DNA from: Escherichia coli O127:H6 str. E2348/69
GTDB taxonomy: Bacteria; Pseudomonadota; Gammaproteobacteria; Enterobacterales; Enterobacteriaceae
Strand: one strand, 5' to 3'
DNA length: 64,000 nucleotides
Assembly: GCF_000026545.1 (NCBI RefSeq)
Contig: NC_011601.1
Part shown: positions 1 through 64,000 of the stretch, in pieces
Numbering within the stretch: position 1 is the stretch's first letter
How the letters are laid out: each line of letters starts with the position of its first letter
Translations under genes and position numbers: made by a program
Notes under the pieces: generated by a model
The model's database searches: none
The model's input: only the letters and a program-made list of their open reading frames with translations
What the model was told of the DNA's origin: nothing

Positions 1-497
1 TTATTGCCACTGCCAATACGCGCGATCGCGGCGTCAATGAAATGAGTGCCGCGCTAAAGCGTCGCTTCGATTTTGAAACTGTCTTTCCGATTATGGATTT
101 CGCCCAGGAGCTGGAGCTTGTCGCCAGTGCTTCGGCGCGTTTGCTGGCCCATAGCGGCATTCCGCATAAAGTGCCTGACGCGGTACTGGAGTTACTGGTC
201 CGCACCTTTCGCGATCTGCGTGCCAACGGCGAAAAGAAAACGTCAATGGATACACTAACAGCGATTATGTCCACCGCTGAAGCCGTGAACGTGGCCCACT
301 CGGTGGGCGTCCGCGCCTGGTTTTTAGCGAATCGAGCAGGTGAGCCAGCCGATCTGGTGGACTGTATTGCCGGAACCATCGTCAAAGATAACGAAGAAGA
401 TCGCGCGCGCCTGCGCCGTTACTTCGAACAACGTGTTGCTACACATAAAGAAGCTCACTGGCAGGCTTATTATCAAGCTCGCCACCGCCTGCCGTGA
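1..497 (+). CDS. yehL: MoxR-family AAA+ ATPase, C-terminal part (5' end lies outside the window; stop at 495-497)
   Basis: Open frame from the window edge to TGA 495-497; recognised as the C-terminus of the MoxR-like ATPase that heads the yehLMPQ operon; the next gene starts 10 nt downstream. Confidence 0.8.
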   Translation, partial: IATANTRDRGVNEMSAALKRRFDFETVFPIMDFAQELELVASASARLLAHSGIPHKVPDAVLELLVRTFRDLRANGEKKTSMDTLTAIMSTAEAVNVAHSVGVRAWFLANRAGEPADLVDCIAGTIVKDNEEDRARLRRYFEQRVATHKEAHWQAYYQARHRLP

Positions 498-507
498 GGA
501 AAGATGT

Positions 508-2787
508 ATGAGCGAGCCGTTAATTGTCGGCATCCGGCATCATAGCCCGGCCTGCGCCCGGCTGGTGAAATCGTTAATCGAAAGCCAGCGGCCACGATAC
601 GTATTGATTGAAGGCCCGGCTGATTTTAATGACCGGGTAGACGAACTGTTTTTAGCCCACCAGCTTCCGGTAGCTATTTACAGTTATTGCCAGTATCAGG
701 ACGGTGCGGCCCCCGGGCGTGGTGCCTGGACGCCATTTGCTGAATTTTCGCCGGAGTGGCAGGCGCTACAAGCCGCACGTCGTATTCAGGCACAAACTTA
801 CTTCATCGATTTGCCTTGCTGGGCGCAGAGTGAAGAAGAAGACGAATCACCCGATACGCAAGATGACAGCCAGACCTTACTGCTGCGTGCCACCTGCATG
901 GATAACAGCGATACCCTGTGGGATCACTTATTCGAAGATGAAAGCCAGCAAACTGCATTACCCTCTACGCTGGCGCACTATTTTGCCCAACTGCGGGGCG
1001 ATTCCCCCGGAGATGCTCTCAATCGTCAGCGCGAAGCCTTTATGGCTCGCTGGATTACATGGGCGATGCAGCAAAACAATGGCGACGTGTTAGTCGTCTG
1101 CGGCGGCTGGCACGCTCCTGCACTGGCAAAAATGTGGCGCGAATGCCCGCAGGAAATTAACAAGCCAGAATTGCCCTCGCTGGCAGATGCCGTTACAGGT
1201 TGTTATCTCACACCCTACAGTGAAAAGCGCCTTGATGTGCTGGCAGGATACCTTTCCGGAATGCCTGCCCCGGTCTGGCAAAACTGGTGCTGGCAGTGTG
1301 GCTTACAGCAGGCAGGTGAACAACTGCTGAAAACGGTTCTTACCCGTTTGCGCCAGCACAAATTGCCCGCTTCTACCGCTGATATGGCTGCCGCTCATCT
1401 GCATGCGATGGCACTGGCACAGTTGCGCGGCCATACACTACCTCTACGCACTGACTGGCTGGATGCCATAGCTGGTTCGCTGATTAAAGAAGCCTTGAAC
1501 GCGCCGTTGCCGTGGAGCTACCGCGGGGTCATTAATCCCGATACCGATCCGATTCTGGTAACGTTGATAGACACATTAGCGGGTGACGGATTCGGTAAAC
1601 TTTCCCCTTCTACGCCACAACCGCCTCTGCCAAAAGATGTCACCTGCGAACTGGAACGTACCGGAATCTCTCTTCCGGCGGAGCTTACCTTAAATCGCTT
1701 TACCCCCGATGGACTGGCGCAAAGTCAGGTGTTACATCGGTTGGCAATACTGGAGATCCCAGGGGTTGTGCGCCAGCAGGGAAGTACACTGTCACTTGCA
1801 GGCAACGGTGAAGAATGCTGGAAATTAACCCGCCCGCTTAGCCAGCATGCTGCATTGATTGAGGCCGCCTGCTTTGGCGCCACACTCCAGGAAGCCGCAC
1901 GCCATAAATTAGAAGCCGATATGCTGGACGCGGGTGGAATCGGCTGTATCACCACATGTCTTAGCCAGGCAGCGTTAGCGGGTCTGGCGTCTTTCAGTCA
2001 ACAATTACTGGAACAACTCACATTATTAATCGCCCAGGAAAATCAATTCGCCGAAATGGGCCAGGCGCTGGAAGTGCTATATGCCTTATGGCGGTTGGAT
2101 GAAATCAGCGGTATGCAAGGCGCGCAGATATTACAAACGACGTTATGCGCGGCTATCGATCGCACACTCTGGCTATGTGAATCCAACGGCAGACCGGATG
2201 AAAAGGAGTTTCACGCTCACCTGCATAGCTGGCAGGCGCTTTGCCATATCCTGCGCGATCTACATAGCGGCGTTAATTTACCCGGCGTTTCGCTTTCTGC
2301 GGCAGTAGCCTTACTGGAGCGCCGCAGTCAGGCGATTCATGCCCCGGCGCTGGATCGCGGCGCGACTCTTGGCGCACTGATGCGTCTGGAACATCCCAAC
2401 GCCAGTGCCGAAGCGGCGCTGACGATGCTGGCGCAGTTATCCCCGGCACAATCCGGCGAGGCGCTGCACGGTTTGCTGGCGCTGGCCCGCCATCAACTGG
2501 CCTGTCAGCCGGTATTTATCGCCGGTTTCAGCAGTCATTTAAATCAACTGAGTGATGCCGATTTTATCAATGCCCTGCCCGATTTACGCGCGGCGATGGC
2601 CTGGCTACCACCACGAGAACGCGGGACGCTGGCGCATCAGGTGCTTGAGCATTATCAACTGGCGCAACTTCCCGTTTCGGCACTGCAAATGCCGTTGCAT
2701 TGTCCACCACAAGCCATTGCACATCATCAACAACTCGAACAGCAGGCACTGGCATCGCTGCAATACTGGGGAGTTTTCCATGTCTGA
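508..2787 (+). CDS. yehM: Uncharacterized 759-aa protein, second gene of the yehLMPQ operon
   Basis: ATG 508 preceded by GAGGA at 496-500; the track ORF 340-2787 is in the same frame and I take its upstream part as non-coding read-through; stop overlaps the yehP start. Confidence 0.85.
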   Translation: MSEPLIVGIRHHSPACARLVKSLIESQRPRYVLIEGPADFNDRVDELFLAHQLPVAIYSYCQYQDGAAPGRGAWTPFAEFSPEWQALQAARRIQAQTYFIDLPCWAQSEEEDESPDTQDDSQTLLLRATCMDNSDTLWDHLFEDESQQTALPSTLAHYFAQLRGDSPGDALNRQREAFMARWITWAMQQNNGDVLVVCGGWHAPALAKMWRECPQEINKPELPSLADAVTGCYLTPYSEKRLDVLAGYLSGMPAPVWQNWCWQCGLQQAGEQLLKTVLTRLRQHKLPASTADMAAAHLHAMALAQLRGHTLPLRTDWLDAIAGSLIKEALNAPLPWSYRGVINPDTDPILVTLIDTLAGDGFGKLSPSTPQPPLPKDVTCELERTGISLPAELTLNRFTPDGLAQSQVLHRLAILEIPGVVRQQGSTLSLAGNGEECWKLTRPLSQHAALIEAACFGATLQEAARHKLEADMLDAGGIGCITTCLSQAALAGLASFSQQLLEQLTLLIAQENQFAEMGQALEVLYALWRLDEISGMQGAQILQTTLCAAIDRTLWLCESNGRPDEKEFHAHLHSWQALCHILRDLHSGVNLPGVSLSAAVALLERRSQAIHAPALDRGATLGALMRLEHPNASAEAALTMLAQLSPAQSGEALHGLLALARHQLACQPVFIAGFSSHLNQLSDADFINALPDLRAAMAWLPPRERGTLAHQVLEHYQLAQLPVSALQMPLHCPPQAIAHHQQLEQQALASLQYWGVFHV

Positions 2788-3916
2788 ACTGAACGATCTT
2801 CTGACCACCCGTGAGCTACAACGCTGGCGATTAATTCTTGGCGAAGCGGCAGAAACGACGCTTTGTGGGCTGGATGACAACGCCCGGCAGATAGACCACG
2901 CGCTGGAGTGGCTGTATGGGCGCGATCCTGAACGGCTCCAGCGTGGTGAACGCTCTGGTGGATTAGGTGGCTCAAATCTCACCACCCCTGAGTGGATCAA
3001 CAGTATTCACACGCTGTTTCCGCAACGGGTGATCGAGCGGCTGGAAAGCGATGCCGTGCTGCGCTACGGCATTGAAGATGTGGTGACGAATCTCGACGTG
3101 CTGGAACGTATGCAGCCTTCTGAAAGCCTGCTACGCGCCGTTTTGCACACTAAACATCTGATGAATCCCGAAGTACTGGCTGCCGCCCGCCGGATAGTGC
3201 ACCAGGTTGTTGAAGAGATTATGGCGCGACTGGCAAAGGAAGTTCGTCAGGCTTTTTCTGGAGTACGCGATCGCCGTCGCCGCTCATTTATTCCACTGGC
3301 GCGAAACTTTGATTTCAAAAGTACTCTGCGCGCCAACCTGCAACACTGGCACCCGCAACACGGCAAGTTGTATATCGAATCCCCCCGCTTTAACAGCCGC
3401 ATTAAACGCCATAGCGAACAATGGCAACTGGTCCTACTGGTTGATCAAAGCGGATCAATGGTGGACTCGGTGATCCACTCCGCAGTGATGGCGGCCTGTT
3501 TATGGCAGTTACCCGGTATTCGTACCCATCTGGTGGCGTTTGACACCAGCGTCGTCGATCTCACGGCAGACGTTGTCGATCCGGTAGAATTATTAATGAA
3601 AGTGCAATTAGGCGGCGGGACCAATATCGCCAGTGCCGTGGAGTATGGTCGGCAACTTATTGAACAACCAGCGAAAAGCGTCATTATTCTCGTGAGCGAT
3701 TTTTATGAAGGTGGGTCATCATCATTGCTGACGCATCAGGTGAAAAAGTGTGTCCAGAGCGGCATCAAAGTGCTGGGGCTGGCAGCGCTCGACAGCACCG
3801 CAACGCCTTGCTATGACCGCGATATGGCCCAGGCGCTGGTTAATGTCGGCGCACAAATAGCCGCAATGACACCGGGCGAGCTGGCTTCCTGGCTTGCGGA
3901 GAATCTTCAGTCATGA
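2780..3916 (+). CDS. yehP: von Willebrand factor A (VWA) domain protein with a MIDAS motif
   Basis: ATG 2780 overlaps the yehM stop (ATGTCTGA); 378 aa; DQSGS motif at residues 222-226 (nt 3443-3457) sits after a hydrophobic strand (LVLLV), as expected for a MIDAS site. Confidence 0.85.
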   Translation: MSELNDLLTTRELQRWRLILGEAAETTLCGLDDNARQIDHALEWLYGRDPERLQRGERSGGLGGSNLTTPEWINSIHTLFPQRVIERLESDAVLRYGIEDVVTNLDVLERMQPSESLLRAVLHTKHLMNPEVLAAARRIVHQVVEEIMARLAKEVRQAFSGVRDRRRRSFIPLARNFDFKSTLRANLQHWHPQHGKLYIESPRFNSRIKRHSEQWQLVLLVDQSGSMVDSVIHSAVMAACLWQLPGIRTHLVAFDTSVVDLTADVVDPVELLMKVQLGGGTNIASAVEYGRQLIEQPAKSVIILVSDFYEGGSSSLLTHQVKKCVQSGIKVLGLAALDSTATPCYDRDMAQALVNVGAQIAAMTPGELASWLAENLQS

Positions 3917-5916
3917 ATTCACGACGTCCGGAATTATTAGAACTGACACCACAGGCACTGACGGCGTTAAGCAATGCCGGTTTTGTTAAGCGCAGCCTTA
4001 AGGAACTGGAAAATGGCAACGTCCCGGAAATCAGTCATGAGAACGGCGCTTTAATCGCCACCTTCAGTGACGGTGTCCGTACCCAGCTGGCGAACGACCA
4101 GGCACTGAAAGAGGCTCAGTGCACCTGCGGGGCCAGCGGCATGTGCCGTCATCGCGTGATGCTGGTGTTAAGTTATCAACGACTTTGTGCCACCGCCCAG
4201 CCTACGGAAAAAAAAGAAGAAGAGTGGGATCCGGCAATCTGGCTGAAAGAACTGGCTACCCTGCCCGATGCCACCCGCAAACGCGCGCAGGCGCTGGTCG
4301 CTAAAGGCATCACCATTGAGTTGTTCTGTGCGCCTGGCGAAATTCCCTCTGCCCGATTACCGATGAGCGATGTGCGTTTTTATTCCCGCAGCAGCATTCG
4401 CTTCGCACGCTGTGATTGCATTGAAGGCACACTTTGCGAACATGTCGCACTGGCTGTGCAAGCCTTCGTCGAGGCCAAAACTCAGCAAGCGGAATTTACT
4501 CATTTAATCTGGCAGATGCGCAGTGAACACGCCACATCATCTGATGATCCGTTTGCCAGCGAAGAAGGCAAAACGTGTCGTCAATATGTTCAGCAATTAA
4601 GCCAGGCATTATGGCTGGGCGGGATAAGTCAACCGCCAATCCATTACGAGGCCGCTTTCAGTCGCGCGCAGCAAGCGGCAGAACGCTGCAACTGGCGATG
4701 GGTGAGTGAATCGCTACGGCAATTGCGCGCCAGTGTTGATGCCTTCCACGCCCGTGCCAGCCACTACCATGCCGGAGAATGCTTACGTCAGCTTGCGGCA
4801 TTAAACAGTCGATTAAATTGCGCACAAAAGATGGCGCGGCGCGACAGTGTTGGTGAAGTTCCTCCTGTGCCCTGGCGCACGGTCGTTGGCGCTGACATTG
4901 CCGGAGAAGCAAAACTTGATCATCTGCGGCTGGTGTCTTTAGGTATGCGTTGCTGGCAGGATATTGAGCAGTATGGTTTACGCATCTGGTTTACCGATCC
5001 CGACACAGGAAGTATTTTGCATCTTTCGCGTAGTTGGCAGAGAAGCGAACAGGAAAACTCACCGGCAGCGACGCGTCGGCTGTTTAGTTTTCAGGCTGGC
5101 GCACTGGCAGGTGGGCAAATTGTTTCACAAGCTGCAAAACGCAGTGCCGATGGCGAGCTGCTGTTAGCGACCCGTAACCGCTTGAGTAGTGTTGTTCCAC
5201 TGTCGCCAGACGCCTGGCAAATGTTGAGCGCGCCGTTGCGCCAGCCGGGCATTGTGGCTTTGCGGGAATATTTACGCCAGCGTCCCCCCGCCTGCATACG
5301 ACCACTCAACCAGGTCGATAACTTATTTATTCTGCCGGTAGCGGAGTGTATTTCGCTCGGTTGGGATAGCAGCCGCCAGACGCTGGATGCGCAGGTAATC
5401 AGCGGCGAAGGGGAAGATAATGTGCTGACGTTATCCCTTCCGGCATCTGCCTGTTCTCCTTTTGCCGTTGAACGCATGGCGGCGCTTTTGCAACAAACAG
5501 ACGACCCCGTGAGTCTGGTTTCTGGCTTTGTCAGTTTTGTAGAGGGGCAATTGACACTGGAACCACGGGTGATGATGACAAAAACCCGCGCCTGGGCGCT
5601 GGACGCAGAAACTGCGCCTGTGGCACCGCTACCTTCTGCCAGCGTTCTGCCTGTGCCGCCTACCGCTCATCAGTTGCTGATGCGCTGCCAGGCGTTACTT
5701 ATTCAACTGCTCCATAACGGCTGGCGCTATCAGGAACAGAGTGCTATTGGTGAGGCAGAGTTGCTGGCGAATGACCTCACCGCGGTGGGTTTTTATCGGC
5801 TGGCACATGTGTTGGGACAATTTCGTAATACAGAAAGCGAGGCACGGGTAGAAGCAATGAATAACGGTGTTTTACTTTGCGAACAATTATTCCCCATGCT
5901 TCAGCAACAAGGATGA
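3913..5916 (+). CDS. yehQ: SWIM zinc-finger domain protein
   Basis: ATG 3913 overlaps the yehP stop (ATGA); two CxCx5CxH motifs at nt 4120-4152 and 4411-4443; 667 aa if this start is used, but the start is uncertain. Confidence 0.75.
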   Translation: MNSRRPELLELTPQALTALSNAGFVKRSLKELENGNVPEISHENGALIATFSDGVRTQLANDQALKEAQCTCGASGMCRHRVMLVLSYQRLCATAQPTEKKEEEWDPAIWLKELATLPDATRKRAQALVAKGITIELFCAPGEIPSARLPMSDVRFYSRSSIRFARCDCIEGTLCEHVALAVQAFVEAKTQQAEFTHLIWQMRSEHATSSDDPFASEEGKTCRQYVQQLSQALWLGGISQPPIHYEAAFSRAQQAAERCNWRWVSESLRQLRASVDAFHARASHYHAGECLRQLAALNSRLNCAQKMARRDSVGEVPPVPWRTVVGADIAGEAKLDHLRLVSLGMRCWQDIEQYGLRIWFTDPDTGSILHLSRSWQRSEQENSPAATRRLFSFQAGALAGGQIVSQAAKRSADGELLLATRNRLSSVVPLSPDAWQMLSAPLRQPGIVALREYLRQRPPACIRPLNQVDNLFILPVAECISLGWDSSRQTLDAQVISGEGEDNVLTLSLPASACSPFAVERMAALLQQTDDPVSLVSGFVSFVEGQLTLEPRVMMTKTRAWALDAETAPVAPLPSASVLPVPPTAHQLLMRCQALLIQLLHNGWRYQEQSAIGEAELLANDLTAVGFYRLAHVLGQFRNTESEARVEAMNNGVLLCEQLFPMLQQQG

Positions 5917-6040
5917 AATAGTGCTTTTTATTAAGAGTTCTACTCCTGTTCCGGACTGCTCACGCCACAGTATTAGGCATATCCTATATAGCCCCTGGTG
6001 AGAGTCACCAGTTCCTTGATTAAATAAAATGGAGTTTTAC

Positions 6041-6502
6041 ATGAAGGCTTTCAATAAGCTGTTTTCCCTTGTTGTTGCATCTGTTCTGGTTTTCTCTCTT
6101 GCTGGCTGCGGTGACAAAGAAGAATCAAAGAAATTCAGCGCCAATCTGAACGGCACTGAAATTGCCATTACCTATGTCTACAAAGGTGACAAGGTGCTTA
6201 AGCAATCTTCTGAAACCAAAATTCAATTTGCCTCCATTGGTGCAACCACCAAAGAAGATGCCGCCAGGACACTTGAGCCGTTAAGCGCTAAATACAAAAA
6301 CATCGCGGGTGTTGAAGAAAAATTAACCTATACCGATACCTACGCGCAGGAAAACGTGACTATTGATATGGAAAAAGTGGATTTTAACGCCCTGCAGGGT
6401 ATTTCAGGAATCAACGTTTCTGCTGAAGATGCTAAAAAAGGTATCACTATGGCGCAAATGGAACTGGTGATGAAAGCCGCTGGTTTTAAAGAAGTGAAAT
6501 AA
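6041..6502 (+). CDS. yehR: Lipoprotein (signal peptide with lipobox LAGC)
   Basis: ATG 6041 with GGAG 6 nt upstream; N-terminus MKAFNKLFSLVVASVLVFSLAGC is a typical lipoprotein signal; 153 aa. Confidence 0.85.
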   Translation: MKAFNKLFSLVVASVLVFSLAGCGDKEESKKFSANLNGTEIAITYVYKGDKVLKQSSETKIQFASIGATTKEDAARTLEPLSAKYKNIAGVEEKLTYTDTYAQENVTIDMEKVDFNALQGISGINVSAEDAKKGITMAQMELVMKAAGFKEVK

Positions 6503-6508
6503 TCTGTC

Positions 6509-6533
6509 GGCGGCCATGTTTCGCATGGCCGCC
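6509..6533. terminator. Perfect 10-bp inverted repeat (GGCGGCCATG / CATGGCCGCC, 5-nt loop) between convergent yehR and yehS
   Basis: Read directly from the sequence; no clear U-tract on either strand, so termination is inferred from position only. Confidence 0.45.
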
Positions 6534-6542
6534 ATACCCGTC

Positions 6543-7013
6543 TTAGCTTTTCTTCACATGCTGGCGCGCTGCCAGTCCACGCAGAAAATAACGTAAAAAT
6601 TGATCGCCGCATTCGCGGAAGTTTTTATGATCCGGTGCACGCATCATCGCCGTAATTTCCGGCATCGAAACGCGGAACTGCTGTTCGGTGAGGATTGCCA
6701 GAATGTCATCGGTTTTAAGCGAAAACGCGATGCGTAATTTTTTCAGCACGATGTTGTTATTAATGCGACGTTCCGGCTCCAGTGCCAGAGCAGACTCATC
6801 CTTGCCGCGTTTTTCATAAATCAGGCCATTGAGGAATGAAGACAAAACAATGTCCGGACAACGCTGAAAACCCTCTTCGTCTTCTTTACGTAGCCAGACG
6901 GCGATCTGTTCCGCGGTGGCTTCGACATTACCCAGCGCCAGAATACGCACCAGGTCATTATTATTGGCTTTCAAAATGTAGCGCACGCTGCGCAGAATAT
7001 CGTTACTTAGCAT
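6543..7013 (-). CDS. yehS: Uncharacterized protein, immediately downstream of btsR
   Basis: ORF on the minus strand; start placed at the Met giving MLSNDILRSV (156 aa); the track ORF extends 19 codons further upstream. Confidence 0.75.
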   Translation of the reverse strand: MLSNDILRSVRYILKANNNDLVRILALGNVEATAEQIAVWLRKEDEEGFQRCPDIVLSSFLNGLIYEKRGKDESALALEPERRINNNIVLKKLRIAFSLKTDDILAILTEQQFRVSMPEITAMMRAPDHKNFRECGDQFLRYFLRGLAARQHVKKS

Positions 7014-7059
7014 GAGGCCTTCAGGTGTTGATGAGGCAAAAAGCCATTTTAGCAGTCTT

Positions 7060-7779
7060 TTACAGGCCAATCGCCTCTTTTAAGCTTTTCAGATAACGGC
7101 GGCTGACCGGCACGGTTAAGCCATTACGCAAAATCAACTCGGCCTGGCCGTTATCTTCCAGACGGATCTCCTGTAAATGCGCGAGGTTAACCAGATACTG
7201 ACGATGGCAGCGCAGTAGTGGTGTACGACTTTCCAGGGTACGTAATGTCAGTTCGGTAAAGCCCTCTTTCCCTTCGTGACTGGTAACGTAGACACCGCTC
7301 ATCCGACTGCTGACAAATGCCACATCTTTCATTTGCAGCAAATAAATCCGACTATGCCCCGTACAAGGGATAAATTTCAGCGCCTGTTGATTTTCCGGTA
7401 ACAACGAAACATCCTGCTTGCTGCGCTCCTGACGCAATCGCGCCAGCGTTTTCTCCAGTCGCGCTTCATCAATTGGCTTCAGCAGATAATCAAAGGCATG
7501 TTCTTCAAAGGCTTTAATGGCGTATTCGTCAAACGCGGTGAGAAAAACAATATACGGGCGATGTTCCGGGTCGAGCATCCCCACCATTTCCAGACCACTG
7601 ATGCGCGGCATCTGGATATCGAGAAACAGCACATCCGGGCGCAGTTTATGCACCGCGCCGATCCCTTCTACGGCGTTTGAACACTCTCCAACGATTTCAA
7701 TATCGCTCTGCTCCTGCAAAAATACGCGCAGGTTCTCCCGTGCTAACGGTTCATCATCGACAATTAAGACTTTAATCAT
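7060..7779 (-). CDS. btsR: LytTR-family response regulator (receiver domain plus LytTR DNA-binding domain)
   Basis: N-terminus [17 protein letters not shown] is a receiver domain; 239 aa; start overlaps the btsS stop (ATGA). Confidence 0.9.
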
Positions 7780-9461
7780 GCCTCGTCCCTCCATGGTAGT
7801 CGTAACGTTATTCGGGTGTAACTATCAGGCTCACAGGCGACGCTTATCCCATAGTCATCGCCAAACCGTTCACGTAAACGCTTATCCACCAGATTCATCC
7901 CCAGCCCACTGGCATTGGTTACCGGTTGATACAAACCGGCATTGTCTTCGATCTCCAGCATCAAATGTTGCCCCTCACGTCGGGCGCTGATTGCCACTCG
8001 CCCTGTATCCAGCAGTTGTGATGTCCCATGTTTAATGGCGTTTTCCACTATCGGTTGCAGGGTAAACGCGGGCAATTGCTGCTGGGATAATTCTTGCGGA
8101 ATAGCAATGTTGACCTGCAACCGCGACTGGAAGCGCGCCTTTTCAATTTGCAGATAAGCGTTCACATGTTCAATTTCGTCGGCGAGAGTAACAAACTCCG
8201 AAGGCCGCTTTAAGTTTTTGCGGAAAAAAGTAGAAAGATACTGCACCAGCTGGCTGGCCTGTTCGCTGTCGCGGCGGATCACCGCTTTAATGGTGTTAAG
8301 CGCATTAAACAAAAAATGGGGATTCACCTGGGCGTGAAGCAGTTTGATCTCTGACTGGGTGAGCATCGCTTTTTGCCGCTCATATTGCCCGGCGAGGATC
8401 TGCGCCGAAAGCAGTTGCGCAATCCCCTCGCCCAGCGTGCGGTTGATTGAACTGAATAAACGGTTTTTGGCCTCATACAATTTGATGGTACCCATCACTC
8501 GCTGATTTTCACCACGCAACGGAATGACCAGCGTCGACCCCAGTTTGCATTGCGGATGCAAAGAGCAACGGTAAGGCACTTCGTTGCCATCAGCGTAGAC
8601 CACTTCACCGGTTTCAATCGCTTTTAAGGTATAAGTCGAAGAAATCGGTTTGCCGGGTAAATGGTGGTCGTCACCAATTCCGGTAAAGGCCAGCAATTTC
8701 TCTCGATCGGTAATCGCGACTGCACCAATATCCAGCTCCTGATACAGCACCTGTGCCACTTTCATGCTGTTCACTTCGTTAAACCCCTGGCGCAAAATGC
8801 CTTCCGTCGAGGCCGCCACTTTCAGCGCAGTGGCAGAAAAAGCCGAAGTGTATTTTTCAAACATCGCGCGTTTATCGAGCAATATACGCATAAACAGTGC
8901 CGCGCCGACGGTATTGGTGACCATCATTGGCGCAGCAATATTACTCACCAGACGCACCGCATCTTCATAAGGTCGGGCGATCGCCAGGATAATCAACATT
9001 TGCACCATTTCAGCGACGAACGTGACGGCACCGGCGGTAATGGGGTTAAAGACTTTATCAGTGCGCCCGCGACGGATCAGGATGCTGTGTACCATGCCAC
9101 CGAGCAATCCTTCAACGATGGTCGAGATCATGCAACTTAGCGCGGTCATGCCCCCCATCGAATATCGATGTAACCCGCCGGTCAGACCAACCAGCCCACC
9201 GACGACCGGACCGCCGAGTAAGCCGCCCATTACCGCACCTATCGCACGGGTATTGGCAATAGAATCGTCAATGTGCAACCCAAACCAGGTGCCCATGATG
9301 CAGAAGATGGAAAAGACGATGTAGCAGAGAAATTTATGCGGCAGACGAACCGTGACCTGCATTAACGGTATGAATAATGGCGTTTTACTCATTAACCACG
9401 CAATGACTAAAAAAACGCACATCTGCTGAAGCAGCAGCAACACCAGATTAAAATCGTACAT
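7776..9461 (-). CDS. btsS: LytS-type membrane sensor histidine kinase
   Basis: Multi-pass hydrophobic N-terminus followed by a histidine-kinase core; 561 aa from the Met giving [11 protein letters not shown]. Confidence 0.9.
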
Positions 9462-9682
9462 ACCCGCAAACCACACTTCCCTTTAAAACGCGTAACATAC
9501 ATTGCTTGCGTTTAACTTTCTTTGAACTCTTGCAGAAAAATGAGAATTCGTGAGTACGATCACTCAAAATCGCCTGGCAAAAATAAAATCACCCTATAGA
9601 TGCACAAAAAACAGGCAAAACTACCTGGTTCGCAAAACTGCGTCTAAAGTTAAACCGGGACCTCGCGAGCAAGGGTGAGACG

Positions 9683-10414
9683 ATGGCGCTTTACACAATT
9701 GGTGAAGTGGCGTTGCTTTGTGATATTAACCCTGTCACGTTACGCGCGTGGCAGAGGCGTTACGGATTGCTGAAACCGCAGCGGACAGACGGCGGTCATC
9801 GGCTGTTCAACGATGCCGATATTGACCGGATCCGCGAGATCAAACGCTGGATCGACAACGGTGTGCAGGTCAGCAAAGTAAAAATGCTGCTCAGTAATGA
9901 AAATGTTGATGTGCAGAACGGCTGGCGCGATCAGCAAGAAACATTACTGACTTACCTGCAAAGCGGCAATCTGCATAGCCTGCGAACGTGGATCAAAGAG
10001 CGCGGTCAGGATTACCCCGCCCAGACACTCACCACACATCTGTTTATTCCTCTGCGCCGACGGCTTCAGTGCCAACAACCGACTCTCCAGACGCTGCTGG
10101 CGATCCTCGACGGCGTACTGATCAACTACATCTCTATTTGCCTGGCTTCGGCGCGCAAAAAACAGGGTAAAGATGCACTGGTGGTTGGCTGGAATATTCA
10201 GGATACCACTCGTCTGTGGCTGGAGGGCTGGATTGCCAGTCAACAAGGATGGCGCATTGATGTCCTCGCCCACTCGCTCAATCAACTACGCCCTGAACTG
10301 TTCGAAGGCCGTACATTGCTGGTGTGGTGCGGTGATAATCGAACCTCCGCCCAACAACAGCAACTCACCCGTTGGCAGGAACAAGGCCATGATATTTTCC
10401 CACTCGGCATTTAA
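9683..10414 (+). CDS. mlrA: MerR-family transcriptional regulator
   Basis: N-terminal MerR-type helix-turn-helix (YTIGEVALLCDINPVTLRAWQRRYGLL); 243 aa. Confidence 0.9.
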   Translation: MALYTIGEVALLCDINPVTLRAWQRRYGLLKPQRTDGGHRLFNDADIDRIREIKRWIDNGVQVSKVKMLLSNENVDVQNGWRDQQETLLTYLQSGNLHSLRTWIKERGQDYPAQTLTTHLFIPLRRRLQCQQPTLQTLLAILDGVLINYISICLASARKKQGKDALVVGWNIQDTTRLWLEGWIASQQGWRIDVLAHSLNQLRPELFEGRTLLVWCGDNRTSAQQQQLTRWQEQGHDIFPLGI

Positions 10415-10473
10415 TGATTCGTTAACAAATGCGCTTTACTGTACAATCCTTTCGTTAACATAAGGAGTGCATT

Positions 10474-10581
10474 ATGCGCATAGCTAAAATTGGGGTCATC
10501 GCCCTGTTCCTGTTTATGGCGTTAGGCGGAATTGGTGGCGTCATGCTCGCAGGTTATACCTTTATTTTGCGTGCTGGCTGA
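10474..10581 (+). CDS. yohO: Small membrane protein, 35 aa
   Basis: ATG 10474 with AAGGAG at 10462-10467; single hydrophobic helix ([35 protein letters not shown]); below the ORF-track size cut-off; 3' end overlaps yehW on the opposite strand. Confidence 0.7.
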
Positions 10582-11293
10582 ACGCCTGCACCAGCCTTTC
10601 AAACAGGCGGTCTGCGATGATCGCCGCCAGTGCCACCAGTAACGCCCCCTGGATCACATACGCGGTATTAAATCCGCTAAGCCCGATGATGATCGGCGTA
10701 CCCAGCGTGCTGGCCCCTACCGTTGAGGCGATCGTCGCCGTGCCAATGTTGATAATCACCGAAGTTCGCACGCCCGCCAGAATCACCGGAGCTGCCAGCG
10801 GTAGCTCGACCTTACGCAGTCGCTGACTACAGCTCATTCCCATGCCTTTGGCAACTTCGGTCACGCTGGCATCAATCGATCCCAGCCCGGCAAGTGTCGC
10901 CTGCAGGACGGGCAGCACACCGTAAAGGATCAAGGCGATAATCGCCGGTTGCTGACCAAAGCCGATCACCGGAACGGCAATCGCCAGCACTGCAACGGGC
11001 GGAAAAGTCTGTCCAACGGCGGCAATAGTTTCCACCAGTGGACGAAATTCCGCGCCCCAAGGGCGAGTGACAGCAATTCCGGCACCAGTACCAATGATCA
11101 CCGCAAACAAACTCGAAATTCCCACCAGCCAGAAATGAGCCAGTGCCAGAGCTGCAAAGCTTTCCTGCTGATAAACGGGTCGTGGCAGTTGTGGGAACAA
11201 GGCAGCAAACAGCGGCTGGCTGTAAGGCAGCCAGAAAATCAGCGCCACAAACAGAGCAATCAGCCAGAACAGCGGATCGCGCAACATCTTCAT
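10562..11293 (-). CDS. yehW: ABC transporter permease (osmoprotectant-type)
   Basis: Hydrophobic multi-pass ORF of 243 aa; last gene of the osmF-yehYXW operon. Confidence 0.9.
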
Positions 11294-11297
11294 ACGA

Positions 11298-12224
11298 TTA
11301 CGCCTCCTCCAGCAGATCCTGAAAATGCAGCGTGCCGCAAGGCTCGCCCTGCGTGTTCACCACCGGCAGCACCTCGCATCCCCGCGCGACAAACAGAGAA
11401 AGCGCATCGCGTAGCGTCATCTCTTCTGCCAGCGCCTCACCTTCTGCCCGTTCTTCGCGACGCACGTAATCTGCCACGCTACGTAACGAAAGCAGGCGTA
11501 CACCCAGCTCACTACGACCAAAAAACTGGCGGACAAAATCATTCGCCGGACGAGTCAGCATCGTCAGCGGATTACCCTGCTGCACCACTTCACCGTGATC
11601 CATCAATACAAGATGTTCTGCCAGCCGTAGCGCCTCATCAATATCATGAGTGACCAGCACAATAGTGCGCCCCTGCAAACGGTGAATGCGCGTCATCTCT
11701 TGTTGCAACGCGCCACGCGTTACCGGGTCCAGCGCGCCGAATGGTTCATCCATCAGCAAGACTTGCGGATCGGCAGCCAGCGCGCGGGCCACTCCCACAC
11801 GTTGCTGCTGACCGCCGGAAAGCTGATGCGGATAACGCTCACGCAAATCCGGCTCCAGCCCCAGTAGCGCCATTAATTCGTCGATACGATCGTCGATCCG
11901 CGCCCGTGACCATTTTTGCAATTGCGGCACGGTGGCGATGTTTTGTGCCACGCTCCAGTGGGGAAACAGGCCAATAGATTGAATGGCATAGCCCATCCGG
12001 CGGCGCAACTCCAGTACTGGCAGCGAGCGAATTTCTTCTCCGGCAAAGCGGATCACCCCGCTGTCATGCTCCACCAGGCGGTTAATCATTTTCAGGGTAG
12101 TGGATTTACCGGAACCCGACGTGCCAATCAGTACCGAAAAACTCCCTTCCTGAAAATTGAGATTGAGATCGTTAACGGCTTTTTGTGCGCCGAACAGTTT
12201 GCTGACATGGCTAAATTCAATCAT
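11298..12224 (-). CDS. yehX: ABC transporter ATP-binding protein
   Basis: Walker [13 protein letters not shown] signature LSGGQQQR and Walker B LLMDEP are all present; 308 aa. Confidence 0.92.
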
Positions 12225-13374
12225 TACGTTTCACCTTCAGCAGTGCGATAAGCAAATCGAACAGCGCGTCGGTAAGCACCGCCAGAACAATTACCGGGAT
12301 CACCCCCAGCAACACTAAATCAATGGCACTGCTTAGCAGCCCCTGGAAAACCAGCGCACCAAAACCGCCTGCGCCGATTAACGCCGCAATCACCGCCATG
12401 CCAACGGTTTGTACCATCACCACCCGCAGGCTGTGCAGAAATACCGGTAACGCCAGCGGTAACTGAACATGCAGGAAACGCTGCACCCCGCTCATCCCCA
12501 TCGCTCTGGCGCTCTCCAGCACATCGCGCGGGATCTGGTTCAAGCCGACTACTACGCCGCGCACCAGCGGCAGCAAGGCATAGAGCACCAGCGCAATCAG
12601 TGCGGGTGTCATTCCGGTTCCTGCTATGCCGAGCATTCCCAGCCACGGAAAGGCCGTAACCAGCGCGGCAAGCGGCGCAATCAGCAGGCCAAAGAGCGCT
12701 ATCGAAGGCACGGTCTGAATGACATTCAGCAGAGAAAAAATCGCTCCCTGCCGCGCGGTGGAAAAGTAGCACCAGATGCCCAACGGCACACCAATCACTA
12801 ACGCAGGCAGCACCGCACCAAACAGCAACGTCAGATGTTGTGCCAGCGCGTCGTCAAACACATCCTGACGGTTGGCGTATTCTTTCATTAACGAGAGATC
12901 GTTAAGCGTGCCGGAGTACAGCAACCACAGCGGAATAATGGCAATCTGCATATGCAACAACCAGCGCCACAGCGGATGCGTGGAGATTCGGCGGATGGCA
13001 TCGCTACAGGCCAGCAGTGCCAGCGCCGCAGCCAGCCAGAAACCACTGCCGAGGCTGGTACGCGCCAGCGCACTGCCATTTTGCGCCAGTTGTGTCGCCG
13101 CCTTTCCAGCTCCCCACACCAGCAATACGAAGACGAATTGCGCCAGAATGAGTGCAAAAATGCTGCCTTTTTTAGCGGGAATAAAACAGGCTGTCAGCCA
13201 GGCGCAACCAACGCCCACCAGCATCCAGAGAGTTTGCGGCCACAGCTGCCAGAGATGACGCCCCTCACCCGAAACTAAACGATTAGGTGCGTAACTGATA
13301 AACGGCAGCGCCGCTGCGATTGCCGTCAGCAACAGCAGCAGCGCCAGAACAGGATTAATACGGAAATAAGTCAC
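12217..13374 (-). CDS. yehY: ABC transporter permease
   Basis: Hydrophobic multi-pass ORF of 385 aa; overlaps the yehX start by 8 nt. Confidence 0.9.
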
Positions 13375-13380
13375 GGGAAA

Positions 13381-14298
13381 TTACTTCGTCCACCCTTTTT
13401 GTTTCAGGTAGTCGGCTGCCACTTTTTTGGCATCCAGTCCTTCCACTGCAATGCTGGCATTCAGCTGCTGCAATGTTTTTTCATCGAGGCTGGCGAAGAC
13501 TGGCTGTAGCCACTGTGCTATTTGCGGATACTCTTTCAGCACCGACTCACGCACCACTGGCGCAGGCGCGTAGATAGGTTGCACGCCTTGCGGATCGCTT
13601 AAGGTTTGCAGCCCCAGCGCCGCAACCGGGCCGTCGGTGCCGTAAGCCATTGCGGCATTAACACCAGAAGTTTGCTGGGCAGCGGCTTTGATCGTCACCG
13701 CCGTGTCACCACCGGCCAGTGACAGCAACTGATCCTGACCGAGCTTAAAGCCATAGGCTTTTTCAAACGCGGGTAAGGCATCGGCACGTTCGATAAACTC
13801 TGCCGAGGCTGCCAGTTTGAAGTTGCCACCCTCTTTCAGATAACGACTCAGCTCGGCAAGCGAAGTGAGTTTGTTTTTCTCTGCCACATCCTGACGCACG
13901 GCGATGGTCCAAGTGTTATTTGCAGGCGCGGGCGTCAGCCAGATTAACTTGTTTTGCTCTGCATCGAGTTTTTTGACTTTCTCATAGCCTTGCTGCGCGT
14001 TTTTCCATGCCGTATCGTTTTCATCTTTAAAGAAAAACGCGCCATTGCCAGTATATTCCGGATAGATATCCAGCTCGCCAGAAGTGATCGCCCCGCGCAC
14101 TACGGGAGTCGTTCCCAGCTGCACTTTATTTACCGTAGGAACGCCGTGACTTTCCAGCACCTGCAAAATGATATTGCCGAGCAGCGCGCCTTCCGTATCG
14201 ATTTTTGAACCAACCTTAACGGGGGAAGCCGCCTGTAGCGGCAGGCTCACGGCTGCCAACAAAACCAGTGAACCTGCCCAGAGCTTTGAGAGTGGCAT
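13381..14298 (-). CDS. osmF: Periplasmic glycine-betaine-type substrate-binding protein
   Basis: Signal peptide MPLSKLWAGSLVLLAAVSLPLQA; 305 aa; first gene of the transporter operon. Confidence 0.9.
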   Translation of the reverse strand: MPLSKLWAGSLVLLAAVSLPLQAASPVKVGSKIDTEGALLGNIILQVLESHGVPTVNKVQLGTTPVVRGAITSGELDIYPEYTGNGAFFFKDENDTAWKNAQQGYEKVKKLDAEQNKLIWLTPAPANNTWTIAVRQDVAEKNKLTSLAELSRYLKEGGNFKLAASAEFIERADALPAFEKAYGFKLGQDQLLSLAGGDTAVTIKAAAQQTSGVNAAMAYGTDGPVAALGLQTLSDPQGVQPIYAPAPVVRESVLKEYPQIAQWLQPVFASLDEKTLQQLNASIAVEGLDAKKVAADYLKQKGWTK

Positions 14299-14440
14299 GA
14301 TGCTTTCCTCATTCTTTTACTGTTGTTTTCAGCGAATTAAGAGAAAAGCATAGTTGATAATGGCGGGGTTAGCCTGACAAGGCGGATTCAGTTGCAGAAT
14401 CAGATAAATACTTAAAAAGCATCTTTTGCCCGGCGTTTCT

Positions 14441-14478
<38 letters not shown>

Positions 14479-14487
14479 CATCGAAAA

Positions 14488-16785
14488 TTACAACAACTCA
14501 AACTCGGCTTTCTTAACGCGTGCGGAATCAGTGCCGATGAAGACATTGAACTTGCCAGGCTCGGCGTCATATTTCATCTGTTGATTCCAGAACTTCAGCG
14601 CCTCAATATCGATTGGGAAGCTGACGGTCTGAGTTTCGCCCGGTTTCAGGGTGATTTTCTCAAAGCCTTTAAGCTGCTTCACCGGGCGACTCATGGAAGC
14701 CGTCACATCCTGCAAGTACATCTGTACTACCGTGGCCCCTTCGCGTTTACCGGTGTTCGTCACCTGCACGCTGGCCGTCACTTTACCGTCACGCTTCATG
14801 GTCGGCGCAGAAAGTTTCACATCAGAGACGGTGAAAGTGGTGTAGCTCAGCCCATAGCCGAACGGATAAAGCGCCCCGTTAGCTTCATCAAAATAACGCG
14901 AAGTGTATTTGTTCGGCTTGTCGGCATTATACGGACGCCCGGTATTCAGATGGCTGTAGTACACCGGGATCTGCCCGACAGAACGCGGGAAGGACATCGG
15001 CAGCTTGCCGGACGGGTTATAATCGCCAAACAATACATCGGCAATTGCATTACCGCCTTCAGTCCCCGCAAACCAGGTTTCCAGAATCGCATCAGCCTGC
15101 TGCTCTTCTTTCACCAGCGCCAGCGGACGCCCATTCATCAGCACCAGCACCAGCGGTTTACCGGTGGCTTTCAGCGCCGCAATCAAGTCACGTTGGCTTT
15201 GCGGAATAGTGATATCGGTACGACTGGAAGCTTCGTGCGCCATCCCCTGAGCTTCACCGACCACAGCCACCACCACATCAGATTGTTTCGCGGTTTGCAC
15301 CGCTTCATCAATCATCTCTTGCGGCGAACGCGGATCAACTTTGACCGCCTCTTCATACTGATTCAGGAAATCGATAATGCCTTTGTCACTGGTAACGTTC
15401 GCCCCTTTGGCATACAGCACTTTACCGTTCTCACCGACGGCGTTTTTAATCCCTGTTAGCACAGTAACAGATTGATCGGCGACACCTGCCGCCGACCAGC
15501 TTCCCATCACGTCACGCTTGCTGTCTGCCAGCGGGCCAACCACCGCAATGGTTGCAGATTTTTTCAGCGGCAGCGTTTCGAGACGGTTTTTCAGCAACAC
15601 CAGGCTTTCGCGCGCCACTTCACGCGCTTCTTTGCGGTGCAGGCGGCTTTCGGCATTGGTATCCACCGGGTCAGACTCTTTCGGCCCCAAATGGCTGTAT
15701 GGGTCGTTAAACAATCCCATATCATATTTAACGTTCAGTACATGGCGGGCAGCATCGTCCAGCTCTTCCATCGTCACTTTGCCGGATTTGATCAACCCAG
15801 GCAGATACTTCGAGTAATACTCGTCGCTCATGCTCATGTTGATTCCGGACTTCAGCGCCACGCGTACCGCATCCTCTGGGTCTGCCGCCGTGCCATGTTT
15901 AATCAGCTCTTTGATTGCGCCGTGATCGGAAACGGTGATGCCTTTAAAGCCCCACTGGTCGCGCAGAACATCTTTCAGCAGCCAGGAGTCGGAGGTGGCT
16001 GGCGTGCCGTTCAGCGAGTTCAGCGCCACCATCACCGCACCGCTGCCTGCATCCAGCCCCGCTTTGTACGGCGGCATATAGTCGTTAAACAGGCGCTGCG
16101 GACTCATATCGACGGTGTTGTACTCTTTACCGCCTTCTACCGCGCCGTATGCGGCAAAGTGTTTGACGCTGGTCATCACCGAGTAACGATCTGCCGGGCT
16201 TTTACCCTGCATCGCTTCCACCATGGTTTTGCCCATTATTGAGGTGAGATACGTATCTTCGCCAAAACCTTCGGAAGCACGTCCCCAGCGCGGATCGCGC
16301 GAGACATCGACCATCGGTGCCCAGGTCATATTCAGGCCATCATCTGCCGCTTCATAAGCAGAGACACGCCCGACTGTTTTCACCGCATCGAGGTTAAAAG
16401 ACGAGGCCAGACCGAGACTAATCGGGAACACCGTGCGCTGACCGTGCAGCACGTCGTAAGCAAAGAAAAGAGGAATTTTCAGGCGGCTTAATTCCATCAC
16501 CTGATCCTGCATGGCGCGGATATCCTGACGGGTTACGGTGTTGAAAATCGCCCCAACCTGACCGTCTTTGATCATCTCGCGGATCGCCTCTTTCGGGTTA
16601 TCCGGGCCGACGCTGATTAAGCGCAGCTGACCAATTTTCTCATCAACTGTCATTTTCTTAAGCAGTTCGGTGACGAACGCATCCCGCGCTTCGGGCGTTA
16701 ATGGATGGTTGCCGAATAAATCATCCGCCAGTGCTGGCTGCAGGGCCAGACTCACCGCGATTCCTACTGAACATAGCCATTTCAT
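14488..16785 (-). CDS. bglX: Periplasmic beta-glucosidase, glycoside hydrolase family 3
   Basis: Signal peptide MKWLCSVGIAVSLALQPALA; 765 aa from that Met; the track ORF is 24 codons longer. Confidence 0.9.
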   Translation of the reverse strand: MKWLCSVGIAVSLALQPALADDLFGNHPLTPEARDAFVTELLKKMTVDEKIGQLRLISVGPDNPKEAIREMIKDGQVGAIFNTVTRQDIRAMQDQVMELSRLKIPLFFAYDVLHGQRTVFPISLGLASSFNLDAVKTVGRVSAYEAADDGLNMTWAPMVDVSRDPRWGRASEGFGEDTYLTSIMGKTMVEAMQGKSPADRYSVMTSVKHFAAYGAVEGGKEYNTVDMSPQRLFNDYMPPYKAGLDAGSGAVMVALNSLNGTPATSDSWLLKDVLRDQWGFKGITVSDHGAIKELIKHGTAADPEDAVRVALKSGINMSMSDEYYSKYLPGLIKSGKVTMEELDDAARHVLNVKYDMGLFNDPYSHLGPKESDPVDTNAESRLHRKEAREVARESLVLLKNRLETLPLKKSATIAVVGPLADSKRDVMGSWSAAGVADQSVTVLTGIKNAVGENGKVLYAKGANVTSDKGIIDFLNQYEEAVKVDPRSPQEMIDEAVQTAKQSDVVVAVVGEAQGMAHEASSRTDITIPQSQRDLIAALKATGKPLVLVLMNGRPLALVKEEQQADAILETWFAGTEGGNAIADVLFGDYNPSGKLPMSFPRSVGQIPVYYSHLNTGRPYNADKPNKYTSRYFDEANGALYPFGYGLSYTTFTVSDVKLSAPTMKRDGKVTASVQVTNTGKREGATVVQMYLQDVTASMSRPVKQLKGFEKITLKPGETQTVSFPIDIEALKFWNQQMKYDAEPGKFNVFIGTDSARVKKAEFELL

Positions 16786-16980
16786 ATGGATTTTTCTTCC
16801 TTTGTTGCCCGACGTGGCAGCGAAAATGGTGCAAAAACCGTAGTTTGCCATAAGCATGATGGAGAGAGAAAAAGAATGCTCAGTTTATTGTCTGAATTTT
16901 CAAAATATTCACTCGCTGAATTGTCATACAAGGCGCTATTCTAGTTTGTGATATTTTTTCGCCACCACAAGGAGTGGAAA

Positions 16981-18696
16981 ATGTCTTCCATGACAACAAC
17001 TGATAATAAAGCCTTTTTGAATGAACTTGCCCGTCTGGTCGGTCATTCACACCTGCTCACCGATCCCGCAAAAACGGCCCGCTATCGCAAGGGCTTCCGT
17101 TCTGGTCAGGGCGACGCGCTGGCTGTCGTTTTCCCTGGCTCACTACTGGAATTGTGGCGGGTGCTGAAAGCCTGCGTCACCGCTGACAAAATTATTCTGA
17201 TGCAGGCTGCCAATACAGGCCTGACCGAAGGATCGACGCCAAACGGTAACGATTATGATCGCGATATCGTGATCATCAGCACCCTGCGTCTCGACAAGCT
17301 GCACGTTCTCGGCAAGGGCGAACAAGTGCTGGCCTATCCGGGCACCACGCTCTATTCACTGGAAAAAGCCCTCAAACCGCTGGGACGCGAACCGCACTCA
17401 GTGATTGGATCATCGTGTATAGGCGCATCGGTCATCGGCGGTATTTGTAACAACTCTGGCGGCTCGCTGGTGCAACGTGGCCCGGCGTATACCGAAATGT
17501 CGTTATTCGCGCGTATAAATGAAGACGGCAAACTGACGCTGGTGAACCATCTGGGGATTGATCTGGGCGAAACGCCGGAGCAGATCCTTAGCAAGCTGGA
17601 TGACGATCGCATCAAAGATGACGATGTGCGCCACGATGGTCGTCACGCCCACGATTATGACTATGTCCACCGCGTTCGTGATATTGAAGCCGACACGCCC
17701 GCACGTTATAACGCTGATCCGGATCGGTTATTTGAATCTTCTGGTTGCGCAGGGAAGCTGGCCGTCTTTGCGGTACGTCTTGATACCTTCGAAACGGAAA
17801 AAAATCAGCAGGTGTTTTATATCGGCACCAACCAGCCGGAAGTGCTGACCGAAATCCGCCGTCATATTCTGGCTAATTTCGAAAATCTGCCGGTTGCCGG
17901 GGAATATATGCACCGGGATATCTACGATATTGCGGAAAAATACGGCAAAGACACCTTCCTGATGATTGATAAGTTAGGCACCGACAAGATGCCGTTCTTC
18001 TTTAATCTCAAGGGACGCACCGATGCGATGCTGGAGAAAGTGAAATTCTTCCGTCCGCATTTTACCGACCGTGCAATGCAAAAATTCGGTCACCTGTTCC
18101 CCAGCCATTTACCGCCGCGCATGAAAAACTGGCGCGATAAATACGAGCATCATCTGCTGTTAAAAATGGCGGGCGATGGCGTCGGTGAAGCCAAATCGTG
18201 GCTGGTAGATTATTTCAAACAGGCCGAGGGCGATTTCTTTGTCTGTACGCCGGAGGAAGGCAGCAAAGCGTTTTTACACCGTTTCGCCGCTGCGGGCGCA
18301 GCAATTCGTTATCAGGCTGTGCATTCCGATGAAGTCGAAGACATTCTGGCGCTGGATATCGCTCTGCGGCGTAACGACACCGAATGGTATGAGCATTTAC
18401 CGCCGGAGATCGACAGCCAGCTGGTGCACAAGCTCTATTATGGCCATTTTATGTGCTATGTCTTCCATCAGGATTACATCGTGAAAAAAGGCGTGGATGT
18501 GCATGCGTTGAAAGAACAGATGCTGGAACTGCTTCAGCAGCGTGGCGCGCAATACCCTGCCGAACATAACGTCGGTCATTTGTATAAAGCACCGGAGACG
18601 TTGCAGAAGTTTTATCGCGAGAACGATCCGACCAACAGTATGAATCCGGGGATCGGTAAAACCAGTAAGCGGAAAAACTGGCAGGAAGTGGAGTAA
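16981..18696 (+). CDS. dld: FAD-dependent D-lactate dehydrogenase
   Basis: 571 aa from MSSMTTTDNKAF; recognised as the membrane-associated D-lactate dehydrogenase. Confidence 0.9.
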   Translation: MSSMTTTDNKAFLNELARLVGHSHLLTDPAKTARYRKGFRSGQGDALAVVFPGSLLELWRVLKACVTADKIILMQAANTGLTEGSTPNGNDYDRDIVIISTLRLDKLHVLGKGEQVLAYPGTTLYSLEKALKPLGREPHSVIGSSCIGASVIGGICNNSGGSLVQRGPAYTEMSLFARINEDGKLTLVNHLGIDLGETPEQILSKLDDDRIKDDDVRHDGRHAHDYDYVHRVRDIEADTPARYNADPDRLFESSGCAGKLAVFAVRLDTFETEKNQQVFYIGTNQPEVLTEIRRHILANFENLPVAGEYMHRDIYDIAEKYGKDTFLMIDKLGTDKMPFFFNLKGRTDAMLEKVKFFRPHFTDRAMQKFGHLFPSHLPPRMKNWRDKYEHHLLLKMAGDGVGEAKSWLVDYFKQAEGDFFVCTPEEGSKAFLHRFAAAGAAIRYQAVHSDEVEDILALDIALRRNDTEWYEHLPPEIDSQLVHKLYYGHFMCYVFHQDYIVKKGVDVHALKEQMLELLQQRGAQYPAEHNVGHLYKAPETLQKFYRENDPTNSMNPGIGKTSKRKNWQEVE

Positions 18697-18701
18697 AAAT
18701 T

Positions 18702-18727
18702 ACGGATGGCAGAGTATCGCCATCCGT
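18702..18727. terminator. Hairpin (ACGGATGGC / GCCATCCGT) between convergent dld and pbpG; U-run on the minus strand
   Basis: 9-bp perfect stem read from sequence; the minus-strand transcript would continue into AUUUUUAC. Confidence 0.6.
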
Positions 18728-18734
18728 CATTCAT

Positions 18735-19667
18735 TTAATCGTTCTGTGCCGTCTGCCCCGCCGCCGCCATTTGGGCGGCTTTTTGTTTTTTATAGCTCAA
18801 CGCTGCTGCCGGAACAGGCATCACTTTACCGGTTTCAATCCAGGTACGCAGGCGGCTGGCATCGGCAAAATGGGTATATTTGCCAAACGCGTCCATCACT
18901 ACCAGCGCCACCGGTTTATTATTGATAACCGTGCGCATCACCAGACAATGGCCCGCCGCATTGGTAAAACCGGTTTTGGTTAACTGAATATTCCAGTTAT
19001 CACGATACACCAGATGGTTAGTATTGCGGAACGGCAGCGTATACGTCGGGTTAGAGAAGGTTGCCATATCTTCCCGGGTAGTACTTAACTGCCCGATCAA
19101 CGGATATTGTTTGCTGGCAATAAGTAGTTTGGTTAAGTCACGGGCGGTTGAAACGTTATGCACCGACAATCCGGTTGGTTCAACAAAGCGCGTGTTGTTC
19201 ATTCCGAGCGATTTCGCTTTCGCATTCATCGCCTTAATAAAGGCTTTGTAACCACCGGGATAATGGTGCGCAAGGCTTGCCGCCGCACGGTTTTCTGAAG
19301 ACATCAACGCCAGCAACAGCATATCTTTACGGCTGATTTCGCTGTTCAGTCGTACGCGCGAATAGACCCCTTTCATCTCCGGCGTCTGGCTGATATCCAC
19401 TTTTAGTTTTTCATCCAGCGGCAGTCGTGCATCCAGCACAACCATCGCGGTCATTAATTTGCTGATAGACGCAATCGGACGCACCAGATCCGGGTGGTTC
19501 GAATAGATCACTTTGTTGGTATTCAGATCAACAATCATCGCGCTACCGGAGGCAATTTCCGGTTGTGACACGGTGGTAGCGGCTGCCGTTTTCGCAACGG
19601 CCTGCGGTGCCAAAGGCACAGCCAGCATCAGGGCCAGGCTAAATAAAGAAACTCGAAATTTCGGCAT
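18735..19667 (-). CDS. pbpG: D-alanyl-D-alanine endopeptidase (PBP7)
   Basis: Signal peptide; SISK (SxxK) active-site motif; 310 aa. Confidence 0.9.
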
Positions 19668-19840
19668 GATGAGCATTCAGATAGTGGTTCACGCGCACGG
19701 GTTGCGCACCGCCGGAGTAAGGATTTACTGAGGCTAGCGACGCCATCATAACGAGCAAAAAGTGCGATCGTCAAAGAAGAATCGTGAGGAAATGCTGCAT
19801 TGCTGACATTTACGCCAGCAATGCAGCGCAAAAGAACTTT

Positions 19841-20428
19841 CTAGAACAAACGATAACCGTAGCCCCATAGTATAACGGTAAGGGCGAGCAGCACTTCCAG
19901 CACCAGCACGCCTATCGCCAGTGTCGAACTGGAGAAGCTAAGTCCTTCCTCTTTGTTGATATTCAGGAAGCTCGGAATACCGAGATACAGCAGGTAGCCG
20001 GTGTAAAACAGCGCCACCGTGCCGACCAGCGCACACAACCAGACCAGCGGGTAAAGCGCCACCAGACCGCTTAAAAACAGCGGAGTTGCAACGTAGCCCG
20101 CGAAGACCATGCAGTGCGCAAGTGACGGACGCTGCGGATAATTACGCGCCATCCACCAGATGACCCGCCCCATCACCGCAACCCCAGCCAGCATAACGCC
20201 GTAAAACAAGACAGCCAGCGCCAGTCCGGTAAACCAGGATAACTTCAGGATAGTGCCATCGCCAAAATTCCAGCCAATCTGTGTAGTGCCAATGAAGGCG
20301 CAAATCACCGGAATCGCCGCCATCAGCAAAACGTGGTGGGTGTAGTGGTGAGAAATCGTTTCGTTTTCACGATTAATCACCTGCATTTCACGATCGGGAT
20401 GGGAAAACAGACCCCAGACATGGCTCAT
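19841..20428 (-). CDS. yohC: Inner membrane protein, Yip1-like
   Basis: Hydrophobic 195-aa ORF from MSHVWGLF. Confidence 0.8.
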   Translation of the reverse strand: MSHVWGLFSHPDREMQVINRENETISHHYTHHVLLMAAIPVICAFIGTTQIGWNFGDGTILKLSWFTGLALAVLFYGVMLAGVAVMGRVIWWMARNYPQRPSLAHCMVFAGYVATPLFLSGLVALYPLVWLCALVGTVALFYTGYLLYLGIPSFLNINKEEGLSFSSSTLAIGVLVLEVLLALTVILWGYGYRLF

Positions 20429-20597
20429 ACCGCCCCCTTGTTGTGAGTTCATGAACCTGACAGTTCAAGTATAAGTCAGCTTGTGATTATTTTTTGTTCA
20501 CTCATGTAATTTGCACCGTCTGATGTACGTCCTTTTTCAGCGTGAATGATTCACAGGGTGTATGCTTACAGGCAAGCAAAGGGAGACAGACTGTCCT

Positions 20598-21176
20598 ATG
20601 GATCTCAATACACTCATCTCACAATATGGTTATGCCGCGCTGGTGATCGGTAGCCTGGCGGAAGGTGAAACCGTGACTTTGCTGGGAGGCGTTGCGGCAC
20701 ATCAGGGGCTATTAAAGTTCCCGCTGGTGGTACTTTCTGTGGCGCTTGGCGGCATGATTGGCGACCAGGTGCTTTATCTGTGCGGGCGGCGGTTTGGCGG
20801 CAAGCTGTTACGCCGTTTCTCGAAACATCAGGATAAAATTGAGCGGGCGCAGAAACTTATCCAACGCCATCCGTATCTGTTTGTCATTGGTACGCGTTTT
20901 ATGTATGGCTTTCGGGTCATTGGCCCGACGCTGATTGGTGCCAGCCAGCTGCCGCCGAAAATCTTTCTGCCGCTGAATATTCTCGGCGCATTTGCCTGGT
21001 CGCTGATTTTTACCACTATCGGTTACGCTGGTGGGCAGGTGATTGCGCCGTGGTTGCACAATCTCGACCAGCATTTGAAGCACTGGGTCTGGTTGATTCT
21101 GGTCGTGGTTCTGGTGGTAGGCGTGCGCTGGTGGCTGAAACGGCGCGGGAAGAAAAAGCCGGATCATCAGGCGTAA
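20598..21176 (+). CDS. yohD: DedA-family inner membrane protein
   Basis: 192 aa from MDLNTLISQYGYAALVIGSLAEGETV. Confidence 0.85.
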   Translation: MDLNTLISQYGYAALVIGSLAEGETVTLLGGVAAHQGLLKFPLVVLSVALGGMIGDQVLYLCGRRFGGKLLRRFSKHQDKIERAQKLIQRHPYLFVIGTRFMYGFRVIGPTLIGASQLPPKIFLPLNILGAFAWSLIFTTIGYAGGQVIAPWLHNLDQHLKHWVWLILVVVLVVGVRWWLKRRGKKKPDHQA

Positions 21177-21183
21177 AACTATT

Positions 21184-21266
21184 GCCCTGGATAAGGTGTT
21201 CGCGCCGCATCCGACATCCGGTGCACCATGCCTGATGCGACGCTGGCGTGTCTTTTCTGGCCTAAC
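21184..21266. repeat. REP pair (BIME-like) between convergent yohD and yohF
   Basis: CTGGATAAGGTGTTCGCGCCGCATCCGACATCCGG and GCCTGATGCGACGCTGGCGTGTCTTTTCTGGCC are two REP-type palindromes. Confidence 0.8.
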
Positions 21267-21295
21267 CCAATGAAATAACCACGCACCTCACTGCG

Positions 21296-22057
21296 CTATT
21301 CTGGGTTGAACTGCGGATTCGCCAACATAAAGCCGCCATCCACTATCAACGACTGCCCGGTGGTGTAATTTGCGCCCTCCGAACAAAGCCATACCACCAG
21401 GCTGGCAATCTCATGCGTTGTGCCAAAACGTCGCAAGGGAATCGAAGGCTCCGCGTCAGGCTTCACGTCGCCGCCATCCATGCCGTTCATTGGCGTGGCG
21501 ATCGCCCCAGGTGCGACTGCATTCACCAAAATCTTATGCCTGACCAGCTCAAGCGCCATCGCTTTGGTTAGCCCACCGAGTGCATGTTTAGCGGCTGTAT
21601 AGGCGCTGGCATCCGGCAGCGGCGTATGTTCATGTACCGACGTAATGTTGATGATGCGACCGCCCTGCCCTTGTTTCACCATCTGGCGGGCCGCAATTTG
21701 CGAGCATAAAAATGCACCATCAACATCAACGGTAAAAATCTTGCGCCACTCATCGAAAGCCATATCAAGAAACGGCGCTTTGGTCATTGTGCCCGCATTA
21801 TTCACCAGCACATCGATGCGCCCCAGCCGTTGAATAAGTTTCTCCAGCGCCATTGCCCCCTCTGGCAGTTTACCGAGATCCAACTGCACCATCTCCGCAC
21901 GTACGCTGTGGCTAACCACCTCACGCGCGGTATCTTTTGCCCCTTCTTCATCTGAGTGCCAGGTAATACCAATATCAAACCCCTGCTGCGCCAGTAATAA
22001 CGCGCACTCTTTGCCGATCCCCGAATCGGAGGCAGTAATAATCGCAACCTGTGCCAT
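21296..22057 (-). CDS. yohF: Short-chain dehydrogenase/reductase family oxidoreductase
   Basis: N-terminal Rossmann motif TASDSGIG; 253 aa from MAQVAIITAS. Confidence 0.88.
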   Translation of the reverse strand: MAQVAIITASDSGIGKECALLLAQQGFDIGITWHSDEEGAKDTAREVVSHSVRAEMVQLDLGKLPEGAMALEKLIQRLGRIDVLVNNAGTMTKAPFLDMAFDEWRKIFTVDVDGAFLCSQIAARQMVKQGQGGRIINITSVHEHTPLPDASAYTAAKHALGGLTKAMALELVRHKILVNAVAPGAIATPMNGMDGGDVKPDAEPSIPLRRFGTTHEIASLVVWLCSEGANYTTGQSLIVDGGFMLANPQFNPE

Positions 22058-22109
22058 CGAGTTCTCCACTTAACGCTGAATAAACGTTAAGTATAGAAGG
22101 CGCATATCA

Positions 22110-23546
22110 TCAGCGTTTGTAACCCCCGCCCAACGCACCAGTGAGTTGAATGGAGGCATCCAGCCACTGCCCTTGCAATAACAGGCCATTGGCCCGCTCA
22201 CGCAGCGCGGGGATTCTGGCTTCGCTAACGCGGGAACCCGCAATGATGCCCGCGTTAAAGCGCGCCTGCGCAAGACCTACTACACGCAAGGCATCGCGCT
22301 CAATTTGCGCCTGATGCTGGTTTTTCTCCGCCAGTGTCTGAACCTGACTGGCTGCCTGCGCCACGTCATTCACCGCTTCAACCACCGCTTTGTTGTAGCT
22401 GGCGATAGACAAGTTGCTTTCGGCTTTTGCGATATCGAGGTTGGCGTTAAGACGACCACTATCGAAAATGGGTAGCGTCAGGCCTGCCGTAACGCCCATT
22501 TGCTGCGCGGAATGACGGAACAGATCGCTTAAGTGCAACGCATCCTGTTGCAGGAAGGCCATCAGGTTGATGTCAGGATAAAATGCCGCTTTTGCCGCAT
22601 CAATAGTGCTTAACGATGACTCAACGTACCAGTGCGCCGCCTGCAAATCTGCCCGCCGGGCCAGTAAGGAGTACCCCAGTTCATCAGGAAGCTGGCTTGC
22701 CACTTTCGGCAACGCGACCGGATTAAGCTTCAATGCCTTTGTCTGGTGATTTGTAAGTGCACTTAACCGTGCCTCAATAATTTTCATTTTCCCCGCGACA
22801 TCATTGAGCTGCTGCCGGGTTTTGCTGGCATTAATATCGGTTTCCACACCTTCAACTGAAGAAGTAATCCCGTTCTGATATAGCTGGCGATCGGTCGCGA
22901 TAATGGTGTTCTGCTCTTTTTCGATTTGCTGCAAGACCGTGTTTAACGCCGCCTGGGTTTGCCACTCCCAGTACAGACGGGCTACGCTGCCAGCCAGCAA
23001 TTGGCGGGTTTGCTCGCGTTCCGCCGCCCGTGCTTTAACCGTACCCAGGCGAGCAGTAACCTCCGCCCGATTCTTTCCCCAGATATCGAGATGCCAGCCC
23101 GCCGTTAAGCCAAAAGTACCGTTGGTGTACCACGGACCGGTCGTACCTGCGGCCGGATCGTTCAGAGCAAACGGCCCCATTAAGCCTTCTGCCGACATTT
23201 TTTGCCGCTCCATATCCGCAGAAAAGTCGAGCTGCGGACCATCCTGAGTGGCAACTGCCTTCGCCTGGGCTTCAGCCAGCTGAATGCGCTGTTCAGCCAC
23301 CTGCATATCCGGTGCGCTCTGTAGTGCGTTATTAATTAAGGAAGTGAGTTGATTATCGTGATACCCCAGCCACCATTGGCTGTCTGGCCAACCATTTTTC
23401 AGCGCCGTGGGTAATACGGTGTCAACTTGTGCAGCGGGCGTTTGCTGGCTTAACGCCTGGCGGGTTTCATGCATAGGCGCACACCCGGCCAGCATCAGTA
23501 ACAGCGAAAAACAGGCGATGGCGGGATAAAAGGAATCACGATTCAT
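22110..23546 (-). CDS. mdtQ: Outer-membrane efflux lipoprotein (OprM/NodT-like); the frame is intact in this window
   Basis: Lipoprotein signal MNRDSFYPAIACFSLLLMLAGC; open frame of 478 aa with no internal stop. Confidence 0.8.
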   Translation of the reverse strand: MNRDSFYPAIACFSLLLMLAGCAPMHETRQALSQQTPAAQVDTVLPTALKNGWPDSQWWLGYHDNQLTSLINNALQSAPDMQVAEQRIQLAEAQAKAVATQDGPQLDFSADMERQKMSAEGLMGPFALNDPAAGTTGPWYTNGTFGLTAGWHLDIWGKNRAEVTARLGTVKARAAEREQTRQLLAGSVARLYWEWQTQAALNTVLQQIEKEQNTIIATDRQLYQNGITSSVEGVETDINASKTRQQLNDVAGKMKIIEARLSALTNHQTKALKLNPVALPKVASQLPDELGYSLLARRADLQAAHWYVESSLSTIDAAKAAFYPDINLMAFLQQDALHLSDLFRHSAQQMGVTAGLTLPIFDSGRLNANLDIAKAESNLSIASYNKAVVEAVNDVAQAASQVQTLAEKNQHQAQIERDALRVVGLAQARFNAGIIAGSRVSEARIPALRERANGLLLQGQWLDASIQLTGALGGGYKR

Positions 23547-23769
23547 GGGGGAATAATCAGGTAAGAAAAGGTGCGCGGAGATTACCGTGTGTTGCGATAT
23601 ATTTTTTAGTTTCGCGTGGCAATACATCAGTAGCAATAAAACGACATATCCAGAAAAATATACACTAAGTGAATGATATTCGCCGATTTATCTTAATCGT
23701 TTATGGATAACGGCAAAGGGCTTCGTTTTTTCCTATACTTATTCAGCACTCACAAATAAAGGAACGCCA

Positions 23770-23853
23770 ATGAAAATTATACTCTGGGCTGTATTGATTA
23801 TTTTCCTGATTGGGCTACTGGTGGTGACTGGCGTATTTAAGATGATATTTTAA
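23770..23853 (+). CDS. yohP: Small membrane protein, 27 aa
   Basis: ATG 23770; MKIILWAVLIIFLIGLLVVTGVFKMIF is a single hydrophobic helix; below the ORF-track cut-off. Confidence 0.7.
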   Translation: MKIILWAVLIIFLIGLLVVTGVFKMIF

Positions 23854-24240
23854 AAATCAGATATGGCATATAAGTTGTCAGGTCAGGAACTCGATATTTT
23901 GTGTACTTGATTTGCAAACAGCTCCGGTGTTGGTGGCGTCAAAATCGCTGAAGCGTTCCCCGAAGGCCGGGGCAGCCCACATGGATGTGGGCTGAGGGCG
24001 CGTCTTACAAGGACGTTACCTCGCGCCCGACCCAGTAGCCGAAGGGGATAAGCTGAAGGTACCGCGCAGCGGAGATTTTGTTCGCCAGAGCCCGGGGGTG
24101 CAGGGGGAGGAGGCGATTGTCCTCCCCCTGCGCGCTCCTTGCGCCAGTGGCAATATGTGGCTTAGCTCATGAAAGGAGCGCAACAAGATGATGAAGCTGA
24201 ATAAGCGATTCATTGTCTCAGATAAGCTGCGATTCCACTA

Positions 24241-25191
24241 TTATCGTAGCTTATCGATATCAATTGCCTGAATAGCCCTTGCAATATCAGGGGAATTATT
24301 CAACACCCGAACATGCTGAAATAATTCCGTTGCTTCATCGTATTCTTTACGCAAATAACTCAACCACTGTTTAATCCGCGCAACGTGATATAACCCGGTA
24401 TCGCCCTGCTTTTCCAGACGGGTATATTTTTGCAGCAAAGCAACCACCTCCGGCCACGGCATTCGCGGTTCGTTATATTTCACCACACGGCTCAGGTTGG
24501 GAATATTGAGCGCCCCGCGACCAATCATCACTGCGTCGCAGCCGCTGATCGCCATGCATTGTTGCGCACTCTGCCAGTCCCAGATTTCACCGTTGGCAAT
24601 CACCGGAATATTAAGCCGCTGGCGAATCTCGCCAATCGCCTGCCAGTCAATATGTTCCGCGCGGTAACCCTGCTCTTTTGTCCGCCCATGTACTACCAGC
24701 TCCGTAGCGCCAGCCTGTTGCACCGCATCGGCGATTTCAAATTTCTTCTCACCGCTGTCCCAGCCCAGACGCACTTTTACGCTGACAGGCAAATGCGCCG
24801 GTACAGCTTCGCGCATCGCTTTTGCACCCTGGTAGATGAGTTCAGGATCTTTCAGTAACGTTGCCCCACCACCGCTACCGTTAACCGTTTTCGACGGGCA
24901 GCCGCAGTTAAGATCCACGCCCCAGGAACCTAACTCCACCGCACGGGCGGCGTTCTCTGCCAGCCACTGTGGGAACTGCCCTAACAACTGCACGCGCACC
25001 AGCGTACCGGATGGTGTCCGGCTGGCATTTTGTAGCTCAGGGCAAATGCGATGAAAGACTTTTACTGGCAGCAGTTGATCCACCACGCGGACAAACTCGG
25101 TGATGCACAGATCGTAGTCGTTAACTTCGGTCAGTAATTCCCGCACCAGAGAGTCAAGTACACCCTCCATCGGAGCCAGTAACACACGCAT
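24241..25191 (-). CDS. dusC: tRNA-dihydrouridine synthase C
   Basis: Start set at the Met giving [13 protein letters not shown]; the exact start is uncertain by a few codons. Confidence 0.85.
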
Positions 25192-25393
25192 ATCATCACC
25201 CGCAAAAAAATGAGGCGCTATGTTAGCGCCTCCGGTCAACGGATTAAAGGTCTGCAAAGAGGGATTGCTGCAAACTGCAATCCCTCTCTATGCTTGATGT
25301 ATGCCTGAGTTCGCTGCGCATTGTGTAATACCGGGGAGCGAAAAAATAAGCGCTGATTTCTTAATGTGATCGGTAGCACGTTTTACGAATTAA

Positions 25394-26520
<1,127 letters not shown>

Positions 26521-26544
26521 AATTTGCGATTCGTCGCACATTTT

Positions 26545-26590
26545 TGATGTAAGTTTCACGCGTTGCATAATTAATGAGATTCAGATCACA
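26545..26590. promoter_or_regulatory. cdd upstream control region with two CRP-like half-site pairs
   Basis: TGAGA-N6-TCACA at 26575-26590 and a weaker TGATG-N6-TCACG at 26545-26560; the cdd promoter is known to be CRP/CytR controlled. Confidence 0.45.
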
Positions 26591-26649
26591 TATAAAGCCA
26601 TAGCGGGTTCGTAAACTGTTATCCCATTACATGATTATGAGGCAACGCC

Positions 26650-28645
<1,996 letters not shown>

Positions 28646-28730
28646 TATTTTCCCTTTTCTGTTAATTATTGAGAATAATTATTACTTCACTCAATAAGCT
28701 GCGGATATAACATTCTGAACCGCAGCTATT

Positions 28731-28746
28731 TGTGAATCCTTTCACA
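28731..28746. promoter_or_regulatory. Perfect CRP-consensus palindrome TGTGA-N6-TCACA, 93 bp upstream of preT
   Basis: TGTGAATCCTTTCACA read from sequence. Confidence 0.5.
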
Positions 28747-28838
28747 GTTTAAATTTCCCCACGCGCATAGCCTTAATATCAGCACGCAATATTTATTTAG
28801 CGTTCGCCTTAATTACTCATAGCATTAAGGAAGATCAC

Positions 28839-30077
28839 ATGCCGCAACAAAATTATCTGGATGAACTCACTCCGGCTTTTACGCCTTTACTGGCGATTAA
28901 AGAAGCCTCTCGCTGTTTATTATGTCATGACGCTCCCTGTAGTCAGGCTTGCCCGGCACAGACCGATCCGGGGAAATTTATTCGCTCAATCTACTTTCGT
29001 AATTTTAAAGGCGCTGCCGAGACAATTCGCGAAAATAATGCCCTCGGTGCCGTTTGTGCCAGAGTGTGCCCGACGGAGAAATTATGCCAAAGCGGTTGTA
29101 CACGTGCCGGTGTTGATGCTCCCATTGATATCGGTCGCTTACAGCGTTTTGTTACTGATTTTGAACAACAAACTGGGATGGAAATTTATCAGCCCGGTAC
29201 TAAAACGCTCGGCAAAGTCGCCATTATTGGCGCAGGTCCTGCCGGATTGCAGGCCAGTGTGACGCTGACAAACCAGGGTTATGACGTCACGATCTATGAG
29301 AAAAAAGCACAACCCGGTGGCTGGTTGCGTAACGGCATTCCGCAATTCCGGTTACCGCAATCGGTGCTGGATGCAGAAATCGCCCGTATAGAAAAAATGG
29401 GCGTGACCATTAAGTGCAATAACGAAATCGGTAAAACACTCACCCTGGAGCAGCTGAAAGCGGAAAACCGCGCGGTACTGGTCACCGTAGGGTTATCGAG
29501 CGGTTCCGGGTTATCGCTGTTTGAGCATAGCGACGTTGAGATTGCCGTCGACTTCCTGCAACGTGCACGACAGGCGCAAGGCGATATCAGCATTCCACAA
29601 AGCGCATTAATTATCGGCGGCGGTGATGTCGCGATGGACGTAGCCAGCACGCTGAAAGTTCTCGGCTGTCAGGCGGTAACCTGCGTAGCGCGTGAAGAGT
29701 TAGATGAGTTTCCGGCAAGCGAAAAAGAGTTTACCAGCGCCAGAGAGCTGGGCGTTTCGATCATCGATGGATTTACACCAGTAGCCGTGGAAGGCAATAA
29801 AGTCACCTTTAAGCATGTTCGTTTACCGGGTGAACTAACGATAGCGGCGGACAAAATTATTCTCGCTGTAGGTCAACATGCCGAACTTGCTGCTTTTTCC
29901 GCACTGGAACCGCAACGTAACACCATCGAAACGCAACATTACCAGACCCGCGACCCGCAAGTCTTTGCTGCTGGCGATATTGTTGAGGGTGACAAAACCG
30001 TGGTCTATGCAGTGAAAACCGGGAAAGAAGCCGCCGGGGCGATTCATCACTATTTAGAGGGAGCTTGCTCATGTTAA
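28839..30077 (+). CDS. preT: NAD-dependent dihydropyrimidine dehydrogenase subunit PreT
   Basis: 412 aa; Fe-S Cys cluster near the N-terminus and dinucleotide-binding motif GAGPAG. Confidence 0.9.
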
Positions 30078-31306
30078 CGAAAGATCTTTCGATTACTTTT
30101 TGCGGCGTGAAGTTTCCCAACCCGTTCTGCCTTTCTTCTTCGCCGGTAGGCAACTGCTATGAGATGTGCGCCAAAGCCTACGACACAGGTTGGGGCGGCG
30201 TGGTGTTTAAAACGATCGGTTTTTTTATCGCCAACGAAGTCTCGCCGCGTTTTGATCATCTGGTGAAAGAAGATACCGGTTTTATCGGCTTCAAAAATAT
30301 GGAGCAGATTGCTGAACATCCGTTGGAAGAGAATCTGGCCGCCCTGCGTCGGCTGAAAGAAGATTACCCGGACAAAGTATTGATCGCTTCAATCATGGGC
30401 GAAAATGAGCAGCAATGGGAAGAGCTGGCGCGTCTGGTGCAAGAAGCTGGCGCGGATATGATCGAGTGTAACTTCTCCTGTCCGCAAATGACTTCTCATG
30501 CGATGGGTAGCGATGTCGGGCAAAGCCCGGAGCTGGTAGAAAAATATTGTCGGGCAGTAAAACGTGGTTCCACGCTGCCAATGCTGGCGAAGATGACGCC
30601 GAATATTGGTGATATGTGCGAAGTGGCGCTGGCGGCGAAGCGCGGCGGCGCAGATGGCATTGCGGCGATTAACACCGTTAAATCCATCACCAATATCGAT
30701 CTTAATCAGAAAATTGGTATGCCGATCGTTAACGGTAAATCGAGTATTTCCGGATATTCCGGTAAAGCGGTAAAACCGATCGCCCTACGCTTTATTCAGC
30801 AAATGCGCGCCCATCCAGAACTGCACGATTTCCCGATCAGCGGTATCGGCGGCATTGAAACCTGGGAAGATGCGGCGGAGTTTTTATTGCTCGGCGCAGC
30901 AACGTTGCAGGTGACCACCGGCATTATGCAGTACGGGTATCGGATAGTGGAAGATATGGCAAGCGGGTTGTCGCATTATCTCGCCGATCAAGGGTTTGAT
31001 TCGTTGCAGGAGATGGTGGGTCTGGCGAATCACAATATTGTCCCGGCGGAAGATTTAGACCGCAGTTATATTGTCTATCCCCATATCAATCTTGATAAAT
31101 GTGTTGGCTGTGGACGCTGTTATATTTCCTGTTACGACGGCGGTCACCAGGCGATGGAATGGAGCGAGAAAACCCGCACACCGCATTGTAATACCGAGAA
31201 ATGCGTGGGTTGTCTGCTTTGTGGTCATGTCTGCCCGGTAGGTTGTATTGATCTTGGGGAAGTGAAGTTTAAGAAAGGCGAGAAAGAACACCCGGTAACG
31301 TTGTAA
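30071..31306 (+). CDS. preA: NAD-dependent dihydropyrimidine dehydrogenase subunit PreA
   Basis: 411 aa from [10 protein letters not shown]; C-terminal ferredoxin-like Cys motifs (CVGCGRC, CVGCLLC). Confidence 0.9.
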
Positions 31307-31315
31307 AACCCGCGT

Positions 31316-31495
31316 CACATCCGGCATTTAGTTCCTGTCGCCGGATGCGGCTTGAACGCCTTATCCGGCATACAAAACAATATAAATCAGTATGTTGTGC
31401 TCATTGTAGGCCGGATAAAACGCGCCAGCGTTGCATCCGGCATTTGGTTCCTGTCGCCGGATGCGGCGTGAACGCCTTATCCGGACTACAAAACC
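31316..31495. repeat. BIME cluster of three REP elements in alternating orientation
   Basis: CGCCGGATGCGGCTTGAACGCCTTATCCGGCATAC, GTAGGCCGGATAAAACGCGCCAGCGTTGCATCCGGCA and CGCCGGATGCGGCGTGAACGCCTTATCCGGACTAC. Confidence 0.9.
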
Positions 31496-31548
31496 ACACA
31501 GATCATGATGTTATGTGCGTTTATGACCGAATGCGGACCACAATCACA

Positions 31549-32559
31549 TCACTTCTTACGCGCGTATTTCAGTGAATCCAGCGCCACGGCGAAGATAATA
31601 ATCGCCCCTTTGATGATGTACTGCCAGTACGGGTTTACGCCGATATACGTCAGGCCATAGTTAATGACGGTAAAAATAATTACCCCGGTCACCACACCAA
31701 TTACCGTCCCCACACCGCCGCTGAACGATACGCCGCCTACCACGCACGCCGCGATAGCATCCAGCTCATACATAAAGCCGAGGTTGTTGGTGGCTGAGCC
31801 GATACGTCCGGCTTCTAACATCCCGCCGAAGGCATAGAACACACCAGACAACGCGTAGATCATCAGCAGGTTCAGGCCGACGTTGACACCAGATACTTTC
31901 GCCGCTTCCGGGTTACCGCCAATGGCAAAAATGTTCTTACCGAAGCGGGTTTTGTTCCATAACACCCAGACAAACACCACCGCAATCAACGCATAGAAGG
32001 TGATGTAAGAGAGACGGAAACTCCCCAGCGCGACAAAGCCTTGAGCAAAGGTAGAGAAACCACTGTCAAAACCGGAAATTGGCGACGCCCCGACAAAGTC
32101 GTAATAGAGCGAGTTAATGCCGTAGACGATAATCATCGTACCGAGCGTGGTAATGAACGGCGTCACGTTGAGATAGGCGATAATCAGGCCGTTGATCAAA
32201 CCGATCACCGCACCAATGGCACAGACAATCAGAATAACCAGCGCAATCGGCATCGTCGCCATTTCCGGGAAGACTTTGTTGGCGTTATCCATGGACTGCA
32301 ATAACGTCGCTGCTACTACTGCCGCCAGCCCCACCTGGCGACCAGCAGAAAGGTCAGTCCCCTGGGTGACAATTAACCCTGCCACACCAAGCGCGATAAT
32401 AATACGCACCGATGACTGGGTGAGAATATTACTTAAGTTCAACAGACTTAAAAATGTTGGGTCCTGGAAAATAATAATCGCCAGCAAAACTAAAAGAACG
32501 ACGTAAATACCGCCCTCTTTCAGGTAAGTAAGAAAACTTTTCTTATTTAACGCACTCAT
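31549..32559 (-). CDS. mglC: Galactose/methyl-galactoside ABC transporter permease
   Basis: 336 aa hydrophobic ORF. Confidence 0.92.
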   Translation of the reverse strand: MSALNKKSFLTYLKEGGIYVVLLVLLAIIIFQDPTFLSLLNLSNILTQSSVRIIIALGVAGLIVTQGTDLSAGRQVGLAAVVAATLLQSMDNANKVFPEMATMPIALVILIVCAIGAVIGLINGLIIAYLNVTPFITTLGTMIIVYGINSLYYDFVGASPISGFDSGFSTFAQGFVALGSFRLSYITFYALIAVVFVWVLWNKTRFGKNIFAIGGNPEAAKVSGVNVGLNLLMIYALSGVFYAFGGMLEAGRIGSATNNLGFMYELDAIAACVVGGVSFSGGVGTVIGVVTGVIIFTVINYGLTYIGVNPYWQYIIKGAIIIFAVALDSLKYARKK

Positions 32560-32574
32560 GGGAAGCCCCTAATC

Positions 32575-34095
32575 TTAAAGGTGCAAAGACGCAAGACGCA
32601 GAATTTCGCTTTGCGTTGTTGTTTTTGTATCGACAATTCCGGAAACGAGACCATTGCTCATAACCAGAATACGGTCTGTTATCCCTAACAACTCTGGCAT
32701 TTCGGAGGAGATAATAATAATCCCCTTGCCTTTCTTCGCCAGTTCGGCAATTAACTGATAAATCTCAAACTTAGCCCCAACATCAATACCGCGCGTCGGT
32801 TCATCGAGCATTAATATTTCTGGTTGCGTTAACAGCCAGCGACCAATAATCACTTTTTGCTGATTACCACCGGAGAGCGAACCAATTTGCGTCCGATGCC
32901 CCGGTGTTTTTACCCGCATCGAATCAATCACCCACTGGGTATCGCTTTTCATCCGCGAGTTATCCAGTAAACCAACTTTATTTTTATAGTTGCGGATATT
33001 GGAAATTAACGAGTTAAAGCCAATATCCAGATAGGCATAAATTCCCGTTGAGCGGCGCTCTTCAGTTACCAGTGCAAATCCGTGGTTTATGGCTTCGTTG
33101 GCATTATGGTTATTGATCTTTTTGCCGTGCAACGTAATGGTGCCAGCCGATTTCTCGCGAATACCAAATAACGTCTCAACAATATCGGTACGTTTCGCTC
33201 CCACCAGACCGGCTATACCGAGAATCTCCCCTTTATGCAGATCAAACGAGACATCGCGAATCGACGGCTGGCGCAGCGACGTCAGGTTACGCACTTCCAG
33301 AATCACTTCGCCCGGCTTGTTTTCTTTGTCAGGGAAACGCTGGTTAAGAGAACGCCCAACCATCATGGCGATGATCTTGTCCATCGTCAGCCCTGCCAGC
33401 GGTTCGGTAGCGATCCACTGACCGTCGCGCAATACGGTAACTTCATCACATAACTGGAAGATTTCTTCCATTTTATGCGAGATATAAACAATACCGCAGC
33501 CGCGCTCTTTTAATTTACGAATAATAGTGAACAGATGATTGACCTCTTTTTCGGTTAACGAAGAAGTCGGTTCATCCATAATCACAATTTTCGCGTTATA
33601 GGAAAACGCTTTGGCAATTTCGATCATCTGCATTTGCGAAACAGATAATGTACCGACGCGCGCACGCGGATCGATATCAATATCCAGTTCATCAAAAATC
33701 GCTTTGGTTTCGCGGTACATTTTGTCCTGATCGACAAACATGCCTTTGGTGGGATATCGCCCCAGCCACATGTTGTCCATCACCGAACGTTGTAATACCA
33801 GGTTTAACTCCTGGTGTACCATCGAAATACCATTTTCCAGTGCTTCTTTGGCGGAATGGAAATCGATCTCTTTACCCTGGAATAAAATGGTGCCGGAGTC
33901 TTTTTGATAAATACCAAACAGGCATTTTAATAATGTCGATTTTCCTGCACCGTTTTCCCCCATTAATGCATGGATAGAATGTGGTCGGACTTTTAAATTA
34001 ACGTTATCAAGTGCCTTAACACCAGGAAAAGACTTGTTGATACCGCTCATTTCCAACAAGTATTCCCCGGAAGACGGAGTCGTTGAGCTGACCAT
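32575..34095 (-). CDS. mglA: Galactose/methyl-galactoside ABC transporter ATP-binding protein (duplicated ABC domains)
   Basis: 506 aa; first Walker [10 protein letters not shown] and two ABC domains. Confidence 0.92.
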
Positions 34096-34155
34096 ATAAT
34101 TTTACCTTGTTGGCCATACAATAAGGGCGCAGTAAACGACTGCGCCCAATCAGTC

Positions 34156-35154
34156 TTATTTCTTGCTGAATTCAGCCAGGTTGTCTTTATCTACGCCAAC
34201 ATAAGGTACGCGGACCACTTTGTTGTCGATTTTCCAGTTGGTGCCATCAGCCGCACCTTTGCCATCGGCCAGGTTTTTCGCCAGATCAAAGGTCGCTTTC
34301 GCCTGGTTGTTAGCATCGTTCAGTACGGTGCCCGCCAGTGCACCGGATTTCACCAGCGCCAGCGCTTCTGGCAGCGCATCGACGCCAAACACCGGAATGC
34401 TGGACTTGTTGTGTGCTTTCAGTGCTTCTACCGCGCCCATTGCCATCGCGTCGTTGTTGGCGATAACCACCTCGATTTTGTTGGCGTTCGGGCCAGACAG
34501 CCAGGCATCCATCTTATCTTTCGCCTGAGCGGTGTCCCACATAGCGGTATCTAACTGTAACTGTTCAGTTTTAATGCCTTTGTCGTTCAATTCTTTAATC
34601 ACGTAAGTGGTACGTGCTTCTGCATCCGGATGCCCCGGCTCACCTTTCAGCAGTACGAATTGAATCTGACCGTCTTTGTTCAGATCCCAACCCTGATTCG
34701 CCGCCCAGTGTTTAGCAATCAAATCGCCCTGAATAATGCCGGACTCTTTGGAGTCAGTGCCAACGTAGTAGGCTTTGTCGTAGCTATCCAGCGCCTTACG
34801 AGACGGTTCTTTGTTGAAGAAAACCACCGGCACGTTTTGCCCACGCGCTTTCTCAATCACCGTACCCGCAGCTGCCGGGTCAACCAGGTTGATTGCCAGT
34901 GCCTTCACCCCTTTCGCCAGCAATACGTCGATCTGATCGTTCTGCTTGGACTGGTCATTCTGAGAATCATTCATCAGCAGCTGAACATCTGGCGCGGCTT
35001 TCGCATCTTGCTCAATAGCCTTGCGCACTACAGACATAAAGTTATCGTCGTACTTATAGATTGTTACACCAATGCGAGTATCAGCAGCGTGTGCAGCGGC
35101 ACCGAATAACATGCTGGCCATCACAGCAGACAGGGTTAACACCTTCTTATTCAT
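34156..35154 (-). CDS. mglB: Periplasmic D-galactose/D-glucose-binding protein
   Basis: 332 aa; signal peptide [23 protein letters not shown]. Confidence 0.92.
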
Positions 35155-35405
35155 GGTATCTCCGGTTTTTCTTATGCAGGGTAGTGCTTGAGATAAATGC
35201 TCGGCGGGGCAGTAGAGTTAATGAAGTGTTACTGAACGCCGAAGCTCACTTTTTAAAATTCGTTCTTCCATGCCCGGTAACGCTCCAGAAAACGGCTTTA
35301 ATTGTTGTTATGACGCTATTACCTCGGTGAAAGTGATTATTAACTGTTACATACTGGTTACAACGTTAAAACGGTGCAATCATAGCCATCACATTGTTAA
35401 GATAC

Positions 35406-35421
35406 TGTGAAATCACTCACA
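35406..35421. promoter_or_regulatory. CRP-consensus palindrome TGTGA-N6-TCACA between galS and mglB
   Basis: TGTGAAATCACTCACA read from sequence; its role in the mgl promoter is inferred. Confidence 0.45.
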
Positions 35422-35433
35422 GATTGAAAGCGG

Positions 35434-36474
35434 TTACATCGCCTGATTTGTTGAGTTAGTGATCGCCGCCGCATTCTGGCGTGTTGCGACAGAATGGCGA
35501 CGCACTAACGTCGGCATAAAACAGTGGCTGGCACGAGGATCAATATTGTCTGCTGCCCCCTGCAAGGCCAGTTCGGTAGCTAATTTAGCCATTGAAGCAA
35601 TGGGATAACGCACCGTCGTTAATTGCGGGTCGGTGTAACGGGCGATGGGAATATCATCGAAACCAATGATTGAGAGATGTAACGGAATCGCAATGCCATT
35701 ATCTTTTAATGCTGTCAGTGCGCCAGCGGCCATATTGTCGTTATAAGCAAATACAGCGGTTAGTTGTAGGTTGCGCCCCAGCAGTTCAACCATCGCCGCC
35801 TCACCGCCCGGCATGTCCGGCGTGCCAGTGCCAATCCAGCTTTCCGGCGGAATAATATCCTGCTCTTTCAACGCACTCATCCAGCCTGCTTTACGCATGG
35901 CGTCATCTTCAATGCCGTGGCTGGAAGAAAGATAACCAATACGTTGATGACCGTTATTCAGCAACATGCGCGTCGCCATTCGGGCACCGCTGAGATTATC
36001 CAGGCAAACGCAACGATGGGCGTACCCCGGCACAACGCGGTTGATTAACACCATACCGGGAATGTTATCCATAAATTGTGCCAGTTCATCGTCACTCAAT
36101 GCTTTTGAGTGAACAATCAACGCATTACAACGCTGGCGAATTAACACCTCAATGGCGTGACGCTCTTTTTCCGCTTCATGATAGCTATTGCCGATTAGCA
36201 CGTATTTCTGATGCTGCTGGGCGACCAGATCCACCGCTTTTACCAGCGCGCCGAAAAACGTATCAGAAACGTCCATCACCACCACGCCAATGGTATCGCT
36301 AACCTGAGTTGCCAGCGCCTGGGCATTGGCGTTTGGCCGATAATCCAGCTCACTCACGGCTTTCATTACTGCTTCACGCGTATCGGCACTGACCAGCGTG
36401 CTGTTATTGAGCACCCGGGAAACCGTTGCCACAGAGACGCCAGCCTGACGCGCTACATCACGAATGGTGATCAT
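35434..36474 (-). CDS. galS: LacI/GalR-family repressor
   Basis: 346 aa from [23 protein letters not shown] (LacI-type helix-turn-helix). Confidence 0.92.
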
Positions 36475-36550
36475 ATTCACTACCTGTTATGAGATTGCAG
36501 TAAATGACTGCTCGCTGGCGGCTATTTTGTCAGCACTGAATACAGGACTT

Positions 36551-36585
36551 CGTGAATCGAGTCACAGCAATGGAAACGGTTACAG
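36551..36585. promoter_or_regulatory. galS control region: CRP-like site plus gal-operator-like palindrome
   Basis: CGTGA-N6-TCACA at 36551-36566; TGGAAACGGTTACA at 36571-36584 resembles the GalR/GalS operator as I recall it. Confidence 0.5.
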
Positions 36586-36615
36586 CCGTTTTGTTAACGA
36601 ATGTGATCCAGATCG

Positions 36616-37773
36616 TTATCTTGATGTTTTAGATATTGTCGGTCCGGCAGCACGCAAAGTTAACTGACGCCAGAGCCATTCCACCGGCCCCTGGCGGAAG
36701 TAACGCAGCCAGATAACAGAGAAGAAGATATTCGCCAGCCATACCGGAATAACAAACGCCAGCAGCTCCAGACGGTCAAACTGCATAAACAAACCGAGGT
36801 GGTAAAAAAGCGTAGTACAAATCAGCGTTTGCAATAGATAGTTGGTCAGTGCCATCCGTCCGACACAGGCGATTGCCAGCACCAGCTTAAAGCGGCTTAA
36901 TTGCGGCCAGAAGCCATAAAACAGCGACGCATAGCCAATCGCCTGAAACGGCGCACTCAGTTCCCGCGGCATCTGAAGTAAGAAGGCGCACCAACGATAC
37001 GCCCAGTCCAGTCGCCATTGCAGGGCGATGACAGGAAGGTTAATGATCATCCCAATCGCCACCAGCACAAAACCAGTACGACGATAGTGACGTAAGCTGA
37101 ACTGCCCTTTCAGCCAGCCACTGCGCATCAATGCGGCACCAATGAGCATCATCCCAGCCAGTTGCCAGCCATACTGTGCGCCCAGTGCCAGTAAACTGTT
37201 GCCAACACCATCGGCACGATTACTGATCGCTTCAACACCACCGTGAAGTTTCCAGTGCTTTTCATACAAAATAGCCGATGCATCAGGTGTCCAGGCGCGG
37301 CTGGTCTGGCTATCGGAAATCAACCCCAATAACAGCAAAACGCCAAGCCCCACCAGATAAAGCATGACGCCGGTATTAAACAGGCTTTTTACCGATGGCG
37401 CATCGCGCACCAGCCGCCAGCAGATTAAGCCCACCAGCCCGTAAGCCAGCAGAATATCGCCGTCCCAGAACAATAAACCGTGAATAAAGCCCAGCAAGAC
37501 TAACAGCGTTAACCGCGACTGGATCCATCGTCTGCCACGGGGCAGCAACATTTGCAGGCCCGCACCAAACAACAGCGCAAAAAGCGTGAGGAATTTCACC
37601 TGGCCGATGAGATCGAGAAATGCCCAGGTCCATGCATCCTGTGGCGTAATAGCGCCGTACCAGGCGGGATTGAGATAAGCCGCCTTTGGTAGCCCAAAGG
37701 CGCTGATGTTTAATAGCAGGATCCCCAGAATGGCGACGCCGCGAACAAAATCGAGCGTGACGTTGCGCTCCAC
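36616..37773 (-). CDS. yeiB: DUF418-family inner membrane protein
   Basis: No in-frame ATG gives the expected size; GTG at 37773 (14 nt after the folE stop) gives 385 aa. Confidence 0.7.
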   Translation of the reverse strand: MERNVTLDFVRGVAILGILLLNISAFGLPKAAYLNPAWYGAITPQDAWTWAFLDLIGQVKFLTLFALLFGAGLQMLLPRGRRWIQSRLTLLVLLGFIHGLLFWDGDILLAYGLVGLICWRLVRDAPSVKSLFNTGVMLYLVGLGVLLLLGLISDSQTSRAWTPDASAILYEKHWKLHGGVEAISNRADGVGNSLLALGAQYGWQLAGMMLIGAALMRSGWLKGQFSLRHYRRTGFVLVAIGMIINLPVIALQWRLDWAYRWCAFLLQMPRELSAPFQAIGYASLFYGFWPQLSRFKLVLAIACVGRMALTNYLLQTLICTTLFYHLGLFMQFDRLELLAFVIPVWLANIFFSVIWLRYFRQGPVEWLWRQLTLRAAGPTISKTSR

Positions 37774-37789
37774 GGTTCCTGCCTTTTTA

Positions 37790-38458
37790 TCAGTTGTGAT
37801 GACGCACAGCGCGCAGAAACTCGTGGCGCGTATTCTGACTGGATTTGAACAATCCACCAAGAGAGGTCGTTGTCGTGGCACTGGTTGCATCGCGGATGCC
37901 ACGCGCCTTCACGCAGTAATGCACCGCGTCGATAGAGACAGCCACATTATTGGTGCCCAGCAGCGTTTGTAGCGCAATGAGAATTTGCTGCGTCAGACGT
38001 TCCTGTACCTGCGGACGCTGGGCAAAGAACTGCACAATACGGTTAATTTTTGACAGACCAATGACCGAATCTTTCGGGATATAGGCCACCGTCGCTTTGC
38101 CATCGATGGTAACAAAATGGTGTTCACAGGTGCTGGTCAGAGTGATATCGCGCACGGTGACCATTTCATCGACCTTCATTTTGTTTTCAATGAGGGTGAT
38201 TTTCGGGAAATTGGCGTAATCCAGACCGGAGAAAATTTCATCGACATACATTTTAGCGATGCGATGCGGCGTTTCCATCAAACTGTCATCAGCCAGGTCG
38301 AGATTCAGCAGCTGCATGATTTCGGTCATATGACCAGCAATAAGGCTTTTGCGCGTTTCGTTATCCATTTCATGCACGGGCGGGCGCAGCGGTGTTTCCA
38401 GTCCTCGCGCAACTAACGCTTCATGAACCAGGGCCGCTTCTTTACTGAGTGATGGCAT
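37790..38458 (-). CDS. folE: GTP cyclohydrolase I
   Basis: 222 aa; recognised from conserved sequence including the TSTCEHH zinc-site motif. Confidence 0.92.
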
Positions 38459-38682
38459 TTATGATTTCTCCTGCAGGTGTGACGCCTCCGCCCTGCGTGG
38501 GGGCAAAGTTATTAAGCTGATTTACAGCCTGATTATTGTGCGTGAGGCGGCGCACATAATCCAGTATTCACAGCGATAATTATTGTAATTGCCGCTGCCT
38601 TTCATCAGCAGATGTTAAAACATCGTTATGCAAATACGGAAGTGAAAGTTACTCACAGCACATTGAATAAACGGTATGATGA

Positions 38683-39552
<870 letters not shown>

Positions 39553-39583
39553 AAGTCCGCCCGGTTCGCCGGGCATCTTCTCA

Positions 39584-41575
39584 TCAGAAGCGATAATCCA
39601 CTGCCATAAAGTAACGACGTCCGTCTTCGTTATAGCTGTAGTCGTCACGACTGAGATCCTTGTCGCCAAGGTTCAGCACGCCTGCGCGCAGTTTGACGTC
39701 TTTAGTTACCTGCCAGGCCGCACCGGTATTCCAGATGGTATAACCGCCCGGAGTTTTAGCCGTCGCGCTGTCGGCGCGTTTCTGCCCGGTATAGTGACCA
39801 GAAACATAGAATGACCAGTCTTCCAGCGCCAGCGGTTTCCAGTCCAGCGTACCGTTAGCAGTATGGAACGGCAGATCGGATAGCGGTTTGTTTTCGCCGT
39901 TGCTGACATCACGACCATCGTTGTAGGTGTAGTTGATCGACAGTTTCCATTCATCGTTGAACGGAATTTTCAGTTCGGTTTCCACGCCCTGAATACGAGC
40001 TTTGTTAACGTTGTAGTAGCTAAATACCGGTATGCGCCGTCCGTTAGCGCCCGTCTCAAAACCGACAAAGTTTTGGTAGCCCGGTGCAGCGTTGACGTCA
40101 GACGTACGGCTGATGCTGATACGATCTTTCACATCGTTACGGAAAACGGTAACGCTGGATTCAACCCCTTCCAGCCAGCCTTCTTCACCCATGTAGTAAA
40201 GCCCCAGCTCCCAACTTTCGCTGGTTTCTGGTTTCAGATCCGGGCTACCCACAATCTTACATGCGCCACGGCAGGAATTGCTCGTCCAGTCAGGGCTAAG
40301 TTGCAACAGAGAAGGTGCTTTAAATGCCGTCGCCCAGCCCCCTTTCACCGTTACGGTGTCGGTGGCGTTATAAACCAGGTAGGCACGCGGACTCCAGTGT
40401 TCACCGTAGGTTTCGTGATCGTCCATACGCACGCCGGTCGTCAGCGCCAGCGGCTCGAAGATCCGCCATTCATCTTCCACAAACAGCGCGTACTGGCTGG
40501 CAGACGTTTTGGAGCTGGTTCCCCCGGTCAGGTTCACCGCATCGCTAAGTTTGTCGTGACGCCATTCACCGCCAACCGTGAGAAACTGATTAATCGCCGT
40601 CAGCGGCAACGTGTATTTGCCGTCGACCGTATTGCTTTCGGAAGTTATCGGGCTGCTGTTGCCAGGGTTTTTGTTCTCGATTTTCTCACCGTAGTATTTC
40701 AGTTCGCTGGTGCCGTAATCCCAACGCCCATTATGGCTGACGGAGTAGTTCTGGCGTTCCAGGCGGTTTTTGTCCAGCGAGTCGGAATCACGATCCTGAC
40801 GGTCGAAACCGTATCCGGCAGTAAAATCGTGATTTTGATTCGGTGTCCAGGCAAATTCGACATTGCCGTCGCGGCTGGAGAATCCTTCAATACGCGGCGT
40901 TTCTCCGGTATCGGTGGTTGTTGAGTTTTGCGGGTCATCCTTTTCACGTTTTGCCAGGCTGCCGTAAGCTTTCATTCCCAGCACGCCGTCAATTAATGGT
41001 CCGCTGGTAAAGAATTGACCGTTATAGGTATCACCGCGATCGCGATGTTCCTGAACGGTGGTATCGACGGTAACGGTGCCCGACCATTTCTGACCGATTT
41101 TTTTGGTGATGATATTCACTACACCGCCGAGCGCATCGGAACCGTACAGCGACGACATCGGGCCACGGACCACTTCAATACGTTCGATGGAATCGACAGG
41201 GATCCAGTTCAGATCGAAATCATTGTGGCGGAAGACGGCATTGCGGGAGTTAACGCGTTTACCGTCGACAAGAATCAGGGTGTAGCTGCTGTCCAGACCA
41301 CGAATACTTACGCCCTTACGGTTATCCCCTTCGTTCGTCAGTTGTACGCCAGGCACTTCTTTGAGGACATCCTCCAGATTCTGTACCGGTTTTCGCTGCA
41401 GGTCTTCCTGGGTAATGACGCTGATACTGGCGGGAGCATCTTTAAGGTTTTGTTCAACGGAAGATGCAGTGACAACCATCGTTTCGCCATCATCATCGAC
41501 CGCTAACACAGGCCATGCACAAGAAATAGCGGACAAACACAGCCCGACCCGTACGAAAGGGTTCAACCTAAACAT
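39584..41575 (-). CDS. cirA: TonB-dependent outer-membrane catecholate siderophore / colicin receptor
   Basis: 663 aa from [25 protein letters not shown] (signal peptide); C-terminus ends in the TonB-dependent-receptor terminal Phe; the track ORF runs 65 codons further upstream through the leader. Confidence 0.9.
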
Positions 41576-41739
41576 TCCATATCTCCATGAGGTAACTACG
41601 AAAATAAAATGGGTATCGCTCACATCTTCTTTACGTCCCCTTGCGTACGGCAGCATCGCGGTGGACTTATTTGTATGCAGGTGATCATCCCAGAAAGCCG
41701 GAACAGCCTCTGATTTGTCAGCCTTTTTTGATTGCGGCG

Positions 41740-41772
41740 TAACGATAATGCAAACGATAACAATTATCAATC
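41740..41772. promoter_or_regulatory. Fur-box-like AT-rich repeat in the cirA promoter region
   Basis: AACGATAATGCAAACGATAACAATTATCAATCC contains GATAAT / ATAAC / ATTATC hexamers typical of Fur sites; cirA is a classic Fur target. Confidence 0.55.
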
Positions 41773-41823
41773 CAAATGTTAAATTTTATATCAGCATGAT
41801 TTGTCAGGGAAATGGAATTGAAA

Positions 41824-41847
41824 AAGCCCTCTCGGTTGAGAGGGCTT
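41824..41847 (-). terminator. Rho-independent terminator of lysP
   Basis: Stem GCCCTCTC / GAGAGGGC with a 4-nt loop, followed on the minus strand by UUUUUCAAUU. Confidence 0.8.
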
Positions 41848-41866
41848 AGCAAGGAAGCGAGGAAAC

Positions 41867-43336
41867 TTATTTCTTATCGTTCTGCGGGAACTTCATTTCG
41901 CTGTAGCGTACGAAGTGAGTTCCTTTAATCAGCTTGTAGCCGAACCAAATAATCAGGAACAGCGGGATACCAATATACGTTGCCGCTACGCCGCCCCAGT
42001 CAATGGTATCTTTCAGGAACGCTTCGTAGTTCTGGCCCAAAGTGATAATCAGACACAGAATGAATGCGAAGATCGGCCCCAGTGGGAAGAAACCTGAACG
42101 GTACGGCAGATCGTTAATGTCGTGTCCCTGCAATACGTAACCGCGACGGAAGCGATAGTGGCTAATGGCAATCCCCAGCCAGGCGATAAAACCCGTCATC
42201 CCGGAGGTGTTCAGCAGCCACAGGTATACCGTCTGGTTGCCAAACATGGAGGTCAGGAAGCACAAACCGGCAATCACCGTCGTCGCATACAGCGCATTAC
42301 GCGGCACGCCACCACGCGACAGTTTAGCGAAAATGCGCGGCGCTTTACCGTCACACGCCAGGGTATACAGCATACGAGTAGACGCATACATACCGGAGTT
42401 ACCTGCTGACAGCACTGCCGTCAGAATAACTGCGTTCATCACCGCCGCCGCAGAGAGCAGACCCGCGTGCTGGAACACCAGGGTGAACGGACTGACGCTG
42501 ATGTCTTTAACATCGTTACGCAGCAGGCTCGGATCGGTATACGGAATAATCAGGCTGATAATCAGGATCGCGAACACATAGAACAACAGGATTCGCCAGA
42601 ATACCTGACGTACCGCGCGTGGAATGTTTTTCGCCGGATCTTCGGACTCGCCTGCAGCAATACCGATCAGCTCGGTTCCCTGGAAAGAGAAGCCGACAAT
42701 CATAGCTACGCCGATCATCGCCGCAAAACCACCAGCAAACGGCGCTTCGCCGATTGTCCAGTTGCTCCAGCCTGCAGGCTGCGCGCCTTTGAAGATACCG
42801 ATAATCATCAGCACGCCAACGATGATAAAGACAATAACTGTCGTGACTTTGATCAGTGAGAACCAGTATTCCGCTTCACCAAAGCCGCGAACAGAGATGT
42901 AGTTCAACAGGAAGATAACGCCGAGGAACAACGCACTCCAGATCCAGCCCGGTGTATCCGGGAACCACCAGCTCATGACCAGCTGTGCTGCAACCAGGTC
43001 AACGGCAATAGTCACCGCCCAGTTGTACCAGTAGTTCCAGCCCAGCGCGAAGCCAAAGCCTTCTTCAACATAGTTCTGACCGTAAGTGGCAAACGAACCG
43101 GAAACCGGCATATATGCAGCCAGTTCACCGAGACTGGTCATCAGGAAGTAAACCATCAGGCCAATCAGCATATACGAGAGCAATGCCCCGCCCGGACCTG
43201 CCTGAGAAATCGTTGCGCCAGAGGCAACAAAAAGACCTGTACCGATGGAACCGCCAATGGCAATCATCGTCAGGTGACGCGCCTTCAATTCACGGCGTAA
43301 GCCCGGCGCTTCTGTAGTTTTAGTTTCGGAACCCAT
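41867..43336 (-). CDS. lysP: Lysine-specific permease (APC family)
   Basis: 489 aa multi-pass ORF. Confidence 0.92.
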   Translation of the reverse strand: MGSETKTTEAPGLRRELKARHLTMIAIGGSIGTGLFVASGATISQAGPGGALLSYMLIGLMVYFLMTSLGELAAYMPVSGSFATYGQNYVEEGFGFALGWNYWYNWAVTIAVDLVAAQLVMSWWFPDTPGWIWSALFLGVIFLLNYISVRGFGEAEYWFSLIKVTTVIVFIIVGVLMIIGIFKGAQPAGWSNWTIGEAPFAGGFAAMIGVAMIVGFSFQGTELIGIAAGESEDPAKNIPRAVRQVFWRILLFYVFAILIISLIIPYTDPSLLRNDVKDISVSPFTLVFQHAGLLSAAAVMNAVILTAVLSAGNSGMYASTRMLYTLACDGKAPRIFAKLSRGGVPRNALYATTVIAGLCFLTSMFGNQTVYLWLLNTSGMTGFIAWLGIAISHYRFRRGYVLQGHDINDLPYRSGFFPLGPIFAFILCLIITLGQNYEAFLKDTIDWGGVAATYIGIPLFLIIWFGYKLIKGTHFVRYSEMKFPQNDKK

Positions 43337-43540
43337 ACAAAAATGCTATCCATCTTAAAAATGAGGCGCGATTGTAGCAGACGATTGGCAATCCTTCCGG
43401 CAGAAATACACGGTTATAAGACACCTTCATGATCGCCCAGGGATTATAAGTAAAGCAGCCAATCTCTTTTCTGGCGAATGCATGCTGAGGGCGCTGCGTC
43501 ACGAAATCGACACAGCACCAGCATGTTCTTGTACAGCACC

Positions 43541-44422
43541 TTAACGCGGTACATTCGCGGGATCGCAATAGTCCAGAAAGCGCCGTAGCGCGTTGGAAAG
43601 GTGTTTTTGCCGATGATGTATACGCCACAACGTACGCATCAGGCGCGGCAGAGGGACTGCAACTTCACTTAATGTGCCTGCCTGCAATTGATCTTCAATC
43701 ACCCGTCGCGACAGGCAACTAATTCCCAACCCATGACGCACCGCATGTTTGATTGCCTCGGAGTTACCTAATTCCATCGCCATCTCAAACTTCGGTAAAT
43801 GTGACAGCAACAGATAATCGACAATCTCCCGCGTGCCGGAACCGCGTTCACGCAGGATCCACGGCGCAGCGGCCAGCTGTTCTAAGGTGACCGGACCACG
43901 AGCCAACGGCGAAGTCGGCGCGGCGAAAACCACCAGCTCGTCTTCCAGCCACGGTTCAGAAATGATTTCAGTGCTGTGGCACGGTCCTTCAATAAAGCCA
44001 ATATCAACGCGGAAATCCAGCACCGCTTGCATCACGTCCTGGCTATTCCCAACGCTAAGTTCAATCGGCAACTGCGGATAATCATGGCGATAACGGGCGA
44101 TAACTGCAGGCAGAATGTAGTTACCGATGGTACTACTGGCATAGATACGAATCGCGCCGTTGTCTTCGCGAAACAGTTGTTCGATTTCAACCGCCTGTTC
44201 AAGCAGTGCCAACGCTCGCGGATAGAGCAGCCGCCCGTGTTCATTAACAACCAGTCTTTTCCCCACGCGATCAAACAGTTGAACGCCAAGCTGCCCTTCC
44301 AGGTCGGTCAAGGCTGCGCTCACTGCTGATTGCGACAACGCCAGCATCACCGACGCCTGGGTGGTTGATCCACTTTTCAATACTTCTGCAAAAACTTCCA
44401 ACTGCCGGAGGGTGATGTGCAT
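43541..44422 (-). CDS. yeiE: LysR-family transcriptional regulator
   Basis: 293 aa with an N-terminal LysR-type helix-turn-helix; divergent from yeiH. Confidence 0.9.
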
Positions 44423-44520
44423 AGTCGCTTACCACTTATAAAGATTAATTATAAATATATAATCAATTTTATTTTTAAACCAGTTAGTCGTAACCTTATG
44501 CCCGGTTAAAGGAGAGGGTT

Positions 44521-45570
44521 ATGACGAATATCACCTTACAGAAACAACATCGTACACTGTGGCATTTTATTCCGGGGTTAGCCCTGAGTGCAGTTATCAC
44601 CGGGGTCGCCCTGTGGGGTGGTTCCATTCCCGCGGTTGCGGGTGCCGGGTTTAGTGCCCTCACCCTCGCAATCTTGTTGGGGATGGTTTTAGGCAACACC
44701 ATTTACCCGCACATCTGGAAAAGCTGTGACGGTGGTGTGCTGTTTGCCAAGCAATATTTATTACGTCTGGGTATCATTCTTTATGGCTTCCGTCTGACGT
44801 TCTCGCAAATTGCCGATGTCGGTATCAGTGGGATCATCATTGACGTGTTGACGCTGTCCAGTACCTTCCTGCTGGCTTGCTTCCTGGGGCAGAAAGTGTT
44901 TGGTCTGGATAAGCACACCAGCTGGTTGATCGGTGCCGGTAGCAGTATCTGTGGTGCTGCCGCGGTACTGGCGACTGAGCCGGTAGTGAAAGCAGAAGCC
45001 AGTAAAGTAACCGTGGCTGTTGCAACCGTTGTTATCTTCGGGACCGTCGCGATTTTCCTCTACCCGGCGATATATCCGCTGATGTCTCAATGGTTTAGTC
45101 CGGAAACTTTCGGTATCTACATTGGTTCTACTGTGCACGAAGTGGCGCAGGTGGTGGCGGCAGGTCATGCCATCAGCCCGGATGCAGAAAACGCAGCAGT
45201 TATTTCCAAAATGCTGCGCGTGATGATGCTGGCTCCGTTCCTCATCCTGCTGGCGGCGCGTGTTAAACAGCTGTCTGGGGCGAACAGCGGCGAGAAAAGC
45301 AAAATCACTATTCCGTGGTTTGCCATCTTGTTCATCGTCGTTGCCATCTTTAACTCGTTCCACCTGTTACCGCAGAGCGTGGTGAACATGCTGGTAACGC
45401 TGGATACCTTCCTGCTGGCAATGGCGATGGCGGCGCTGGGTCTGACCACTCACGTCAGCGCGCTGAAAAAAGCCGGGGCGAAACCTCTGCTGATGGCACT
45501 GGTACTGTTTGCCTGGCTGATTGTTGGTGGTGGTGCGATTAACTATGTGATTCAAAGCGTCATCGCATAA
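44521..45570 (+). CDS. yeiH: UPF0324-family inner membrane protein
   Basis: 349 aa hydrophobic ORF with AGGAGAGGG upstream. Confidence 0.88.
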
Positions 45571-45643
45571 ACCACTACATCTTGCTCCTGTTAACCCGCT
45601 ATCATTACCGTTTTCCTCCAGCGGGTTTAACAGGAGTCCTCGC

Positions 45644-46501
45644 ATGAAATACATTGGAGCGCACGTTAGTGCTGCTGGCGGTCTGGCAAATGCCGCAATT
45701 CGCGCCGCCGAAATCGACGCAACCGCGTTTGCCTTGTTCACCAAAAACCAACGTCAGTGGCGTGCCGCACCGCTCACGACGCAAACCATCGATGAATTCA
45801 AAGCCGCCTGTGAAAAATATCACTACACATCGGCGCAAATTCTTCCCCACGACAGTTATCTGATTAACCTCGGACATCCGGTTGCTGAAGCTCTGGAAAA
45901 ATCGCGCGATGCCTTTATAGATGAAATGCAGCGTTGCGAACAGCTGGGGCTTTCTTTGCTCAACTTCCACCCTGGCAGCCATCTGATGCAGATTTCAGAA
46001 GAGGATTGCCTTGCGCGTATTGCCGAATCCATCAACATTGCGCTGGATAAAACTCAAGGTGTCACCGCGGTGATTGAAAACACCGCCGGTCAGGGCAGTA
46101 ACTTAGGGTTTAAATTCGAACATCTCGCGGCGATTATCGACGGCGTGGAAGATAAATCCCGCGTCGGCGTCTGCATTGATACCTGCCATGCTTTCGCTGC
46201 CGGGTATGATTTGCGTACTCCTGCCGAATGCGAGAAAACGTTCGCTGATTTTGCCCGTATTGTAGGCTTTAAGTATCTGCGCGGGATGCACCTCAACGAT
46301 GCGAAAAGCACCTTTGGCAGCCGCGTTGACCGTCATCATAGCCTCGGCGAAGGCAATATCGGTCATGATGCGTTCCGCTGGATCATGCAAGACGACCGTT
46401 TCGACGGCATTCCGCTGATCCTTGAAACCATCAACCCGGATATCTGGGCAGAAGAGATCGCCTGGCTGAAAGCGCAACAAACTGAAAAAGCGGTGGCCTG
46501 A
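45644..46501 (+). CDS. nfo: Endonuclease IV (AP endonuclease)
   Basis: 285 aa; recognised from the AP-endonuclease family-2 sequence. Confidence 0.92.
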
Positions 46502-46504
46502 TCG

Positions 46505-47593
46505 ATGAACGACAGGGAAAAGCAGATTCTTAAAATTTTACGGCGTAACCCGCTGATTCAACAGAATGAAATCGCCGATATTCTGCAAATCAGCCGCTCA
46601 CGTGTTGCCGCTCATATTATGGATTTGATGCGCAAGGGTTTGATTAAAGGCAAAGGATATATCCTTACCGAGCAGGATTACTGTGTGGTTGTGGGTGCAA
46701 TCAATATGGATATTCGCGGAATGGCGGATATCCGTTACCCGCAAGCAGCCTCTCATCCAGGTTCTGTTCACTGTTCCGCAGGCGGCGTCGGACGTAATAT
46801 CGCGCATAACCTGGCTCTGCTTGGTCGGGATGTGCATTTAATTTCAGCTATTGGCAACGATTTTTACGGCGAGACATTACTGGAAGAAACGCGCCGCTCG
46901 GGCGTGAACGTTTCAAACTGCATTCGTCTGCATGGACACAGCACTGCAACTTATCTCGCTATCGCTAATAAGCAGGAAGAAACTATCCTGGCAATCAATG
47001 ACACACATATTCTGCAACAGCTAACGCCTCAACTGCTCAATACTTCACGGGACTTGATTCGCCATGCTGGTGTGGTGCTGGCTGATTGTAATCTCACACC
47101 TGAAGCCCTGGAGTGGGTCTTTACCATTGCTGATGAAATTCCGATGTTTGTCGATACCGTTTCCGAATTTAAAGCGAACAAAGTAAAAAACTGGTACAGC
47201 CGGATCCACACTCTGAAACCGACACAAAATGAACTGGAAATTTTGTGGGGGCAACCGATTAAAGACGACAACGATCGTATCAGAGCTGTAAATTCGCTGC
47301 ATCAACAAGGTGTTAAACGCATTTTTGTTTATCTGAAAGATGAATCTGTATTTTGCAGCGATAAGGATGGAGAACAATTTTTGCTGACCGCGCCAGCGCA
47401 TACGACAGTAGACAGTTTTGGTGCTGACGATGGTTTTATGGCGGGCCTGGTATATAGCTTTCTTGAAGGATACAGTTTCCGCGACAGCGCCCGTTTTGCG
47501 ATGGCCTGCGCGGCAATTTCACGCGCCAGCGGCAGCTTAAACAACCCTACCCTGTCTGCCGATAACGCGCTTTCATTAGTGCCAATGGTGTAA
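46505..47593 (+). CDS. yeiI: Fusion of an N-terminal winged-HTH domain to a PfkB-family carbohydrate/nucleoside kinase
   Basis: 362 aa; residues ~1-55 look like a helix-turn-helix (QNEIADILQISRSRVAAHIMDLMRKGLI); the rest contains GGVGRNIAHNLALLG and aligns with PsuK. Confidence 0.88.
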   Translation: MNDREKQILKILRRNPLIQQNEIADILQISRSRVAAHIMDLMRKGLIKGKGYILTEQDYCVVVGAINMDIRGMADIRYPQAASHPGSVHCSAGGVGRNIAHNLALLGRDVHLISAIGNDFYGETLLEETRRSGVNVSNCIRLHGHSTATYLAIANKQEETILAINDTHILQQLTPQLLNTSRDLIRHAGVVLADCNLTPEALEWVFTIADEIPMFVDTVSEFKANKVKNWYSRIHTLKPTQNELEILWGQPIKDDNDRIRAVNSLHQQGVKRIFVYLKDESVFCSDKDGEQFLLTAPAHTTVDSFGADDGFMAGLVYSFLEGYSFRDSARFAMACAAISRASGSLNNPTLSADNALSLVPMV

Positions 47594-47648
47594 CAATGTT
47601 GCCGGATTCGACGCTTGACCGCATCTTATCCGGCTCATAAATTGCGCA

Positions 47649-48899
47649 CTACGCTAAACCAATAAAGAATCCTGCAATAGTAGCACTCATCAGGTTAGAA
47701 AGTGTCGCCGCCGCCAGCGCGCGTAAACCAAGTTGGGCGATTTCCGGCGCACGGTGTGGCGCAACCGCAGAAAACGCCCCCACCACCACCCCGATAGAAC
47801 CAAAGTTAGCGAAACCGCACAACGCGAAAGAAATAATCGCCACGGTTTTAGCATCCAGAGTGCCACCCGTTTGCAGATATGGCGAGAAATTGAGATAAGC
47901 GACAAATTCATTGATCGCCAGCTTCTGCCCAATCAAACTCCCGGCAAGATTTGCATCACTCCAGTCAACCCCCATCACCCACGCCAATGGGGCCAACAGG
48001 TAACCTAAAATCGACTCCAGCGAAGCATGTTCAAAACCAAACCAGCCGCCAACACCGCCGATAATACCGTTAATCAACGCAATTATTGCAACAAATGCCA
48101 TCACCACTGTCGCCACACCTGCGGCGATTTTCAGCCCGGTCATTGCCCCTGTTGCAGCGGCTTCAATAATGCTCTTTGGCGGTGTTTCGGTGAAAGAGAG
48201 GTTATTAAAGGAAACCTGCGAAGATTCCGTAGCCGGGCTTAACAGGCGGGCAAACAAGATCCCACCGGGAATCGCCATTAACGATGCCGCCAGCAGATAT
48301 TCCACAGGCACGCCCAGTGCGGCGTAACCAATCATTGTCGAACCAGCAATCGAGGCCATACCGCTGCAAATCGCTGTAAATAATTCATTGCGATTCAGCC
48401 GATCGATAAAGGGTTTGACGATTGCCGGAATTTCGTTTTGCCCGAGGAAAATGGTAGTGACCGCGACGAATGACTCGATCTTGCTGATATTTAATGCTTT
48501 CTGGAAGATACCGCCGAGAATTCGAATTAAGATCCCCATCACACCGATGTAGTAGAGAATACTCACCAGCGCGGTGACGAAGATAATTGCCGGTAACACC
48601 CTGAAACCAAAGATAAATCCTGCGCCATCAAATAAGGTATCCATTTTCGGTCCGACCAGAGAACCGAAAATAAATGCGCTACCCGCGTCGCTGTACGCCA
48701 TCACTTTATGGACGCCAAAAGCGACTTTTTCTGCGACCCAACGCCCTGGCGGTAACCAAAGCATTATGCCGCCAATCACGACCTGTAACACTAACGCCGC
48801 GCCAACGGTACGCAGGCTGATCTTCTTTTTGTTTACTGACAGCAAAAACGCAATAGCCAGTAATACCACCATTCCCAGAACACTTCTCATGACATCCAT
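47649..48899 (-). CDS. nupX: NupC-family nucleoside permease
   Basis: 416 aa; about 88% identical by eye to the PsuT ORF at 50835-52085. Confidence 0.9.
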   Translation of the reverse strand: MDVMRSVLGMVVLLAIAFLLSVNKKKISLRTVGAALVLQVVIGGIMLWLPPGRWVAEKVAFGVHKVMAYSDAGSAFIFGSLVGPKMDTLFDGAGFIFGFRVLPAIIFVTALVSILYYIGVMGILIRILGGIFQKALNISKIESFVAVTTIFLGQNEIPAIVKPFIDRLNRNELFTAICSGMASIAGSTMIGYAALGVPVEYLLAASLMAIPGGILFARLLSPATESSQVSFNNLSFTETPPKSIIEAAATGAMTGLKIAAGVATVVMAFVAIIALINGIIGGVGGWFGFEHASLESILGYLLAPLAWVMGVDWSDANLAGSLIGQKLAINEFVAYLNFSPYLQTGGTLDAKTVAIISFALCGFANFGSIGVVVGAFSAVAPHRAPEIAQLGLRALAAATLSNLMSATIAGFFIGLA

Positions 48900-48998
48900 A
48901 GTTATTATCTCTTCATGTCATTTTGGGCGACGGCTCTCTGCCCATCATAAATAGCCGGGCCTGCATCTTGCGATACTGACCCGGCTTGTTATCAACAC

Positions 48999-49940
48999 TT
49001 AATGGGTTTTTATGTAGCCGCGTACGCACTCTTCGACTAATCCCCAGAACCAGTCGGTATCAATAGTGATGCCGACTTTGGTATTGGCGGGCTTGCCAAG
49101 AACACCCAGCTCGTCGCAGACGGTACGCCCATAGCAAGGGCCACTGTTAACGTCCACTTCGACGTACATTTCCTGGGTTTTAATGCCATCAGGGTTAATC
49201 AAATAACCGATGCAGGTGGCGTCGTGCACCGGGCCGCCAGCCAGGCCGTAGTTTTCGAACTGCGTTTTGAGAGTGAAGTTCATGATGTCGCTGAACAGCT
49301 CTCCGGCAGGGCCGCCAGCCCTTTCCATCCGAGCAATCACATCCGGGGTGCAAACGGTCTGGTTGGTAAGATCGAGGCCCATCATCACTAATGGAACGCC
49401 GGAGGTGAACACCACACGTGCGGCCTCCGGGTCAGCAAAGATGTTGAACTCAGCAGATGGGGTGAAGTTGCCAGTACCATAAGCACCGCCCATCAGAACA
49501 ATTTCACGGATTTTCGGCAGGATCGCGGGTTGCATACGCATTGCCACCGCGATGTTTGACAACGGACCAACCGGCACCAGAGTGATATCGCCATCGCTTG
49601 CCATAAGGGTATCGATGATATATTTCACCGCATGAGTGTTTTCTGCCTGGCGGGTCAGCGGCTCGAATACCGGGCCATCCAGTCCGGTTTCACCGTGAAT
49701 ATTATCGGCAACAATTTGTTGACGCATAATGGGCTGCGGCATCCCCGCATAAACCGGAACATTAATCTCCAGTTTCTGGCAAACATTCAGGCCATTAATT
49801 AATGTTTTATCGAGGGTTTGATTACCCGCTACAATGGTGATACCTAATAAATCAATCGCCGGATGTTTCGCCGCCATCATTATAGCAATAGCATCATCAT
49901 GACCCGGATCACAATCCAGAATAATTTTTCTCTTTTCCAT
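48999..49940 (-). CDS. rihB: Pyrimidine-specific ribonucleoside hydrolase (IU-NH family)
   Basis: 313 aa; N-terminal DCDPGHDD aspartate motif. Confidence 0.9.
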
Positions 49941-50108
49941 TGTTTATTTCCTCTGTTTCCAGTTGCGTTATTGTTTCTACAGCAAAGAAAATTCGATCGG
50001 GCCGATGATTGAATCTTAACAACAGCGTACGTATGCTAAATATGAGAAATCTCATAGCGGATAAACATCGTGAAAGAAATCCACAATAATGATCTTAAGC
50101 AGCAATTG

Positions 50109-50768
50109 ATGAGTGAATCTGCGTTTAAGGATTGCTTTTCAACGGATGTTTCAGCCGATACGCGGCTGTTTCATTTTTTAGCGCGTGACTACATTGTGCA
50201 GGAAGGGCAACAGCCGTCCTGGCTGTTTTACCTGACGCGAGGCCGCGCCAGGCTTTACGTCACGCTTGCTAATGGTCGCGTGTCGCTGATCGATTTCTTT
50301 GCCGCGCCCTGTTTTATTGGCGAGATTGAGTTAATCGACAAAGACCATGAACCGCGTGCAGTGCAGGCTATTGAAGAGTGTTGGTGCCTTGCGCTCCCTA
50401 TGAAGCATTACCGCCCGTTGTTATTAAACGACACGCTATTTTTACGAAAACTCTGCGTCACCTTAAGTCATAAAAATTATCGTAATATTGTTTCTTTAAC
50501 TCAGAATCAATCATTTCCGTTAGTGAATCGCCTGGCAGCTTTTATATTACTCTCGCAGGAAGGTGATCTTTATCACGAAAAGCATACGCAAGCGGCAGAG
50601 TATTTAGGCGTCTCTTATCGTCATCTTTTATATGTTCTCGCGCAATTCATTAATGACGGTTTATTAATTAAAAGCAAGAAAGGGTATCTCATTAAAAACA
50701 GAAAGCAGTTGTCAGGACTGGCGCTGGAGATGGACCCGGAGAATAAATTCTCCGGGATGATGCAGTAA
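50109..50768 (+). CDS. yeiL: CRP/FNR-family transcriptional regulator
   Basis: 219 aa from [10 protein letters not shown]; cNMP-binding-like fold followed by a C-terminal helix-turn-helix. Confidence 0.8.
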
Positions 50769-50788
50769 AAATTATTGGCAATAGTGCG

Positions 50789-50828
50789 ATTGCCGGATGC
50801 AACGCTTAATAAGGTGTACATCCGGCAA
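50789..50828. repeat. REP-like palindrome between convergent yeiL and psuT
   Basis: TTGCCGGATGCAACGCTTAATAAGGTGTACATCCGGCAA is a degenerate REP. Confidence 0.6.
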
Positions 50829-50834
50829 TGAAAC

Positions 50835-52085
50835 TCAAGCTAAACCAATAAAGAACCCGGCAATGGTCGCGCTCATCAGGTTAGAAAGTGTCGCCGCCGC
50901 CAGCGCCCGTAAACCAAGCTGGGCGATTTCCGGCGCACGTTTTGGCGAAATAGCCGAAAACGCCCCAACGACAACACCGATAGAACCAAAGTTAGCAAAA
51001 CCACACAGCGCAAAGGAGATGATCGCCACGGTTTTCACTTCCAGCGTGCCGCCCGTTTGCAGATATGGCGAAAAACTCAGGTAAGCGACAAATTCGTTAA
51101 TCGCCAGTTTCTGCCCAATCAAACTTCCGGCAAGATTTGCATCACTCCAGTCCACCCCCATAATCCATGCCAACGGGGCCAGCACATAGCCGAAAATGCT
51201 TTCCAGAGAGACATTGGCAAAACCAAACCAGCCGCCAACTCCACCAATAATGCCGTTGATCAGCGCAATGATCGCCACAAATGCCATTACCACCGTCGCC
51301 ACACCGGCGGCGATTTTCAGCCCGGTCATTGCACCGTTCGCCGCAGCTTCAATAATGCTTTTTGGCGGTGTTTCGCTAAACGACAGATTTTCAAATGTCA
51401 CCTGCGAAGGCTCGGTGGCTGGGCTAAGAATACGTGCAAACAAAATACCACCAGGGATCGCCATCAGCGATGCCGCTAACAGGTAGTCAATTGGTACGCC
51501 CATTCCGGCATAACCAATCATCATCGAACCGGCAATGGACGCCATCCCGCTACAAATTGCCGTAAATAGCTCGTTGCGATTCATGCGATCGATAAACGGT
51601 TTAACGATCGCCGGGATCTCATTTTGCCCGAGGAAAATAGTGGTAACCGCAACAAAAGATTCGATTTTGCTGATGTTGAGGGCTTTCTGAAAAATACTAC
51701 CAAGAATGCGGATTAGCAGCCCCATCACGCCAATGTAGTACAGCAGGCTGATGAGCGCGGTAACGAAAATAATCGCCGGGAGTACGCGAAAGGCGAAGAT
51801 AAAGCCCGCACCGTCAAACAGAACATCCATTTTGGGACCGACCAGCGAACCAAAAATAAAGGCACTTCCTGCGTCACTGTAGGACATCACTTTATGGACG
51901 CCTAATGCCGCCTGCTCTACTGCCCATTTTCCCGGGGGAAAATAGAGCATGATGCCACCAATGGCAATTTGCAGCAGCAGCGCAGCCCCAACCGTGCGCA
52001 AGCTGATGCTCTTTTTATTTACCGACAACACAAAGGCAATTGCCAGCAATACCACCATCCCCACAACACTTCTCATTATATCCAT
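50835..52085 (-). CDS. psuT: NupC-family pseudouridine/nucleoside transporter
   Basis: 416 aa; paralogue of nupX. Confidence 0.9.
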   Translation of the reverse strand: MDIMRSVVGMVVLLAIAFVLSVNKKSISLRTVGAALLLQIAIGGIMLYFPPGKWAVEQAALGVHKVMSYSDAGSAFIFGSLVGPKMDVLFDGAGFIFAFRVLPAIIFVTALISLLYYIGVMGLLIRILGSIFQKALNISKIESFVAVTTIFLGQNEIPAIVKPFIDRMNRNELFTAICSGMASIAGSMMIGYAGMGVPIDYLLAASLMAIPGGILFARILSPATEPSQVTFENLSFSETPPKSIIEAAANGAMTGLKIAAGVATVVMAFVAIIALINGIIGGVGGWFGFANVSLESIFGYVLAPLAWIMGVDWSDANLAGSLIGQKLAINEFVAYLSFSPYLQTGGTLEVKTVAIISFALCGFANFGSIGVVVGAFSAISPKRAPEIAQLGLRALAAATLSNLMSATIAGFFIGLA

Positions 52086-52178
52086 AATGATTTTCCCTTC
52101 ATGCCAGTAAACCCGGCGTCAGCGCCAGGTTTTGGTATGTTTGATGAGTACGGGCGACGGCTTTCTGCCCACCAGAAA

Positions 52179-53117
52179 TTAACCCACGAGACGCTGATAT
52201 TCTTTGGCAATTTCGCTCGCCAGAATGGCGTTATTAAAGACCAGTTGAATATTGGATTTCAGGCTATCACCGCCGGTTAGCTCCGCAACACGCGCCAGCA
52301 GGAACGGTGTACTCTCTTTCCCAATAACACCCTGTTCTTCGGCTTCAGCAACGGCTTGATCAATTGCTGCATTGATGGTTTCTTCTGGCATCGCAAACTG
52401 TTCCGGGATCGGGTTCGCTACCACCAGGCCGCCGTTCAAACCGGTTTGCCACTTCACTGCCATCGCGCGAGCAATTTCGCGGGCACTGTCAAGACGAATG
52501 CTGACTTCAAATGGGCTGGTTCGGCAGAAAAACGCAGGCAGCGCTTTTGTCTGATAACCAATTAACGGTACACCGAAGGTTTCTAAATATTCTGTTGTTA
52601 ATCCTAAATCGAGAATAGATTTTGCCCCCGCACAAACAACAGTGACATTGGTATTTGCCAGTTCCTGTAAATCGGCAGAAATATCGAAGGTATGTTCCGC
52701 TCCGCGATGCACACCACCAATACCTCCGGTTGCAAAAACTTTAATCCCAGCCAGTGCTGCAATAATCATGGTTGATGCAACGGTAGTCGCGCCATTTTTC
52801 CCTGCAGCAACGACAAAAGGTAAATCACGACGACTAACTTTCGTCACGTTATGTCCTTCACGGCCCAGCAATTCGATTTCTTCTTTACTTAAGCCCACTT
52901 TCATCACACCGCCAATAATGGCGATAGTGGCTGGTACTGCGCCCTGTTTACGAATTGTTTCTTCTACTTCAATTGCGGTTTGGGCATTTTGTGGGAATGG
53001 CATTCCGTGAGAAATTATGGTCGATTCCAGCGCAACAACCGGTTTTTTATTTTTTAAAGCATCCTGTACTTCAGCGGATATTTGTAATAATTCAGGGGAC
53101 AGAGTTAATTCAGACAT
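52179..53117 (-). CDS. psuG: Pseudouridine-5'-phosphate glycosidase
   Basis: 312 aa; start overlaps the psuK 3' end by 13 nt. Confidence 0.9.
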   Translation of the reverse strand: MSELTLSPELLQISAEVQDALKNKKPVVALESTIISHGMPFPQNAQTAIEVEETIRKQGAVPATIAIIGGVMKVGLSKEEIELLGREGHNVTKVSRRDLPFVVAAGKNGATTVASTMIIAALAGIKVFATGGIGGVHRGAEHTFDISADLQELANTNVTVVCAGAKSILDLGLTTEYLETFGVPLIGYQTKALPAFFCRTSPFEVSIRLDSAREIARAMAVKWQTGLNGGLVVANPIPEQFAMPEETINAAIDQAVAEAEEQGVIGKESTPFLLARVAELTGGDSLKSNIQLVFNNAILASEIAKEYQRLVG

Positions 53118-54046
53118 TCTGTGTTCTCCACTAACGATGTAACATTGGCAATTGATAATTCAGGGTTGTTGGTATATTCACAGGCAAGTGCCATTGACGA
53201 ACATCCCTGCGCAAATCGAACAGAATCGATAAACGGCATACCGTCTACCCAACAGGAGGCCAGCCCCGCCATCATGGCGTCGCCTGCCCCAGTAACATTG
53301 ATGACATTCGTTTTAATAGGGGCCGACCACCCACTTTCACCGTTGATATCACTGTAGTAAACGCCATCCCCTCCCATGCTCAGCACCAGGCGGTTCAGGC
53401 CGTGTTGATGAAACCAGGCGGCGACCTTTGCGACATCTTCACGTCCGGAAAGTGCAATTCCGCTCAACGTTTCGGCTTCAAGACGGTTAGGTTTTAACGT
53501 ATGGATTTTGCTCAGATGATCGCGGATTTTGACGCATTTCCATGCCGATACCGGATCAATAAATACAGGCGTTTCCCCGCTATTTTCCAGAACCCAGACC
53601 AGCGCCTCTTCACTAAGGTTGCAATCCGCGACAATAACCTTTGCACCGCGAATAAACTCCTGATGCTGGGCAAGAAATTCTGCAGAAATACAGTCACTAA
53701 TACTCATATCATTTATCGCGACAAGCATTTCTCCTGTATTATCGAGCAGTGATAAATAGCTGGATGTATTCTCACCCGGAACAATTAAGCATTTATCGAC
53801 ATAAACACCGGATTGATTAGTTTGCGCCAGTAATGATTGCCCATAAAAATCACCACCTACTGCACTTAAAAGCCAGGCATTTTTCCCCAGTAACGCCAGA
53901 TTATGAGCGATATTCCTTCCCACGCCACCTGGGGTAAATTTAATTTTTCCGGGATTCGAATCCGCATAATTCAATGGATGATGTGAATACCCAGCCACAT
54001 CAATATTCGCCGAGCCAATAATTACTATGTAGTCCTTTTCGCGCAT
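53105..54046 (-). CDS. psuK: Pseudouridine kinase (PfkB family)
   Basis: 313 aa from MREKDYIVIIGSANID; PfkB motif GGVGRNIAHNLALLG; the track ORF has a 38-codon in-frame upstream extension. Confidence 0.85.
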   Translation of the reverse strand: MREKDYIVIIGSANIDVAGYSHHPLNYADSNPGKIKFTPGGVGRNIAHNLALLGKNAWLLSAVGGDFYGQSLLAQTNQSGVYVDKCLIVPGENTSSYLSLLDNTGEMLVAINDMSISDCISAEFLAQHQEFIRGAKVIVADCNLSEEALVWVLENSGETPVFIDPVSAWKCVKIRDHLSKIHTLKPNRLEAETLSGIALSGREDVAKVAAWFHQHGLNRLVLSMGGDGVYYSDINGESGWSAPIKTNVINVTGAGDAMMAGLASCWVDGMPFIDSVRFAQGCSSMALACEYTNNPELSIANVTSLVENTECLN

Positions 54047-54345
54047 AGCACGCCCCCTGGCAATAAATTGCCAACGAAGAAATTGGGTAAAATAGTCATT
54101 ACAGTCAATAAGACTATTAGAGCACGTGTTCAGATTTAAACACATGTTCATAATAAGCATGTTTAACGTAATGTAAATCGATCAGAAAAAACGAAATCGG
54201 CCAGATATGAAGGCGGTCACAAAATTTGTCTATTTATGCAGCAACAAAAGAGAAAGTTGTGATGTGTAACACACAATATGGCAGGCAAGAAAAAGGGCAG
54301 AGATGTTTCTGCCCTCAGATTGTTGACAATGCGCGCTTTGTTCAT

Positions 54346-54444
54346 GCTGGATGTGGCGTAAACGCCTTATCCGACCTACAAAAGCGCAAAAATTCAATAT
54401 ATTGCAGGGTTCATGTAGGTCTGATAAGCATAGCGCATCAGGCA
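54346..54444. repeat. REP pair between psuK and fruA
   Basis: GCTGGATGTGGCGTAAACGCCTTATCCGACCTAC and GTAGGTCTGATAAGCATAGCGCATCAGGCA. Confidence 0.8.
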
Positions 54445-54501
54445 ATTTTGCGTTTGTCATCATCGGGGCAGAGATGTCTCAGCCCCGATGATGAAGAGAA
54501 A

Positions 54502-56193
54502 TTATGCGTTTTTTTCTACTATTTGTGTTTCCGGGCGTTTGAGGAAGGCATAGGCCAAACCCGCCACCAGCGTACCGGCAATAATTGCTACCAGGTAACC
54601 CAATACCGGCGTAATAGCGCCAGGGATCAGCAGAACAAACAGACCACCGTGTGGTGCCATCAGTTTCGCACCAATCGCCATTGAAATTGCGCCAGTCAGC
54701 GCCCCACCAACGATACAGCACGGTAGCACACGCATCGGATCACGAGCAGCAAACGGAATTGCACCTTCCGAAATAAAGCACAGACCAAGTACCAGAGCGG
54801 CTTTGCCACCTTCCTGCTGCGCTTTGTCGAATTTGCGACGCGCCACCATTGTTGCCAGACCCATTGCCAGCGGTGGCACCATACCTGCCGCCATAATCGC
54901 CGCCATCGGGCCATAGGTTTGAGTACTCAGCAGACCCACACCGAATGCGTACGCTGCTTTGTTTACCGGACCGCCCATGTCAGTACACATCATGCCACCG
55001 AGGATCGCCCCCAGCAGAACCGCATTCGCAGTCCCCATGGTCTGCAGCCAGTGAGTCAACCCATCGAGAATGCCAGCAACCGGTTTACCGATTAGGTAGA
55101 TCATCGCCAGACCGACCACCAGACTGGAAATTAGCGGAATGATCAGGATCGGTTTCAGTGCCTCCATACTCTGTGGCAGTTTCAGTTGCGTACTGATTAA
55201 CTTCGCAATGTAACCCGCCAGGAAGCCCGCAATAATACCACCAATGAAGCCAGAACCGGTGCTAACCGCCAGCATACCGCCAATCAGACCCGGCGTGAGA
55301 CCCGGACGATCGGCAATGGAGAAGGCAATATAACCTGCCAGTACCGGCACCATCAGCGCAAAGGCTGAACCACCACCAATCTGCATCAGCGCCGCTGCCA
55401 ACGTACCCGGCTCTTTAAACGCTTCGATACCAAAAGCAAAAGAAAGCGCGATACACAGACCACCTGCAACAACCATCGGCAGCATGTAAGAGACGCCCGT
55501 CAGCAAGTGACGGTAAGCACCTGCACTCTCTTTCTTACCTTCAGTGGTCGCTGTTTGAGTTTTGCCCGCCGGTTCATACGGCGTTGCTTCAGCAACCGCT
55601 TTATCCAGTTCCTGCGCAGTTTTCTTCAGCGCCAGACCGGTAGAGGTGCGATACATCGGTTTACCAGCAAATTTCGCCAGATCCACTTCGATATCTGCCG
55701 CCACAATCACCAGATCCGCTGCTGCGACTTCTTCAGGGGTGATTGCATTGCCCGCGCCAACAGAACCACGGGTTTCAACTTTCACCCACCAGCCACGTTT
55801 TTTCGCTTCGGTTTCAATGGCTTCAGCCGCCATAAAGGTGTGTGCTACGCCAGTCGGGCAAGCAGTCACCGCAACTACGCGTTTCGGACCGCTGGCAGCA
55901 ACCGGTGCTGTCGCAGCGACCGGCGCAGTGTAAGGTTTCGCATGGCCTTTGGCTTCACTCAGGAACAACTCAGGGTGCGCAACTGCCCGGGAAATATCAC
56001 CCAGCCAGACATTTTTACCGTTCAGCGCGCTGTCATTCGGGATGGAATCACCGAGAACAATCGCCATTTCTGCGTCGTTCGGATTGTCGATGATTTCCAG
56101 TTTTGCTTTTCGCGCCGCCGCGCCCAGCAGGGTCTTCGCCATATAGGCGCGTGCCTGACCGAGATTAGCGTCAATAATCAGCAGCGTTTTCAT
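54502..56193 (-). CDS. fruA: Fructose-specific PTS EIIB'BC component
   Basis: 563 aa; soluble B domains followed by a large hydrophobic C domain. Confidence 0.92.
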   Translation of the reverse strand: MKTLLIIDANLGQARAYMAKTLLGAAARKAKLEIIDNPNDAEMAIVLGDSIPNDSALNGKNVWLGDISRAVAHPELFLSEAKGHAKPYTAPVAATAPVAASGPKRVVAVTACPTGVAHTFMAAEAIETEAKKRGWWVKVETRGSVGAGNAITPEEVAAADLVIVAADIEVDLAKFAGKPMYRTSTGLALKKTAQELDKAVAEATPYEPAGKTQTATTEGKKESAGAYRHLLTGVSYMLPMVVAGGLCIALSFAFGIEAFKEPGTLAAALMQIGGGSAFALMVPVLAGYIAFSIADRPGLTPGLIGGMLAVSTGSGFIGGIIAGFLAGYIAKLISTQLKLPQSMEALKPILIIPLISSLVVGLAMIYLIGKPVAGILDGLTHWLQTMGTANAVLLGAILGGMMCTDMGGPVNKAAYAFGVGLLSTQTYGPMAAIMAAGMVPPLAMGLATMVARRKFDKAQQEGGKAALVLGLCFISEGAIPFAARDPMRVLPCCIVGGALTGAISMAIGAKLMAPHGGLFVLLIPGAITPVLGYLVAIIAGTLVAGLAYAFLKRPETQIVEKNA

Positions 56194-56209
56194 TATGCCT
56201 CTCCTGCTG

Positions 56210-57148
56210 TCAGTTAAAAGGTTGTAAGTCGACGCGCGCCATCATTGCGGCCAACTGCGGACGATCGGTAATACCCACATTGCTTTGACTTACCGCCAGG
56301 GCTGCAACAGCTGTCGCCAGACGCAGTGTGTGTTCACTGGATTCACGCATCAGCAAGCCATAAATCAGGCCACCAACCATAGAATCCCCTGCGCCAACGG
56401 TGCTTACGACATCGACTGACGGTGGTTTGGCGATCCATTCGCCGGAGGCATTAACCCAAAGCGCGCCTTCGGCACCCAGTGAAATAACAACATGCGCGAT
56501 GCCTTGTTCACGCAGCGCATGCGCAGCTTCAATCACATCTTTCATTTCAGGCAGTTTACGGCCTGCCCAGATTTCCAGCTCGCGGCGGTTAGGTTTCACC
56601 AGCCACGGTGCCGCTTTCAAACCTGCTACTAACGCTTCACGGCTACTATCAAAGATAATGCAAGGACACTGACTACGCAGGCGAGTCATCCAGTCGGTGA
56701 ACGCTTCCGGGCTGACGCCTGACGGTAAGCTTCCGCTGACACAGACCATATCGAACTGACCGAGCCAGCTCAGAGAATCAGTCACAAAGCGTTCCCAGTC
56801 GGCGGGGGTGACTTCAAAACCCGAGAAGTTGAAGTCGGTCACTTCGCCGTCTTTTTCCGTCAGCTTAACGTTAATTCGGGTGCGCCCCTGTACAACCTGG
56901 AAACGGTTGGCAATGCCCAGCTCGCTGAACAGTTGCTGAAAACCATCCTGATTGTCTTTACCCATGAAGCCGCCAACGGTGACATCAATTCCCAGGTCTT
57001 TTAATACTTTGGCCACGTTGATGCCTTTACCCGCCGCATGCAGACCGGTGGTTTTCACCAGGTTCACTTCGCCGCGTTCAATTTCCGGGCAGAAACCAAC
57101 AAGGTCATAAGCCGGATTAAGGGTGATAGTAGCAACACGTCTGCTCAT
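56210..57148 (-). CDS. fruK: 1-phosphofructokinase
   Basis: 312 aa PfkB-family kinase; start overlaps the fruB stop. Confidence 0.92.
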   Translation of the reverse strand: MSRRVATITLNPAYDLVGFCPEIERGEVNLVKTTGLHAAGKGINVAKVLKDLGIDVTVGGFMGKDNQDGFQQLFSELGIANRFQVVQGRTRINVKLTEKDGEVTDFNFSGFEVTPADWERFVTDSLSWLGQFDMVCVSGSLPSGVSPEAFTDWMTRLRSQCPCIIFDSSREALVAGLKAAPWLVKPNRRELEIWAGRKLPEMKDVIEAAHALREQGIAHVVISLGAEGALWVNASGEWIAKPPSVDVVSTVGAGDSMVGGLIYGLLMRESSEHTLRLATAVAALAVSQSNVGITDRPQLAAMMARVDLQPFN

Positions 57149-58278
57149 TATGCGCCCTCCCCAAGACCAGCAGCGATAGCGTCGCCAATGGCTTTCAGCG
57201 CCTGTTCAGCATCTGCACCCTGGGCGGTAAAGCGTAGGCGATGACCTTTCTTAACGCCAAGTGCCACAACTTTCATCAGACTACGTCCGTTTGCCGGTTT
57301 GCCGGTGCCATCAAGGTTTGTCACGGTAATATCACTGTTAAATTGTTTAATGGTATTGACCAGCATGGTACCTGGACGAGCATGCAGGCCGTGTTCATTG
57401 CGCACCACAAACTCCGCGCTTAACACGTCGTCGGTCGGCGCATCATCGCTGGTCAGCAGCGCCAGCAACGTTGCCGCATCCGCTTTCAGCAAGCGGTCAG
57501 CTTTATTATCGAGCAACAAATCAGCGAGACGCTTAAGAACCGCGATGGGCTGATCGTCATTCATCGCCACACTCACCAGCATGGCTGCCGTTTCGCCGTC
57601 CACATCAAAAGCATTTGCCGCACGGCTTACCGCAATCGCGCTACGCAGATTGCCTTCGGCGCTATCGCTCAGCCAGATACCCTGCCCGAGGTTCAGCGGT
57701 TGTTCATTGATGGCTTTGGTGACGAAAGTGGCGTCAACTGCCCCCGCTTCTTTCAGACGCGCAGCGTTCAGCGCCTGAAGAGTCAGCAGATCGCTGGCGA
57801 CGATATCCAGCGTCAGCATTTCGTTGTCGAGCTTCAGCTGCTCACTCTGCTTTTCGCCCATCAGCAATGCGCGAAGTTCTTCTGCTGTTGTTGCTGACTT
57901 CAGTTGTTCAGCAACGGAATCATCGCTCAGTACGTGGGTCAGCTGGCGTAGCAGGCCCAGATGTTCATCCGAGCTGGCAGCAATACCGATCGCCACGTAC
58001 GCTACCTGGCCGTCACCCCAGGTGACGCCTTCCGGGAACTGAAATACCTGAACGCCGGTTTTCAGCACCTGATCGCGGGTGTCGGTAGTGCCGTGTGGAA
58101 TAGCAATACCATTGCCGAGGAACGTTGAGGTTTGCTGTTCGCGCGCCAGCATGCCATTGACGTAGCCTTCAGCTACATTACCGGCCTGCACCAGCGCCGC
58201 AGCGACCTGGCGAATCGCCTCTTCTTTGTCTCCGGCCTTTTCGCCCGGATGGATGTCCTGTACGGATAACTGGAACAT
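57148..58278 (-). CDS. fruB: Fructose-specific PTS EIIA / FPr multiphosphoryl transfer protein
   Basis: 376 aa; recognised as the fused EIIA-FPr protein. Confidence 0.92.
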
Positions 58279-58292
58279 AGTTCTCCTCTCTT

Positions 58293-58376
58293 GCTGAATT
58301 GAAACGATTCAGCTTCTATGAGAAAAAAGCGCCAACCTGGCTTAGGGTTAAAGACAAGATCGCGCTGAAACGTTTC
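58293..58376. promoter_or_regulatory. Two Cra (FruR)-type operators in the fruBKA promoter region
   Basis: GCTGAATTGAAACGATTCAGC at 58293-58313 and the perfect palindrome TGAAACGTTTCA at 58365-58376, both matching the Cra consensus TGAAWCGNTTCA. Confidence 0.7.
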
Positions 58377-58644
58377 AAGAAAGCATAATACTTTTGTTTC
58401 AGCACGCAAGGAAAGCCGTAAAGTTATGAGCAAAAGTTTGATGTGCTGCACAATTTTTTGTCATTTTTCCTAATTGCTGATGGGAAAATCCGTTATCAGC
58501 AATTTCATTTCAGCAGCGTCAGCAGCCAATCAGCAACAGTGAAATGGCATTTTGATTATTCGTGGCGCTTTTGATTTCGCTGTCTGTTTATTTTCTGACA
58601 AGCAGCGTAAACTCCGCGTCTTCCTCTTCCAGTGATCGACCAGC

Positions 58645-59826
58645 ATGCATAACTCCCCCGCAGTCACCAGCGCGAAATCGTTTGACCTGACCTCGATGGC
58701 GTTTTTAATCGTTGCCTTTCTCACCGGTATTGCGGGCGCTCTGCAAACCCCGACACTCAGTATTTTTCTTACTGATGAAGTACATGCCCGTCCGGCGATG
58801 GTGGGATTCTTCTTTACCGGCAGCGCAGTCATTGGGATTCTGGTGAGTCAGTTTCTCGCCGGGCGCTCTGATAAGCGCGGCGATCGCAAATCGCTGATTG
58901 TCTTTTGCTGCCTGTTAGGCGTGCTGGCCTGCACCCTTTTTGCCTGGAATCGCAACTACTTTGTTTTGCTATTCGTTGGCGTCTTTCTTAGCAGCTTTGG
59001 CTCGACCGCTAACCCGCAAATGTTTGCCCTTGCCCGTGAACATGCCGACAAAACCGGACGTGAGGCGGTGATGTTCAGCTCTTTTTTACGCGCTCAGGTT
59101 TCACTGGCATGGGTCATTGGCCCACCGCTGGCTTATGCCTTAGCGATGGGTTTCAACTTTACGGTAATGTATCTGAGCGCAGCGGTAGCGTTTATTGTTT
59201 GCGGCGTGATGGTGTGGCTGTTTTTGCCGTCGATGCAAAAAGAGCTTCCGCTGGCGACCGGCACGGTTGAAGCGCCGCGCCGTAACCGTCGCGATACGTT
59301 GCTGCTGTTTGTCATTTGTACATTGATGTGGGGCTCGAACAGCCTGTACATCATCAACATGCCGCTATTTATTATCAACGAACTGCATCTTCCCGAGAAA
59401 CTGGCCGGTGTGATGATGGGGACCGCCGCCGGGCTGGAAATCCCGACCATGTTGATTGCCGGATATTTTGCCAAACGTCTAGGTAAGCGCTTCTTAATGC
59501 GCGTTGCTGCCGTGGGTGGCGTCTGTTTTTACGCAGGAATGCTGATGGCGCATTCACCTGTCATTCTGTTGGGCTTGCAGCTGCTAAATGCTATTTTTAT
59601 TGGCATTCTGGGCGGCATCGGGATGCTCTATTTTCAGGATTTGATGCCCGGTCAGGCAGGTTCAGCCACCACGCTCTATACCAACACGTCGCGCGTGGGC
59701 TGGATCATCGCAGGATCAGTGGCGGGCATCGTCGCCGAGATCTGGAATTATCACGCTGTGTTCTGGTTTGCGATGGTGATGATTATCGCCACTCTGTTTT
59801 GCTTACTGCGAATTAAAGATGTTTAA
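58645..59826 (+). CDS. setB: Sugar efflux transporter (major facilitator superfamily)
   Basis: 393 aa with about 12 hydrophobic segments. Confidence 0.88.
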
Positions 59827-60077
59827 GGCGCGGTCAGCATTTCCAGATCGATAAGCCAGGTCATTGCCTGCTGACGCGAGTTACCGCACATTTCAGCGCT
59901 GGCTTGTAAGCCTGCACAGACTTTCGGTCGCAGTGGCGAGGTGAAAATTTTACAGCGTTGCTGTTCATCAAGCTGAATGCAGGGCGTATTGGCGGGCTTG
60001 CCATCTGGCATACCGGGAATAGGGCTGGAAATTGAAGGGGCAGTGCAACACGCCCCGCAACCCGGACGGCATTCCAT
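59823..60077 (-). CDS. yeiW: Small cysteine-rich protein (UPF0153-like)
   Basis: 84 aa from [14 protein letters not shown], with 9 cysteines; its stop shares the TTAA palindrome with the setB stop. Confidence 0.7.
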
Positions 60078-60231
60078 ACGTTGTTCTCTTAAGGTTAACC
60101 ACCGGATTGATGAGCGCGCACAGTACCACCTTTTTTGCACCAGCAAAAGTGCGAATACCACTTGCCCGAAAGGCCCGTCGCGAGTACTTTGTCGCGATAT
60201 TTTTGACATTTTTGACTACAGGAATTTTTCG

Positions 60232-60804
60232 ATGCCAAGAGCGAACGAAATTAAAAAAGGTATGGTACTGAATTACAACGGCAAACTGCTGCTGGTTAAG
60301 GACATTGATATTCAGTCGCCCACTGCCCGCGGTGCCGCTACGCTGTACAAAATGCGTTTTTCTGATGTCCGTACCGGGCTGAAAGTAGAAGAGCGTTTCA
60401 AAGGTGATGATATCGTTGACACCGTGACGCTGACCCGCCGTTACGTTGACTTCTCCTATGTCGATGGCAACGAATATGTCTTTATGGATAAAGAAGACTA
60501 TACCCCGTATACCTTCACCAAAGATCAGATTGAAGAAGAGTTGCTGTTTATGCCTGAGGGCGGCATGCCGGACATGCAGGTGCTGACCTGGGACGGTCAA
60601 TTGCTGGCGCTTGAGCTGCCGCAGACCGTTGATCTGGAAATCGTTGAAACTGCACCAGGCATCAAAGGGGCATCTGCCAGCGCCCGTAACAAACCGGCGA
60701 CATTGAGCACTGGTCTGGTGATTCAGGTACCAGAATACTTAAGCCCGGGCGAAAAAATTCGTATCCATATCGAAGAACGCCGTTATATGGGTCGTGCTGA
60801 CTAA
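60232..60804 (+). CDS. yeiP: Elongation factor P-like protein
   Basis: 190 aa from [24 protein letters not shown] (EF-P fold N-terminus); the track ORF is an upstream in-frame read-through. Confidence 0.88.
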
Positions 60805-60820
60805 CTTCAGCCGCATGCAG

Positions 60821-60852
60821 AAAAGGGATAGCTCAGGCTGTCCCTTTTTTAA
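60821..60852 (+). terminator. Rho-independent terminator of yeiP
   Basis: AAAAGGGATAGCTCAGGCTGTCCC followed by TTTTTT; the stem needs one G-U pair. Confidence 0.65.
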
Positions 60853-61026
60853 TTTATTATACCAATCTTCTATTTTGCGCTTCCTGAACACCTTACGCCC
60901 GCAATTTTCACTCGTTGATTGATCGCCCTCACACTTCATCGCATTAACAATCCAGACCAATTTCAATTGTTGTCATATAACTTTACACTGTCATTGTTAA
61001 TTAATCGTTACTAAGACGTGACTCCT

Positions 61027-62493
61027 ATGAATACAATCGCCTCCGTTACGCTCCCGCATCATGTACACGCTCCACGATACGATCGACAGCAGTTGCAATC
61101 ACGTATCGTTCATTTTGGCTTTGGAGCCTTTCACCGCGCACATCAGGCATTACTGACCGATCGTGTGCTGAATGCCCAGGGCGGCGACTGGGGGATCTGT
61201 GAAATCAGCTTGTTCAGCGGCGATCAACTGATGAGCCAACTCCGCGCACAGAACCATTTATATACCGTGCTGGAGAAAGGTGCGGACGGCAATCAGGCGA
61301 TAATTGTCGGTGCCGTTCACGAATGTCTGAATGCAAAACTGGATTCCTTAGCGGCAATTATTGAGAAATTTTGCGAGCCACAGGTGGCAATTGTTTCCCT
61401 GACGATTACCGAAAAAGGCTATTGTATTGACCCGGCCACCGGTGCACTCGACACCAGCAATCCGCGTATTATTCACGATCTACAAAACCCTGAAGAACCT
61501 CACTCCGCGCCAGGTATTCTCGTCGAAGCACTGAAACGCCGCCGTGAGCGCGGCCTTACACCGTTTACCGTGCTCTCCTGCGACAATATTCCCGACAATG
61601 GCCATGTGGTGAAAAACGCGGTGCTGGGAATGGCAGAAAAACGTTCGCCAGAACTCGCCGGGTGGATAAAAGAACACGTCAGTTTTCCGGGAACTATGGT
61701 CGACCGCATTGTTCCGGCTGCAACCAACGAATCACTGGCGGAAATAAGCCAGCATCTGGGGGTGAATGATCCCTGCGCAATTAGCTGCGAACCGTTTATC
61801 CAGTGGGTGGTTGAAGATAACTTCGTCGCTGGGCGTCCTGCCTGGGAAGTCGCAGGTGTACAAATGGTGAATGATGTCCTGCCATGGGAAGAGATGAAAC
61901 TGCGGATGCTTAATGGCAGCCACTCTTTTCTCGCTTATCTGGGTTACCTCTCAGGATTCGCCCATATCAGTGATTGCATGCAGGATCGCGCATTTCGCCA
62001 TGCTGCCAGAACATTAATGCTGGATGAGCAAGCGCCGACACTGCGGATTAAAGATGTCGATTTAACACAATATGCGGATAAGTTAATTGCACGTTTTGCT
62101 AATCCGGCACTGAAACATAAGACCTGGCAAATCGCGATGGATGGCAGCCAAAAATTACCGCAACGCATGCTGGCAGGTATTCGCATACATCTGGGGCGCG
62201 AAACGGACTGGTCGTTGCTGGCATTAGGCGTTGCAGGCTGGATGCGTTACGTCAGCGGCGTTGATGATGCCGGAAATGCCATTGATGTTCGCGATCCGCT
62301 TAGCGATAAAATTCGTGAACTTGTTGCGGGCAGCAGCAGTGAACAACGCGTAACCGCCCTGCTTTCCCTGCGTGAAATTTTCGGTGATGATCTGCCAGAT
62401 AACCCGCATTTTGTGCAGGCCATCGAACAAGCCTGGCAACAAATCGCACAATTCGGCGCGCATCAGGCGCTATTAAACACCCTCAAAATTTAA
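61027..62493 (+). CDS. yeiQ: Mannitol dehydrogenase-family oxidoreductase
   Basis: 488 aa from MNTIASVTLP; N-terminal Rossmann segment IVHFGFGAFHRAHQ. Confidence 0.88.
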   Translation: MNTIASVTLPHHVHAPRYDRQQLQSRIVHFGFGAFHRAHQALLTDRVLNAQGGDWGICEISLFSGDQLMSQLRAQNHLYTVLEKGADGNQAIIVGAVHECLNAKLDSLAAIIEKFCEPQVAIVSLTITEKGYCIDPATGALDTSNPRIIHDLQNPEEPHSAPGILVEALKRRRERGLTPFTVLSCDNIPDNGHVVKNAVLGMAEKRSPELAGWIKEHVSFPGTMVDRIVPAATNESLAEISQHLGVNDPCAISCEPFIQWVVEDNFVAGRPAWEVAGVQMVNDVLPWEEMKLRMLNGSHSFLAYLGYLSGFAHISDCMQDRAFRHAARTLMLDEQAPTLRIKDVDLTQYADKLIARFANPALKHKTWQIAMDGSQKLPQRMLAGIRIHLGRETDWSLLALGVAGWMRYVSGVDDAGNAIDVRDPLSDKIRELVAGSSSEQRVTALLSLREIFGDDLPDNPHFVQAIEQAWQQIAQFGAHQALLNTLKI

Positions 62494-62610
62494 CGATTTC
62501 TGCGGTTAAAGCGGATGAAGCTCGCCTTCGTCCGCTCTCCCCTTCTCTTTTCTGCCTTTTTTAGCCAGGATTAACGCTCAGTTAACTTACCAGAGTATTG
62601 CGGAGCCGTT

Positions 62611-63597
62611 GTGACCAGAACCAACCTCATCACCGGTTTTCTCGGCAGCGGGAAAACTACGTCGATTCTTCATCTGTTAGCCCATAAAGATCCCAACGAA
62701 AAATGGGCGGTACTGGTTAATGAATTTGGGGAAGTCGGAATTGATGGTGCTTTGCTCGCCGATAGCGGCGCACTGCTGAAAGAGATCCCCGGCGGCTGCA
62801 TGTGCTGCGTTAATGGTTTACCCATGCAGGTAGGGTTGAATACCTTACTGCGTCAGGGAAAACCAGACCGCTTGTTGATAGAGCCGACCGGGCTGGGCCA
62901 TCCGAAACAGATCCTCGATCTCTTAACCGCACCCGTCTATGAACCGTGGATAGATCTGCGCGCCACGTTGTGCATTCTCGATCCACGCCTGTTGCTGGAC
63001 GAAAAAAGCGCCAGCAATGAAAACTTCCGTGACCAACTGGCTGCCGCAGACATTATTGTCGCCAATAAATCCGACCGTGCGACGCCCGAAAGTGAGCAAG
63101 CGCTAGAGCGCTGGTGGCAGCAAAATGGTGGCGATCGGCAATTAATTCACAGCGAGCATGGAAAAATTGACGGTCATCTTCTGGATTTGCCGCGTCGCAA
63201 TTTAGCCGAGTTGCCCGCCAGCGCCGCGCATTCTCATCAGCATAGCGTGAAAAAAGGGTTAGCAGCGTTAAGCCTGCCAGAGCATCAACGCTGGCGTCGC
63301 AGTCTGAACAGCGGACAAGGGCATCAGGCCTGTGGCTGGATATTCGACGCTGATACGGTATTCGACACCATTGGTATTCTGGAATGGGCGCGACTTGCAC
63401 CGGTGGAACGCGTCAAAGGCGTGCTGCGTATTCCCGAAGGGCTGGTGCGAATCAACCGTCAGGGCGATGACCTGCACATTGAAACGCAAAACGTTGCGCC
63501 ACCGGACAGTCGTATTGAGCTGATTTCCAGCAGCGAAGCTGACTGGAATGCCTTGCAGAGCGCGCTGTTGAAGCTTCGTTTAGCGACTACCGCGTAA
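62611..63597 (+). CDS. yeiR: COG0523 (CobW-like) zinc-associated GTPase
   Basis: GTG 62611 with GGAG 6 nt upstream; P-loop GFLGSGKTT; CxCC motif GGCMCC at nt 62797-62808; His-rich HSHQH at 63229-63243; 328 aa. Confidence 0.88.
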   Translation: MTRTNLITGFLGSGKTTSILHLLAHKDPNEKWAVLVNEFGEVGIDGALLADSGALLKEIPGGCMCCVNGLPMQVGLNTLLRQGKPDRLLIEPTGLGHPKQILDLLTAPVYEPWIDLRATLCILDPRLLLDEKSASNENFRDQLAAADIIVANKSDRATPESEQALERWWQQNGGDRQLIHSEHGKIDGHLLDLPRRNLAELPASAAHSHQHSVKKGLAALSLPEHQRWRRSLNSGQGHQACGWIFDADTVFDTIGILEWARLAPVERVKGVLRIPEGLVRINRQGDDLHIETQNVAPPDSRIELISSSEADWNALQSALLKLRLATTA

Positions 63598-63635
63598 GGT
63601 TGCCTGCGTTTTTCAGTAAGATAATTAGAGAAAAT

Positions 63636-64000
63636 ATGATTAAAAATTTGCCGCAAATAGTGTTGTTGAATATTGTCGGCCTCGCGCTGTTTCTTTCCTG
63701 GTATATTCCCATTAATCATGGATTCTGGTTGCCGATTGATGCGGATATTTTTTATTTCTTTAATCAGAAACTGGTCGAAAGTAAGGCCTTTTTGTGGCTG
63801 GTTGCATTGACCAACAATCGCGCTTTCGACGGTTGTTCACTGCTGGCGATGGGAATGTTGATGCTGAGTTTCTGGCTGAAAGAAAACGCCCCAGGCAGAC
63901 GACGTATCGTGATTATTGGTCTGGTCATGCTATTAACTGCAGTGGTATTAAACCAGCTGGGTCAGGCACTAATTCCTGTAAAACGGGCCAGCCCAACGTT
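63636..64000 (+). CDS. lpxT: PAP2-family undecaprenyl-pyrophosphate phosphatase / lipid A phosphotransferase, N-terminal part (runs off the window end)
   Basis: ATG 63636 with an open hydrophobic frame to the window edge (MIKNLPQIVLLNIVGLALFLSWYIP). Confidence 0.7.
   Translation, partial: MIKNLPQIVLLNIVGLALFLSWYIPINHGFWLPIDADIFYFFNQKLVESKAFLWLVALTNNRAFDGCSLLAMGMLMLSFWLKENAPGRRRIVIIGLVMLLTAVVLNQLGQALIPVKRASPT

What the first reader, a model, noticed from the sequence alone, without database searches (positions are those of the whole stretch)
1..5916. yehL-yehM-yehP-yehQ: tightly coupled MoxR ATPase / large unknown / VWA / SWIM operon with no assigned function
Four co-directional genes are linked by start-stop overlaps: the yehL stop is 10 nt from the yehM start, yehM-yehP share ATGTCTGA and yehP-yehQ share ATGA. 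That points to stoichiometric co-expression of a complex. MoxR AAA+ ATPases normally act with a VWA partner to insert metals or remodel a target complex; here the pair comes with a 759-aa protein that has no motif I can recognise and a SWIM zinc-finger protein, and no obvious target enzyme is encoded next to it. As far as I know the YehL subfamily of MoxR ATPases is named after this locus and has no characterised member. It is the clearest candidate in the window for an undescribed molecular machine (remodelling or metal-insertion factor, or a stress/phage-related module).
Basis: partly seen in the sequence, partly recalled or inferred. Interest (0 to 1): 0.8.

Follow-up and report, generated by a model that had tools for sequence, protein, structure and literature searches.

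The report
Uncharacterised five-protein MoxR–VWA machine (YehILMPQ)
The yehL-yehM-yehP-yehQ operon of E. coli is real and tightly coupled, and it is four-fifths of a five-gene module conserved across several bacterial phyla; its function is unknown, but its parts look like an ATP-driven remodelling machine with a hydrolase-like subunit and DNA-sensor-like modules.

Summary
The window is E. coli E2348/69. It holds the last 164 codons of yehL, then yehM, yehP and yehQ, with exactly the junctions described (10-nt gap, ATGTCTGA, ATGA).

The interpretation (an uncharacterised MoxR–VWA machine) holds, with three corrections.

1. The conserved unit has five genes, not four. A giant WGR/DUF4132 protein (MolR/YehI) lies just upstream of the window. 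It travels with L-M-P-Q in 68 of 80 loci from Gamma-, Beta- and Deltaproteobacteria and Actinobacteria, and on Alphaproteobacterial and Streptomyces plasmids.
2. YehM is not featureless. It has an N-terminal TraB/TIKI/ChaN/EreA-like fold with invariant GxxH…E…GxxH residues, followed by a HEAT-like solenoid.
3. YehQ combines a SWIM finger (plus a second, degenerate one) with a predicted RPA/POT1-like tandem OB module.

YehL (Walker motifs) and YehP (MIDAS) are extremely conserved. All the genes are under purifying selection. No target enzyme is conserved nearby. No protein matches a PADLOC defence model, and no paper in the library describes the system.

The WGR, OB and SWIM modules, the LexA box on molR and the DdrO-controlled relatives in Deinococcus together suggest a nucleic-acid or DNA-damage-linked, ATP-gated remodelling or cleavage complex. 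This is inference, not demonstration.

The parts
1..497 (+). 3' part of yehL, the last 164 of 362 codons (the gene starts 592 nt upstream of the window). MoxR-type AAA+ ATPase, Pfam AAA_5.
   Evidence: Annotation. Pfam AAA_5 at residues 79-220, E 2.6e-34. The closest solved sequences are Midasin AAA domains. 41% of residues are >=97% conserved in 78 orthologs, including Walker A G83EPGTAKS90, E156-E157 at the position where I place Walker B, and arginines R205/R218/R219. dN/dS 0.03.
508..2787 (+). yehM, 759 aa, DUF5682. An N-terminal alpha/beta domain (about aa 1-240, window 508-1230) is TraB/TIKI/ChaN/EreA-like. The C-terminal part (about aa 255-755) is a HEAT/ARM-like alpha-solenoid.
2780..3916 (+). 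yehP, 378 aa. Conserved N-terminal helical region plus a VWA_CoxE domain (aa 151-372, window 3230-3895) with a complete MIDAS site.
   Evidence: Pfam VWA_CoxE, E 2.4e-71. D222-x-S224-x-S226, GGGT281 and D307 are >=97% conserved in 76 orthologs. dN/dS 0.05.
3638..3653 (+). The published +1 ribosomal-frameshift-prone cassette GTGGAGTATGGTCGGC inside yehP (paper's 291st codon). Frameshifting would give a 303-aa product lacking the last 75 aa.
   Evidence: Exact match in the window, 0 expected by chance. Reporter and mass-spectrometry data are in PMC2790909.
3913..5916 (+). yehQ, 667 aa, intact in this strain. Layout: SWIM finger 1 (aa 56-88, window 4078-4176), a degenerate SWIM 2 (about aa 161-184), a helical bundle (217-312), a beta-rich tandem OB-like module (about aa 330-560, window 4900-5592), and a C-terminal helical bundle (584-666).

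Best explanation
yehLMPQ, together with the upstream WGR/DUF4132 genes molR and yehI, encodes one multi-subunit, ATP-driven machine built on a MoxR–VWA motor–adaptor pair.

Shown:
- The five gene families are inherited and transferred as a unit across phyla.
- They are translationally coupled.
- They are under purifying selection.
- Motor (YehL) and adaptor (YehP) keep their ATPase and MIDAS residues.
- DUF5682 and VWA are sometimes fused into one protein.

Inferred:
- YehL forms the usual AAA+ ring.
- YehP uses its MIDAS site to hold a client.
- YehM is both scaffold (HEAT-like solenoid) and enzymatic subunit. Its TraB/TIKI/EreA-like domain has invariant His/Glu/Asp/His at the C-terminal ends of the beta-strands, so it is probably a peptidase or esterase.
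- YehQ (SWIM plus RPA/POT1-like tandem OB) and the WGR-bearing DUF4132 proteins are the specificity or sensor subunits and recognise a nucleic-acid feature such as single-stranded DNA or RNA, or DNA ends.

Proposed working cycle: a nucleic-acid signal is bound by the YehQ and WGR modules. ATP-dependent remodelling by YehL, acting through YehP, follows. The YehM hydrolase is then activated or presented with a protein client, possibly the DUF4132 solenoid itself.

In enterobacteria the module is wired to the SOS response through the LexA box of molR. Whether the physiological output is DNA-damage tolerance or defence against foreign DNA is open.
For: Unit:
- Same order and strand in 73/80 (L-M-P-Q) and 68/80 (all five) loci from four phyla.
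- The order is permuted but the set is complete on a Sinorhizobium conjugative plasmid. The usual order with all five is found on a Streptomyces linear plasmid.
- The only recurrent extra neighbour is one family of ~1000-aa same-strand upstream ORFs, in 15 loci, which I take to be further DUF4132 paralogs (several carry an N-terminal WGR).
- Overlapping stop/start codons are conserved.
- DUF5682-VWA fusions P0232 and P0243.

Activity:
- Walker and MIDAS residues are >=97% conserved.
- dN/dS is 0.03-0.18, against 0.00-0.07 for housekeeping neighbours.

YehM enzyme-like domain:
- Conserved GxxH, E, D and GxxH motifs, largely kept in variant systems of Deinococcus, Hymenobacter and L083.
- Precedent of a predicted MoxR–vWA–peptidase degradation system (PMC3495828).

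Nucleic-acid link:
- A WGR domain on molR (Pfam E 6.8e-17), and at the N-terminus of the yehL-adjacent DUF4132 protein in most of the 58 of 82 loci where WGR was found.
- Tandem OB fold in YehQ found by two methods.
- molR is listed among LexA-regulated genes with a known SOS box (PMC6590174).
- The box-like sequence is a conserved footprint between Escherichia and Klebsiella.
- Deinococcus DUF4132 and WGR proteins are induced by mitomycin C under DdrO/IrrE control.
Against: - No experiment links these proteins to each other or to nucleic acids.
- OB, SWIM, WGR and HEAT modules can also bind proteins or other ligands. The Foldseek E-values for the OB module are all weaker than 1e-3.
- ChaN binds haem and is not an enzyme, so a TraB/ChaN-like fold does not prove catalysis. 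Pfam gives no TraB, ChaN or EreA sequence match.
- The catalytic geometry could not be inspected.
- A canonical LexA box was not found upstream of the cluster in other taxa, so SOS control may be enterobacterial only.
- An OrzO terminator lies between yehK and yehL in this strain, and no good promoter match lies directly upstream of yehL. Co-regulation of molR with yehLMPQ is therefore unproven.
- The Deinococcus genes cited are relatives of the partner family. They are not shown to sit in a MoxR–VWA–DUF5682 cluster.
Confidence: 0.4

Rival explanations
1. A classical MoxR–VWA maturation chaperone. YehL and YehP, helped by YehM, YehQ and YehI, insert a metal or cofactor into, or assemble, a target enzyme complex encoded elsewhere in the genome. 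This is how RavA–ViaA, CoxD–CoxE, NorQ–NorD and CbbQ–CbbO are understood to work.
For: - YehP belongs to the CoxE-type VWA family.
- YehL is AAA_5 and gives weak NCBIfam matches, far below cut-off, to GvpN, MadB and McrB models.
- Published MoxR members are described as chaperone-like maturation factors, and RavA–ViaA acts on targets not encoded beside it (PMC3893208).
- The partner family carries the historical name 'molybdate metabolism regulator'.
- The locus is a core, vertically inherited, purifying-selected part of the E. coli chromosome.
Against: - No enzyme or cofactor-biosynthesis gene is conserved next to the module in 80 loci.
- The whole five-gene set moves between phyla and onto plasmids by itself, which is odd for a chaperone of a host-specific enzyme.
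- Three large accessory proteins with WGR, OB, SWIM and hydrolase-like modules are not features of known maturation systems.
- The Deinococcus study saw no change in molybdenum-cofactor genes.
Confidence: 0.25
2. An anti-phage or anti-plasmid immune system of the MoxR–vWA 'threshold switch' type. Fast-evolving sensor subunits (YehQ, DUF4132 paralogs) detect invader nucleic acid or proteins. The ATPase–VWA pair licenses an effector (the YehM hydrolase), leading to abortive infection or invader destruction.
For: - Patchy distribution: at least 498 of about 100,000 species genomes, spread over distant phyla.
- Presence on mobilizable and conjugative plasmids.
- Next to a type I R-M system on the Iodobacter plasmid.
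- Flanked by a DRT-type reverse transcriptase and MzaA in Comamonas.
- Tandem duplication of whole systems.
- A conservation gradient from motor to sensors: mean identity to E. coli is L 0.74, P 0.66, M 0.47, Q 0.36. Paralog turnover and pseudogenes among the sensors.
- MoxR–vWA conflict systems are an established concept (PMC7159879).
Against: - None of the seven proteins matches any PADLOC v2 model.
- Only 2 of 27 immediate neighbours in 20 genera, both in one locus, are defence-related.
- In E. coli the locus sits at one fixed site in 96% of genomes, with dS like its neighbours and no sign of positive selection at the gene level.
- There is no credible phage-borne copy.
- The eLife survey of MoxR–vWA conflict systems does not include it.
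Confidence: 0.2
3. The genes are an evolutionary remnant or a coincidental cluster with no joint function.
For: molR is frameshifted here and broken in K-12, yehK is frameshifted here, and yehQ has an internal stop in K-12. Very little literature mentions the genes, and no paper describes the system.
Against: Strong purifying selection on all five genes. Conserved order and overlaps across phyla. Invariant catalytic-type residues. Gene fusions.
Confidence: 0.03

Closest known systems
RavA–ViaA (the other E. coli MoxR–VWA pair)
   Same: A MoxR-family AAA+ ATPase encoded next to a VWA protein in one operon. The target is not encoded beside it (PMC3893208).
   Different: It belongs to a different MoxR subfamily and is a two-gene system. 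It has no DUF5682, SWIM/OB or WGR/DUF4132 partners. RavA has its own LARA domain and known interactors (LdcI, Nuo; the LARA domain and LdcI are from my own knowledge).
CoxD–CoxE(–CoxF) of CO dehydrogenase
   Same: An AAA_5 ATPase plus a VWA_CoxE-type protein. YehP's best Pfam family is VWA_CoxE. This pair is proposed as the ancestor of MoxR–vWA switches (PMC7159879).
   Different: The Cox genes sit inside the cluster of the enzyme they mature. No enzyme genes accompany the Yeh module in 80 loci.
Midasin/Rea1 (eukaryotic ribosome-assembly remodeller)
   Same: It is the closest solved sequence to YehL (E 9e-10). It works by the same logic: an AAA_5 ring plus a MIDAS domain that grips a client and pulls it off a large assembly.
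   Different: Midasin is one 4,700-4,900-residue polypeptide in the solved entries, with six fused AAA modules (my own knowledge). In Yeh the functions are split over separate proteins and the client is unknown.
MoxR–vWA ternary conflict systems (VMAP, iSTAND, FtsH, beta-propeller; Kaur et al. 2020)
   Same: A MoxR–vWA pair acts as a conserved core, joined to variable, faster-evolving partners and scaffolding repeats.
   Different: The defining third components are absent. SWIM, WGR, TraB and YehL are not mentioned in that paper. YehL gives only a weak hit to bpMoxR (E 0.002). There is no effector-domain shuffling on the VWA protein.
Predicted MoxR–vWA–transglutaminase-like peptidase degradation system (Zhang & Aravind 2012)
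   Same: A MoxR ATPase, a vWA substrate recruiter and a hydrolase-fold subunit in one operon.
   Different: The hydrolase there is a membrane-anchored TGL peptidase. Here it is a cytoplasmic TraB/TIKI/EreA-like domain on a HEAT solenoid, and there are two further sensor-like proteins.
TIKI/TraB/PrgY/ChaN/EreA superfamily (for the YehM N-domain)
   Different: No Pfam sequence match to those families. Fusion to a ~500-residue solenoid. Obligate association with MoxR–VWA.
RPA70 DBD-AB / POT1 / HIN tandem OB modules, ZSWIM8 and the PARP WGR domain (for YehQ and MolR)
   Same: Fold-level similarity of the YehQ beta-module to tandem OB DNA binders and of its N-region to ZSWIM8. A Pfam WGR domain on MolR.
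   Different: No sequence similarity. DNA-contact residues were not assessed. No PARP catalytic domain or cullin-binding boxes.

Membership tests
MoxR AAA+ ATPases (AAA_5), YehL subfamily | AAA_5 domain with intact Walker A and B motifs and arginine residues | tested here: met
   Pfam AAA_5, E 2.6e-34. G83EPGTAKS90, E156-E157 (my Walker B assignment), R205, R218 and R219 are >=97% conserved in 78 orthologs.
MoxR AAA+ ATPases (AAA_5), YehL subfamily | Encoded next to a VWA-domain partner | tested here: met
   yehP lies two genes downstream in the same operon, and this is conserved in 76 loci.
MoxR AAA+ ATPases (AAA_5), YehL subfamily | Hexameric ring with chaperone-like ATPase activity | not testable with these tools
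   Needs biochemistry or a multimer prediction.
VWA/MIDAS proteins (CoxE type) | VWA fold with the MIDAS motif DxSxS…T…D | tested here: met
   Pfam VWA_CoxE, E 2.4e-71. D222, S224, S226, T281 and D307 are >=97% conserved.
CoxD/CoxE-type cofactor-insertion systems | Located within, or next to, the genes of the enzyme being matured | tested here: not met
   No conserved enzyme neighbour in 80 loci. The only recurrent extra family is the ~1000-aa upstream ORFs taken to be DUF4132 paralogs.
TIKI/TraB/PrgY/ChaN/EreA-like superfamily (YehM aa 1-240) | Shared alpha/beta fold | tested here: met
TIKI/TraB/PrgY/ChaN/EreA-like superfamily (YehM aa 1-240) | Two GxxH motifs and a conserved Glu at the strand ends (signature recalled from the literature, not re-read here) | tested here: met
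   G8-x-x-H11, E35 and G199-x-x-H202 are >=97% conserved in 81 orthologs. In an 8-sequence alignment that adds variant systems, R10, H11, E35, D101 and G199 are invariant and H202 is present in 7 of 8 rows.
TIKI/TraB/PrgY/ChaN/EreA-like superfamily (YehM aa 1-240) | Sequence-profile membership (Pfam TraB, ChaN or Erythro_esteras) | tested here: not met
   Only DUF5682 is found by Pfam. A profile search of PDB sequences finds nothing.
TIKI/TraB/PrgY/ChaN/EreA-like superfamily (YehM aa 1-240) | Hydrolytic (peptidase or esterase) activity | not testable with these tools
   Needs an enzyme assay. ChaN shows that the fold can be non-catalytic.
SWIM zinc-finger proteins | CxCxnCxH zinc-binding signature | tested here: met
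   C70, C72, C78 and H80 are invariant. Pfam SWIM E 7.6e-4. The second copy at about 161-184 is degenerate.
OB-fold single-stranded nucleic-acid binders (RPA/POT1/SSB-like) | Tandem OB fold | tested here: inconclusive
Known anti-phage defence systems (PADLOC-DB v2.0.0) | A protein matches a defence-system HMM | tested here: not met
   0 hits for YehL, M, P, Q, I and K.
Known anti-phage defence systems (PADLOC-DB v2.0.0) | Residence in defence islands | tested here: not met
   Only 2 of 27 immediate neighbours from 20 genera hit PADLOC models, both in Comamonas L046. The sample is small and has no formal control.
MoxR–vWA ternary conflict systems (Kaur et al. 2020) | A third component of VMAP, iSTAND, FtsH or beta-propeller type | tested here: not met
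   The Pfam families found in the cluster are DUF4132, WGR, DUF5682 and SWIM only. That paper does not mention them.

The most novel reading that the evidence does not exclude
The Yeh module is a previously undescribed class of bacterial nucleic-acid surveillance machine. PARP-like WGR and RPA/POT1-like OB sensors are coupled through a Midasin-like AAA+/MIDAS motor to a TIKI/TraB-like protease. It is switched on by DNA damage or invading DNA, and it is present in E. coli itself but crippled in K-12.
Probability: 0.22. Interest if true: 0.85.

Novelty: new variant of a known kind. Interest (0 to 1): 0.62.

Why it matters
This is a core five-gene module (about 96% of complete genomes) of the best-studied bacterium, roughly 11 kb and about 3,400 codons counting yehI, or about 15 kb with molR, and it has no known function. 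It belongs to the only MoxR subfamily of E. coli that has never been characterised.

The analysis turns 'four unknown genes' into a concrete, testable model:
- a defined set of five subunits;
- four candidate catalytic residues in YehM;
- a predicted nucleic-acid-binding module in YehQ;
- an SOS-regulated, WGR-bearing partner.

It also gives a practical warning. K-12 carries a broken molR and a truncated yehQ, so K-12-based screens may have been blind to the system. Strains such as E2348/69 are the right background.

If the nucleic-acid-sensing reading is right, it would add a new type of ATP-gated DNA-damage or foreign-DNA response. It would also offer a bacterial counterpart to the Midasin-type AAA+/MIDAS remodelling logic.

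Tried and rejected
- Sequence searches of the PDB with YehM, YehQ, YehI, YehP and the profiles A1 and A2 found nothing useful. The only hits were chance-level FosA and carboxylesterase matches.
- NCBIfam gave no family for YehM, YehQ, YehI or YehK. It gave only far-below-cut-off hits for YehL and YehP.
- PADLOC gave no hits for any of the proteins.
- Literature searches for yehL/M/P/Q, yehLMPQ, DUF5682, DUF4132, DUF5691, the Pfam accessions, and SWIM+MoxR+vWA found no paper describing the system.
- A search for canonical LexA boxes (CTGT-N8-ACAG) upstream of the cluster in the 80 other loci found none in a relevant position. SOS control is therefore not claimed outside the enterics.
- Profile and BLAST comparison of YehQ and YehI with the SWIM and DUF5691 proteins of the variant architecture found no detectable relation.
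- The phage collection gave only one UNVERIFIED metagenomic scaffold, which I disregarded.
- The look-up of encoding contigs found no record for P0075.
- I considered a mobile-element origin, because SWIM occurs in MuDR transposases. I rejected it because no transposase or integrase is conserved in the module.
- I considered a link to metG, the neighbour in E. coli. I rejected it because that neighbour is not conserved elsewhere.
- Single-member E. coli 'fusion' proteins (for example P0003 and P0004) were treated as assembly or frameshift artefacts, not as evidence.

Full report
**1. What is in the window**

The first 6 kb of the window are 100% identical to the E. coli E2348/69 chromosome. 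RefSeq annotates yehL, yehM, yehP and yehQ there.

Reading the sequence confirms every detail of the finding (ORFs):
- The yehL stop (TGA, 495-497) is followed after 10 nt by the yehM ATG (508).
- yehM and yehP share ATGTCTGA (2780-2787).
- yehP and yehQ share ATGA (3913-3916).
- The products are 759, 378 and 667 aa.

The one flaw is that the window starts inside yehL. Only 164 of its 362 codons are present.

The locus is present at >=80% coverage in 5204 of 5426 complete E. coli genomes, almost always once and on the chromosome.

**2. The real unit is five genes**

The annotated region upstream of the window shows, on the same strand:
- metG;
- a DUF4132 pseudogene, which is molR;
- yehI (DUF4132, 1208 aa);
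- the small gene yehK;
- then yehLMPQ.

I scanned one genome per species (about 100,000 species) with a YehM alignment (A1). This gave 498 confirmed relatives, and 80 loci were fetched. They cover Enterobacterales, Burkholderiales, Neisseriales, Xanthomonadales, Myxococcota and Actinomycetota.

tblastn, and then ORF-level blastp, with the E. coli proteins gave these results:
- L-M-P-Q is in the same order and strand in 73 of 80 loci.
- A YehI homolog is also present in 68 of 80, usually directly upstream of yehL. In Burkholderia it lies downstream of yehQ.
- The start/stop overlaps are themselves conserved: M-P in 65 of 76 and P-Q in 58 of 74. L-M overlaps or lies within 30 nt in 63 of 79.
- In Lentzea all five genes overlap one after another.

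Annotated plasmid copies agree:
- A Sinorhizobium conjugative plasmid has AAA – DUF5682 – DUF4132 – VWA – SWIM.
- A Streptomyces linear plasmid has DUF4132 – AAA – DUF5682 – VWA – a 714-aa protein.
- An Iodobacter mobilizable plasmid has the Yeh order.

Clustering of all flanking ORFs found only one recurrent extra family. It consists of ~1000-aa same-strand upstream ORFs, which I take to be further DUF4132 paralogs, in 15 loci (several carry an N-terminal WGR domain). yehK and yehR are confined to Escherichia, with a weak yehR match in Klebsiella.

Two independent DUF5682–VWA_CoxE fusion proteins exist: P0232 (1180 aa) and P0243 (1222 aa). This supports a physical YehM–YehP interaction.

**3. 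The parts**

*YehL.* It is an AAA_5 (MoxR/dynein-related) ATPase. Its closest solved sequences are Midasin AAA modules. Across 78 orthologs, 41% of its residues are >=97% conserved. These include Walker A, E156-E157 at the position where I place Walker B, and several arginines.

*YehP.* It has a VWA_CoxE domain with a fully conserved MIDAS site: D222xS224xS226, T281 and D307.

- the EreA-like 'succinoglycan biosynthesis' proteins;
- then, for the C-terminal two-thirds, HEAT/ARM solenoids such as TAF6, symplekin and importins.

The conserved residues sit just after beta-strands 1, 2, 5 and 6 of the model. That is where an alpha/beta enzyme keeps its active site. R10, H11, E35, D101 and G199 are invariant in an 8-sequence alignment that includes the variant systems of Deinococcus, Hymenobacter and a second copy in L083. 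H202 is present in 7 of the 8 rows, and the Streptomyces row is disrupted by a Gly-rich insertion. The 'two GxxH plus Glu' signature of the TIKI/TraB family is from my own knowledge of the literature and was not re-read here.

*Partner family.* YehI has a C-terminal DUF4132 domain and nothing else recognisable. molR begins with a WGR domain (Pfam E 6.8e-17). An iterative search found a WGR domain in 58 of 82 loci. It is nearly always at the N-terminus of the DUF4132 protein next to yehL. The typical partner is therefore WGR–…–DUF4132, and the WGR-less YehI is an enterobacterial paralog.

**4. Selection and population facts**

Between E2348/69 and a K-12 derivative, dN/dS is:
- 0.03 for yehL;
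- 0.05 for yehP;
- 0.11 for yehM;
- 0.11 for yehQ;
- 0.18 for yehI.

Six neighbouring housekeeping genes give 0.00-0.07, with similar dS. The genes are therefore functional and vertically inherited within E. coli.

Conservation falls from motor to presumed specificity subunits. Mean identity to E. coli is 0.74 (L), 0.66 (P), 0.47 (M) and 0.36 (Q).

K-12 has an internal stop in yehQ (614 aa) and a fragmented molR. E2348/69 has an intact yehQ. Its molR is frameshifted only about 35 codons before the end.

GC content is 54-55%, against 51% for the window.

**5. Regulation hints**

A review lists molR among LexA-regulated genes with a known SOS box (PMC6590174).

The box-like sequence CTGGATAAAATCACAG lies 10 nt upstream of the molR start. 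It is a conserved island in an otherwise diverged spacer between Escherichia and Klebsiella grimontii. No such box was found in the other taxa.

In Deinococcus radiodurans, a DUF4132 protein (DRA0166) and a WGR protein (DR2173) rise after mitomycin C in an IrrE/DdrO-dependent way.

In E2348/69 an ERIC-like repeat and a zorO–orzO type I toxin–antitoxin locus sit between yehK and yehL. The OrzO terminator lies about 100 nt before yehL. Read-through from PmolR is therefore unproven.

**6. Is it a defence system?**

Evidence against:
- None of the proteins matches PADLOC v2.
- Of 27 immediate neighbours in 20 genera, only two hit defence models. Both are in Comamonas composti: a DRT-type reverse transcriptase and MzaA.
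- There is no credible phage copy.

Evidence that keeps it open:
- The Iodobacter plasmid copy is next to a type I R-M system.
- The distribution is patchy and partly plasmid-borne.

The immunity reading therefore remains possible, but it is not favoured over a DNA-damage-related or other cellular role.

**7. Literature**

The YehL subfamily is one of seven recognised MoxR subfamilies, and YehL is named as its E. coli member (PMC3893208). I found no characterisation.

yehP is known for a +1 frameshift-prone cassette and a swarming phenotype of the knockout (PMC2790909). The cassette is at 3638-3653 in the window.

DUF5682, DUF5691 and the Pfam accessions of DUF5682 and DUF4132 (PF18934, PF13569) do not occur in the 8-million-paper library. 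The survey of MoxR–vWA conflict systems does not mention SWIM, WGR, TraB or YehL.

A predicted MoxR–vWA–peptidase degradation system gives a precedent for coupling this motor to a hydrolase (PMC3495828).

**8. Interpretation**

What is shown: a five-component, translationally coupled, horizontally mobile, purifying-selected module built on an active-looking MoxR–VWA pair.

What is inferred: YehM is scaffold plus hydrolase. YehQ and the WGR/DUF4132 proteins are nucleic-acid-type sensors or clients. The motor gates the enzyme.

I put 0.4 on this model, 0.25 on a conventional maturation chaperone with a distant target, 0.2 on an immune system and 0.03 on no joint function.

The system is a new variant of the known MoxR–VWA kind. 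It is not a member of any characterised system.

Noticed in passing
L001 12889-12978 (- strand) and L001 13224-13297 (+ strand); this is about 0.7-1.1 kb upstream of window position 1, outside the window: A zorO–orzO-type type I toxin–antitoxin locus lies between yehK and yehL in E2348/69. It consists of a 29-aa hydrophobic ORF (MDTLTQKLTVLIAVLELLVALLRLIDLLK), divergent promoter-like sites, and an Rfam OrzO-P match (91.5 bits). The ORF is absent from the K-12 locus, which is about 390 bp shorter here. An ERIC-like repeat lies next to it at about L001 12720-12830; that identification is by eye.
   Followed up: partly
window 3638-3653 (+), inside yehP: An exact copy of the published +1 ribosomal-frameshift-prone cassette GTGGAGTATGGTCGGC (FSscan paper, PMC2790909). 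Frameshifting would truncate the VWA domain by 75 aa. Its physiological meaning is unknown.
   Followed up: partly
L002 17913-19913 (K-12 derivative) compared with window 3913-5916: K-12 yehQ has an internal stop (614 aa instead of 667) and its molR is in pieces. E2348/69 has an intact yehQ, and its molR is frameshifted only about 35 codons from the end. K-12-based screens may therefore be uninformative for this system.
   Followed up: partly
L001 4873-4888 (metG–molR spacer, outside the window): A LexA-box-like sequence, CTGGATAAAATCACAG, lies 10 nt upstream of molR. It is conserved between E. coli and Klebsiella grimontii while the surrounding spacer has diverged. molR is listed in the literature as an SOS gene.
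   Followed up: partly
L083 3227-23468 (a contig of assembly GCA_022841245.1): Two systems lie in tandem. The first is DUF4132, WGR-DUF4132, AAA_5, a DUF5682–VWA fusion and a 665-aa protein. The second is a 501-aa protein, a HEAT_2 protein, AAA_5, DUF5682 and VWA.
   Followed up: no
L085 5759-13805 (Deinococcus taeanensis plasmid) and L092 4183-12422 (Hymenobacter plasmid): A second architecture of the same core. In Deinococcus it is a SWIM protein (~470 aa), DUF5691, AAA, a small ORF, DUF5682 and VWA. Hymenobacter has a 1009-aa DUF5691 protein and no separately annotated SWIM gene. It has no DUF4132 or YehQ-type protein. No sequence relation to YehQ or YehI could be detected.
   Followed up: partly
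L046 2221-4329 and 15754-18369 (Comamonas composti): Here the module is flanked by a defence-associated reverse transcriptase (UG29-like, E 3e-48) and an MzaA homolog (E 6e-78). This is the only defence-island-like context among the 20 genera sampled.
   Followed up: no
L084 18092-21749 (Iodobacter fluviatilis 77-kb mobilizable plasmid): The module sits next to a type I restriction–modification system, a PDDEXK nuclease and several IS elements. One DUF4132 copy is truncated next to an IS, and the SWIM gene is split into two ORFs.
   Followed up: no
window 6029-9476 (yehR, yehS, btsR, btsS): The downstream neighbours are the YehR lipoprotein, YehS and the BtsSR two-component system. yehR follows yehQ on the same strand after about 125 nt, with no clear terminator between them. 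It is not conserved with the module outside Escherichia, apart from a weak match in Klebsiella.
   Followed up: no
metG/DUF4132/yeh region of E. coli ST131 (literature, PMC9334617): In the ST131 sublineage L1a, a blaCTX-M-15 transposon (TnMB1860) is inserted in the DUF4132 region just upstream of this operon. It disrupts the partner genes in 184 isolates.
   Followed up: no
L091 8989-11754 (Streptomyces plasmid YehM homolog): A long Gly/Leu/Asp-rich low-complexity insertion lies inside the TraB-like domain of the Streptomyces DUF5682 protein, between the conserved Glu and the second GxxH motif.
   Followed up: no

Follow-up and report, generated by a model that had tools for sequence, protein, structure and literature searches.

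The alignment of homologues and the structure model confirmed that YehP of Escherichia coli O127:H6 str. [quoted passage not shown] We consider it probable (about 80%) that YehP is a MIDAS-bearing VWA cofactor of the MoxR-type ATPase YehL and that the MIDAS face is there for a client. The preliminary description of this DNA had read YehP as a VWA partner of a MoxR ATPase, and this reading is supported in silico by the comparison of homologous proteins and by the predicted fold. Taken by itself, the MIDAS of YehP is correctly recognised but unremarkable; it lies in a domain annotated before and was already known. YehL is one of two MoxR ATPases of E. coli and the type of a subfamily of its own, and MoxR proteins generally co-occur with VWA proteins carrying a MIDAS (PMC3893208, PMC11432383). 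The novelty is low because both the domain and the pairing of YehL with a VWA protein are already annotated and published. The features discussed below are collected in Table 1; the window is the whole stretch of 64,000 nucleotides that was analysed.

Table 1 Features of the yehP region, with positions counted from the first nucleotide of the window
Feature	Position	Strand	Basis or remark
yehL, 3' part, MoxR-type AAA+ ATPase	1..497	+	Annotation; the window starts within the gene
yehM, DUF5682	508..2787	+	Pfam DUF5682, E = 3.4e-98
yehP CDS	2780..3916	+	378 aa + stop; vWA domain-containing protein (RefSeq)
All-helical N-terminal domain of YehP, residues 1-159	2780..3256	+	AF2 secondary structure
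VWA_CoxE domain, residues 151-372	3230..3895	+	Pfam PF05762
Candidate "finger", residues ~190-214, before the first VWA strand	3347..3421	+	Position of the NorD finger
First VWA strand, residues 215-222, WQLVLLVD	3422..3445	+	DSSP of the AF2 model; ends in the first MIDAS Asp
MIDAS loop 1, D222-Q-S224-G-S226 (DxSxS)	3443..3457	+	Translation; conservation
MIDAS loop 2, G278-G-G-T281, with T281 as predicted Thr ligand	3611..3622	+	Conservation, AF2 model, alignment
Published +1 ribosomal frameshift cassette, GTGGAGTATGGTCGGC	3638..3653	+	Exact match; FSscan, PMC2790909
MIDAS loop 3, D307 in ILVSDF, predicted second Asp ligand	3698..3700	+	Conservation; AF2 model
yehQ, SWIM zinc-finger protein	3913..5916	+	Pfam SWIM, E = 6.6e-8; annotation

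The yehP gene starts with the ATG at 2780 and stops at 3914-3916. The protein encoded in the window is 100% identical to the annotated YehP of E2348/69, and the RefSeq CDS coincides with it. Nucleotides 3443-3457 (gat caa agc gga tca) encode D-Q-S-G-S, residues 222-226, and the hydrophobic stretch WQLVLLV lies immediately N-terminal to D222. Hence, the position, the numbering and the hydrophobic strand LVLLV, all given in the preliminary description, agree with the translation. On its own, DxSxS arises in 9.9% of YehP shuffles and occurs six times in 32,725 residues of stop-free stretches of the window. When four hydrophobic residues are placed in front of it, the frequency in the shuffles is 0.085%, and the YehP site is the single occurrence in the stop-free stretches. 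The YehP motif goes beyond chance because its D, S and S are conserved (121/121) and because it occupies the canonical position in the fold.

Conservation was assessed with HMMER against 1.84 billion cluster representatives, which gave 1635 relatives of YehP. The conservation set consists of YehP and 120 listed representatives of these 1635 that cover the VWA part (n = 121); each of the 120 homologues stands for a different 50%-identity cluster, and their identity to YehP ranges from 32 to 57%.

D222, S224 and S226 are identical in all 121 aligned sequences, as is the neighboring M227. Among the 120 database clusters closest to YehP, 116 have DxSxSM, and the four without it are shortened proteins of 294-360 aa. 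Residue 223 differs in P0006, the representative of an E. coli cluster with 4729 member sequences, which reads DLSGS instead of DQSGS. As Q223L sits at an x position of DxSxS, the MIDAS ligands of P0006 are intact.

T281 and D307 are the Thr and Asp ligands that the preliminary description had expected downstream of the motif, and both were found. T281 is identical in 120/121 sequences and follows G279 and G280, which are identical in 121/121; D307 is likewise identical in 121/121. The spacing is nearly fixed as well, with 59 residues from D222 to T281 in 119/121 sequences and 26 residues from T281 to D307 in 120/121. Within the species, yehP is found at an identity of at least 90% in 5334 of 5426 complete E. 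coli genomes.

Alignment to VWA profiles placed the motif in a VWA domain. YehP matches Pfam VWA_CoxE (PF05762) with E = 1.7e-71 and 240.7 bits at a gathering threshold of 26.4, and the match spans the entire profile (positions 1-222 of 222). A second profile, VWA_2, matches residues 217-308 with E = 4.8e-8. NCBIfam gave only sub-threshold matches to YehP (a cobaltochelatase subunit, E = 0.0012, and PRK05325) and no functional name. A sequence search of PDB chains with YehP gave no match, and a profile search of solved structures gave only marginal VWA matches (best E = 0.025), in which the GGGT of YehP aligns with the GGQT and GGT of the solved VWA proteins 8s05 and ITIH4. A comparison at the level of the fold was therefore needed.

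The AF2 model of YehP was built from a 70-sequence alignment (A1) and reached a mean pLDDT of 87 and a pTM of 0.75, with values above 90 for most of the VWA part. According to DSSP, the strand 215-222 of the model ends at D222, and the helix 225-242 comes next. T281 lies within the loop that precedes helix 283-293, and D307 follows directly on strand 300-306. In the model, these placements of D222, T281 and D307 are those of the three canonical MIDAS loops, and by alignment and model D307 is the predicted second Asp ligand after the fourth strand. The five side chains probably converge on one site, as judged from the topology of the fold and not from distances.

Foldseek compared the model with the PDB and returned VWA domains at a probability of 1.0. 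The matches include BatB, CMG2/ANTXR2, CLCA1, NorD (9qhg_G, E = 2.3e-6), the MIDAS domain of MDN1, integrin I domains, and Rpn10. The longest alignments are those with AAA+-coupled VWA domains (NorD 212, MDN1 193, and Rea1 185 residues), whereas alignments with classical VWA domains cover approximately 150-175 residues. This suggests that AAA+-coupled VWA domains share extra elements with YehP. A motif outside a Rossmann-like VWA fold would have spoken against a MIDAS; AF2 and Foldseek place it inside a confidently predicted VWA fold.

The N-terminal part of YehP is helical in the model, and its motif RWRLxLG at residues 15-21 is conserved in alignment A1 (70 sequences). CoxE-type vWA proteins have a 4-helical N-terminal domain (PMC7159879), and the predicted helical N-terminus of YehP fits this type. 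The segment in front of the first VWA strand is of interest by its position. Residues 190-214 are weakly conserved, with a length of 24-29 residues in 120/121 sequences, and form short strands in the AF2 model at a pLDDT of approximately 68. By analogy, this segment may be the equivalent of the NorD finger.

A further element lies between the second and the third MIDAS loop. A +1 ribosomal frameshift cassette has been reported for yehP by FSscan (PMC2790909), and its codons GGT and CGG are codons 290 and 291 of the gene. The +1 frame reads …VEYG-GNLLNNQRKASLFS, followed by a stop. As the cassette is located between T281 and D307, the +1 product would keep DxSxS and T281 and lose D307. Judged from the reading frame, strand 300-306 and, with it, the C-terminal third of the VWA fold would be missing as well. 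Neither G290 nor R291 is a conserved residue in the wider YehP family; any frameshift of this kind is therefore probably limited to organisms closely related to E. coli.

In E. coli, the gene order is yehI (DUF4132), yehK, yehL (AAA_5, MoxR type), yehM (DUF5682), yehP, and yehQ (SWIM). Two overlaps between neighboring genes, of 8 nt for yehM and yehP and of 4 nt for the yehP stop and the yehQ start, suggest that their translation is coupled. The yehK gene (L001 1612-1928, upstream of the window) carries a frameshift in E2348/69, where its annotation is that of a pseudogene.

YehL is encoded two genes upstream of yehP (full gene at L001 2630-3718) and matches Pfam AAA_5 with E = 1.7e-34. Its Walker A motif GEPGTAKS is intact and invariant in five family members of 39-55% identity. 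The Walker B motif VRFEEI has Glu-Glu instead of the usual Asp-Glu, and this acidic pair is invariant in the same five sequences.

The linkage between the VWA gene and a MoxR gene is also present at three distant loci (L003, L006, and L007; 34-56% identity), and one further contig is too short to judge. At L003, with a homologue of 41% identity, the order is DUF4132, AAA_5, DUF5682, and VWA_CoxE, followed by a 472-aa gene without a Pfam match. At L006, with a homologue of 34% identity, it is AAA_5, DUF5682, VWA_CoxE, and SWIM, so that the SWIM gene follows the VWA gene. L007, on a contig of GCA_022841245.1, has two tandem sets of AAA_5, DUF5682 and VWA together with WGR-DUF4132 proteins; the sets are located at 7885-12543 and 17856-21543, one being fused and the other split. 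The gene neighborhood of YehP is that of a MoxR cofactor. For P0255, which is 32% identical to YehP, no MoxR gene is present within 7 kb, and the linkage to MoxR therefore does not extend to all family members.

A large DUF4132 protein is encoded directly upstream of the MoxR gene in E. coli (yehI, L001 1-1551), at L003 (3576-6674) and at L007 (2227-7883, here with a WGR domain). As this arrangement recurs in E. coli and two distant genomes, the unit seems to consist of DUF4132, MoxR, DUF5682, VWA and SWIM proteins. We compared the C-terminal part of YehL as well as YehM, YehP and YehQ with PADLOC-DB 2.0 and obtained no match at E <= 0.01. A known anti-phage defence system was rejected as an assignment since no PADLOC model matches any of the tested Yeh proteins.

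YehM and YehP are fused into a single protein in 32 of the 111 representative clusters that cover YehP. In the fusions, a YehM-like DUF5682 part is followed by a complete YehP part, a layout shared with NorD, which has a large N-terminal part and a C-terminal VWA domain. Because of these fusions, YehM and YehP of E. coli look like the split version of one cofactor. The fused proteins (e.g., P0123, P0125, and P0237) have approximately 1100-1470 aa, and E. coli has the split form. The DUF5682 protein at L003 (7750-9564), a YehM homologue, has a faint Pfam match to TraB_PrgY_gumN, and the N-terminus of E. coli YehM contains VGIRHHSP…LIEGP. From these sequence features, YehM and its L003 homologue may have a TraB/Tiki-like domain.

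NorQ/NorD is the closest studied precedent and the best available analogy for YehL/YehP. In NorD, the MIDAS variants T534V and D562N kept the co-purification of NorQ and abolished the activation of nitric oxide reductase (PMC9976466). Cryo-EM revealed that the VWA domain of NorD plugs the AAA+ pore with a finger (residues 403-448) and that its MIDAS points away from the AAA+ ring (PMC13036017). NorD, the cofactor of NorQ in cNOR maturation (PDB 9qh8, 9qhg), is only 10-16% identical to YehP. The two differ in that YehP belongs to another Pfam family (VWA_CoxE) and that its ATPase is of the YehL subfamily, whereas that of NorD is of the CbbQ/NorQ subfamily. Moreover, the putative N-terminal partner of YehP in E. 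coli is a separate protein (YehM, DUF5682), and its finger is a candidate only.

CoxE acts with the MoxR ATPase CoxD in the maturation of the Cu/Mo cluster of CO dehydrogenase. It is likened to YehP via the profile PF05762, which both have in common, and CoxE-type vWA proteins and YehP both have a helical N-terminal domain. In contrast to CoxE, YehP has no cox genes nearby; its neighbors are DUF5682, SWIM and DUF4132 genes. ViaA/RavA of the same organism is likened to YehP/YehL by description, as each consists of a MoxR ATPase and a VWA protein encoded in one operon, but RavA and YehL belong to different MoxR subfamilies (PMC3893208). Clients have been proposed for RavA-ViaA (Nuo and Frd) and none for YehL and YehP. 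Integrin I domains and the anthrax toxin receptor CMG2 have the prototype MIDAS but serve extracellular adhesion in eukaryotes and have no AAA+ partner. Their ligand spacings are approximately 69 and 33 residues, compared with 59 and 26 in YehP.

In the mechanism that we propose, D222, S224, S226, T281 and D307 would bind a single divalent metal ion (probably Mg2+), with its coordination completed by an acidic side chain from another protein. Both steps are modelled on integrin I domains and NorD, from which we infer metal binding and the kind of ligand that the MIDAS accepts. The body of the VWA domain would rest on the hexamer of YehL, with contacts possibly made by the segment in front of the first strand and by the C-terminus. 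The client would be bound at the MIDAS face, and the ATP-driven movements of YehL would be passed on to it. YehM would most likely be the client-specific N-terminal half of the cofactor. YehQ and YehI are candidate clients or further adaptors, and YehM is also a candidate.

A more far-reaching possibility is that a widespread, uncharacterised MoxR machine of five parts captures its client through the invariant MIDAS of YehP. The machine would be composed of a DUF4132 protein (in some cases with WGR), YehL, a DUF5682 protein, the VWA protein and a SWIM protein. We put this forward as a tentative proposal that has the odds against it. The accessory domains WGR and SWIM hint at a nucleic acid-linked or conflict-type role, as opposed to the insertion of metal cofactors by NorQD and CoxDE. 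The frameshift could add a further layer to client capture, as its product would lack the last MIDAS ligand; this is a speculative thought.

The MIDAS could instead be structural and bind an acidic residue of YehM, YehQ or YehL permanently, so that it holds the assembly together. The fusion of YehM and YehP in 32/111 clusters and the gene overlap in E. coli, with the translational coupling that it suggests, would suit a permanent complex, and no client of YehP is known. Furthermore, the extended peptide that can be bound by a vWA MIDAS (Kaur et al., PMC7159879) could be that of a partner. Nevertheless, the MIDAS of NorD is dispensable for binding of the ATPase and needed for the action on the target (PMC9976466). 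A reversible metal contact would be less necessary with a covalently fused partner; the fusions nonetheless conserve the MIDAS just as strictly. Hence, we regard a structural MIDAS as unlikely. Another role would be that of a metallochaperone that supplies a client enzyme with a cation; such a role has been discussed for CoxD-CoxE and the chelatases. The Pfam family of YehP bears the name of CoxE, a protein of CO dehydrogenase maturation, and MoxR/VWA pairs are often linked with metal-cofactor insertion (PMC13036017, PMC7159879). The NCBIfam similarity to a cobaltochelatase subunit points the same way but is weak and far below the cut-off. In the systems that have been studied, the MIDAS metal is a cofactor of adhesion and not the inserted metal, and the NorQD authors consider NorQD an unlikely source of the iron (PMC9976466). 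No metalloenzyme gene is located beside the yeh cassette at any locus examined. We consider metal delivery very improbable.

Finally, the motif might be a relic or a chance match without a present function, as might be the case if the operon had been acquired horizontally and were now decaying. The bare motif does turn up in about one of ten YehP shuffles, the adjoining yehK is a pseudogene in E2348/69, and no phenotype has been tied to the motif. These points are outweighed by the invariance or near-invariance of five ligands with fixed spacing in 121 sequences, by the retention of yehP in nearly all complete E. coli genomes at high identity, and by the canonical place of the motif in the VWA fold. 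A chance match was rejected on the conservation and the fold position, and the probability that we assign to a relic or chance origin is close to nil. The preferred reading therefore stays that of a VWA cofactor of YehL, in which we infer the docking on the ATPase from the NorQ/NorD precedent.

In the literature, we found no functional study of YehP, YehM, YehQ or DUF5682, and matches to these names were mostly author names. The literature found on the yeh genes consists of the frameshift study with FSscan and of articles on MoxR proteins in which YehL is named as a subfamily. A swarming difference cited in the former (PMC2790909) is the single lead to a phenotype of yehLMPQ. The uncharacterised five-gene Yeh system is the more interesting object than the motif itself. 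The five MIDAS residues provide an entry point into this conserved operon, yehI-yehQ, which is present in approximately 98% of the complete E. coli genomes. Substitution of D222, S224, S226, T281 and D307 should uncouple the YehL motor from its target. If the MIDAS is indeed the site of client capture, point mutants in these positions would be a handle to trap or release the client.

Follow-up and report, generated by a model that had tools for sequence, protein, structure and literature searches.

The SWIM zinc finger, with its signature CxCxnCxH, was originally proposed to bind nucleic acid in MuDR-type transposases and SNF2-associated proteins. Two eukaryotic SWIM proteins have solved structures, ZSWIM8 (PDB 9rwz) and Shu2 (PDB 5xyn and 6dex), and in both of them the domain serves as a zinc-held hub of protein assembly: in ZSWIM8, a dimeric superdomain has the Zn-SWIM domain as its ‘central organizer’ (bioRxiv 10.64898/2026.01.05.697729), and assembly of the Shu2 complex requires the Zn site (PMC5727457). 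A second group of described systems relevant here comprises the pairs of a MoxR ATPase and a VWA protein, namely RavA-ViaA, CbbQ-CbbO, NorQ-NorD and CoxD-CoxE. YehL of Escherichia coli gives its name, as type member, to the YehL subfamily. This is one of seven MoxR AAA+ subfamilies, and the other subfamilies act together with VWA partners as chaperone-like maturation factors (PMC3893208). Our literature searches returned no experimental work on the function or the subunit interactions of the YehL subfamily and no functional study of yehQ, yehLMPQ, DUF5682, DUF4132 or a combination of SWIM, MoxR and VWA; a single paper with a yehQ knockout merely lists the strain.

The yeh locus was analysed in a 64,000-nucleotide stretch of DNA (the window) that is 100% identical to E. 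coli O127:H6 E2348/69, and the yehQ product is a 100% match to WP_012578945.1 of the same strain. The operon genes lie in the window as follows:

1–497, plus strand: 3' end of yehL, MoxR-family AAA+ ATPase of the YehL subfamily (ORF 42–497 and annotation; gene cut by the window start)
508–2787, plus strand: yehM, DUF5682 protein (RefSeq; PF18934 on homologues; fused to a VWA domain in the distant locus L004)
2780–3916, plus strand: yehP, VWA (VWA_CoxE-type) protein, partner of the MoxR ATPase (RefSeq; Pfam VWA_CoxE/VWA_2 on homologues; ~68% identity across phyla)
3913–5916, plus strand: yehQ, SWIM zinc finger family protein of 667 aa (ORF list; the start overlaps the yehP stop)

Like the described MoxR/VWA systems, the yeh cluster pairs a MoxR ATPase gene with a VWA gene, here of the VWA_CoxE type; in the yeh cluster, yehM sits between the two. 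The gap between yehL and yehM measures 10 nt, yehM shares its last 8 nt with yehP, and the stop codon of yehP overlaps the start codon of yehQ in the sequence ATGA (3913–3916). Given the two overlaps, the remark in the earlier note that yehQ is co-translated with the MoxR/VWA pair is sound.

The same note had pointed to two CxCx5CxH motifs in YehQ, and both proved exact in the DNA and in the translation, at the following coordinates and residue numbers:

4120–4152, plus strand: site 1, ligands C70-x-C72-x5-C78-x-H80 (CTCGASGMCRH); codon 70 starts at 4120 (TGC ACC TGC ... TGC CGT CAT)
4411–4443, plus strand: site 2, ligands C167-x-C169-x5-C175-x-H177 (CDCIEGTLCEH); codon 167 starts at 4411 (TGT GAT TGC ... 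TGC GAA CAT)

YehQ contains 18 cysteines and 14 histidines, and the motif is expected 2.7e-4 times per composition-matched shuffle of the protein. Among 20,000 such shuffles, 0.02% carried one motif and none carried two, so that the pair is beyond chance. To follow the ligands through the family, we searched 1.84 billion representative proteins, which yielded 832 YehQ relatives (565 with E <= 1e-10), and used a sample of 120 full-length relatives with 25–48% identity to YehQ to assess conservation. All four ligands of site 1 were present in 119 of the 120 homologues, the remaining one being gapped at this position, and they were invariant in the full-length alignment (A1). At site 2, each of C167, C169, C175 and H177 was kept in 107–111 of the 120 sequences and the pattern was all-or-none: 107 homologues had all four ligands, 13 had none or one, and not a single sequence had two or three, which is the pattern to be expected of four ligands for a single metal ion. 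The remaining 12 cysteines of YehQ showed no conservation in these 120 full-length homologues. Since site 2 has been lost altogether in ~10% of the homologues, it is dispensable in some lineages. The spacer comprised five residues in 210 of the 227 motif instances found in YehQ homologues, slightly below the 6–16 residues that are usual for SWIM domains (PMC5727457).

The label ‘SWIM zinc finger family protein’ is already given to YehQ by RefSeq and UniRef and is therefore not new. Compared with YehQ, the Pfam SWIM profile (PF04434) gave a marginal match to residues 56–88 around site 1 (E 7.6e-4, 19.4 bits) and a match below threshold to residues 161–184 around site 2 (E 0.24, 11.4 bits). When the same profile was run against 97 YehQ relatives, E values of <= 1e-3 were reached in 7/97 and of <= 0.1 in 65/97, and the precomputed Pfam tables held no SWIM match for three distant YehQ homologues. 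Because so few of the 97 relatives score well, the Pfam SWIM model must be regarded as a poor detector of the YehQ family, and a profile search on its own would leave site 2 undecided. NCBIfam and PADLOC contained no family or model for YehQ; the matches of YehP in these collections were far below threshold and were discarded.

The question of the second motif could be addressed by comparing the two halves of the YehQ N-terminal region with each other. They were delimited as follows:

3943–4197, plus strand: SWIM module 1, residues ~11–95; helices, three-stranded sheet, short strand, loop, long helix
4225–4488, plus strand: SWIM module 2, residues ~105–192; internal duplicate of module 1, in which the secondary-structure elements follow one another as in module 1

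When the two modules were compared directly by BLAST, the match was weak (E 0.002 in a single comparison, 19% identity), which made profile-profile comparison necessary to establish homology. Using hhalign, the two profiles were aligned over 82 columns (11–95 against 110–192) with a probability of 95.9% and an E value of 5.3e-9, and the four ligands of both modules fell in register. This profile homology with matching ligands identifies site 2 as a duplicate of site 1. As judged from the alignment, the tandem modules appear to stem from an ancient internal duplication that spans the N-terminal ~190 residues of YehQ, with ~85 residues in each copy.

Structure prediction with AF2 gave confident models both for full-length YehQ (pLDDT 92.8, pTM 0.91) and for its N-terminal 208 residues (pLDDT 94.0, pTM 0.87), and the pLDDT at both sites was ~95. 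The two sites are placed identically in the model: the first Cys closes a short strand, the second lies in the loop that follows, and a long helix begins one residue after the third Cys and holds the His in its first turn. The predicted N-terminal fold is thus SWIM-like, with CxC on the strands and CxH starting the helix. ZSWIM8 was the closest solved structure to this region, and Shu2 was matched as well. Sequence-profile searches of the PDB with the full-length (A1) and the N-terminal (A3) alignments returned chance-level matches only, among them a designed helical binder (E 0.15) and Rpb3 (E ~1), which we rejected. YehQ shares with ZSWIM8 and Shu2 the CxCxnCxH signature and, in the model, the placement of CxC on a strand-loop and of CxH where a helix begins. 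It differs from them in having two tandem homologous modules instead of one, each of which is predicted to include a helical hairpin at its N-terminus and a sheet of three strands; its zinc is predicted and its spacer falls just short of the usual SWIM range. Its setting is also different, a bacterial MoxR/VWA pair in place of a cullin ligase, Rad51-paralogue complex, transposase or SNF2 ATPase. Taken alone, the Pfam scores are weak, but the duplication, the conservation of the ligands, the shared predicted topology and the match to ZSWIM8 and Shu2 all bear out the earlier assignment of both motifs to the SWIM pattern, and we consider it very probable that YehQ is a SWIM protein.

The rest of YehQ was divided according to the AF2 model and its DSSP assignment into four further parts:

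4561–4848, plus strand: predicted four-helix bundle, residues 217–312 (AF2/DSSP)
4900–5202, plus strand: predicted OB-like beta-barrel 1, residues ~330–430 (beta1-3, helix, beta4-5)
5323–5598, plus strand: predicted OB-like beta-barrel 2, residues ~471–562, with the strand and helix order of barrel 1
5662–5910, plus strand: predicted C-terminal helical bundle, residues 584–666 (DSSP of the model)

In the K-12 lineage, the C-terminal bundle is cut by a stop at codon 615. The likeness of the barrels to OB folds is at the level of fold, with 6–12% identity and modest scores (TM <= 0.5). Barrel 1 has a pI of 9.2 and barrel 2, with a pI of 4.2, is acidic; the two SWIM modules, with pI values of 7.7 and 7.9, are close to neutral. 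Compared with the tandem OB proteins that bind ssDNA (RPA70 DBD-A/B, Teb1 AB, POT1 and HIN-200), YehQ is alike in predicted fold only and departs from them in its acidic second barrel. Based on the model, we hypothesise that the OB-like barrels may bind nucleic acid.

Turning to the genomic context, we scanned one genome per species for yeh loci, using 18 closer YehQ sequences as input, and obtained a Proteobacteria-biased set of 80 loci. All five genes, yehI-yehL-yehM-yehP-yehQ, were present in 72 of the 80, and they were colinear on one strand in ~70 of the 80 species loci, the rest being mostly truncated contigs. The loci span Enterobacterales, Xanthomonadales and Rhizobiaceae, and extend to Betaproteobacteria (Massilia, Variovorax, Burkholderia, Acidovorax), Deltaproteobacteria (Trichlorobacter, Smac51) and Actinobacteria (Mycolicibacterium, Mycobacterium, Propionibacteriaceae). 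The earlier note had described the association of YehQ with a MoxR/VWA pair as unusual; the presence of all five genes in 72/80 loci shows that it is instead a conserved rule of the YehL subfamily. Across the 80 loci, no flanking gene family was common to distantly related genera, and the five genes therefore form a self-contained cassette. Compared with the described MoxR/VWA pairs, the yeh cluster carries three extra obligatory partners, the DUF4132/WGR protein YehI, the DUF5682 protein YehM and the SWIM/OB protein YehQ, and lacks a conserved neighbouring client gene.

The clusters around three distant YehQ homologues contained the same families (DUF4132, AAA_5 MoxR ATPase, DUF5682, VWA_CoxE and YehQ), with variable order and completeness. 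In L004, the AAA_5 gene comes ahead of the DUF4132 gene and a single protein combines DUF5682 with the VWA domain, whereas the L003 contig begins just before DUF5682, so that neither a DUF4132 gene nor an annotated AAA_5 gene is visible there. The DUF4132 partner, corresponding to YehI, carries WGR in one distant locus and ankyrin repeats in another. A ligase-WGR gene adjoins the cluster in one distant locus, and a gene for a xanthine-dehydrogenase-type molybdoenzyme lies immediately downstream in L003. The median identity to the E. coli proteins in 62 distant loci amounted to 75% for YehL, 68% for YehP, 46% for YehM, 34% for YehQ and 33% for YehI. These values point to a highly conserved MoxR/VWA engine and to YehQ and YehI as two fast-evolving, apparently peripheral subunits.

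The analysis establishes the two motifs and how well they are conserved, the duplicated modules, a model with a SWIM-like fold and a conserved gene cluster; from these we infer that YehQ binds zinc and enters a complex with its operon partners. We favour, with confidence only a little above even, the model that YehQ is a tandem-SWIM protein whose two structural zinc sites dock it into the operon-encoded machine. In each module, the strand-loop carrying CxC and the first turn of the long helix carrying CxH would form one Cys3His site, which most likely binds a structural zinc that would stiffen the two small modules. By analogy with the zinc-held assembly hubs of ZSWIM8 and Shu2, the SWIM modules would most likely dock YehQ onto its partners in a multi-subunit machine composed of YehI (DUF4132, with WGR in some homologues), YehL (MoxR AAA+), YehM (DUF5682), YehP (VWA) and YehQ. 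The region of YehQ beyond the SWIM modules, with its predicted helical bundle, two OB-like barrels and second helical bundle, may recognise a ligand or client, on which the MoxR/VWA ATPase engine would then act as it is presented by this C-terminal part. The data are consistent with the suggestion of the earlier note that YehQ may be a protein- or nucleic-acid-recognition subunit of a MoxR/VWA system.

What is new here is that the second, sub-threshold motif belongs to a homologous SWIM module, that the full predicted architecture of YehQ runs from two SWIM modules through a helical bundle and two OB-like barrels to a further helical bundle, and that a cassette of five genes, spread over at least two bacterial phyla, includes YehQ as an obligatory member. 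The two Cys3His sites, the domain boundaries and the defined set of partners provide handles for experiments that could open up a long-standing group of ‘y-genes’. Nearly all E. coli genomes carry the cluster, as an operon silenced by H-NS, and we regard the locus as a moderate lead.

Docking is not the only role that could be assigned to the SWIM modules, since these might themselves bind nucleic acid and make the N-terminus of YehQ a DNA- or RNA-recognition subunit. SWIM domains were predicted to bind DNA as well as protein by Makarova et al. 2002, as cited in PMC5727457, and such a role would fit the WGR on YehI homologues, the ligase-WGR gene that adjoins one locus and the predicted resemblance of the remaining YehQ to tandem-OB ssDNA binders. 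On the other hand, SWIM mediates protein assembly in both solved proteins, Shu1-Shu2 does not bind DNA (PMC5727457), and the YehQ modules are near neutral in pI and not basic, and we consider direct nucleic-acid binding by the modules unlikely.

A broader proposal concerns the cassette as a whole, which might be a self-contained, horizontally mobile machine of an undescribed kind, for example in nucleic-acid-sensing conflict or defence or in repair. The conserved MoxR/VWA engine would in that case be steered by YehQ and YehI as fast-diverging sensor or specificity subunits, consistent with the contrast in the same distant loci between YehL (~75%) and YehP (~68%) on one side and YehQ (~34%) and YehI (~33%) on the other, and with the lack of a conserved neighbour. 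Plasmid-borne YehQ homologues, which we found in Iodobacter, Agrobacterium/Allorhizobium, Sinorhizobium and Streptomyces and hence in several phyla, point in the same direction. Two properties of the E. coli locus also suit a mobile machine. Firstly, the operon is H-NS-silenced in K-12, yehL and yehM being up-regulated in hns/stpA mutants (PMC3686432). Secondly, E. coli strains differ more from one another in the cluster than in the genes beside it: between E2348/69 and a K-12-lineage strain, identity was 93.5% for yehQ and 95.3–96.1% for yehL/M/P, compared with 97.5–98.8% for the flanking genes. However, the cluster belongs to the fixed core of E. coli, where 5361 of 5426 complete genomes contain it, and the four components tested against the anti-phage defence models of PADLOC-DB v2 (YehL, YehM, YehP and YehQ) gave no match. 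We see a mobile machine of this kind as a tentative suggestion with a small chance of being right.

The Cys3His sites might also hold or pass on a metal in a cofactor maturation process driven by MoxR/VWA and similar to that of CoxD/CoxE or NorQ/NorD. MoxR-VWA pairs are known to mature metalloenzymes (PMC3893208), YehP homologues match Pfam VWA_CoxE, and a molybdoenzyme gene lies directly downstream in L003. This explanation is weakened because no client enzyme is conserved beside the cluster, unlike at the cox, nor and cbb loci; moreover, the predicted geometry and fold of the sites fit structural SWIM zinc sites, and site 2 can vanish completely. A metal-handling function thus appears quite improbable to us, and structural zinc sites that dock YehQ onto its partners remain our preferred reading. 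That the motifs are fortuitous or vestigial, with neither metal nor role, might be read into the weak Pfam scores and the three distant homologues that have no Pfam match, but it is very hard to credit given the chance expectation of 2.7e-4 per protein, the invariance of site 1 and the all-or-none pattern of site 2 while other cysteines drift, the ligand register kept between the duplicated modules and the fit of the model to the SWIM fold.

Searches against PHROGs returned matches that were perfect over the full length (phrog_29006, among others). They are artefacts and do not speak for a phage origin, because the phage record VT1-Sakai (AP000400.1) includes host flank with yehP, yehQ and yehV. 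Among the YehQ relatives, we also observed a YehP-YehQ fusion (P0061), which is an apparent frameshift artefact, and a putative protein with three SWIM modules (P0031).

Conservation across the cassette is strongly uneven. Over 62 distant loci (among the species-level loci L006-L085), median identity to the E. coli proteins is 75% for the MoxR AAA+ protein YehL and 68% for the VWA protein YehP, whereas it falls to 34% for YehQ and 33% for the DUF4132 protein YehI; a Mycolicibacterium copy of YehL still retains 71% identity. Because of this unevenness, sequence comparison suggests that a constrained engine has spread horizontally while its peripheral subunits evolved fast.

E2348/69 was aligned with K-12-lineage DNA both over the operon (window 1-5916) and over its neighbours (window 6029-10414), using loci L001 and L087, the latter from the K-12-lineage strain J53. 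Identity between the two lineages was 93.5-96.1% across yehL-M-P-Q and 97.5-98.8% in the adjoining yehR, btsSR and mlrA, and within the operon yehQ was the most divergent gene. Three further gene features were noted in these strains:

L087:8406-10406, yehQ of J53, counterpart of window 3913-5916
L086:3112-6908, second DUF4132 gene of E2348/69, upstream of the window
L086:10605-10921, small gene yehK of E2348/69, upstream of the window

The K-12-lineage yehQ carries a premature stop at codon 615 as well as a 3-nt deletion, and RefSeq gives it pseudogene status ('internal stop'). Judging from the modelled structure, a protein ending there would lack the greater part of the C-terminal helical bundle, making K-12 a poor background for functional tests. 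Upstream of yehI in E2348/69 lies the second DUF4132 gene, which is annotated as frameshifted and occupies what we take to be the position of molR in K-12. The small gene yehK is likewise frameshifted in E2348/69, and an intergenic gap of about 700 bp lies 5' of yehL. H-NS binding near yehL/yehM is classed as 'intergenic' in a published figure (PMC3686432).

Homologues elsewhere vary in domain content and neighbourhood, as at these loci:

L004:1-401 and L004:5678-9001, metagenomic homologue with the DUF5682-VWA fusion and associated features
L002:489-4286, YehI-type gene of a distant locus
L003:6292-10116, xanthine-dehydrogenase/CO-dehydrogenase-type molybdoenzyme gene directly downstream of a YehQ homologue

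At the metagenomic locus the DUF5682 and VWA proteins form one fused 1107-aa product, and a single gene directly upstream combines DNA-ligase (adenylation/OB) and WGR domains. WGR or ankyrin repeats are present in other YehI homologues; in E. coli YehI, DUF4132 is the sole Pfam domain. Among YehQ relatives, P0031 (857 aa) appears to contain the SWIM-1 module three times in tandem, and P0061 resembles a YehP-YehQ fusion, yet its junction looks like a frameshifted translation. The molybdoenzyme adjoins a YehQ homologue at one distant locus, an association not kept elsewhere; it is noteworthy because of the VWA_CoxE match and the old name of MolR, a YehI paralogue, 'molybdate metabolism regulator'.

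PHROGs lists full-length 'phage' families for YehQ (phrog_29006), YehP (31592), YehM (30700/33984) and YehI (20839). We rejected a phage origin and regard these families as a database artefact, which likely arose because the VT1-Sakai prophage record (AP000400.1, 919-2919) includes host flank with yehP, yehQ and yehV. The 90%-identity cluster of YehQ also contains partial proteins titled 'Tn3 family transposase' and one 'dipeptidase', probably clustering or annotation artefacts from short contigs. Among plasmid records H25-H39, a few E. coli 'plasmid' entries contain near-identical YehQ copies; several are of chromosome-like size and possibly mislabelled. Other YehQ homologues in these records are encoded by plasmids or megaplasmids from Iodobacter, Agrobacterium/Allorhizobium vitis, Sinorhizobium and Streptomyces.

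Follow-up and report, generated by a model that had tools for sequence, protein, structure and literature searches.

In Escherichia coli, the small gene yehS lies directly downstream of btsS and btsR (also known as yehU and yehT), the genes of a pyruvate-sensing two-component system, which raises the question of whether YehS is a component of this signalling pathway or the product of a mere neighbour. The locus is considered here in strain E2348/69 (serotype O127:H6), within a window of 64,000 nt, that is, the whole stretch of DNA that was analysed, together with published K-12 data sets, related genomes and a predicted protein structure.

Layout of the locus and the reach of btsSR transcription

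The main features, in the direction of btsS transcription, are the following.

9490, minus strand: transcription start of btsS (yehU), K-12 position 2214673 in the Reg-Seq supplement, mapped to the window
9461-7776, minus strand: btsS (yehU), 561 aa, LytS-type pyruvate-sensing histidine kinase (open reading frame and Pfam domains)
7779-7776, minus strand: ATGA overlap of btsS stop and btsR start, read directly from the sequence
7779-7060, minus strand: btsR (yehT), 239 aa, LytTR response regulator (open reading frame, Response_reg and LytTR domains, annotation)
7059-7014, minus strand: btsR-yehS spacer of 46 nt, flanked by the btsR stop codon (7062-7060) and the ATG of yehS (7013)
7022-7018, minus strand: Shine-Dalgarno sequence GAAGG of yehS, from the sequence
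7013-6543, minus strand: yehS, 156 aa, pI 9.2, with DUF1456 repeats at aa 4-70 and at roughly 85-152
6509-6533, both strands: G+C-rich inverted repeat (hairpin) with an 11-bp stem, in the 40 nt that separate yehS from yehR
6029-6502, plus strand: yehR, a DUF1307 lipoprotein gene, convergent to yehS and marking the end of the yehS unit

The basic geometry reported in the initial annotation holds, since btsS and btsR do overlap by ATGA and yehS does start 46 nt past the btsR stop on the same strand. The first two genes match what the literature describes for BtsS/BtsR (YehU/YehT), with a 4-bp overlap and the expected domains (5TM-5TMR_LYT, GAF, His_kinase and HATPase_c in the btsS product), btsS being 100% identical to the annotated E2348/69 gene, and the published btsS start site lies 29 nt 5' of its ATG (Reg-Seq supplement). 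As for yehS, a 175-aa open reading frame extended to a TTG at 7070 was dropped as the true gene, because spacer lengths among related loci (42-55 nt in 70 of 78) do not vary in multiples of three and because transcription starts downstream of this TTG. The GAAGG ahead of the ATG, or its variant AAAGG, is kept in most of the yehS loci compared (the best 80 of 157 relatives).

Could transcripts initiated at btsS extend into yehS? A promoter/terminator scan of positions 6000-9900 found no terminator-like site inside the 46-nt spacer, its two weak 5-bp minus-strand terminator candidates (6993-6981) falling within the yehS coding region. The spacer has no significant RNA structure (z = -0.44 relative to shuffles), and no Rfam family matched anywhere in 5900-9800 (E <= 1), so that it holds no known riboswitch or small RNA. 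The three genes thus have the usual attributes of an operon (same strand, short gaps and no terminator in between) and, since nothing in the spacer would stop transcription, read-through into yehS is possible and co-transcription with btsSR plausible on sequence grounds. A single obligate operon whose distal gene lacks a promoter is not what is seen, because yehS has one of its own.

The locus rather resembles the nested transcription units that are common in E. coli, which likewise have genes on the same strand, a short gap and no terminator between, a promoter for the last gene lying across the end of the upstream coding region and the spacer, and a terminator-like hairpin after the last gene. 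It differs from them in that a transcript spanning btsR and yehS would here be predicted from sequence.

The hairpin at 6509-6533 is stable on the yehS strand (-22.3 kcal/mol, z = -3.2 relative to shuffles) and on the yehR strand (-22.5 kcal/mol, z = -4.1), and in Escherichia no U-run adjoins its stem on either strand. The initial annotation had called it a non-terminating inverted repeat; the repeat is there, but 'non-terminating' was an assumption. Within Escherichia the stem has a compensatory change (locus L006), and canonical bidirectional terminators, complete with U-run, occupy the same position in Enterobacter, Lelliottia, Leclercia, Siccibacter and some Citrobacter. It is probably a 3'-end or terminator element common to yehS and yehR.

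yehS has its own constitutive promoter

A constitutive sigma-70 promoter of the extended -10 type drives transcription of yehS independently, a conclusion that is experimental in K-12, with a spacer identical to that of E2348/69. The elements of this promoter are as follows.

7054-7046, minus strand: extended -10 element of yehS, TGcTAAAAT, with the hexamer TAAAAT at 7051-7046 (Reg-Seq, RpoD SELEX and conservation)
7039-7043, minus strand: approximate yehS transcription start (RACE at 7043; about 7039 would be expected from the -10 hexamer)

The element begins 5 nt past the btsR stop codon and the promoter has no good -35, its upstream portion lying inside the 3' coding region of btsR. The K-12 evidence comprises (i) a RACE start for yehS at 2212226, window position 7043 (RegulonDB, as cited by Reg-Seq with a 15-bp offset), (ii) a mutation-sensitive -10 footprint in Reg-Seq, a plasmid reporter assay, at +5 to +12 from 2212241 (window 7053-7046), seen under each of the nine growth conditions given for yehS, five times as a -10 call by itself and four times inside a merged RNAP footprint, and (iii) a sigma-70 site assigned to yehS by SELEX with the RpoD holoenzyme. 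Over 201 aligned nucleotides (130 nt of btsR, the spacer that follows and 25 nt at the start of yehS) one base differs between the window and MG1655, outside the spacer. The 5'UTR would be about 26-30 nt; the exact start is uncertain because no more than 3 nt separate the RACE position from the -10 hexamer.

Conservation tells the same story. Among the best 80 of 157 relatives, TGNTANNNT is present no further than 70 nt from the yehS ATG in 59 species (6.5% of shuffles), TAnAnT ends 28-42 nt 5' of the ATG in 76 species (10.6% of shuffles), in the other four loci TAnAnT stays beside the btsR stop and is followed by an insertion, and TG is found at -15/-14 in 59 loci. The rest of the spacer is divergent among the species compared. 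The promoter/terminator scan of 6000-9900 did not call this promoter because it needs both hexamers. An independent yehS promoter, which the initial annotation had itself named as evidence against its proposal, is therefore documented by the RACE start, the Reg-Seq -10, RpoD SELEX and conservation.

What kind of protein is YehS?

YehS is a full member of PF07308 (DUF1456), which it matches over two stretches with 172.8 bits (cut-off 27), and it does not differ from what NCBI names the 'YehS family protein', a family to which no function has been assigned and from which no structure has been solved. PF07308 is likewise assigned to all the homologues, and R69/G70, N86/N87 and R125 are invariant residues. 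In Pfam at E <= 0.01, PF07308 is the sole family reported for YehS, to the exclusion of any HTH family; no NCBIfam model matches, the best hit of a PDB sequence search is arcadin-1 at E = 0.85, and PADLOC finds no defence system match. Although both halves of the protein match the DUF1456 profile, BLASTP detects no similarity between them (E = 13).

The AlphaFold (AF2) model is of high confidence (pLDDT 96.8, pTM 0.90) and shows two helical domains that look lambda-repressor-like, each DUF1456 repeat being predicted to form a four-helix domain of helix-turn-helix type. The fold matches are DNA-binding HTH proteins, including repressor/antirepressor and Aca proteins, with a similarity that is moderate and of a kind that small helical bundles reach easily; Foldseek searches of PDB and BFVD returned nothing significant. 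Relative to lambda-repressor-like/XRE (Cro/C1-type) and POU domains, identity is 3-23% with no HTH_3 or HTH_XRE profile match, the connection between H2 and H3 is longer than the canonical turn and, unlike in XRE HTH domains, a conserved 13-residue loop, K-K-E-D-x-x-G-F-x-x-C-x-D, precedes the last helix. The core is basic (pI 9.2, median 8.7 in homologues). YehS is probably a nucleic-acid-binding protein, with DNA or RNA as its partner.

There are two more specific readings, both of which we consider doubtful. One is that YehS may associate with RNA or ribosomes, serving as an auxiliary RNA-binding module such as DEAD-box helicases carry, with no relation to two-component signalling. It draws on a homologue (P0232) in which two DUF1456 repeats are fused to a DEAD-box helicase, on a Nitrospirae contig where the DUF1456 gene and a DEAD-box helicase gene are divergently arranged, on a Desulfobacterota contig where it follows an ABC-F ATPase gene close to a cold-shock-domain (CSD) gene, and on Cetobacterium, where it lies ahead of prfA-prmC (RF1/PrmC). 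The basic core and the Lys-rich tails of about 25 of 147 cluster representatives (about 17%) point the same way. These associations are, however, anecdotal, being three loci and one fusion among many variable contexts, the fold matches are to DNA-binding proteins and E. coli YehS has no Lys-rich tail. One other homologue is a GNAT fusion.

The other, to which we give equally little credence, is that YehS may be a sequence-specific transcription factor with two tandem HTH-like domains, arranged in a POU-like manner, with possible action at, or close to, the targets of BtsR or MlrA. Against it, no HTH-family profile matches, the H2-H3 loop exceeds the canonical turn, the Foldseek result was not significant, and the papers found do not count YehS among the E. 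coli regulators that have been characterised. Nor is there any direct-repeat pair resembling a BtsR box near yehS. ACCRCTYA, the half-site of this box, has 11 single matches in the 64 kb (6.3 expected), a count that is uninformative.

Gene order and the BtsS/BtsR connection

It was suggested at the outset that YehS may be an accessory to BtsS/BtsR. On such a reading yehS would be a member of the btsSR operon whose product, a connector of sorts, tunes BtsS/BtsR (perhaps also YpdA/YpdB) output by protein contacts. Several observations are compatible with this, namely the shared strand, the 46-nt gap free of terminators, the capacity of HTH-like folds to serve as protein-interaction modules (as the repressor/antirepressor and Aca matches indicate) and synteny. 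Of 5,426 complete E. coli genomes, 5,425 have btsS, btsR and yehS annotated in this layout, and the genomes of 78 out of 80 Enterobacteriaceae species retain the order mlrA<- ->btsS-btsR-yehS (the best 80 of 157 yehS relatives in a single-protein genome scan, all of them Enterobacteriaceae, without relatives at the level of Yersinia, Serratia or Vibrio). This order is not due to chance, and a functional tie would at least be consistent with it.

In the loci compared, synteny is nonetheless confined to this family. In Siccibacter, yehS adjoins mlrA and is parted from btsS, which lies 4.6 kb off behind metG and apbC, yet yehS retains its promoter element there. Further afield, none of the ten informative distant DUF1456 loci has LytS or LytTR genes as neighbours. 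Association with a two-component system across unrelated lineages is thus not what is seen (78 of the 80 Enterobacteriaceae genomes, the best 80 of 157 relatives; none of ten distant loci; uncoupled in Siccibacter). YehS is a physical neighbour of BtsS/BtsR but has no kinase, receiver or LytTR domain.

Small connector or accessory proteins of two-component systems, such as PmrD, SafA and MzrA, offer a point of comparison. YehS resembles them in its small size and in having its gene beside a two-component system, but no fold or sequence relationship to them was found, and yehS is expressed constitutively and not upon induction by another system.

The literature points in the same direction. In its searchable part (older J. 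Bacteriol. work lies outside this scope) there is no report of an effect of yehS on BtsSR output or of a functional link to it, and open-access BtsSR papers, including a comparative genomics paper, make no mention of yehS. A Salmonella study takes yehUT as the operon and yehS as its neighbour, and the published yehS phenotypes (solvent, copper and tetracycline) were not linked to BtsSR where they were reported. The arrangement is therefore an ordinary one that lends little support to an accessory role, since yehS has its own conserved promoter and its relatives elsewhere, in ten informative loci, never lie beside such sensors. With synteny within the Enterobacteriaceae as its evidence, the accessory proposal does not survive well, and we regard it as improbable. 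One possible lead is that the laboratory of K. Jung reportedly examined YehS against these kinases and regulators by two-hybrid assay.

The explanation that we prefer, and think reasonably probable as a whole, is that yehS forms the distal end of a nested transcription unit, encodes a probable nucleic-acid-binding protein and is linked to btsSR by position only, their adjacency being a lineage-specific gene order of the Enterobacteriaceae and not evidence of a dedicated role in BtsS/BtsR signalling. Transcription from the btsS promoter (9490) would reach yehS by read-through across the unterminated 46-nt spacer; yehS is also transcribed independently from the TGcTAAAAT sigma-70 promoter, as others have shown in K-12 for the same sequence; and the hairpin common to yehS and the convergent yehR would end transcription. 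The product is a small, basic, cytoplasmic protein of two DUF1456 repeats, likely to bind nucleic acids. Two elements of this account were already known, that is, the btsS-btsR-yehS order (E. coli annotation) and the yehS promoter (published data sets).

A bolder idea, which we hold to be a long shot, is that DUF1456 may define a class of tandem HTH-like proteins that bind nucleic acids, spans phyla and has so far gone unrecognised. The class might be RNA-directed, in view of the DEAD-box fusion, the Lys-rich tails and the neighbouring ABC-F, CSD and RF1 genes. One member would have become fixed beside btsSR in Enterobacteriaceae, where read-through could partly couple its expression to the pyruvate sensor and let it tune the response post-transcriptionally or at a promoter.

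The useful outcome is thus a negative one, that is, that adjacency to btsSR should not count as evidence for YehS in the pyruvate-sensing pathway. The residual value of the locus is YehS itself, a conserved E. coli y-gene product without an assigned function but with a confident predicted structure, from a family of thousands (PF07308 has at least 7,685 clusters) spread across phyla that include cyanobacteria, Nitrospirae, Desulfobacterota, Fusobacteriota and Bdellovibrionota, whose fusions and neighbours point to nucleic-acid, possibly RNA, biology.

Gene layout and read-through

The btsS-btsR-yehS arrangement is long annotated and ordinary. The region matches E. coli E2348/69 at 100% identity, and all but one of the complete E. 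coli genomes (5,425 of 5,426) have the block annotated as btsS, btsR, yehS, yehR and mlrA.

Genes of the region (window positions)
btsS: 9461-7776, minus strand; 561 aa, with 5TM-5TMR_LYT, GAF, His_kinase and HATPase_c domains
btsR: 7779-7060, minus strand; 239 aa, receiver and LytTR domains
yehS: 7013-6543, minus strand; 156 aa, two DUF1456 repeats (172.8 bits)
yehR: 6029-6502, convergent to yehS; uncharacterised DUF1307 lipoprotein; upstream neighbour
yehQ: 3913-5916; uncharacterised 667-aa SWIM zinc-finger protein; upstream neighbour

The sequence bears out that the btsS stop and btsR start share an ATGA (7779-7776), that 46 nt separate the btsR stop from the yehS ATG on the same minus strand and that an inverted repeat lies beyond yehS. 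This repeat, an 11-bp G+C-rich hairpin at 6509-6533, lies within the 40 nt that separate yehS from yehR, a gene that varies or is missing next to yehS in many genera. Its labelling as non-terminating was unjustified, since (i) it is highly stable, at -22.3 kcal/mol on the yehS strand and -22.5 on the yehR strand (z = -3.2 and -4.1), (ii) in one Escherichia lineage a C:G pair of the stem has become A:U through a compensatory change and (iii) the same place is taken by a canonical bidirectional terminator (A-run/stem/T-run) in Enterobacter, Lelliottia, Leclercia, Siccibacter and some Citrobacter. The E. coli hairpin has no U-run; whether or not it terminates, the transcription unit ends at yehS.

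Upstream, transcription of btsSR could plausibly run on into yehS, since nothing in the sequence would stop it. A promoter/terminator scan found no terminator-like site in the btsR-yehS spacer, the nearest minus-strand candidates being weak 5-bp stems at 6993-6981, within the yehS coding region. Folding of the spacer RNA is at the level of shuffled sequence (z = -0.44), the spacer matches no Rfam family, and a 46-nt untranslated gap is short for Rho loading.

A promoter ahead of yehS

A 201-nt alignment to MG1655, made up of the spacer, the 130 nt of btsR before it and the opening 25 nt of yehS, differs at one base, and the spacer itself is identical, so that K-12 promoter data transfer directly (window position = K-12 coordinate minus 2,205,183). 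The yehS promoter studied by Reg-Seq was picked from a RegulonDB RACE start site, with the zero set at 2212241, 15 bp upstream of that start (PMC7567609). Mutational footprints reveal a -10 element at +5 to +12 in each of the nine growth conditions given for yehS (heat shock, iron, LB, M9, anaerobic, trehalose, zinc, xylose/arabinose and xanthosine), called as a site of its own in five and forming part of a merged RNAP footprint that extends to +12 to +17 in the remaining four, adjoined by an 'activator' stretch at -2/-4 to +5 (PMC7567609). In the window, the -10 footprint falls at 7053-7046, GCTAAAAT, and the TG at 7054-7053 closes the 'activator' stretch. The resulting TGcTAAAAT is an extended -10 of textbook form that lacks a usable -35, which is why a two-hexamer promoter scan missed it; we infer that the 'activator' stretch is part of this extended -10. 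Moreover, yehS is among the constitutive RpoD-holoenzyme SELEX promoters, with a site between yehT (btsR) and yehS (Shimada et al., PMC3946193), and an RpoE-holoenzyme peak lies inside yehT (Shimada et al., PMC5493296). The initial annotation had named an independent yehS promoter among the observations that would refute its reading, and published K-12 data (RACE, Reg-Seq and SELEX) document one, which alters the reading of the btsSR-yehS unit.

Reg-Seq also lists a RACE start for 'yehT' at K-12 2212969, that is, window position 7786 on the minus strand, inside btsS and just 7 nt ahead of the btsR ATG. The corresponding -10 footprint covers 7804-7793, with TACCAT at 7798-7793, and this start would represent an internal promoter yielding a nearly leaderless btsR mRNA. 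Separately, the mlrA-btsS intergenic region contains a perfect 5-6-5 palindrome, TGAGTacgatcACTCA, at 9551-9566. It precedes the published btsS start (9490) by 61-76 nt and adjoins a stretch assigned by Reg-Seq to an FNR activator site.

Conservation and gene context

A one-genome-per-species scan (best 80 of 157 relatives, all Enterobacteriaceae, YehS identity 75-99%) shows the order mlrA<- ->btsS-btsR-yehS in 78 of these 80 loci. The spacer measures 42-55 nt in 70 loci, and insertions lengthen it to 102-178 nt in the other eight. Its sequence diverges strongly between genera while a TAnAnT -10 hexamer holds its place (TAAAAT, TAGAAT, TACACT, TAGACT, TAAACT and, twice, TAGAGT). This hexamer ends 28-42 nt upstream of the yehS ATG in 76/80 loci, against 10.6% of shuffled 60-mers, and TG stands at -15/-14 in 59/80, the full TGNTANNNT occurring in 6.5% of shuffles; the loci are related by descent, so the counts are of non-independent events. 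In the four exceptions the hexamer is still next to the btsR stop, and an insertion separates it from yehS. A fixed hexamer amid divergent surroundings is the pattern that selection on a promoter would produce.

Several other spacer features were seen. In the 5'UTR (window 7026-7043, with equivalents in loci L014-L069), a U-rich then CAUCA-type stretch recurs across genera (GGCUUUUUGCCUCAUCAACA in E. coli, GCAUUUUUCAUCA in Klebsiella and Kluyvera) in an otherwise divergent spacer, and may act as an initial-transcribed or regulatory element. Some Citrobacter and Kluyvera loci (L013, L019, L021, L023, L025 and L027) carry imperfect-palindromic insertions of 60-130 nt between btsR and yehS, GTATACTCGTCGCGCTTCAAGTTGCAGC ... 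GCAACTCGAATTGCTTAGAGTATA, at about 5820-6000 in locus coordinates, which presumably resemble ERIC/IRU repeats, and Trabulsiella (L077, L080) has a different insertion of ~55 nt. A TTG-initiated 175-aa yehS found in some public records (protein P0001 and 174-aa Salmonella forms; window 7014-7070), which overlaps the btsR stop, is ruled out by spacer lengths that are not multiples of three. It is probably an annotation artefact, the transcription start also lying downstream of the TTG.

In Siccibacter turicensis, yehS is apart from btsSR: it adjoins mlrA divergently across a 152-nt gap, and btsS lies 4.6 kb away, past metG and an apbC-like gene. The order (locus L030, 5849-12468) is mlrA(-), yehS(+), metG(-), a 193-aa ORF(+), an apbC/mrp-like ParA ATPase gene(+) and btsS(+). 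S. colletis (L033) has the same mlrA-yehS junction, and its 12.5-kb locus turned up neither btsS nor btsR. The ~45 nt preceding yehS, which include the -10 element TGATACACT / TGGTACACT, moved along with the gene and, to judge from this uncoupled gene order, yehS must be expressed independently of btsSR in Siccibacter. The initial annotation's reading is thus partly supported: the co-transcription that it considered probable survives as plausible read-through (same strand, 46-nt gap, no terminator), but yehS, with its own published and conserved promoter, does not rely on read-through.

Further afield, DUF1456 forms 899 clusters when grouped at 50% identity and no fewer than 7,685 when grouped at 90%, with members in Oceanospirillaceae, Bdellovibrionota, Fusobacteriota, cyanobacteria, Nitrospirae and Desulfobacterota. 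Twelve distant homologues gave ten informative loci (three near-identical places counted as one; one contig too short; two at a contig edge, upstream side only), and none of the ten has a LytS-type kinase or LytTR regulator in flanks of up to 5-7 kb per side where the contig allows. Neighbours differ each time: PadR with MFS, acnB, a BCCT transporter, an ECF sigma factor with prfA-prmC, acetyl-CoA carboxylase, LarB/LarC, a PIN toxin, a divergent DEAD-box helicase, or an ABC-F ATPase with a cold-shock gene. On the gene order of the 80 Enterobacteriaceae loci and the ten distant ones, the yehS-btsSR association is lineage-specific.

YehS and its predicted function

The suggestion that YehS is an accessory to BtsSR signalling finds no support beyond family-level synteny. 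The Jung laboratory is said to have examined YehS in two-hybrid assays, which is a lead only. No YehS-BtsSR connection was found in the searchable literature: open-access BtsSR/YpdAB papers, a comparative genomics study included, do not mention YehS, and the Salmonella yehUT paper defines the operon as yehUT, with yehS a neighbouring conserved hypothetical. The phenotypes described for yehS are mild and have no relation to pyruvate sensing: effects on solvent tolerance, copper resistance, tetracycline antagonism under CRISPRi, and an expression variability that is lower in adapted populations, where the deletion mutant is not reported to gain motility.

The protein itself is modelled by AlphaFold2 (69-sequence alignment; pLDDT 96.8, pTM 0.90) as two four-helix domains (helices 3-14, 18-27, 34-40 and 54-69; 86-96, 101-110, 117-123 and 137-155). 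Foldseek searches of PDB and BFVD gave no significant match, and the weak single-domain matches of low rmsd are XRE-type; no HTH profile in Pfam or NCBIfam matches YehS, and a PDB sequence search found no solved relative. The core is basic (pI 9.2; homologue median 8.7), about 25 of 147 DUF1456 cluster representatives have lysine-rich C-terminal tails, and two DUF1456 repeats are fused to a DEAD-box helicase in one homologue (P0232) and to a GNAT acetyltransferase in another (P0182). The tails (P0137, P0138, P0142, P0145, P0166, P0207, P0248 and others) are of low complexity, with recurring YxNPN, KLSLKK and terminal W-G/K motifs. Fold, basic core, tails and fusions, together with helicase, ABC-F, CSD and RF1 neighbours, point to nucleic-acid binding, DNA or RNA, as a prediction from moderate evidence. 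The modest interest that remains is in YehS itself, an uncharacterised, confidently modelled and probably nucleic-acid-binding protein.

Follow-up and report, generated by a model that had tools for sequence, protein, structure and literature searches.

The tail-to-tail coding overlap of yohO and yehW is retained across genera and forms part of a longer antisense transcript overlap

The excludon concept has its origin in work on Listeria and Staphylococcus. Convergent excludons of E. coli are opposite-strand neighbours whose transcripts overlap at their 3′ ends, and yohO-yehW is one of the 165 such pairs that ExcludonFinder lists for strain MG1655 (Sanmartin et al., NAR 2025, PMC12288877). The pair resembles the class in both respects, and its lack of any spacer fits the short intergenic distances reported for excludons (PMC12288877). 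However, the defining outcome of an excludon is that one partner suppresses the other, whereas yohO-yehW was assigned by transcript overlap alone. It also differs in that coding sequence of both genes, and not UTRs only, lies in the overlap, and in that its partners have no known opposing functions and are flanked by RpoS-dependent genes on both sides. The transcript overlap that places a pair among excludons is seen here in published Term-seq data, in Table 1 of ExcludonFinder and in a Klebsiella tiling array; in the functional sense the pair is a putative member.

Rho-terminated transcripts with hairpin-protected 3′ ends are a second described group (Adams et al. 2021, eLife). The yohO transcript is alike in ending 3′ of a GC-rich hairpin that has no U tract and in having a bicyclomycin-sensitive region about 180 nt downstream of that end. 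In contrast to this group, the origin of the yohO end by trimming is our supposition.

Small membrane proteins that modulate transporters offer a third comparison: KdpF acts with KdpABC, AcrZ with AcrB and MgtS with MgtA. YohO shares with them a length below 50 aa, a single helix, a conserved glycine-rich face and a gene invariably found beside transporter genes. The genes of KdpF, AcrZ and MgtS are co-transcribed with the partner or encoded elsewhere, whereas yohO is convergent with its neighbour and overlaps it; and while those proteins bind their transporters, the tie between YohO and YehZYXW is known from gene adjacency alone (86 of 86 loci).

The locus studied here lies in a stretch of 64,000 nt from E. 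coli O127:H6 str. E2348/69 (NC_011601.1), which we call the window. The gene order is btsSR, then mlrA and yohO on the plus strand, then yehW-yehX-yehY-osmF on the minus strand:

9683-10414, plus strand: mlrA, a MerR-type, RpoS-dependent regulator directly upstream of yohO
10474-10581, plus strand: yohO CDS, 35 aa, ATG start, TGA stop at 10579-10581 (WP_001216963.1)
10562-10581, both strands: overlap segment of 20 nt, dual-coding according to the sequence and the ORF list
10562-11293, minus strand: yehW CDS, 243 aa, TAA stop at 10562-10564, last gene of the osmF operon
11298-12224, minus strand: yehX, operon member
12217-13374, minus strand: yehY, operon member
13381-14298, minus strand: osmF, operon member

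The preliminary description had reported a 20-nt overlap of yohO with the end of yehW, and both the ORF list and the RefSeq annotation reproduce it at 10562-10581 on the two strands. Read on the plus strand, the segment gives part of F30 of YohO followed by I-L-R-A-G-stop; read on the minus strand, part of an F of YehW followed by S-Q-H-A-K-stop. The frames are set so that codon position 1 of yohO faces position 1 of yehW, position 2 faces 3 and position 3 faces 2. YehW is a permease of the OsmF-YehYXW glycine betaine ABC transporter, with the Pfam domain BPD_transp_1 over residues 68-238; since the domain ends at residue 238, the overlap covers solely the 5-6 residues beyond it. The label of osmoprotectant transporter used in the earlier account is outdated, as the title of Lang et al. 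2015 speaks of a low-affinity, non-osmoregulatory system. The CDS pair and its overlap are identical in RefSeq for E. coli E2348/69, NZ_CP059840.2 (compared stretch 10300-10900, 100% identity), and the locus was found in 5423 of 5426 complete E. coli genomes. The overlap is thus already known, from RefSeq and as a published excludon candidate, and the original observation adds nothing to the annotation of E. coli or to the excludon catalogue. What is new here, as far as we found, is that the overlap, with its dual coding constraint, is retained throughout the family, and that yohO is strictly linked to yehW.

Convergent CDS overlaps are not rare in the window, where two of ten convergent pairs overlap. 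The second is formed by setB (58645-59826, plus strand) and yeiW (59823-60077, minus strand), which share 4 nt at 59823-59826 and likewise appear in the ExcludonFinder list (PMC12288877). Both pairs have stops inside the partner's final codons, on opposite strands, and neither has an intergenic terminator region. At 20 nt, and as many as 26 nt in some other genera, the yohO-yehW overlap is longer than the 4 nt of setB-yeiW; it subjects 5-6 sense codons in each of the two genes to dual constraint and is kept at 86 of 86 loci.

An ORF of merely 35 codons, for which our local copy of Pfam-A contains no matching model, raises the question of whether yohO is a genuine gene, or whether the yehW stop was mis-called, in which case the overlap would be meaningless. 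The evidence refutes such an annotation artefact, and we give it practically no credence. The ORF has an ATG and a strong Shine-Dalgarno sequence, and over 80 species its entropies at codon positions 1, 2 and 3 are 0.44, 0.20 and 1.07, a pattern typical of coding sequence. The protein matches the NCBIfam equivalog NF010225 ("protein YohO") with 80.1 bits against a cutoff of 57, over positions 1-35 of 35, and the Pfam family PF27791 (UPF0387_membrane) is on record for its homologues at divergent loci. YohO was seen by top-down mass spectrometry (PMC12529367), and yohO has Ribo-seq coverage in the correct frame, with Hemm 2008 cited for the gene. The yehW stop, for its part, is the first in-frame stop. 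The pair therefore consists of two genuine CDSs that share their 3′ nucleotides, both with coding-type conservation and one with a detected product, a single-helix small membrane protein. Two further records concern yohO itself. An RNA-seq study of Shigella flexneri gives it a value of -2.96 among anaerobiosis-influenced genes, a list from which yehW and osmF are absent (PMC4229854), and the gene turned up in a first-round overexpression screen for alanine export.

To follow the overlap across genomes, one genome per species was scanned with YehW as the query, which yielded 80 loci from Escherichia, Citrobacter, Salmonella, Enterobacter, Klebsiella, Kosakonia, Lelliottia, Leclercia, Buttiauxella, Cedecea, Pluralibacter and other genera; the 6 loci of the most divergent YohO homologues brought the set to 86. 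A yohO orthologue converges on yehW with a CDS overlap at 80 of 80 species loci, and the overlap measures 17, 20 or 26 nt at all 86. With 20 nt, YohO has 35 aa and YehW 243 aa; with 26 nt, YohO has 37 aa (...FIVRGGVG) and YehW 245 aa (...SRHRREQ); the 17-nt class comprises two species, whose YohO has 34 aa. The 20- and 26-nt classes are separated by a 6-nt indel within the overlap that adds two residues to both proteins. All six loci of the most divergent YohO homologues keep the overlap, at a YehW identity of 67-68% to the E. coli protein, and in the two truly divergent YohO relatives a 20-nt overlap with a yehW-type permease gene persists. An open extension of 6 codons is by itself not statistically surprising, but its retention across 86 loci exceeds chance. 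A YehW search for distant orthologues lacking yohO returned close relatives only.

What lies upstream of yohO is less stable. The mlrA gene adjoins it in 74 of 80 species and is missing in the other 6, with no effect on the overlap, and at the divergent loci its place is taken by metG, an ArsR-like gene or a TonB-dependent receptor. Since yohO stays with yehW while its upstream gene changes, it is linked to yehW and not to mlrA.

One genome of the 80, Citrobacter amalonaticus AUH_CA_2023_1, has a disrupted 5′ part of yohO (locus L007, ~3790-3825), where an extra A in a GCGAAA run causes a frameshift; neither the 3′ part nor the 20-nt overlap is affected. This may be a sequencing error or a pseudogene.

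The linkage invites the hypothesis of a functional partnership, in which YohO would be a dedicated peptide with an accessory or regulatory role for the YehZYXW betaine transporter, the overlap being incidental to the linkage. We regard this as tentative and, on balance, unlikely. It would account for the presence of yohO at the yehW 3′ end in 86 of 86 loci while the upstream neighbour varies (mlrA, metG or ArsR-like genes, a TonB-dependent receptor, or none). The YohO family is narrow, with 17 cluster representatives, mostly of frameshifted copies, among 1.84 billion representative proteins in an exhaustive search, and the divergent members checked all sit at the yehW locus. Its most conserved part is a glycine-rich helix-packing motif of 11 residues, and the common 6-nt indel alters both C-termini together. 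On the other hand, the literature examined holds no interaction or phenotype data for YohO, and subunits of one complex are not usually encoded convergently. The Klebsiella yohO transcript belongs to the exponential phase, in a region with RpoD-binding data (PMC3536570), while the E. coli operon is RpoS-dependent. Moreover, the overlap alone could explain the linkage, as any recombination breakpoint that separated the genes would damage one of them, and co-occurrence was sampled only down to about 67% YehW identity. The strict linkage is a modest lead, which makes the YehZYXW betaine transporter the first place to look for a function of YohO.

Within the overlap itself, the yehW stop depends on two codons of yohO:

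10561-10566, plus strand: YohO codons 30-31 (TTT ATT, Phe-Ile), of which bases 2-4, when reverse-complemented, give the yehW stop

All intact sequences tabulated have T at position 2 of codon 30 and A at position 1 of codon 31, with T or C at position 3 of codon 30; the minus strand therefore reads TAA or TGA, be residue 30 F, V or L. Variation in the overlap follows the periodicity of yohO, with entropies of 0.04, 0.08 and 0.74 at codon positions 1, 2 and 3 in the 26-nt class. Some third positions of yohO are nevertheless nearly frozen (33.3 is T in 34 of 34 sequences; 34.3, 35.3 and 37.3 are fixed in 42 of 44), and these are the second codon positions of conserved Ser and His residues of YehW. 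We infer from these patterns that the last 5-6 residues of both YohO and YehW are under purifying selection. With both C-termini conserved, neither stop can move out of the partner gene without truncating a conserved tail. Constraint at the protein level could then, judging by the alignments, be enough to keep the overlap, and regulation need not be invoked. Retention could also be compatible with selection for the antisense relationship, which is inseparable here from protein constraint.

The part of yehW that lies under the yohO 3′ UTR was considered separately. Synonymous-site variability over the last 20 yehW codons before the overlap is 1.26, against a gene average of 1.28 (rank 109 of 217 windows), and a conserved RNA element in the yohO 3′ UTR thus finds no support.

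Upstream of yohO lie two conserved elements:

10442-10447, plus strand: likely -10 hexamer of the gene's own promoter, TACAAT here and TATAAT in most genera
10462-10467, plus strand: Shine-Dalgarno sequence AAGGAG, 6 nt before the ATG, its AGGAG core kept in the large majority of aligned upstream regions

Among 64 distinct upstream regions that were aligned, the hexamer is conserved, including at loci without mlrA, where the Shine-Dalgarno sequence is kept too; by the conservation of the hexamer, yohO likely has a sigma-70-like promoter of its own. The -35 element is ambiguous: the near-consensus candidate TTAACA lies only 14 bp from the -10 and its spacing is not conserved. The SMRT-Cappable-seq supplements contain no entry for yohO. 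A palindrome of the form TTAATG-nnn-CATTAA (TTAATGATTCGTTAA here) spans the mlrA stop at 10411-10425, some 17 nt before the -10 hexamer. Different genera share it, even at several loci without mlrA, and it may bind a transcription factor or belong to the promoter. The start region of yohO, ATGCGCAT at 10474-10481, is self-complementary, and its ATGCGC is repeated at 10429-10434. In the minus-strand fold, the complements of both ATGCGC copies and a UCCUU/AAGGA pair form one hairpin. It is a matter of speculation that equivalent pairing on the plus strand could sequester the yohO Shine-Dalgarno sequence in transcripts that read through from mlrA, and that this predicted pairing would lose its 5′ arm in transcripts started at the yohO promoter.

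It is at the 3′ ends that the two transcripts meet:

10606-10625, plus strand: hairpin GGCGGUC-UGCGAU-GAUCGCC, present in MFE and centroid folds, without a U tract, antisense to yehW codons
10630, plus strand: mapped 3′ end of the yohO transcript, directly after the hairpin, 49 nt beyond the yohO stop and 69 nt inside yehW
10631-10812, plus strand: stretch of Rho-dependent termination, with a peak near 10812, about 230 nt past the yohO stop and about 180 nt past the 3′ end

Because each mRNA must carry its own stop codon, complementarity of at least 20 nt is unavoidable, and it is impossible for mRNAs that encode the full-length proteins to end, both of them, before the overlap. Published data extend this minimum. 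In the Term-seq data for E. coli MG1655, a 3′ end at 2215813 on the plus strand carries the label primary with respect to yohO and antisense with respect to yehW (Adams et al. 2021, PMC7815308). It appears in at least two of the three condition sheets (PMC7815308), with read counts of 861 and 1115, the sheets being read by us as LB at OD 0.4 and OD 2.0. Its placement at 10630 assumes that the 61-nt entry consists of 50 nt upstream, the end itself and 10 nt downstream, as we deduced, whereas the caption gives 40 upstream and 10 downstream. The same work reports a bicyclomycin-sensitive, that is, Rho-dependent, region on the plus strand, antisense to yehW, with its peak at 2215995 (Rho score 5.6, p = 9e-16; Adams 2021, PMC7815308). 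For the minus strand, no 3′ end of the yehW/osmF operon was found in the E. coli Term-seq tables (PMC7815308).

In K. pneumoniae MGH 78578, tiling arrays detected an 800-nt plus-strand transcript in exponential phase (2810932-2811731) that covers 92.4% of yehW and serves in that paper as an example of antisense RNA against yehW (PMC3536570). Its 37-aa ORF at 2810962-2811075 is yohO, so that the transcript starts about 30 nt upstream of the ORF. The whole transcript is covered by a minus-strand operon transcript at 2810882-2814821 (PMC3536570). The E. coli and Klebsiella data together indicate that the two transcripts overlap far beyond the 20 nt that the coding sequences share. Antisense pairing at the 3′ ends had been claimed before, and the complementarity of the two mRNAs is borne out by the Term-seq end, the Rho region, ExcludonFinder and the Klebsiella transcripts; the antisense transcript overlap of yohO and yehW is, on these published data, established. 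The locus belongs among convergent overlapping pairs whose transcripts are ended by Rho inside the partner gene.

A bidirectional intrinsic terminator was considered and rejected: a scan of both strands over 10500-10700 found no terminator-like site, folds of the overlap region on both strands were no better than shuffled sequence (z = -1.05 and -0.50), and the hairpin at 10606-10625 lacks a U tract. A known RNA family was likewise discarded, the Rfam scan of 9300-11500 having returned no family and just two sub-threshold chance matches. Downstream of both stops C exceeds G (C/G 1.4-1.7, around the 90th percentile of the window), and in the plus-strand RNA of 10631-10812 the ratio is 1.0-1.7. 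Such C-rich RNA past both stops may be suggestive of Rho loading, with which it is compatible, and it is not distinctive. As the genes have neither a spacer between them nor an intrinsic terminator for either transcript, transcription of each is bound to proceed into its partner.

The question is then whether this reading into each other amounts to mutually exclusive expression, as had been proposed for the small membrane protein and the transporter. In a true excludon, the 3′ regions would act as reciprocal cis-antisense regulators, through transcriptional interference and RNase III cleavage of the duplex, and a cell would express either YohO or OsmF-YehYXW. The pair belongs to the E. coli excludome in at least 50% of 58 RNA-seq samples, and for excludon pairs in general, co-expression within a single cell is rare (PMC12288877). 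The documented transcript overlap (69 nt or more in E. coli, some 800 nt in Klebsiella), the absence of intrinsic terminators and the family-wide conservation of the arrangement would all agree with this reading. However, any transcribed pair of overlapping CDSs satisfies the coverage criterion of ExcludonFinder automatically, and validation by p19 capture of dsRNA was "not feasible" for convergent excludons in E. coli (PMC12288877). Both transcripts occur together in bulk cultures, as in the exponential-phase culture of Klebsiella (PMC3536570), and in E. coli the yohO 3′ end shows up on at least two of the condition sheets (PMC7815308). Co-detection in bulk describes the population only and would be compatible with exclusion from cell to cell. 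The partners have no opposing function, and yehW shows no extra synonymous constraint under the yohO 3′ UTR, a point of limited weight because antisense pairing needs none.

The regulation of the neighbourhood also speaks against exclusion. The osmF gene has been described as belonging to the RpoS-dependent core. According to Table S1 of PMC10654073, yehW, yehX, yehY and osmF are RpoS-dependent; for yehW the dependence is seen in stationary phase, at high osmolarity and in the cold, and for mlrA in stationary phase and in the cold (Table S1, PMC10654073). The product of mlrA belongs to the RpoS-MlrA-CsgD cascade, and transcription of mlrA may likewise reach into the overlap. As mlrA and osmF-yehYXW both depend on RpoS, the two sides are co-induced at the population level and not opposed. 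Taken together, we consider it improbable that yohO-yehW works as a true excludon.

The reading we favour, and hold to be reasonably probable, is that of a compact tail-to-tail pair of real genes whose overlap is held in place by protein-level constraint, with Rho-limited antisense read-through and graded dampening at most. The yehW stop is the reverse complement of bases in YohO codons 30-31, and the conserved C-termini would lock both stops where they are. A yohO transcript, likely from its own sigma-70-like promoter, continues antisense into yehW until it is stopped by Rho, as the Term-seq and bicyclomycin data for E. coli show. It would presumably be trimmed back to the hairpin 49 nt past the stop; a trimming model for Rho-terminated transcripts was reportedly put forward by Dar and Sorek in 2018. 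The osmF-yehYXW transcript runs antisense through yohO in Klebsiella and probably does the same in E. coli. With both units active, head-on encounters of polymerases and an RNA duplex of at least 69 bp would be possible. In our judgement, the most likely effect of the overlap is graded reciprocal dampening at most, and not on/off exclusion. The attachment of yohO to yehW, whatever gene lies upstream, would in addition suggest that YohO is functionally tied to the transporter. Lacking intrinsic terminators, the locus is a natural test case for whether an overlap is kept by protein constraint or by antisense selection.

A further hypothesis joins the two kinds of action in an ancient module locked across the family: the yohO mRNA would be bifunctional, encoding a helix-packing peptide that acts on YehZYXW, while its Rho-limited 3′ extension would target, as a cis-antisense RNA, the 3′ end of osmF-yehYXW. 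We consider it decidedly doubtful. If true, one transporter would be controlled at the protein level and at the RNA level from a single 35-codon gene.

Some observations on the surroundings are recorded here. At the very start of mlrA, at 9687-9709, there is a terminator-like hairpin with a T-rich tail, and a Term-seq 3′ end 38 nt into the mlrA ORF (MG1655 2214904, about 9721 in the window) coincides with it (Adams et al. 2021, PMC7815308). The hairpin and the 3′ end may reflect premature termination or attenuation of the mRNA of this curli regulator. In a genomic SELEX study of minor sigma factors, a holoenzyme peak at the old MG1655 coordinate 2214150, annotated between yohO and yehX, falls inside yehW (~10600-11300 in the window) (PMC5493296). 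Another small membrane protein gene of the window, yohP (27 aa, 23770-23853), is convergent with dusC across a gap of 387 nt.

Follow-up and report, generated by a model that had tools for sequence, protein, structure and literature searches.

An intact mdtQ gene in enteropathogenic Escherichia coli E2348/69 and the single-base deletion that disrupts it in K-12

Outer-membrane factors (OMFs) differ in their partners: VceC with VceAB, OprM with MexAB and CusC with CusBA. Linkage of an OMF gene to a pump or adaptor gene is typical and not obligatory. TolC is not a lipoprotein. The nearest paralogue family of MdtQ is MdtP (YjcP), the outer-membrane subunit of the putative MdtNOP pump; both are NodT-type lipoprotein OMFs. 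However, mdtP lies in an operon with the adaptor gene mdtN and the pump gene mdtO (PMC11762307), whereas mdtQ stands alone. According to a 2025 review, the function of MdtQ has not been elucidated, its promoter is without experimental confirmation, and a comparison based on AlphaFold has been published for the protein, which has no solved structure (PMC11762307). The same review describes mdtQ as core-conserved in E. coli despite its pseudogene label (PMC11762307), and in papers on K-12 the locus goes by the name "the mdtQ pseudogene" (PMC12719787).

The window, as the whole stretch of DNA analyzed here is called, comprises 64 kb and is byte-identical to the reverse complement of positions 1781095-1845094 of NZ_CP059840.2, the E2348/69 chromosome. 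The mdtQ gene in it was compared with annotated and published counterparts. MdtQ (YohG) of O157:H7 (Q8X659), WP_001078181.1 and the NCBIfam family NF008524 all denote the same protein; the protein in the window matches the E2348/69 RefSeq MdtQ exactly, and its gene has the same context. PGAP labels the gene a normal CDS in this strain. The exact protein has already been deposited publicly, among others as the original E2348/69 entry CAS09833.1. It belongs to a 90%-identity cluster of 11,156 sequences; the members listed carry the name MdtQ and have a length of 478 aa (a few are 508 or 479 aa). We are very confident that the window carries the ordinary wild-type mdtQ (formerly yohG) allele of enteropathogenic E. 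coli (EPEC) E2348/69 and that K-12 is the exception. An intact mdtQ is therefore not new in itself: it is annotated by RefSeq in E2348/69, and its core conservation was already noted in the 2025 review.

A preliminary description of this DNA had reported an uninterrupted ORF of 478 codons starting with a lipoprotein signal peptide. Its coordinates and description are right, and we add that the gene lies on the minus strand, which had not been given. Under uniform codon usage, the chance of 478 sense codons in a row is about 1e-10. The ORF list holds a longer mechanical version of the frame, which begins at a TTG at 23636 and encodes 508 aa. The RefSeq start is the ATG at 23546, and residue 1 from this start pairs with position 1 of the MdtQ HMM. 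The N-terminus, MNRDSFYPAIACFSLLLMLAGC, consists of a charged n-region and a hydrophobic core followed by a lipobox, L-A-G-C, that is kept in 9/9 alleles compared. Mature MdtQ is predicted to begin with Cys22 in lipidated form. Coordinates of these features are collected in the table below.

Features of the mdtQ locus, in positions of the window
Feature	Position	Strand	Basis
mdtQ CDS, 478 codons plus stop, intact	22110..23546	-	ORF list and translation; RefSeq CDS WP_001078181.1 at the same coordinates in E2348/69
First OEP repeat, residues 69-266	22749..23342	-	Pfam PF02321, E 5.5e-30, best stretch
A5 run (T5 on the plus strand), gene nt 148-152, codons 49-51	23395..23399	-	Pairwise alignment with MG1655 b2139
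Lipoprotein signal peptide, codons 1-22, MNRDSFYPAIACFSLLLMLAGC	23481..23546	-	Read from the translation
Lipobox LAGC, Cys22	23481-23492	-	Translation
mdtQ upstream region, up to yohP	23547..23769	-	Alignment to K-12, promoter scan
yohP	23770-23853	+	Annotation

Profile searches place the product among the OMF lipoproteins of the NodT/OprM/VceC type, and the HMM scores leave no ambiguity about family membership. The MdtQ equivalog model NF008524 matched the window protein with 1017.1 bits against a cut-off of 650 and was aligned over 1-478 of 478 residues. TIGR01845, which describes NodT-family efflux outer-membrane subunits, scored 272.3 bits, above its cut-off of 210.05. The MdtP family model NF007390 gave 350 bits (E 2.6e-104), which is below its own cut-off of 597. 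Two stretches of MdtQ matched the Pfam OEP domain PF02321, the second one toward the C-terminus. The closest solved structure by sequence is VceC of Vibrio cholerae (1YC9; E 2.6e-39, residues 51-477), followed by OprM, SilC, CusC, CmeC, MtrE, OprN and OprJ. MdtQ is predicted to share the OMF channel architecture with VceC (1YC9), OprM (1WP1) and CusC (3PIK), although the relationship is distant. Identity to TolC is only ~12% (PMC11762307), and MdtQ scores below the TolC-family cut-off of 225 bits.

By homology to these channels, the MdtQ precursor would be exported and cleaved by signal peptidase II, lipidated at Cys22 and delivered to the outer membrane, where it would assemble as a trimer with a beta-barrel and an alpha-helical tunnel. 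This trimer may be the exit duct for a tripartite efflux pump. From sequence we infer a putative role in efflux, and the "functional" status of the gene is to be read in the same qualified way.

The gene order yohF-mdtQ-yohP-dusC is common to E2348/69, K-12 and seven other strains. In the window mdtQ is flanked by yohF, which encodes an SDR oxidoreductase, and by the divergent yohP, which encodes a small membrane protein; dusC and yohD are further neighbors. Inspection of the neighboring genes revealed no pump or adaptor gene and no transporter operon adjoining mdtQ. The missing linkage does not exclude membership in the OMF family, because TolC is likewise unlinked to its pumps.

The region 5' of mdtQ was examined for signals of expression. 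Positions 23547-23855 are nearly identical to K-12, with four differences in the alignment. Reading of the upstream sequence found no Shine-Dalgarno-like purine run before the mdtQ start codon (…CCTGATTATTCCCCC directly preceding ATG), and the promoter scan found no sigma-70 consensus match in the 223-bp interval between mdtQ and yohP (23547-23769). The only minus-strand promoter-like match, at 23869-23842, overlaps the 3' end of yohP. Overall, the promoter and terminator scan performed no better than shuffled expectation and returned nothing convincing directly 5' of mdtQ. A search for structured RNAs and riboswitches across 21000-25500 gave 0 Rfam matches at the gathering threshold.

Some minor points about the neighborhood were noted. 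The mechanical ORF of yohD (20562-21176) starts 12 codons 5' of the annotated 579-nt DedA-family gene, and that of yohF (21296-22069, GTG) starts four codons 5' of the annotated ATG; both differences are ordinary start-codon ambiguity and are not features. Between yohP and dusC, an element of ~272 bp (23930-24201) is inverted relative to K-12 and is only 88% identical to it, with flanks that are ~98-100% identical. The element is the counterpart of the TRIP1c repeat, whose two orientations are about equally frequent across E. coli genomes and which has been linked to large chromosomal inversions (PMC10888264).

The state of the gene in K-12 was established by alignment with the MG1655 reference (NC_000913.3), where mdtQ (b2139; 2227323-2228758) is annotated as a pseudogene of 1436 nt. 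The preliminary description had K-12 listing this locus as a disrupted gene, the old yohG/yohH pair; this proved correct, and the disruption is a true 1-bp deletion. The MG1655 listing contains no separate b2138 between b2137 (yohF) and b2139, which fits a merging of the old pair. A global alignment of the window gene with b2139 contains 27 substitutions and exactly one gap, at 98.1% identity. The possibility had been raised that K-12 is identical here and that the label has nothing to do with a reading-frame lesion. The two sequences are not identical, and the gap is a deletion in the A5 run at codon 50, where GAAAAAT has become GAAAAT (A5 to A4, gene nt 148-152). This is the sole frame lesion in K-12 mdtQ. 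The window has the A5 run in place of the K-12-type A4. K-12 mdtQ is a known pseudogene; what is characterized here is its lesion, the loss of 1 bp from an A5 run.

The consequences of the deletion can be read from the K-12 frames. Translation from the native start would stop after 69 residues, 49 native and 20 out of frame. The downstream frame is open for 436 codons and its first possible start is residue 81, so any product made from it would be without the signal peptide. With the missing base restored, the frame runs for 478 codons and contains no further stop. The allele repaired in this way differs at 1 nt from its intact counterpart in T7Express, a B strain, and at 2 nt from that in ETEC4085. 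Such closeness to intact alleles indicates that the lesion arose once and very recently, on an allele of the ordinary phylogroup-A type.

The distribution of intact and broken copies was then assessed in 5426 complete E. coli genomes, of which 5421 matched the mdtQ region. The survey of the full collection covered the k-mer at the lesion site and the length of the match, and the codon-by-codon check covered seven strains. An exact match to the in-frame A5 45-mer was present in 4912/5426 genomes, and the K-12 A4 44-mer matched exactly in 355/5426. Most genomes with neither exact k-mer presumably have a SNP close by; O99:H6 is an example. Sixty genomes were also sampled evenly over the whole identity ranking: the match spanned exactly 1437 nt in 55, was of the K-12 type (1436 nt) in four and was truncated in one. 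In each of the seven strains that were translated (APEC PSUO2, T7Express, ETEC4085, O111 RM9322, O157:H7 9234, O99:H6 CU42ET-1 and the river isolate KOr019), the gene is intact, encodes 478 aa and is annotated as a normal CDS. Intact mdtQ is the species norm, and K-12 is the outlier.

This distribution bears on the suggestion, made before the comparison, that the window comes from a lineage that keeps a functional copy. The frame is indeed intact, but such a copy is not rare, since the A5 form is found in 4912 of the 5426 genomes, and the word "functional" went beyond the frame itself. Among the seven diverse strains, pairwise dN/dS ranges from 0.10 to 0.23 against the window gene and is 0.10 on average when all pairs are taken; these values point to purifying selection on mdtQ.

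Losses were observed outside K-12 as well. The truncated copy in the sample of 60 belongs to STEC379 (NZ_CP091024.1), in which the N-terminal 60% of mdtQ is gone and an IS1 element adjoins the remainder. In this record (2248-3573), IS1A stands in place of the 5' part of the gene, and the C-terminal 40% that is left is listed as a pseudogene, a partial "TolC family protein". In Salmonella Typhi and Paratyphi A, mdtQ truncations have been described in some isolates (PMC9241588). Separate losses in K-12, STEC379 and these Salmonella serovars suggest that mdtQ is dispensable in some niches.

These observations raise the question of whether the intact gene is used. mdtQ of E2348/69 could be cryptic, that is, poorly transcribed or translated and giving no measurable efflux, in which case the difference between an intact and a broken copy would be without phenotypic consequence. 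This is compatible with the identification of the gene as the ordinary wild-type allele, and we regard it as a possibility worth keeping in view, although somewhat unlikely. The lack of a Shine-Dalgarno-like run before the ATG and of a sigma-70 match between mdtQ and yohP fits a silent gene, although consensus scans are weak evidence of absence. The orphan position of mdtQ, with no linked pump or adaptor, points in the same direction, as do the separate losses in K-12, STEC379 and some Salmonella Typhi and Paratyphi A isolates and the reviewers' remark that the promoter lacks confirmation and the function has yet to be elucidated (PMC11762307). However, two observations speak for selection that retains MdtQ: dN/dS values of ~0.1-0.2 across phylogroups, and an in-frame allele at the lesion site in at least 90% of complete genomes. 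A phenotype has also been reported: mdtQ null mutants are said to be mildly hypersensitive to puromycin, acriflavine and tetraphenylarsonium (cited in PMC11762307 and PMC9241588). These reported sensitivities count against a cryptic gene, subject to the strain background. Null mutants made in K-12 would be difficult to square with such a phenotype, given the frameshift there.

The wild-type reading of the window gene, with K-12 as the exception, has practical implications. K-12 is atypical at mdtQ and should be used with caution as a guide to this gene. Negative results for MdtQ obtained in K-12, including those from Keio-type mdtQ::kan strains, are uninformative about the protein in natural isolates, and phenotypes ascribed to "mdtQ null mutants" have to be read in the light of strain background. 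Because the laboratory reference strain alone is without MdtQ, it is conceivable that MdtQ of wild E. coli is a second exit duct that K-12 efflux genetics has overlooked, acting in TolC-independent export with an EmrAB-, MdtNO- or AaeAB-like pump. MdtP and VceC, its closest relatives, work with pumps of the MFS type. We put this forward as speculation that is unlikely to hold; if it were true, some drugs or metabolites would be exported without TolC in wild E. coli such as E2348/69.

The E2348/69 allele itself was compared with others in order of identity. Across the 1.7-kb mdtQ region, 100% identity is confined to the E2348/69 assembly and two O127:H6 records, and the next best match is 98.8%. 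The same three assemblies are the only ones to reach at least 99% over mdtQ, and the nucleotide difference from other alleles is about 1.2-2.8%. Among nine alleles, four amino-acid changes (P14S, E61G, S271A and K275N) and three synonymous changes are private to E2348/69. Intactness had earlier been thought to bear on strain identity. It does exclude K-12 and says nothing beyond that; the strain is identified by the sequence of its mdtQ allele, not by the intactness of the gene.

The E2348/69 gene might be in frame yet impaired by lineage-specific missense changes, as a "missense pseudogene". Four private amino-acid changes against three private synonymous ones, relative to eight other alleles, would be in keeping with this, as would the restriction of matches at or above 99% to three assemblies, with 98.8% as the next best. 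However, P14S lies within the cleaved signal peptide, S271A and K275N lie within a patch (residues 262-275) that is variable among intact alleles generally, and the MdtQ HMM is matched over its full length with 1017 bits, far more than the cut-off requires. Impairment by these changes is accordingly very improbable. Relaxed selection on the E2348/69 allele was considered and rejected, as four versus three changes are too few for a rate test and changes are located in the signal peptide or the variable patch.

An artefact of annotation or sequencing behind the pseudogene label of K-12 has next to no chance of being the explanation. Sequencing errors do classically fall in homopolymer runs, but the artefact is refuted by the alignment of the window gene with b2139 (1436 nt in MG1655 versus 1437 nt in other strains) and by the A4 counts, the allele being exact in 355 genome records, 60 of which, when sampled, span many laboratories and the K-12 substrains MG1655, BW25113, DH1, DH5alpha, C600, J53, MC4100, JM109, TG1 and others.

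In that even sample of 60 of the 355 A4 genomes, 59 have strain names or sources that mark them as K-12 laboratory derivatives, S17-1 among others. The remaining record is EcN_Sk (NZ_CP172017.1), in which mdtQ is 100% identical to K-12, so that K-12 DNA is present at the lesion site in all 60. An independent slip to A4 outside K-12 was considered for this record and rejected; its mdtQ is 100% K-12 and the flanks are K-12-like, which identifies the segment as K-12 DNA. EcN_Sk has a genome of 5.06 Mb, is named after Nissle 1917 and originates from Herdecke. At 1761340-1766383 it carries the K-12 pseudogene with 0 mismatches within a K-12-like locus of 5 kb, of which 1662 nt are 100% and 2995 nt are 99.6% identical to K-12, with TRIP1c flipped. 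EcN_Sk may be a hybrid or recombinant strain, or the record may reflect an assembly or labelling issue. No other genome matches its 5 kb above 99.3%.
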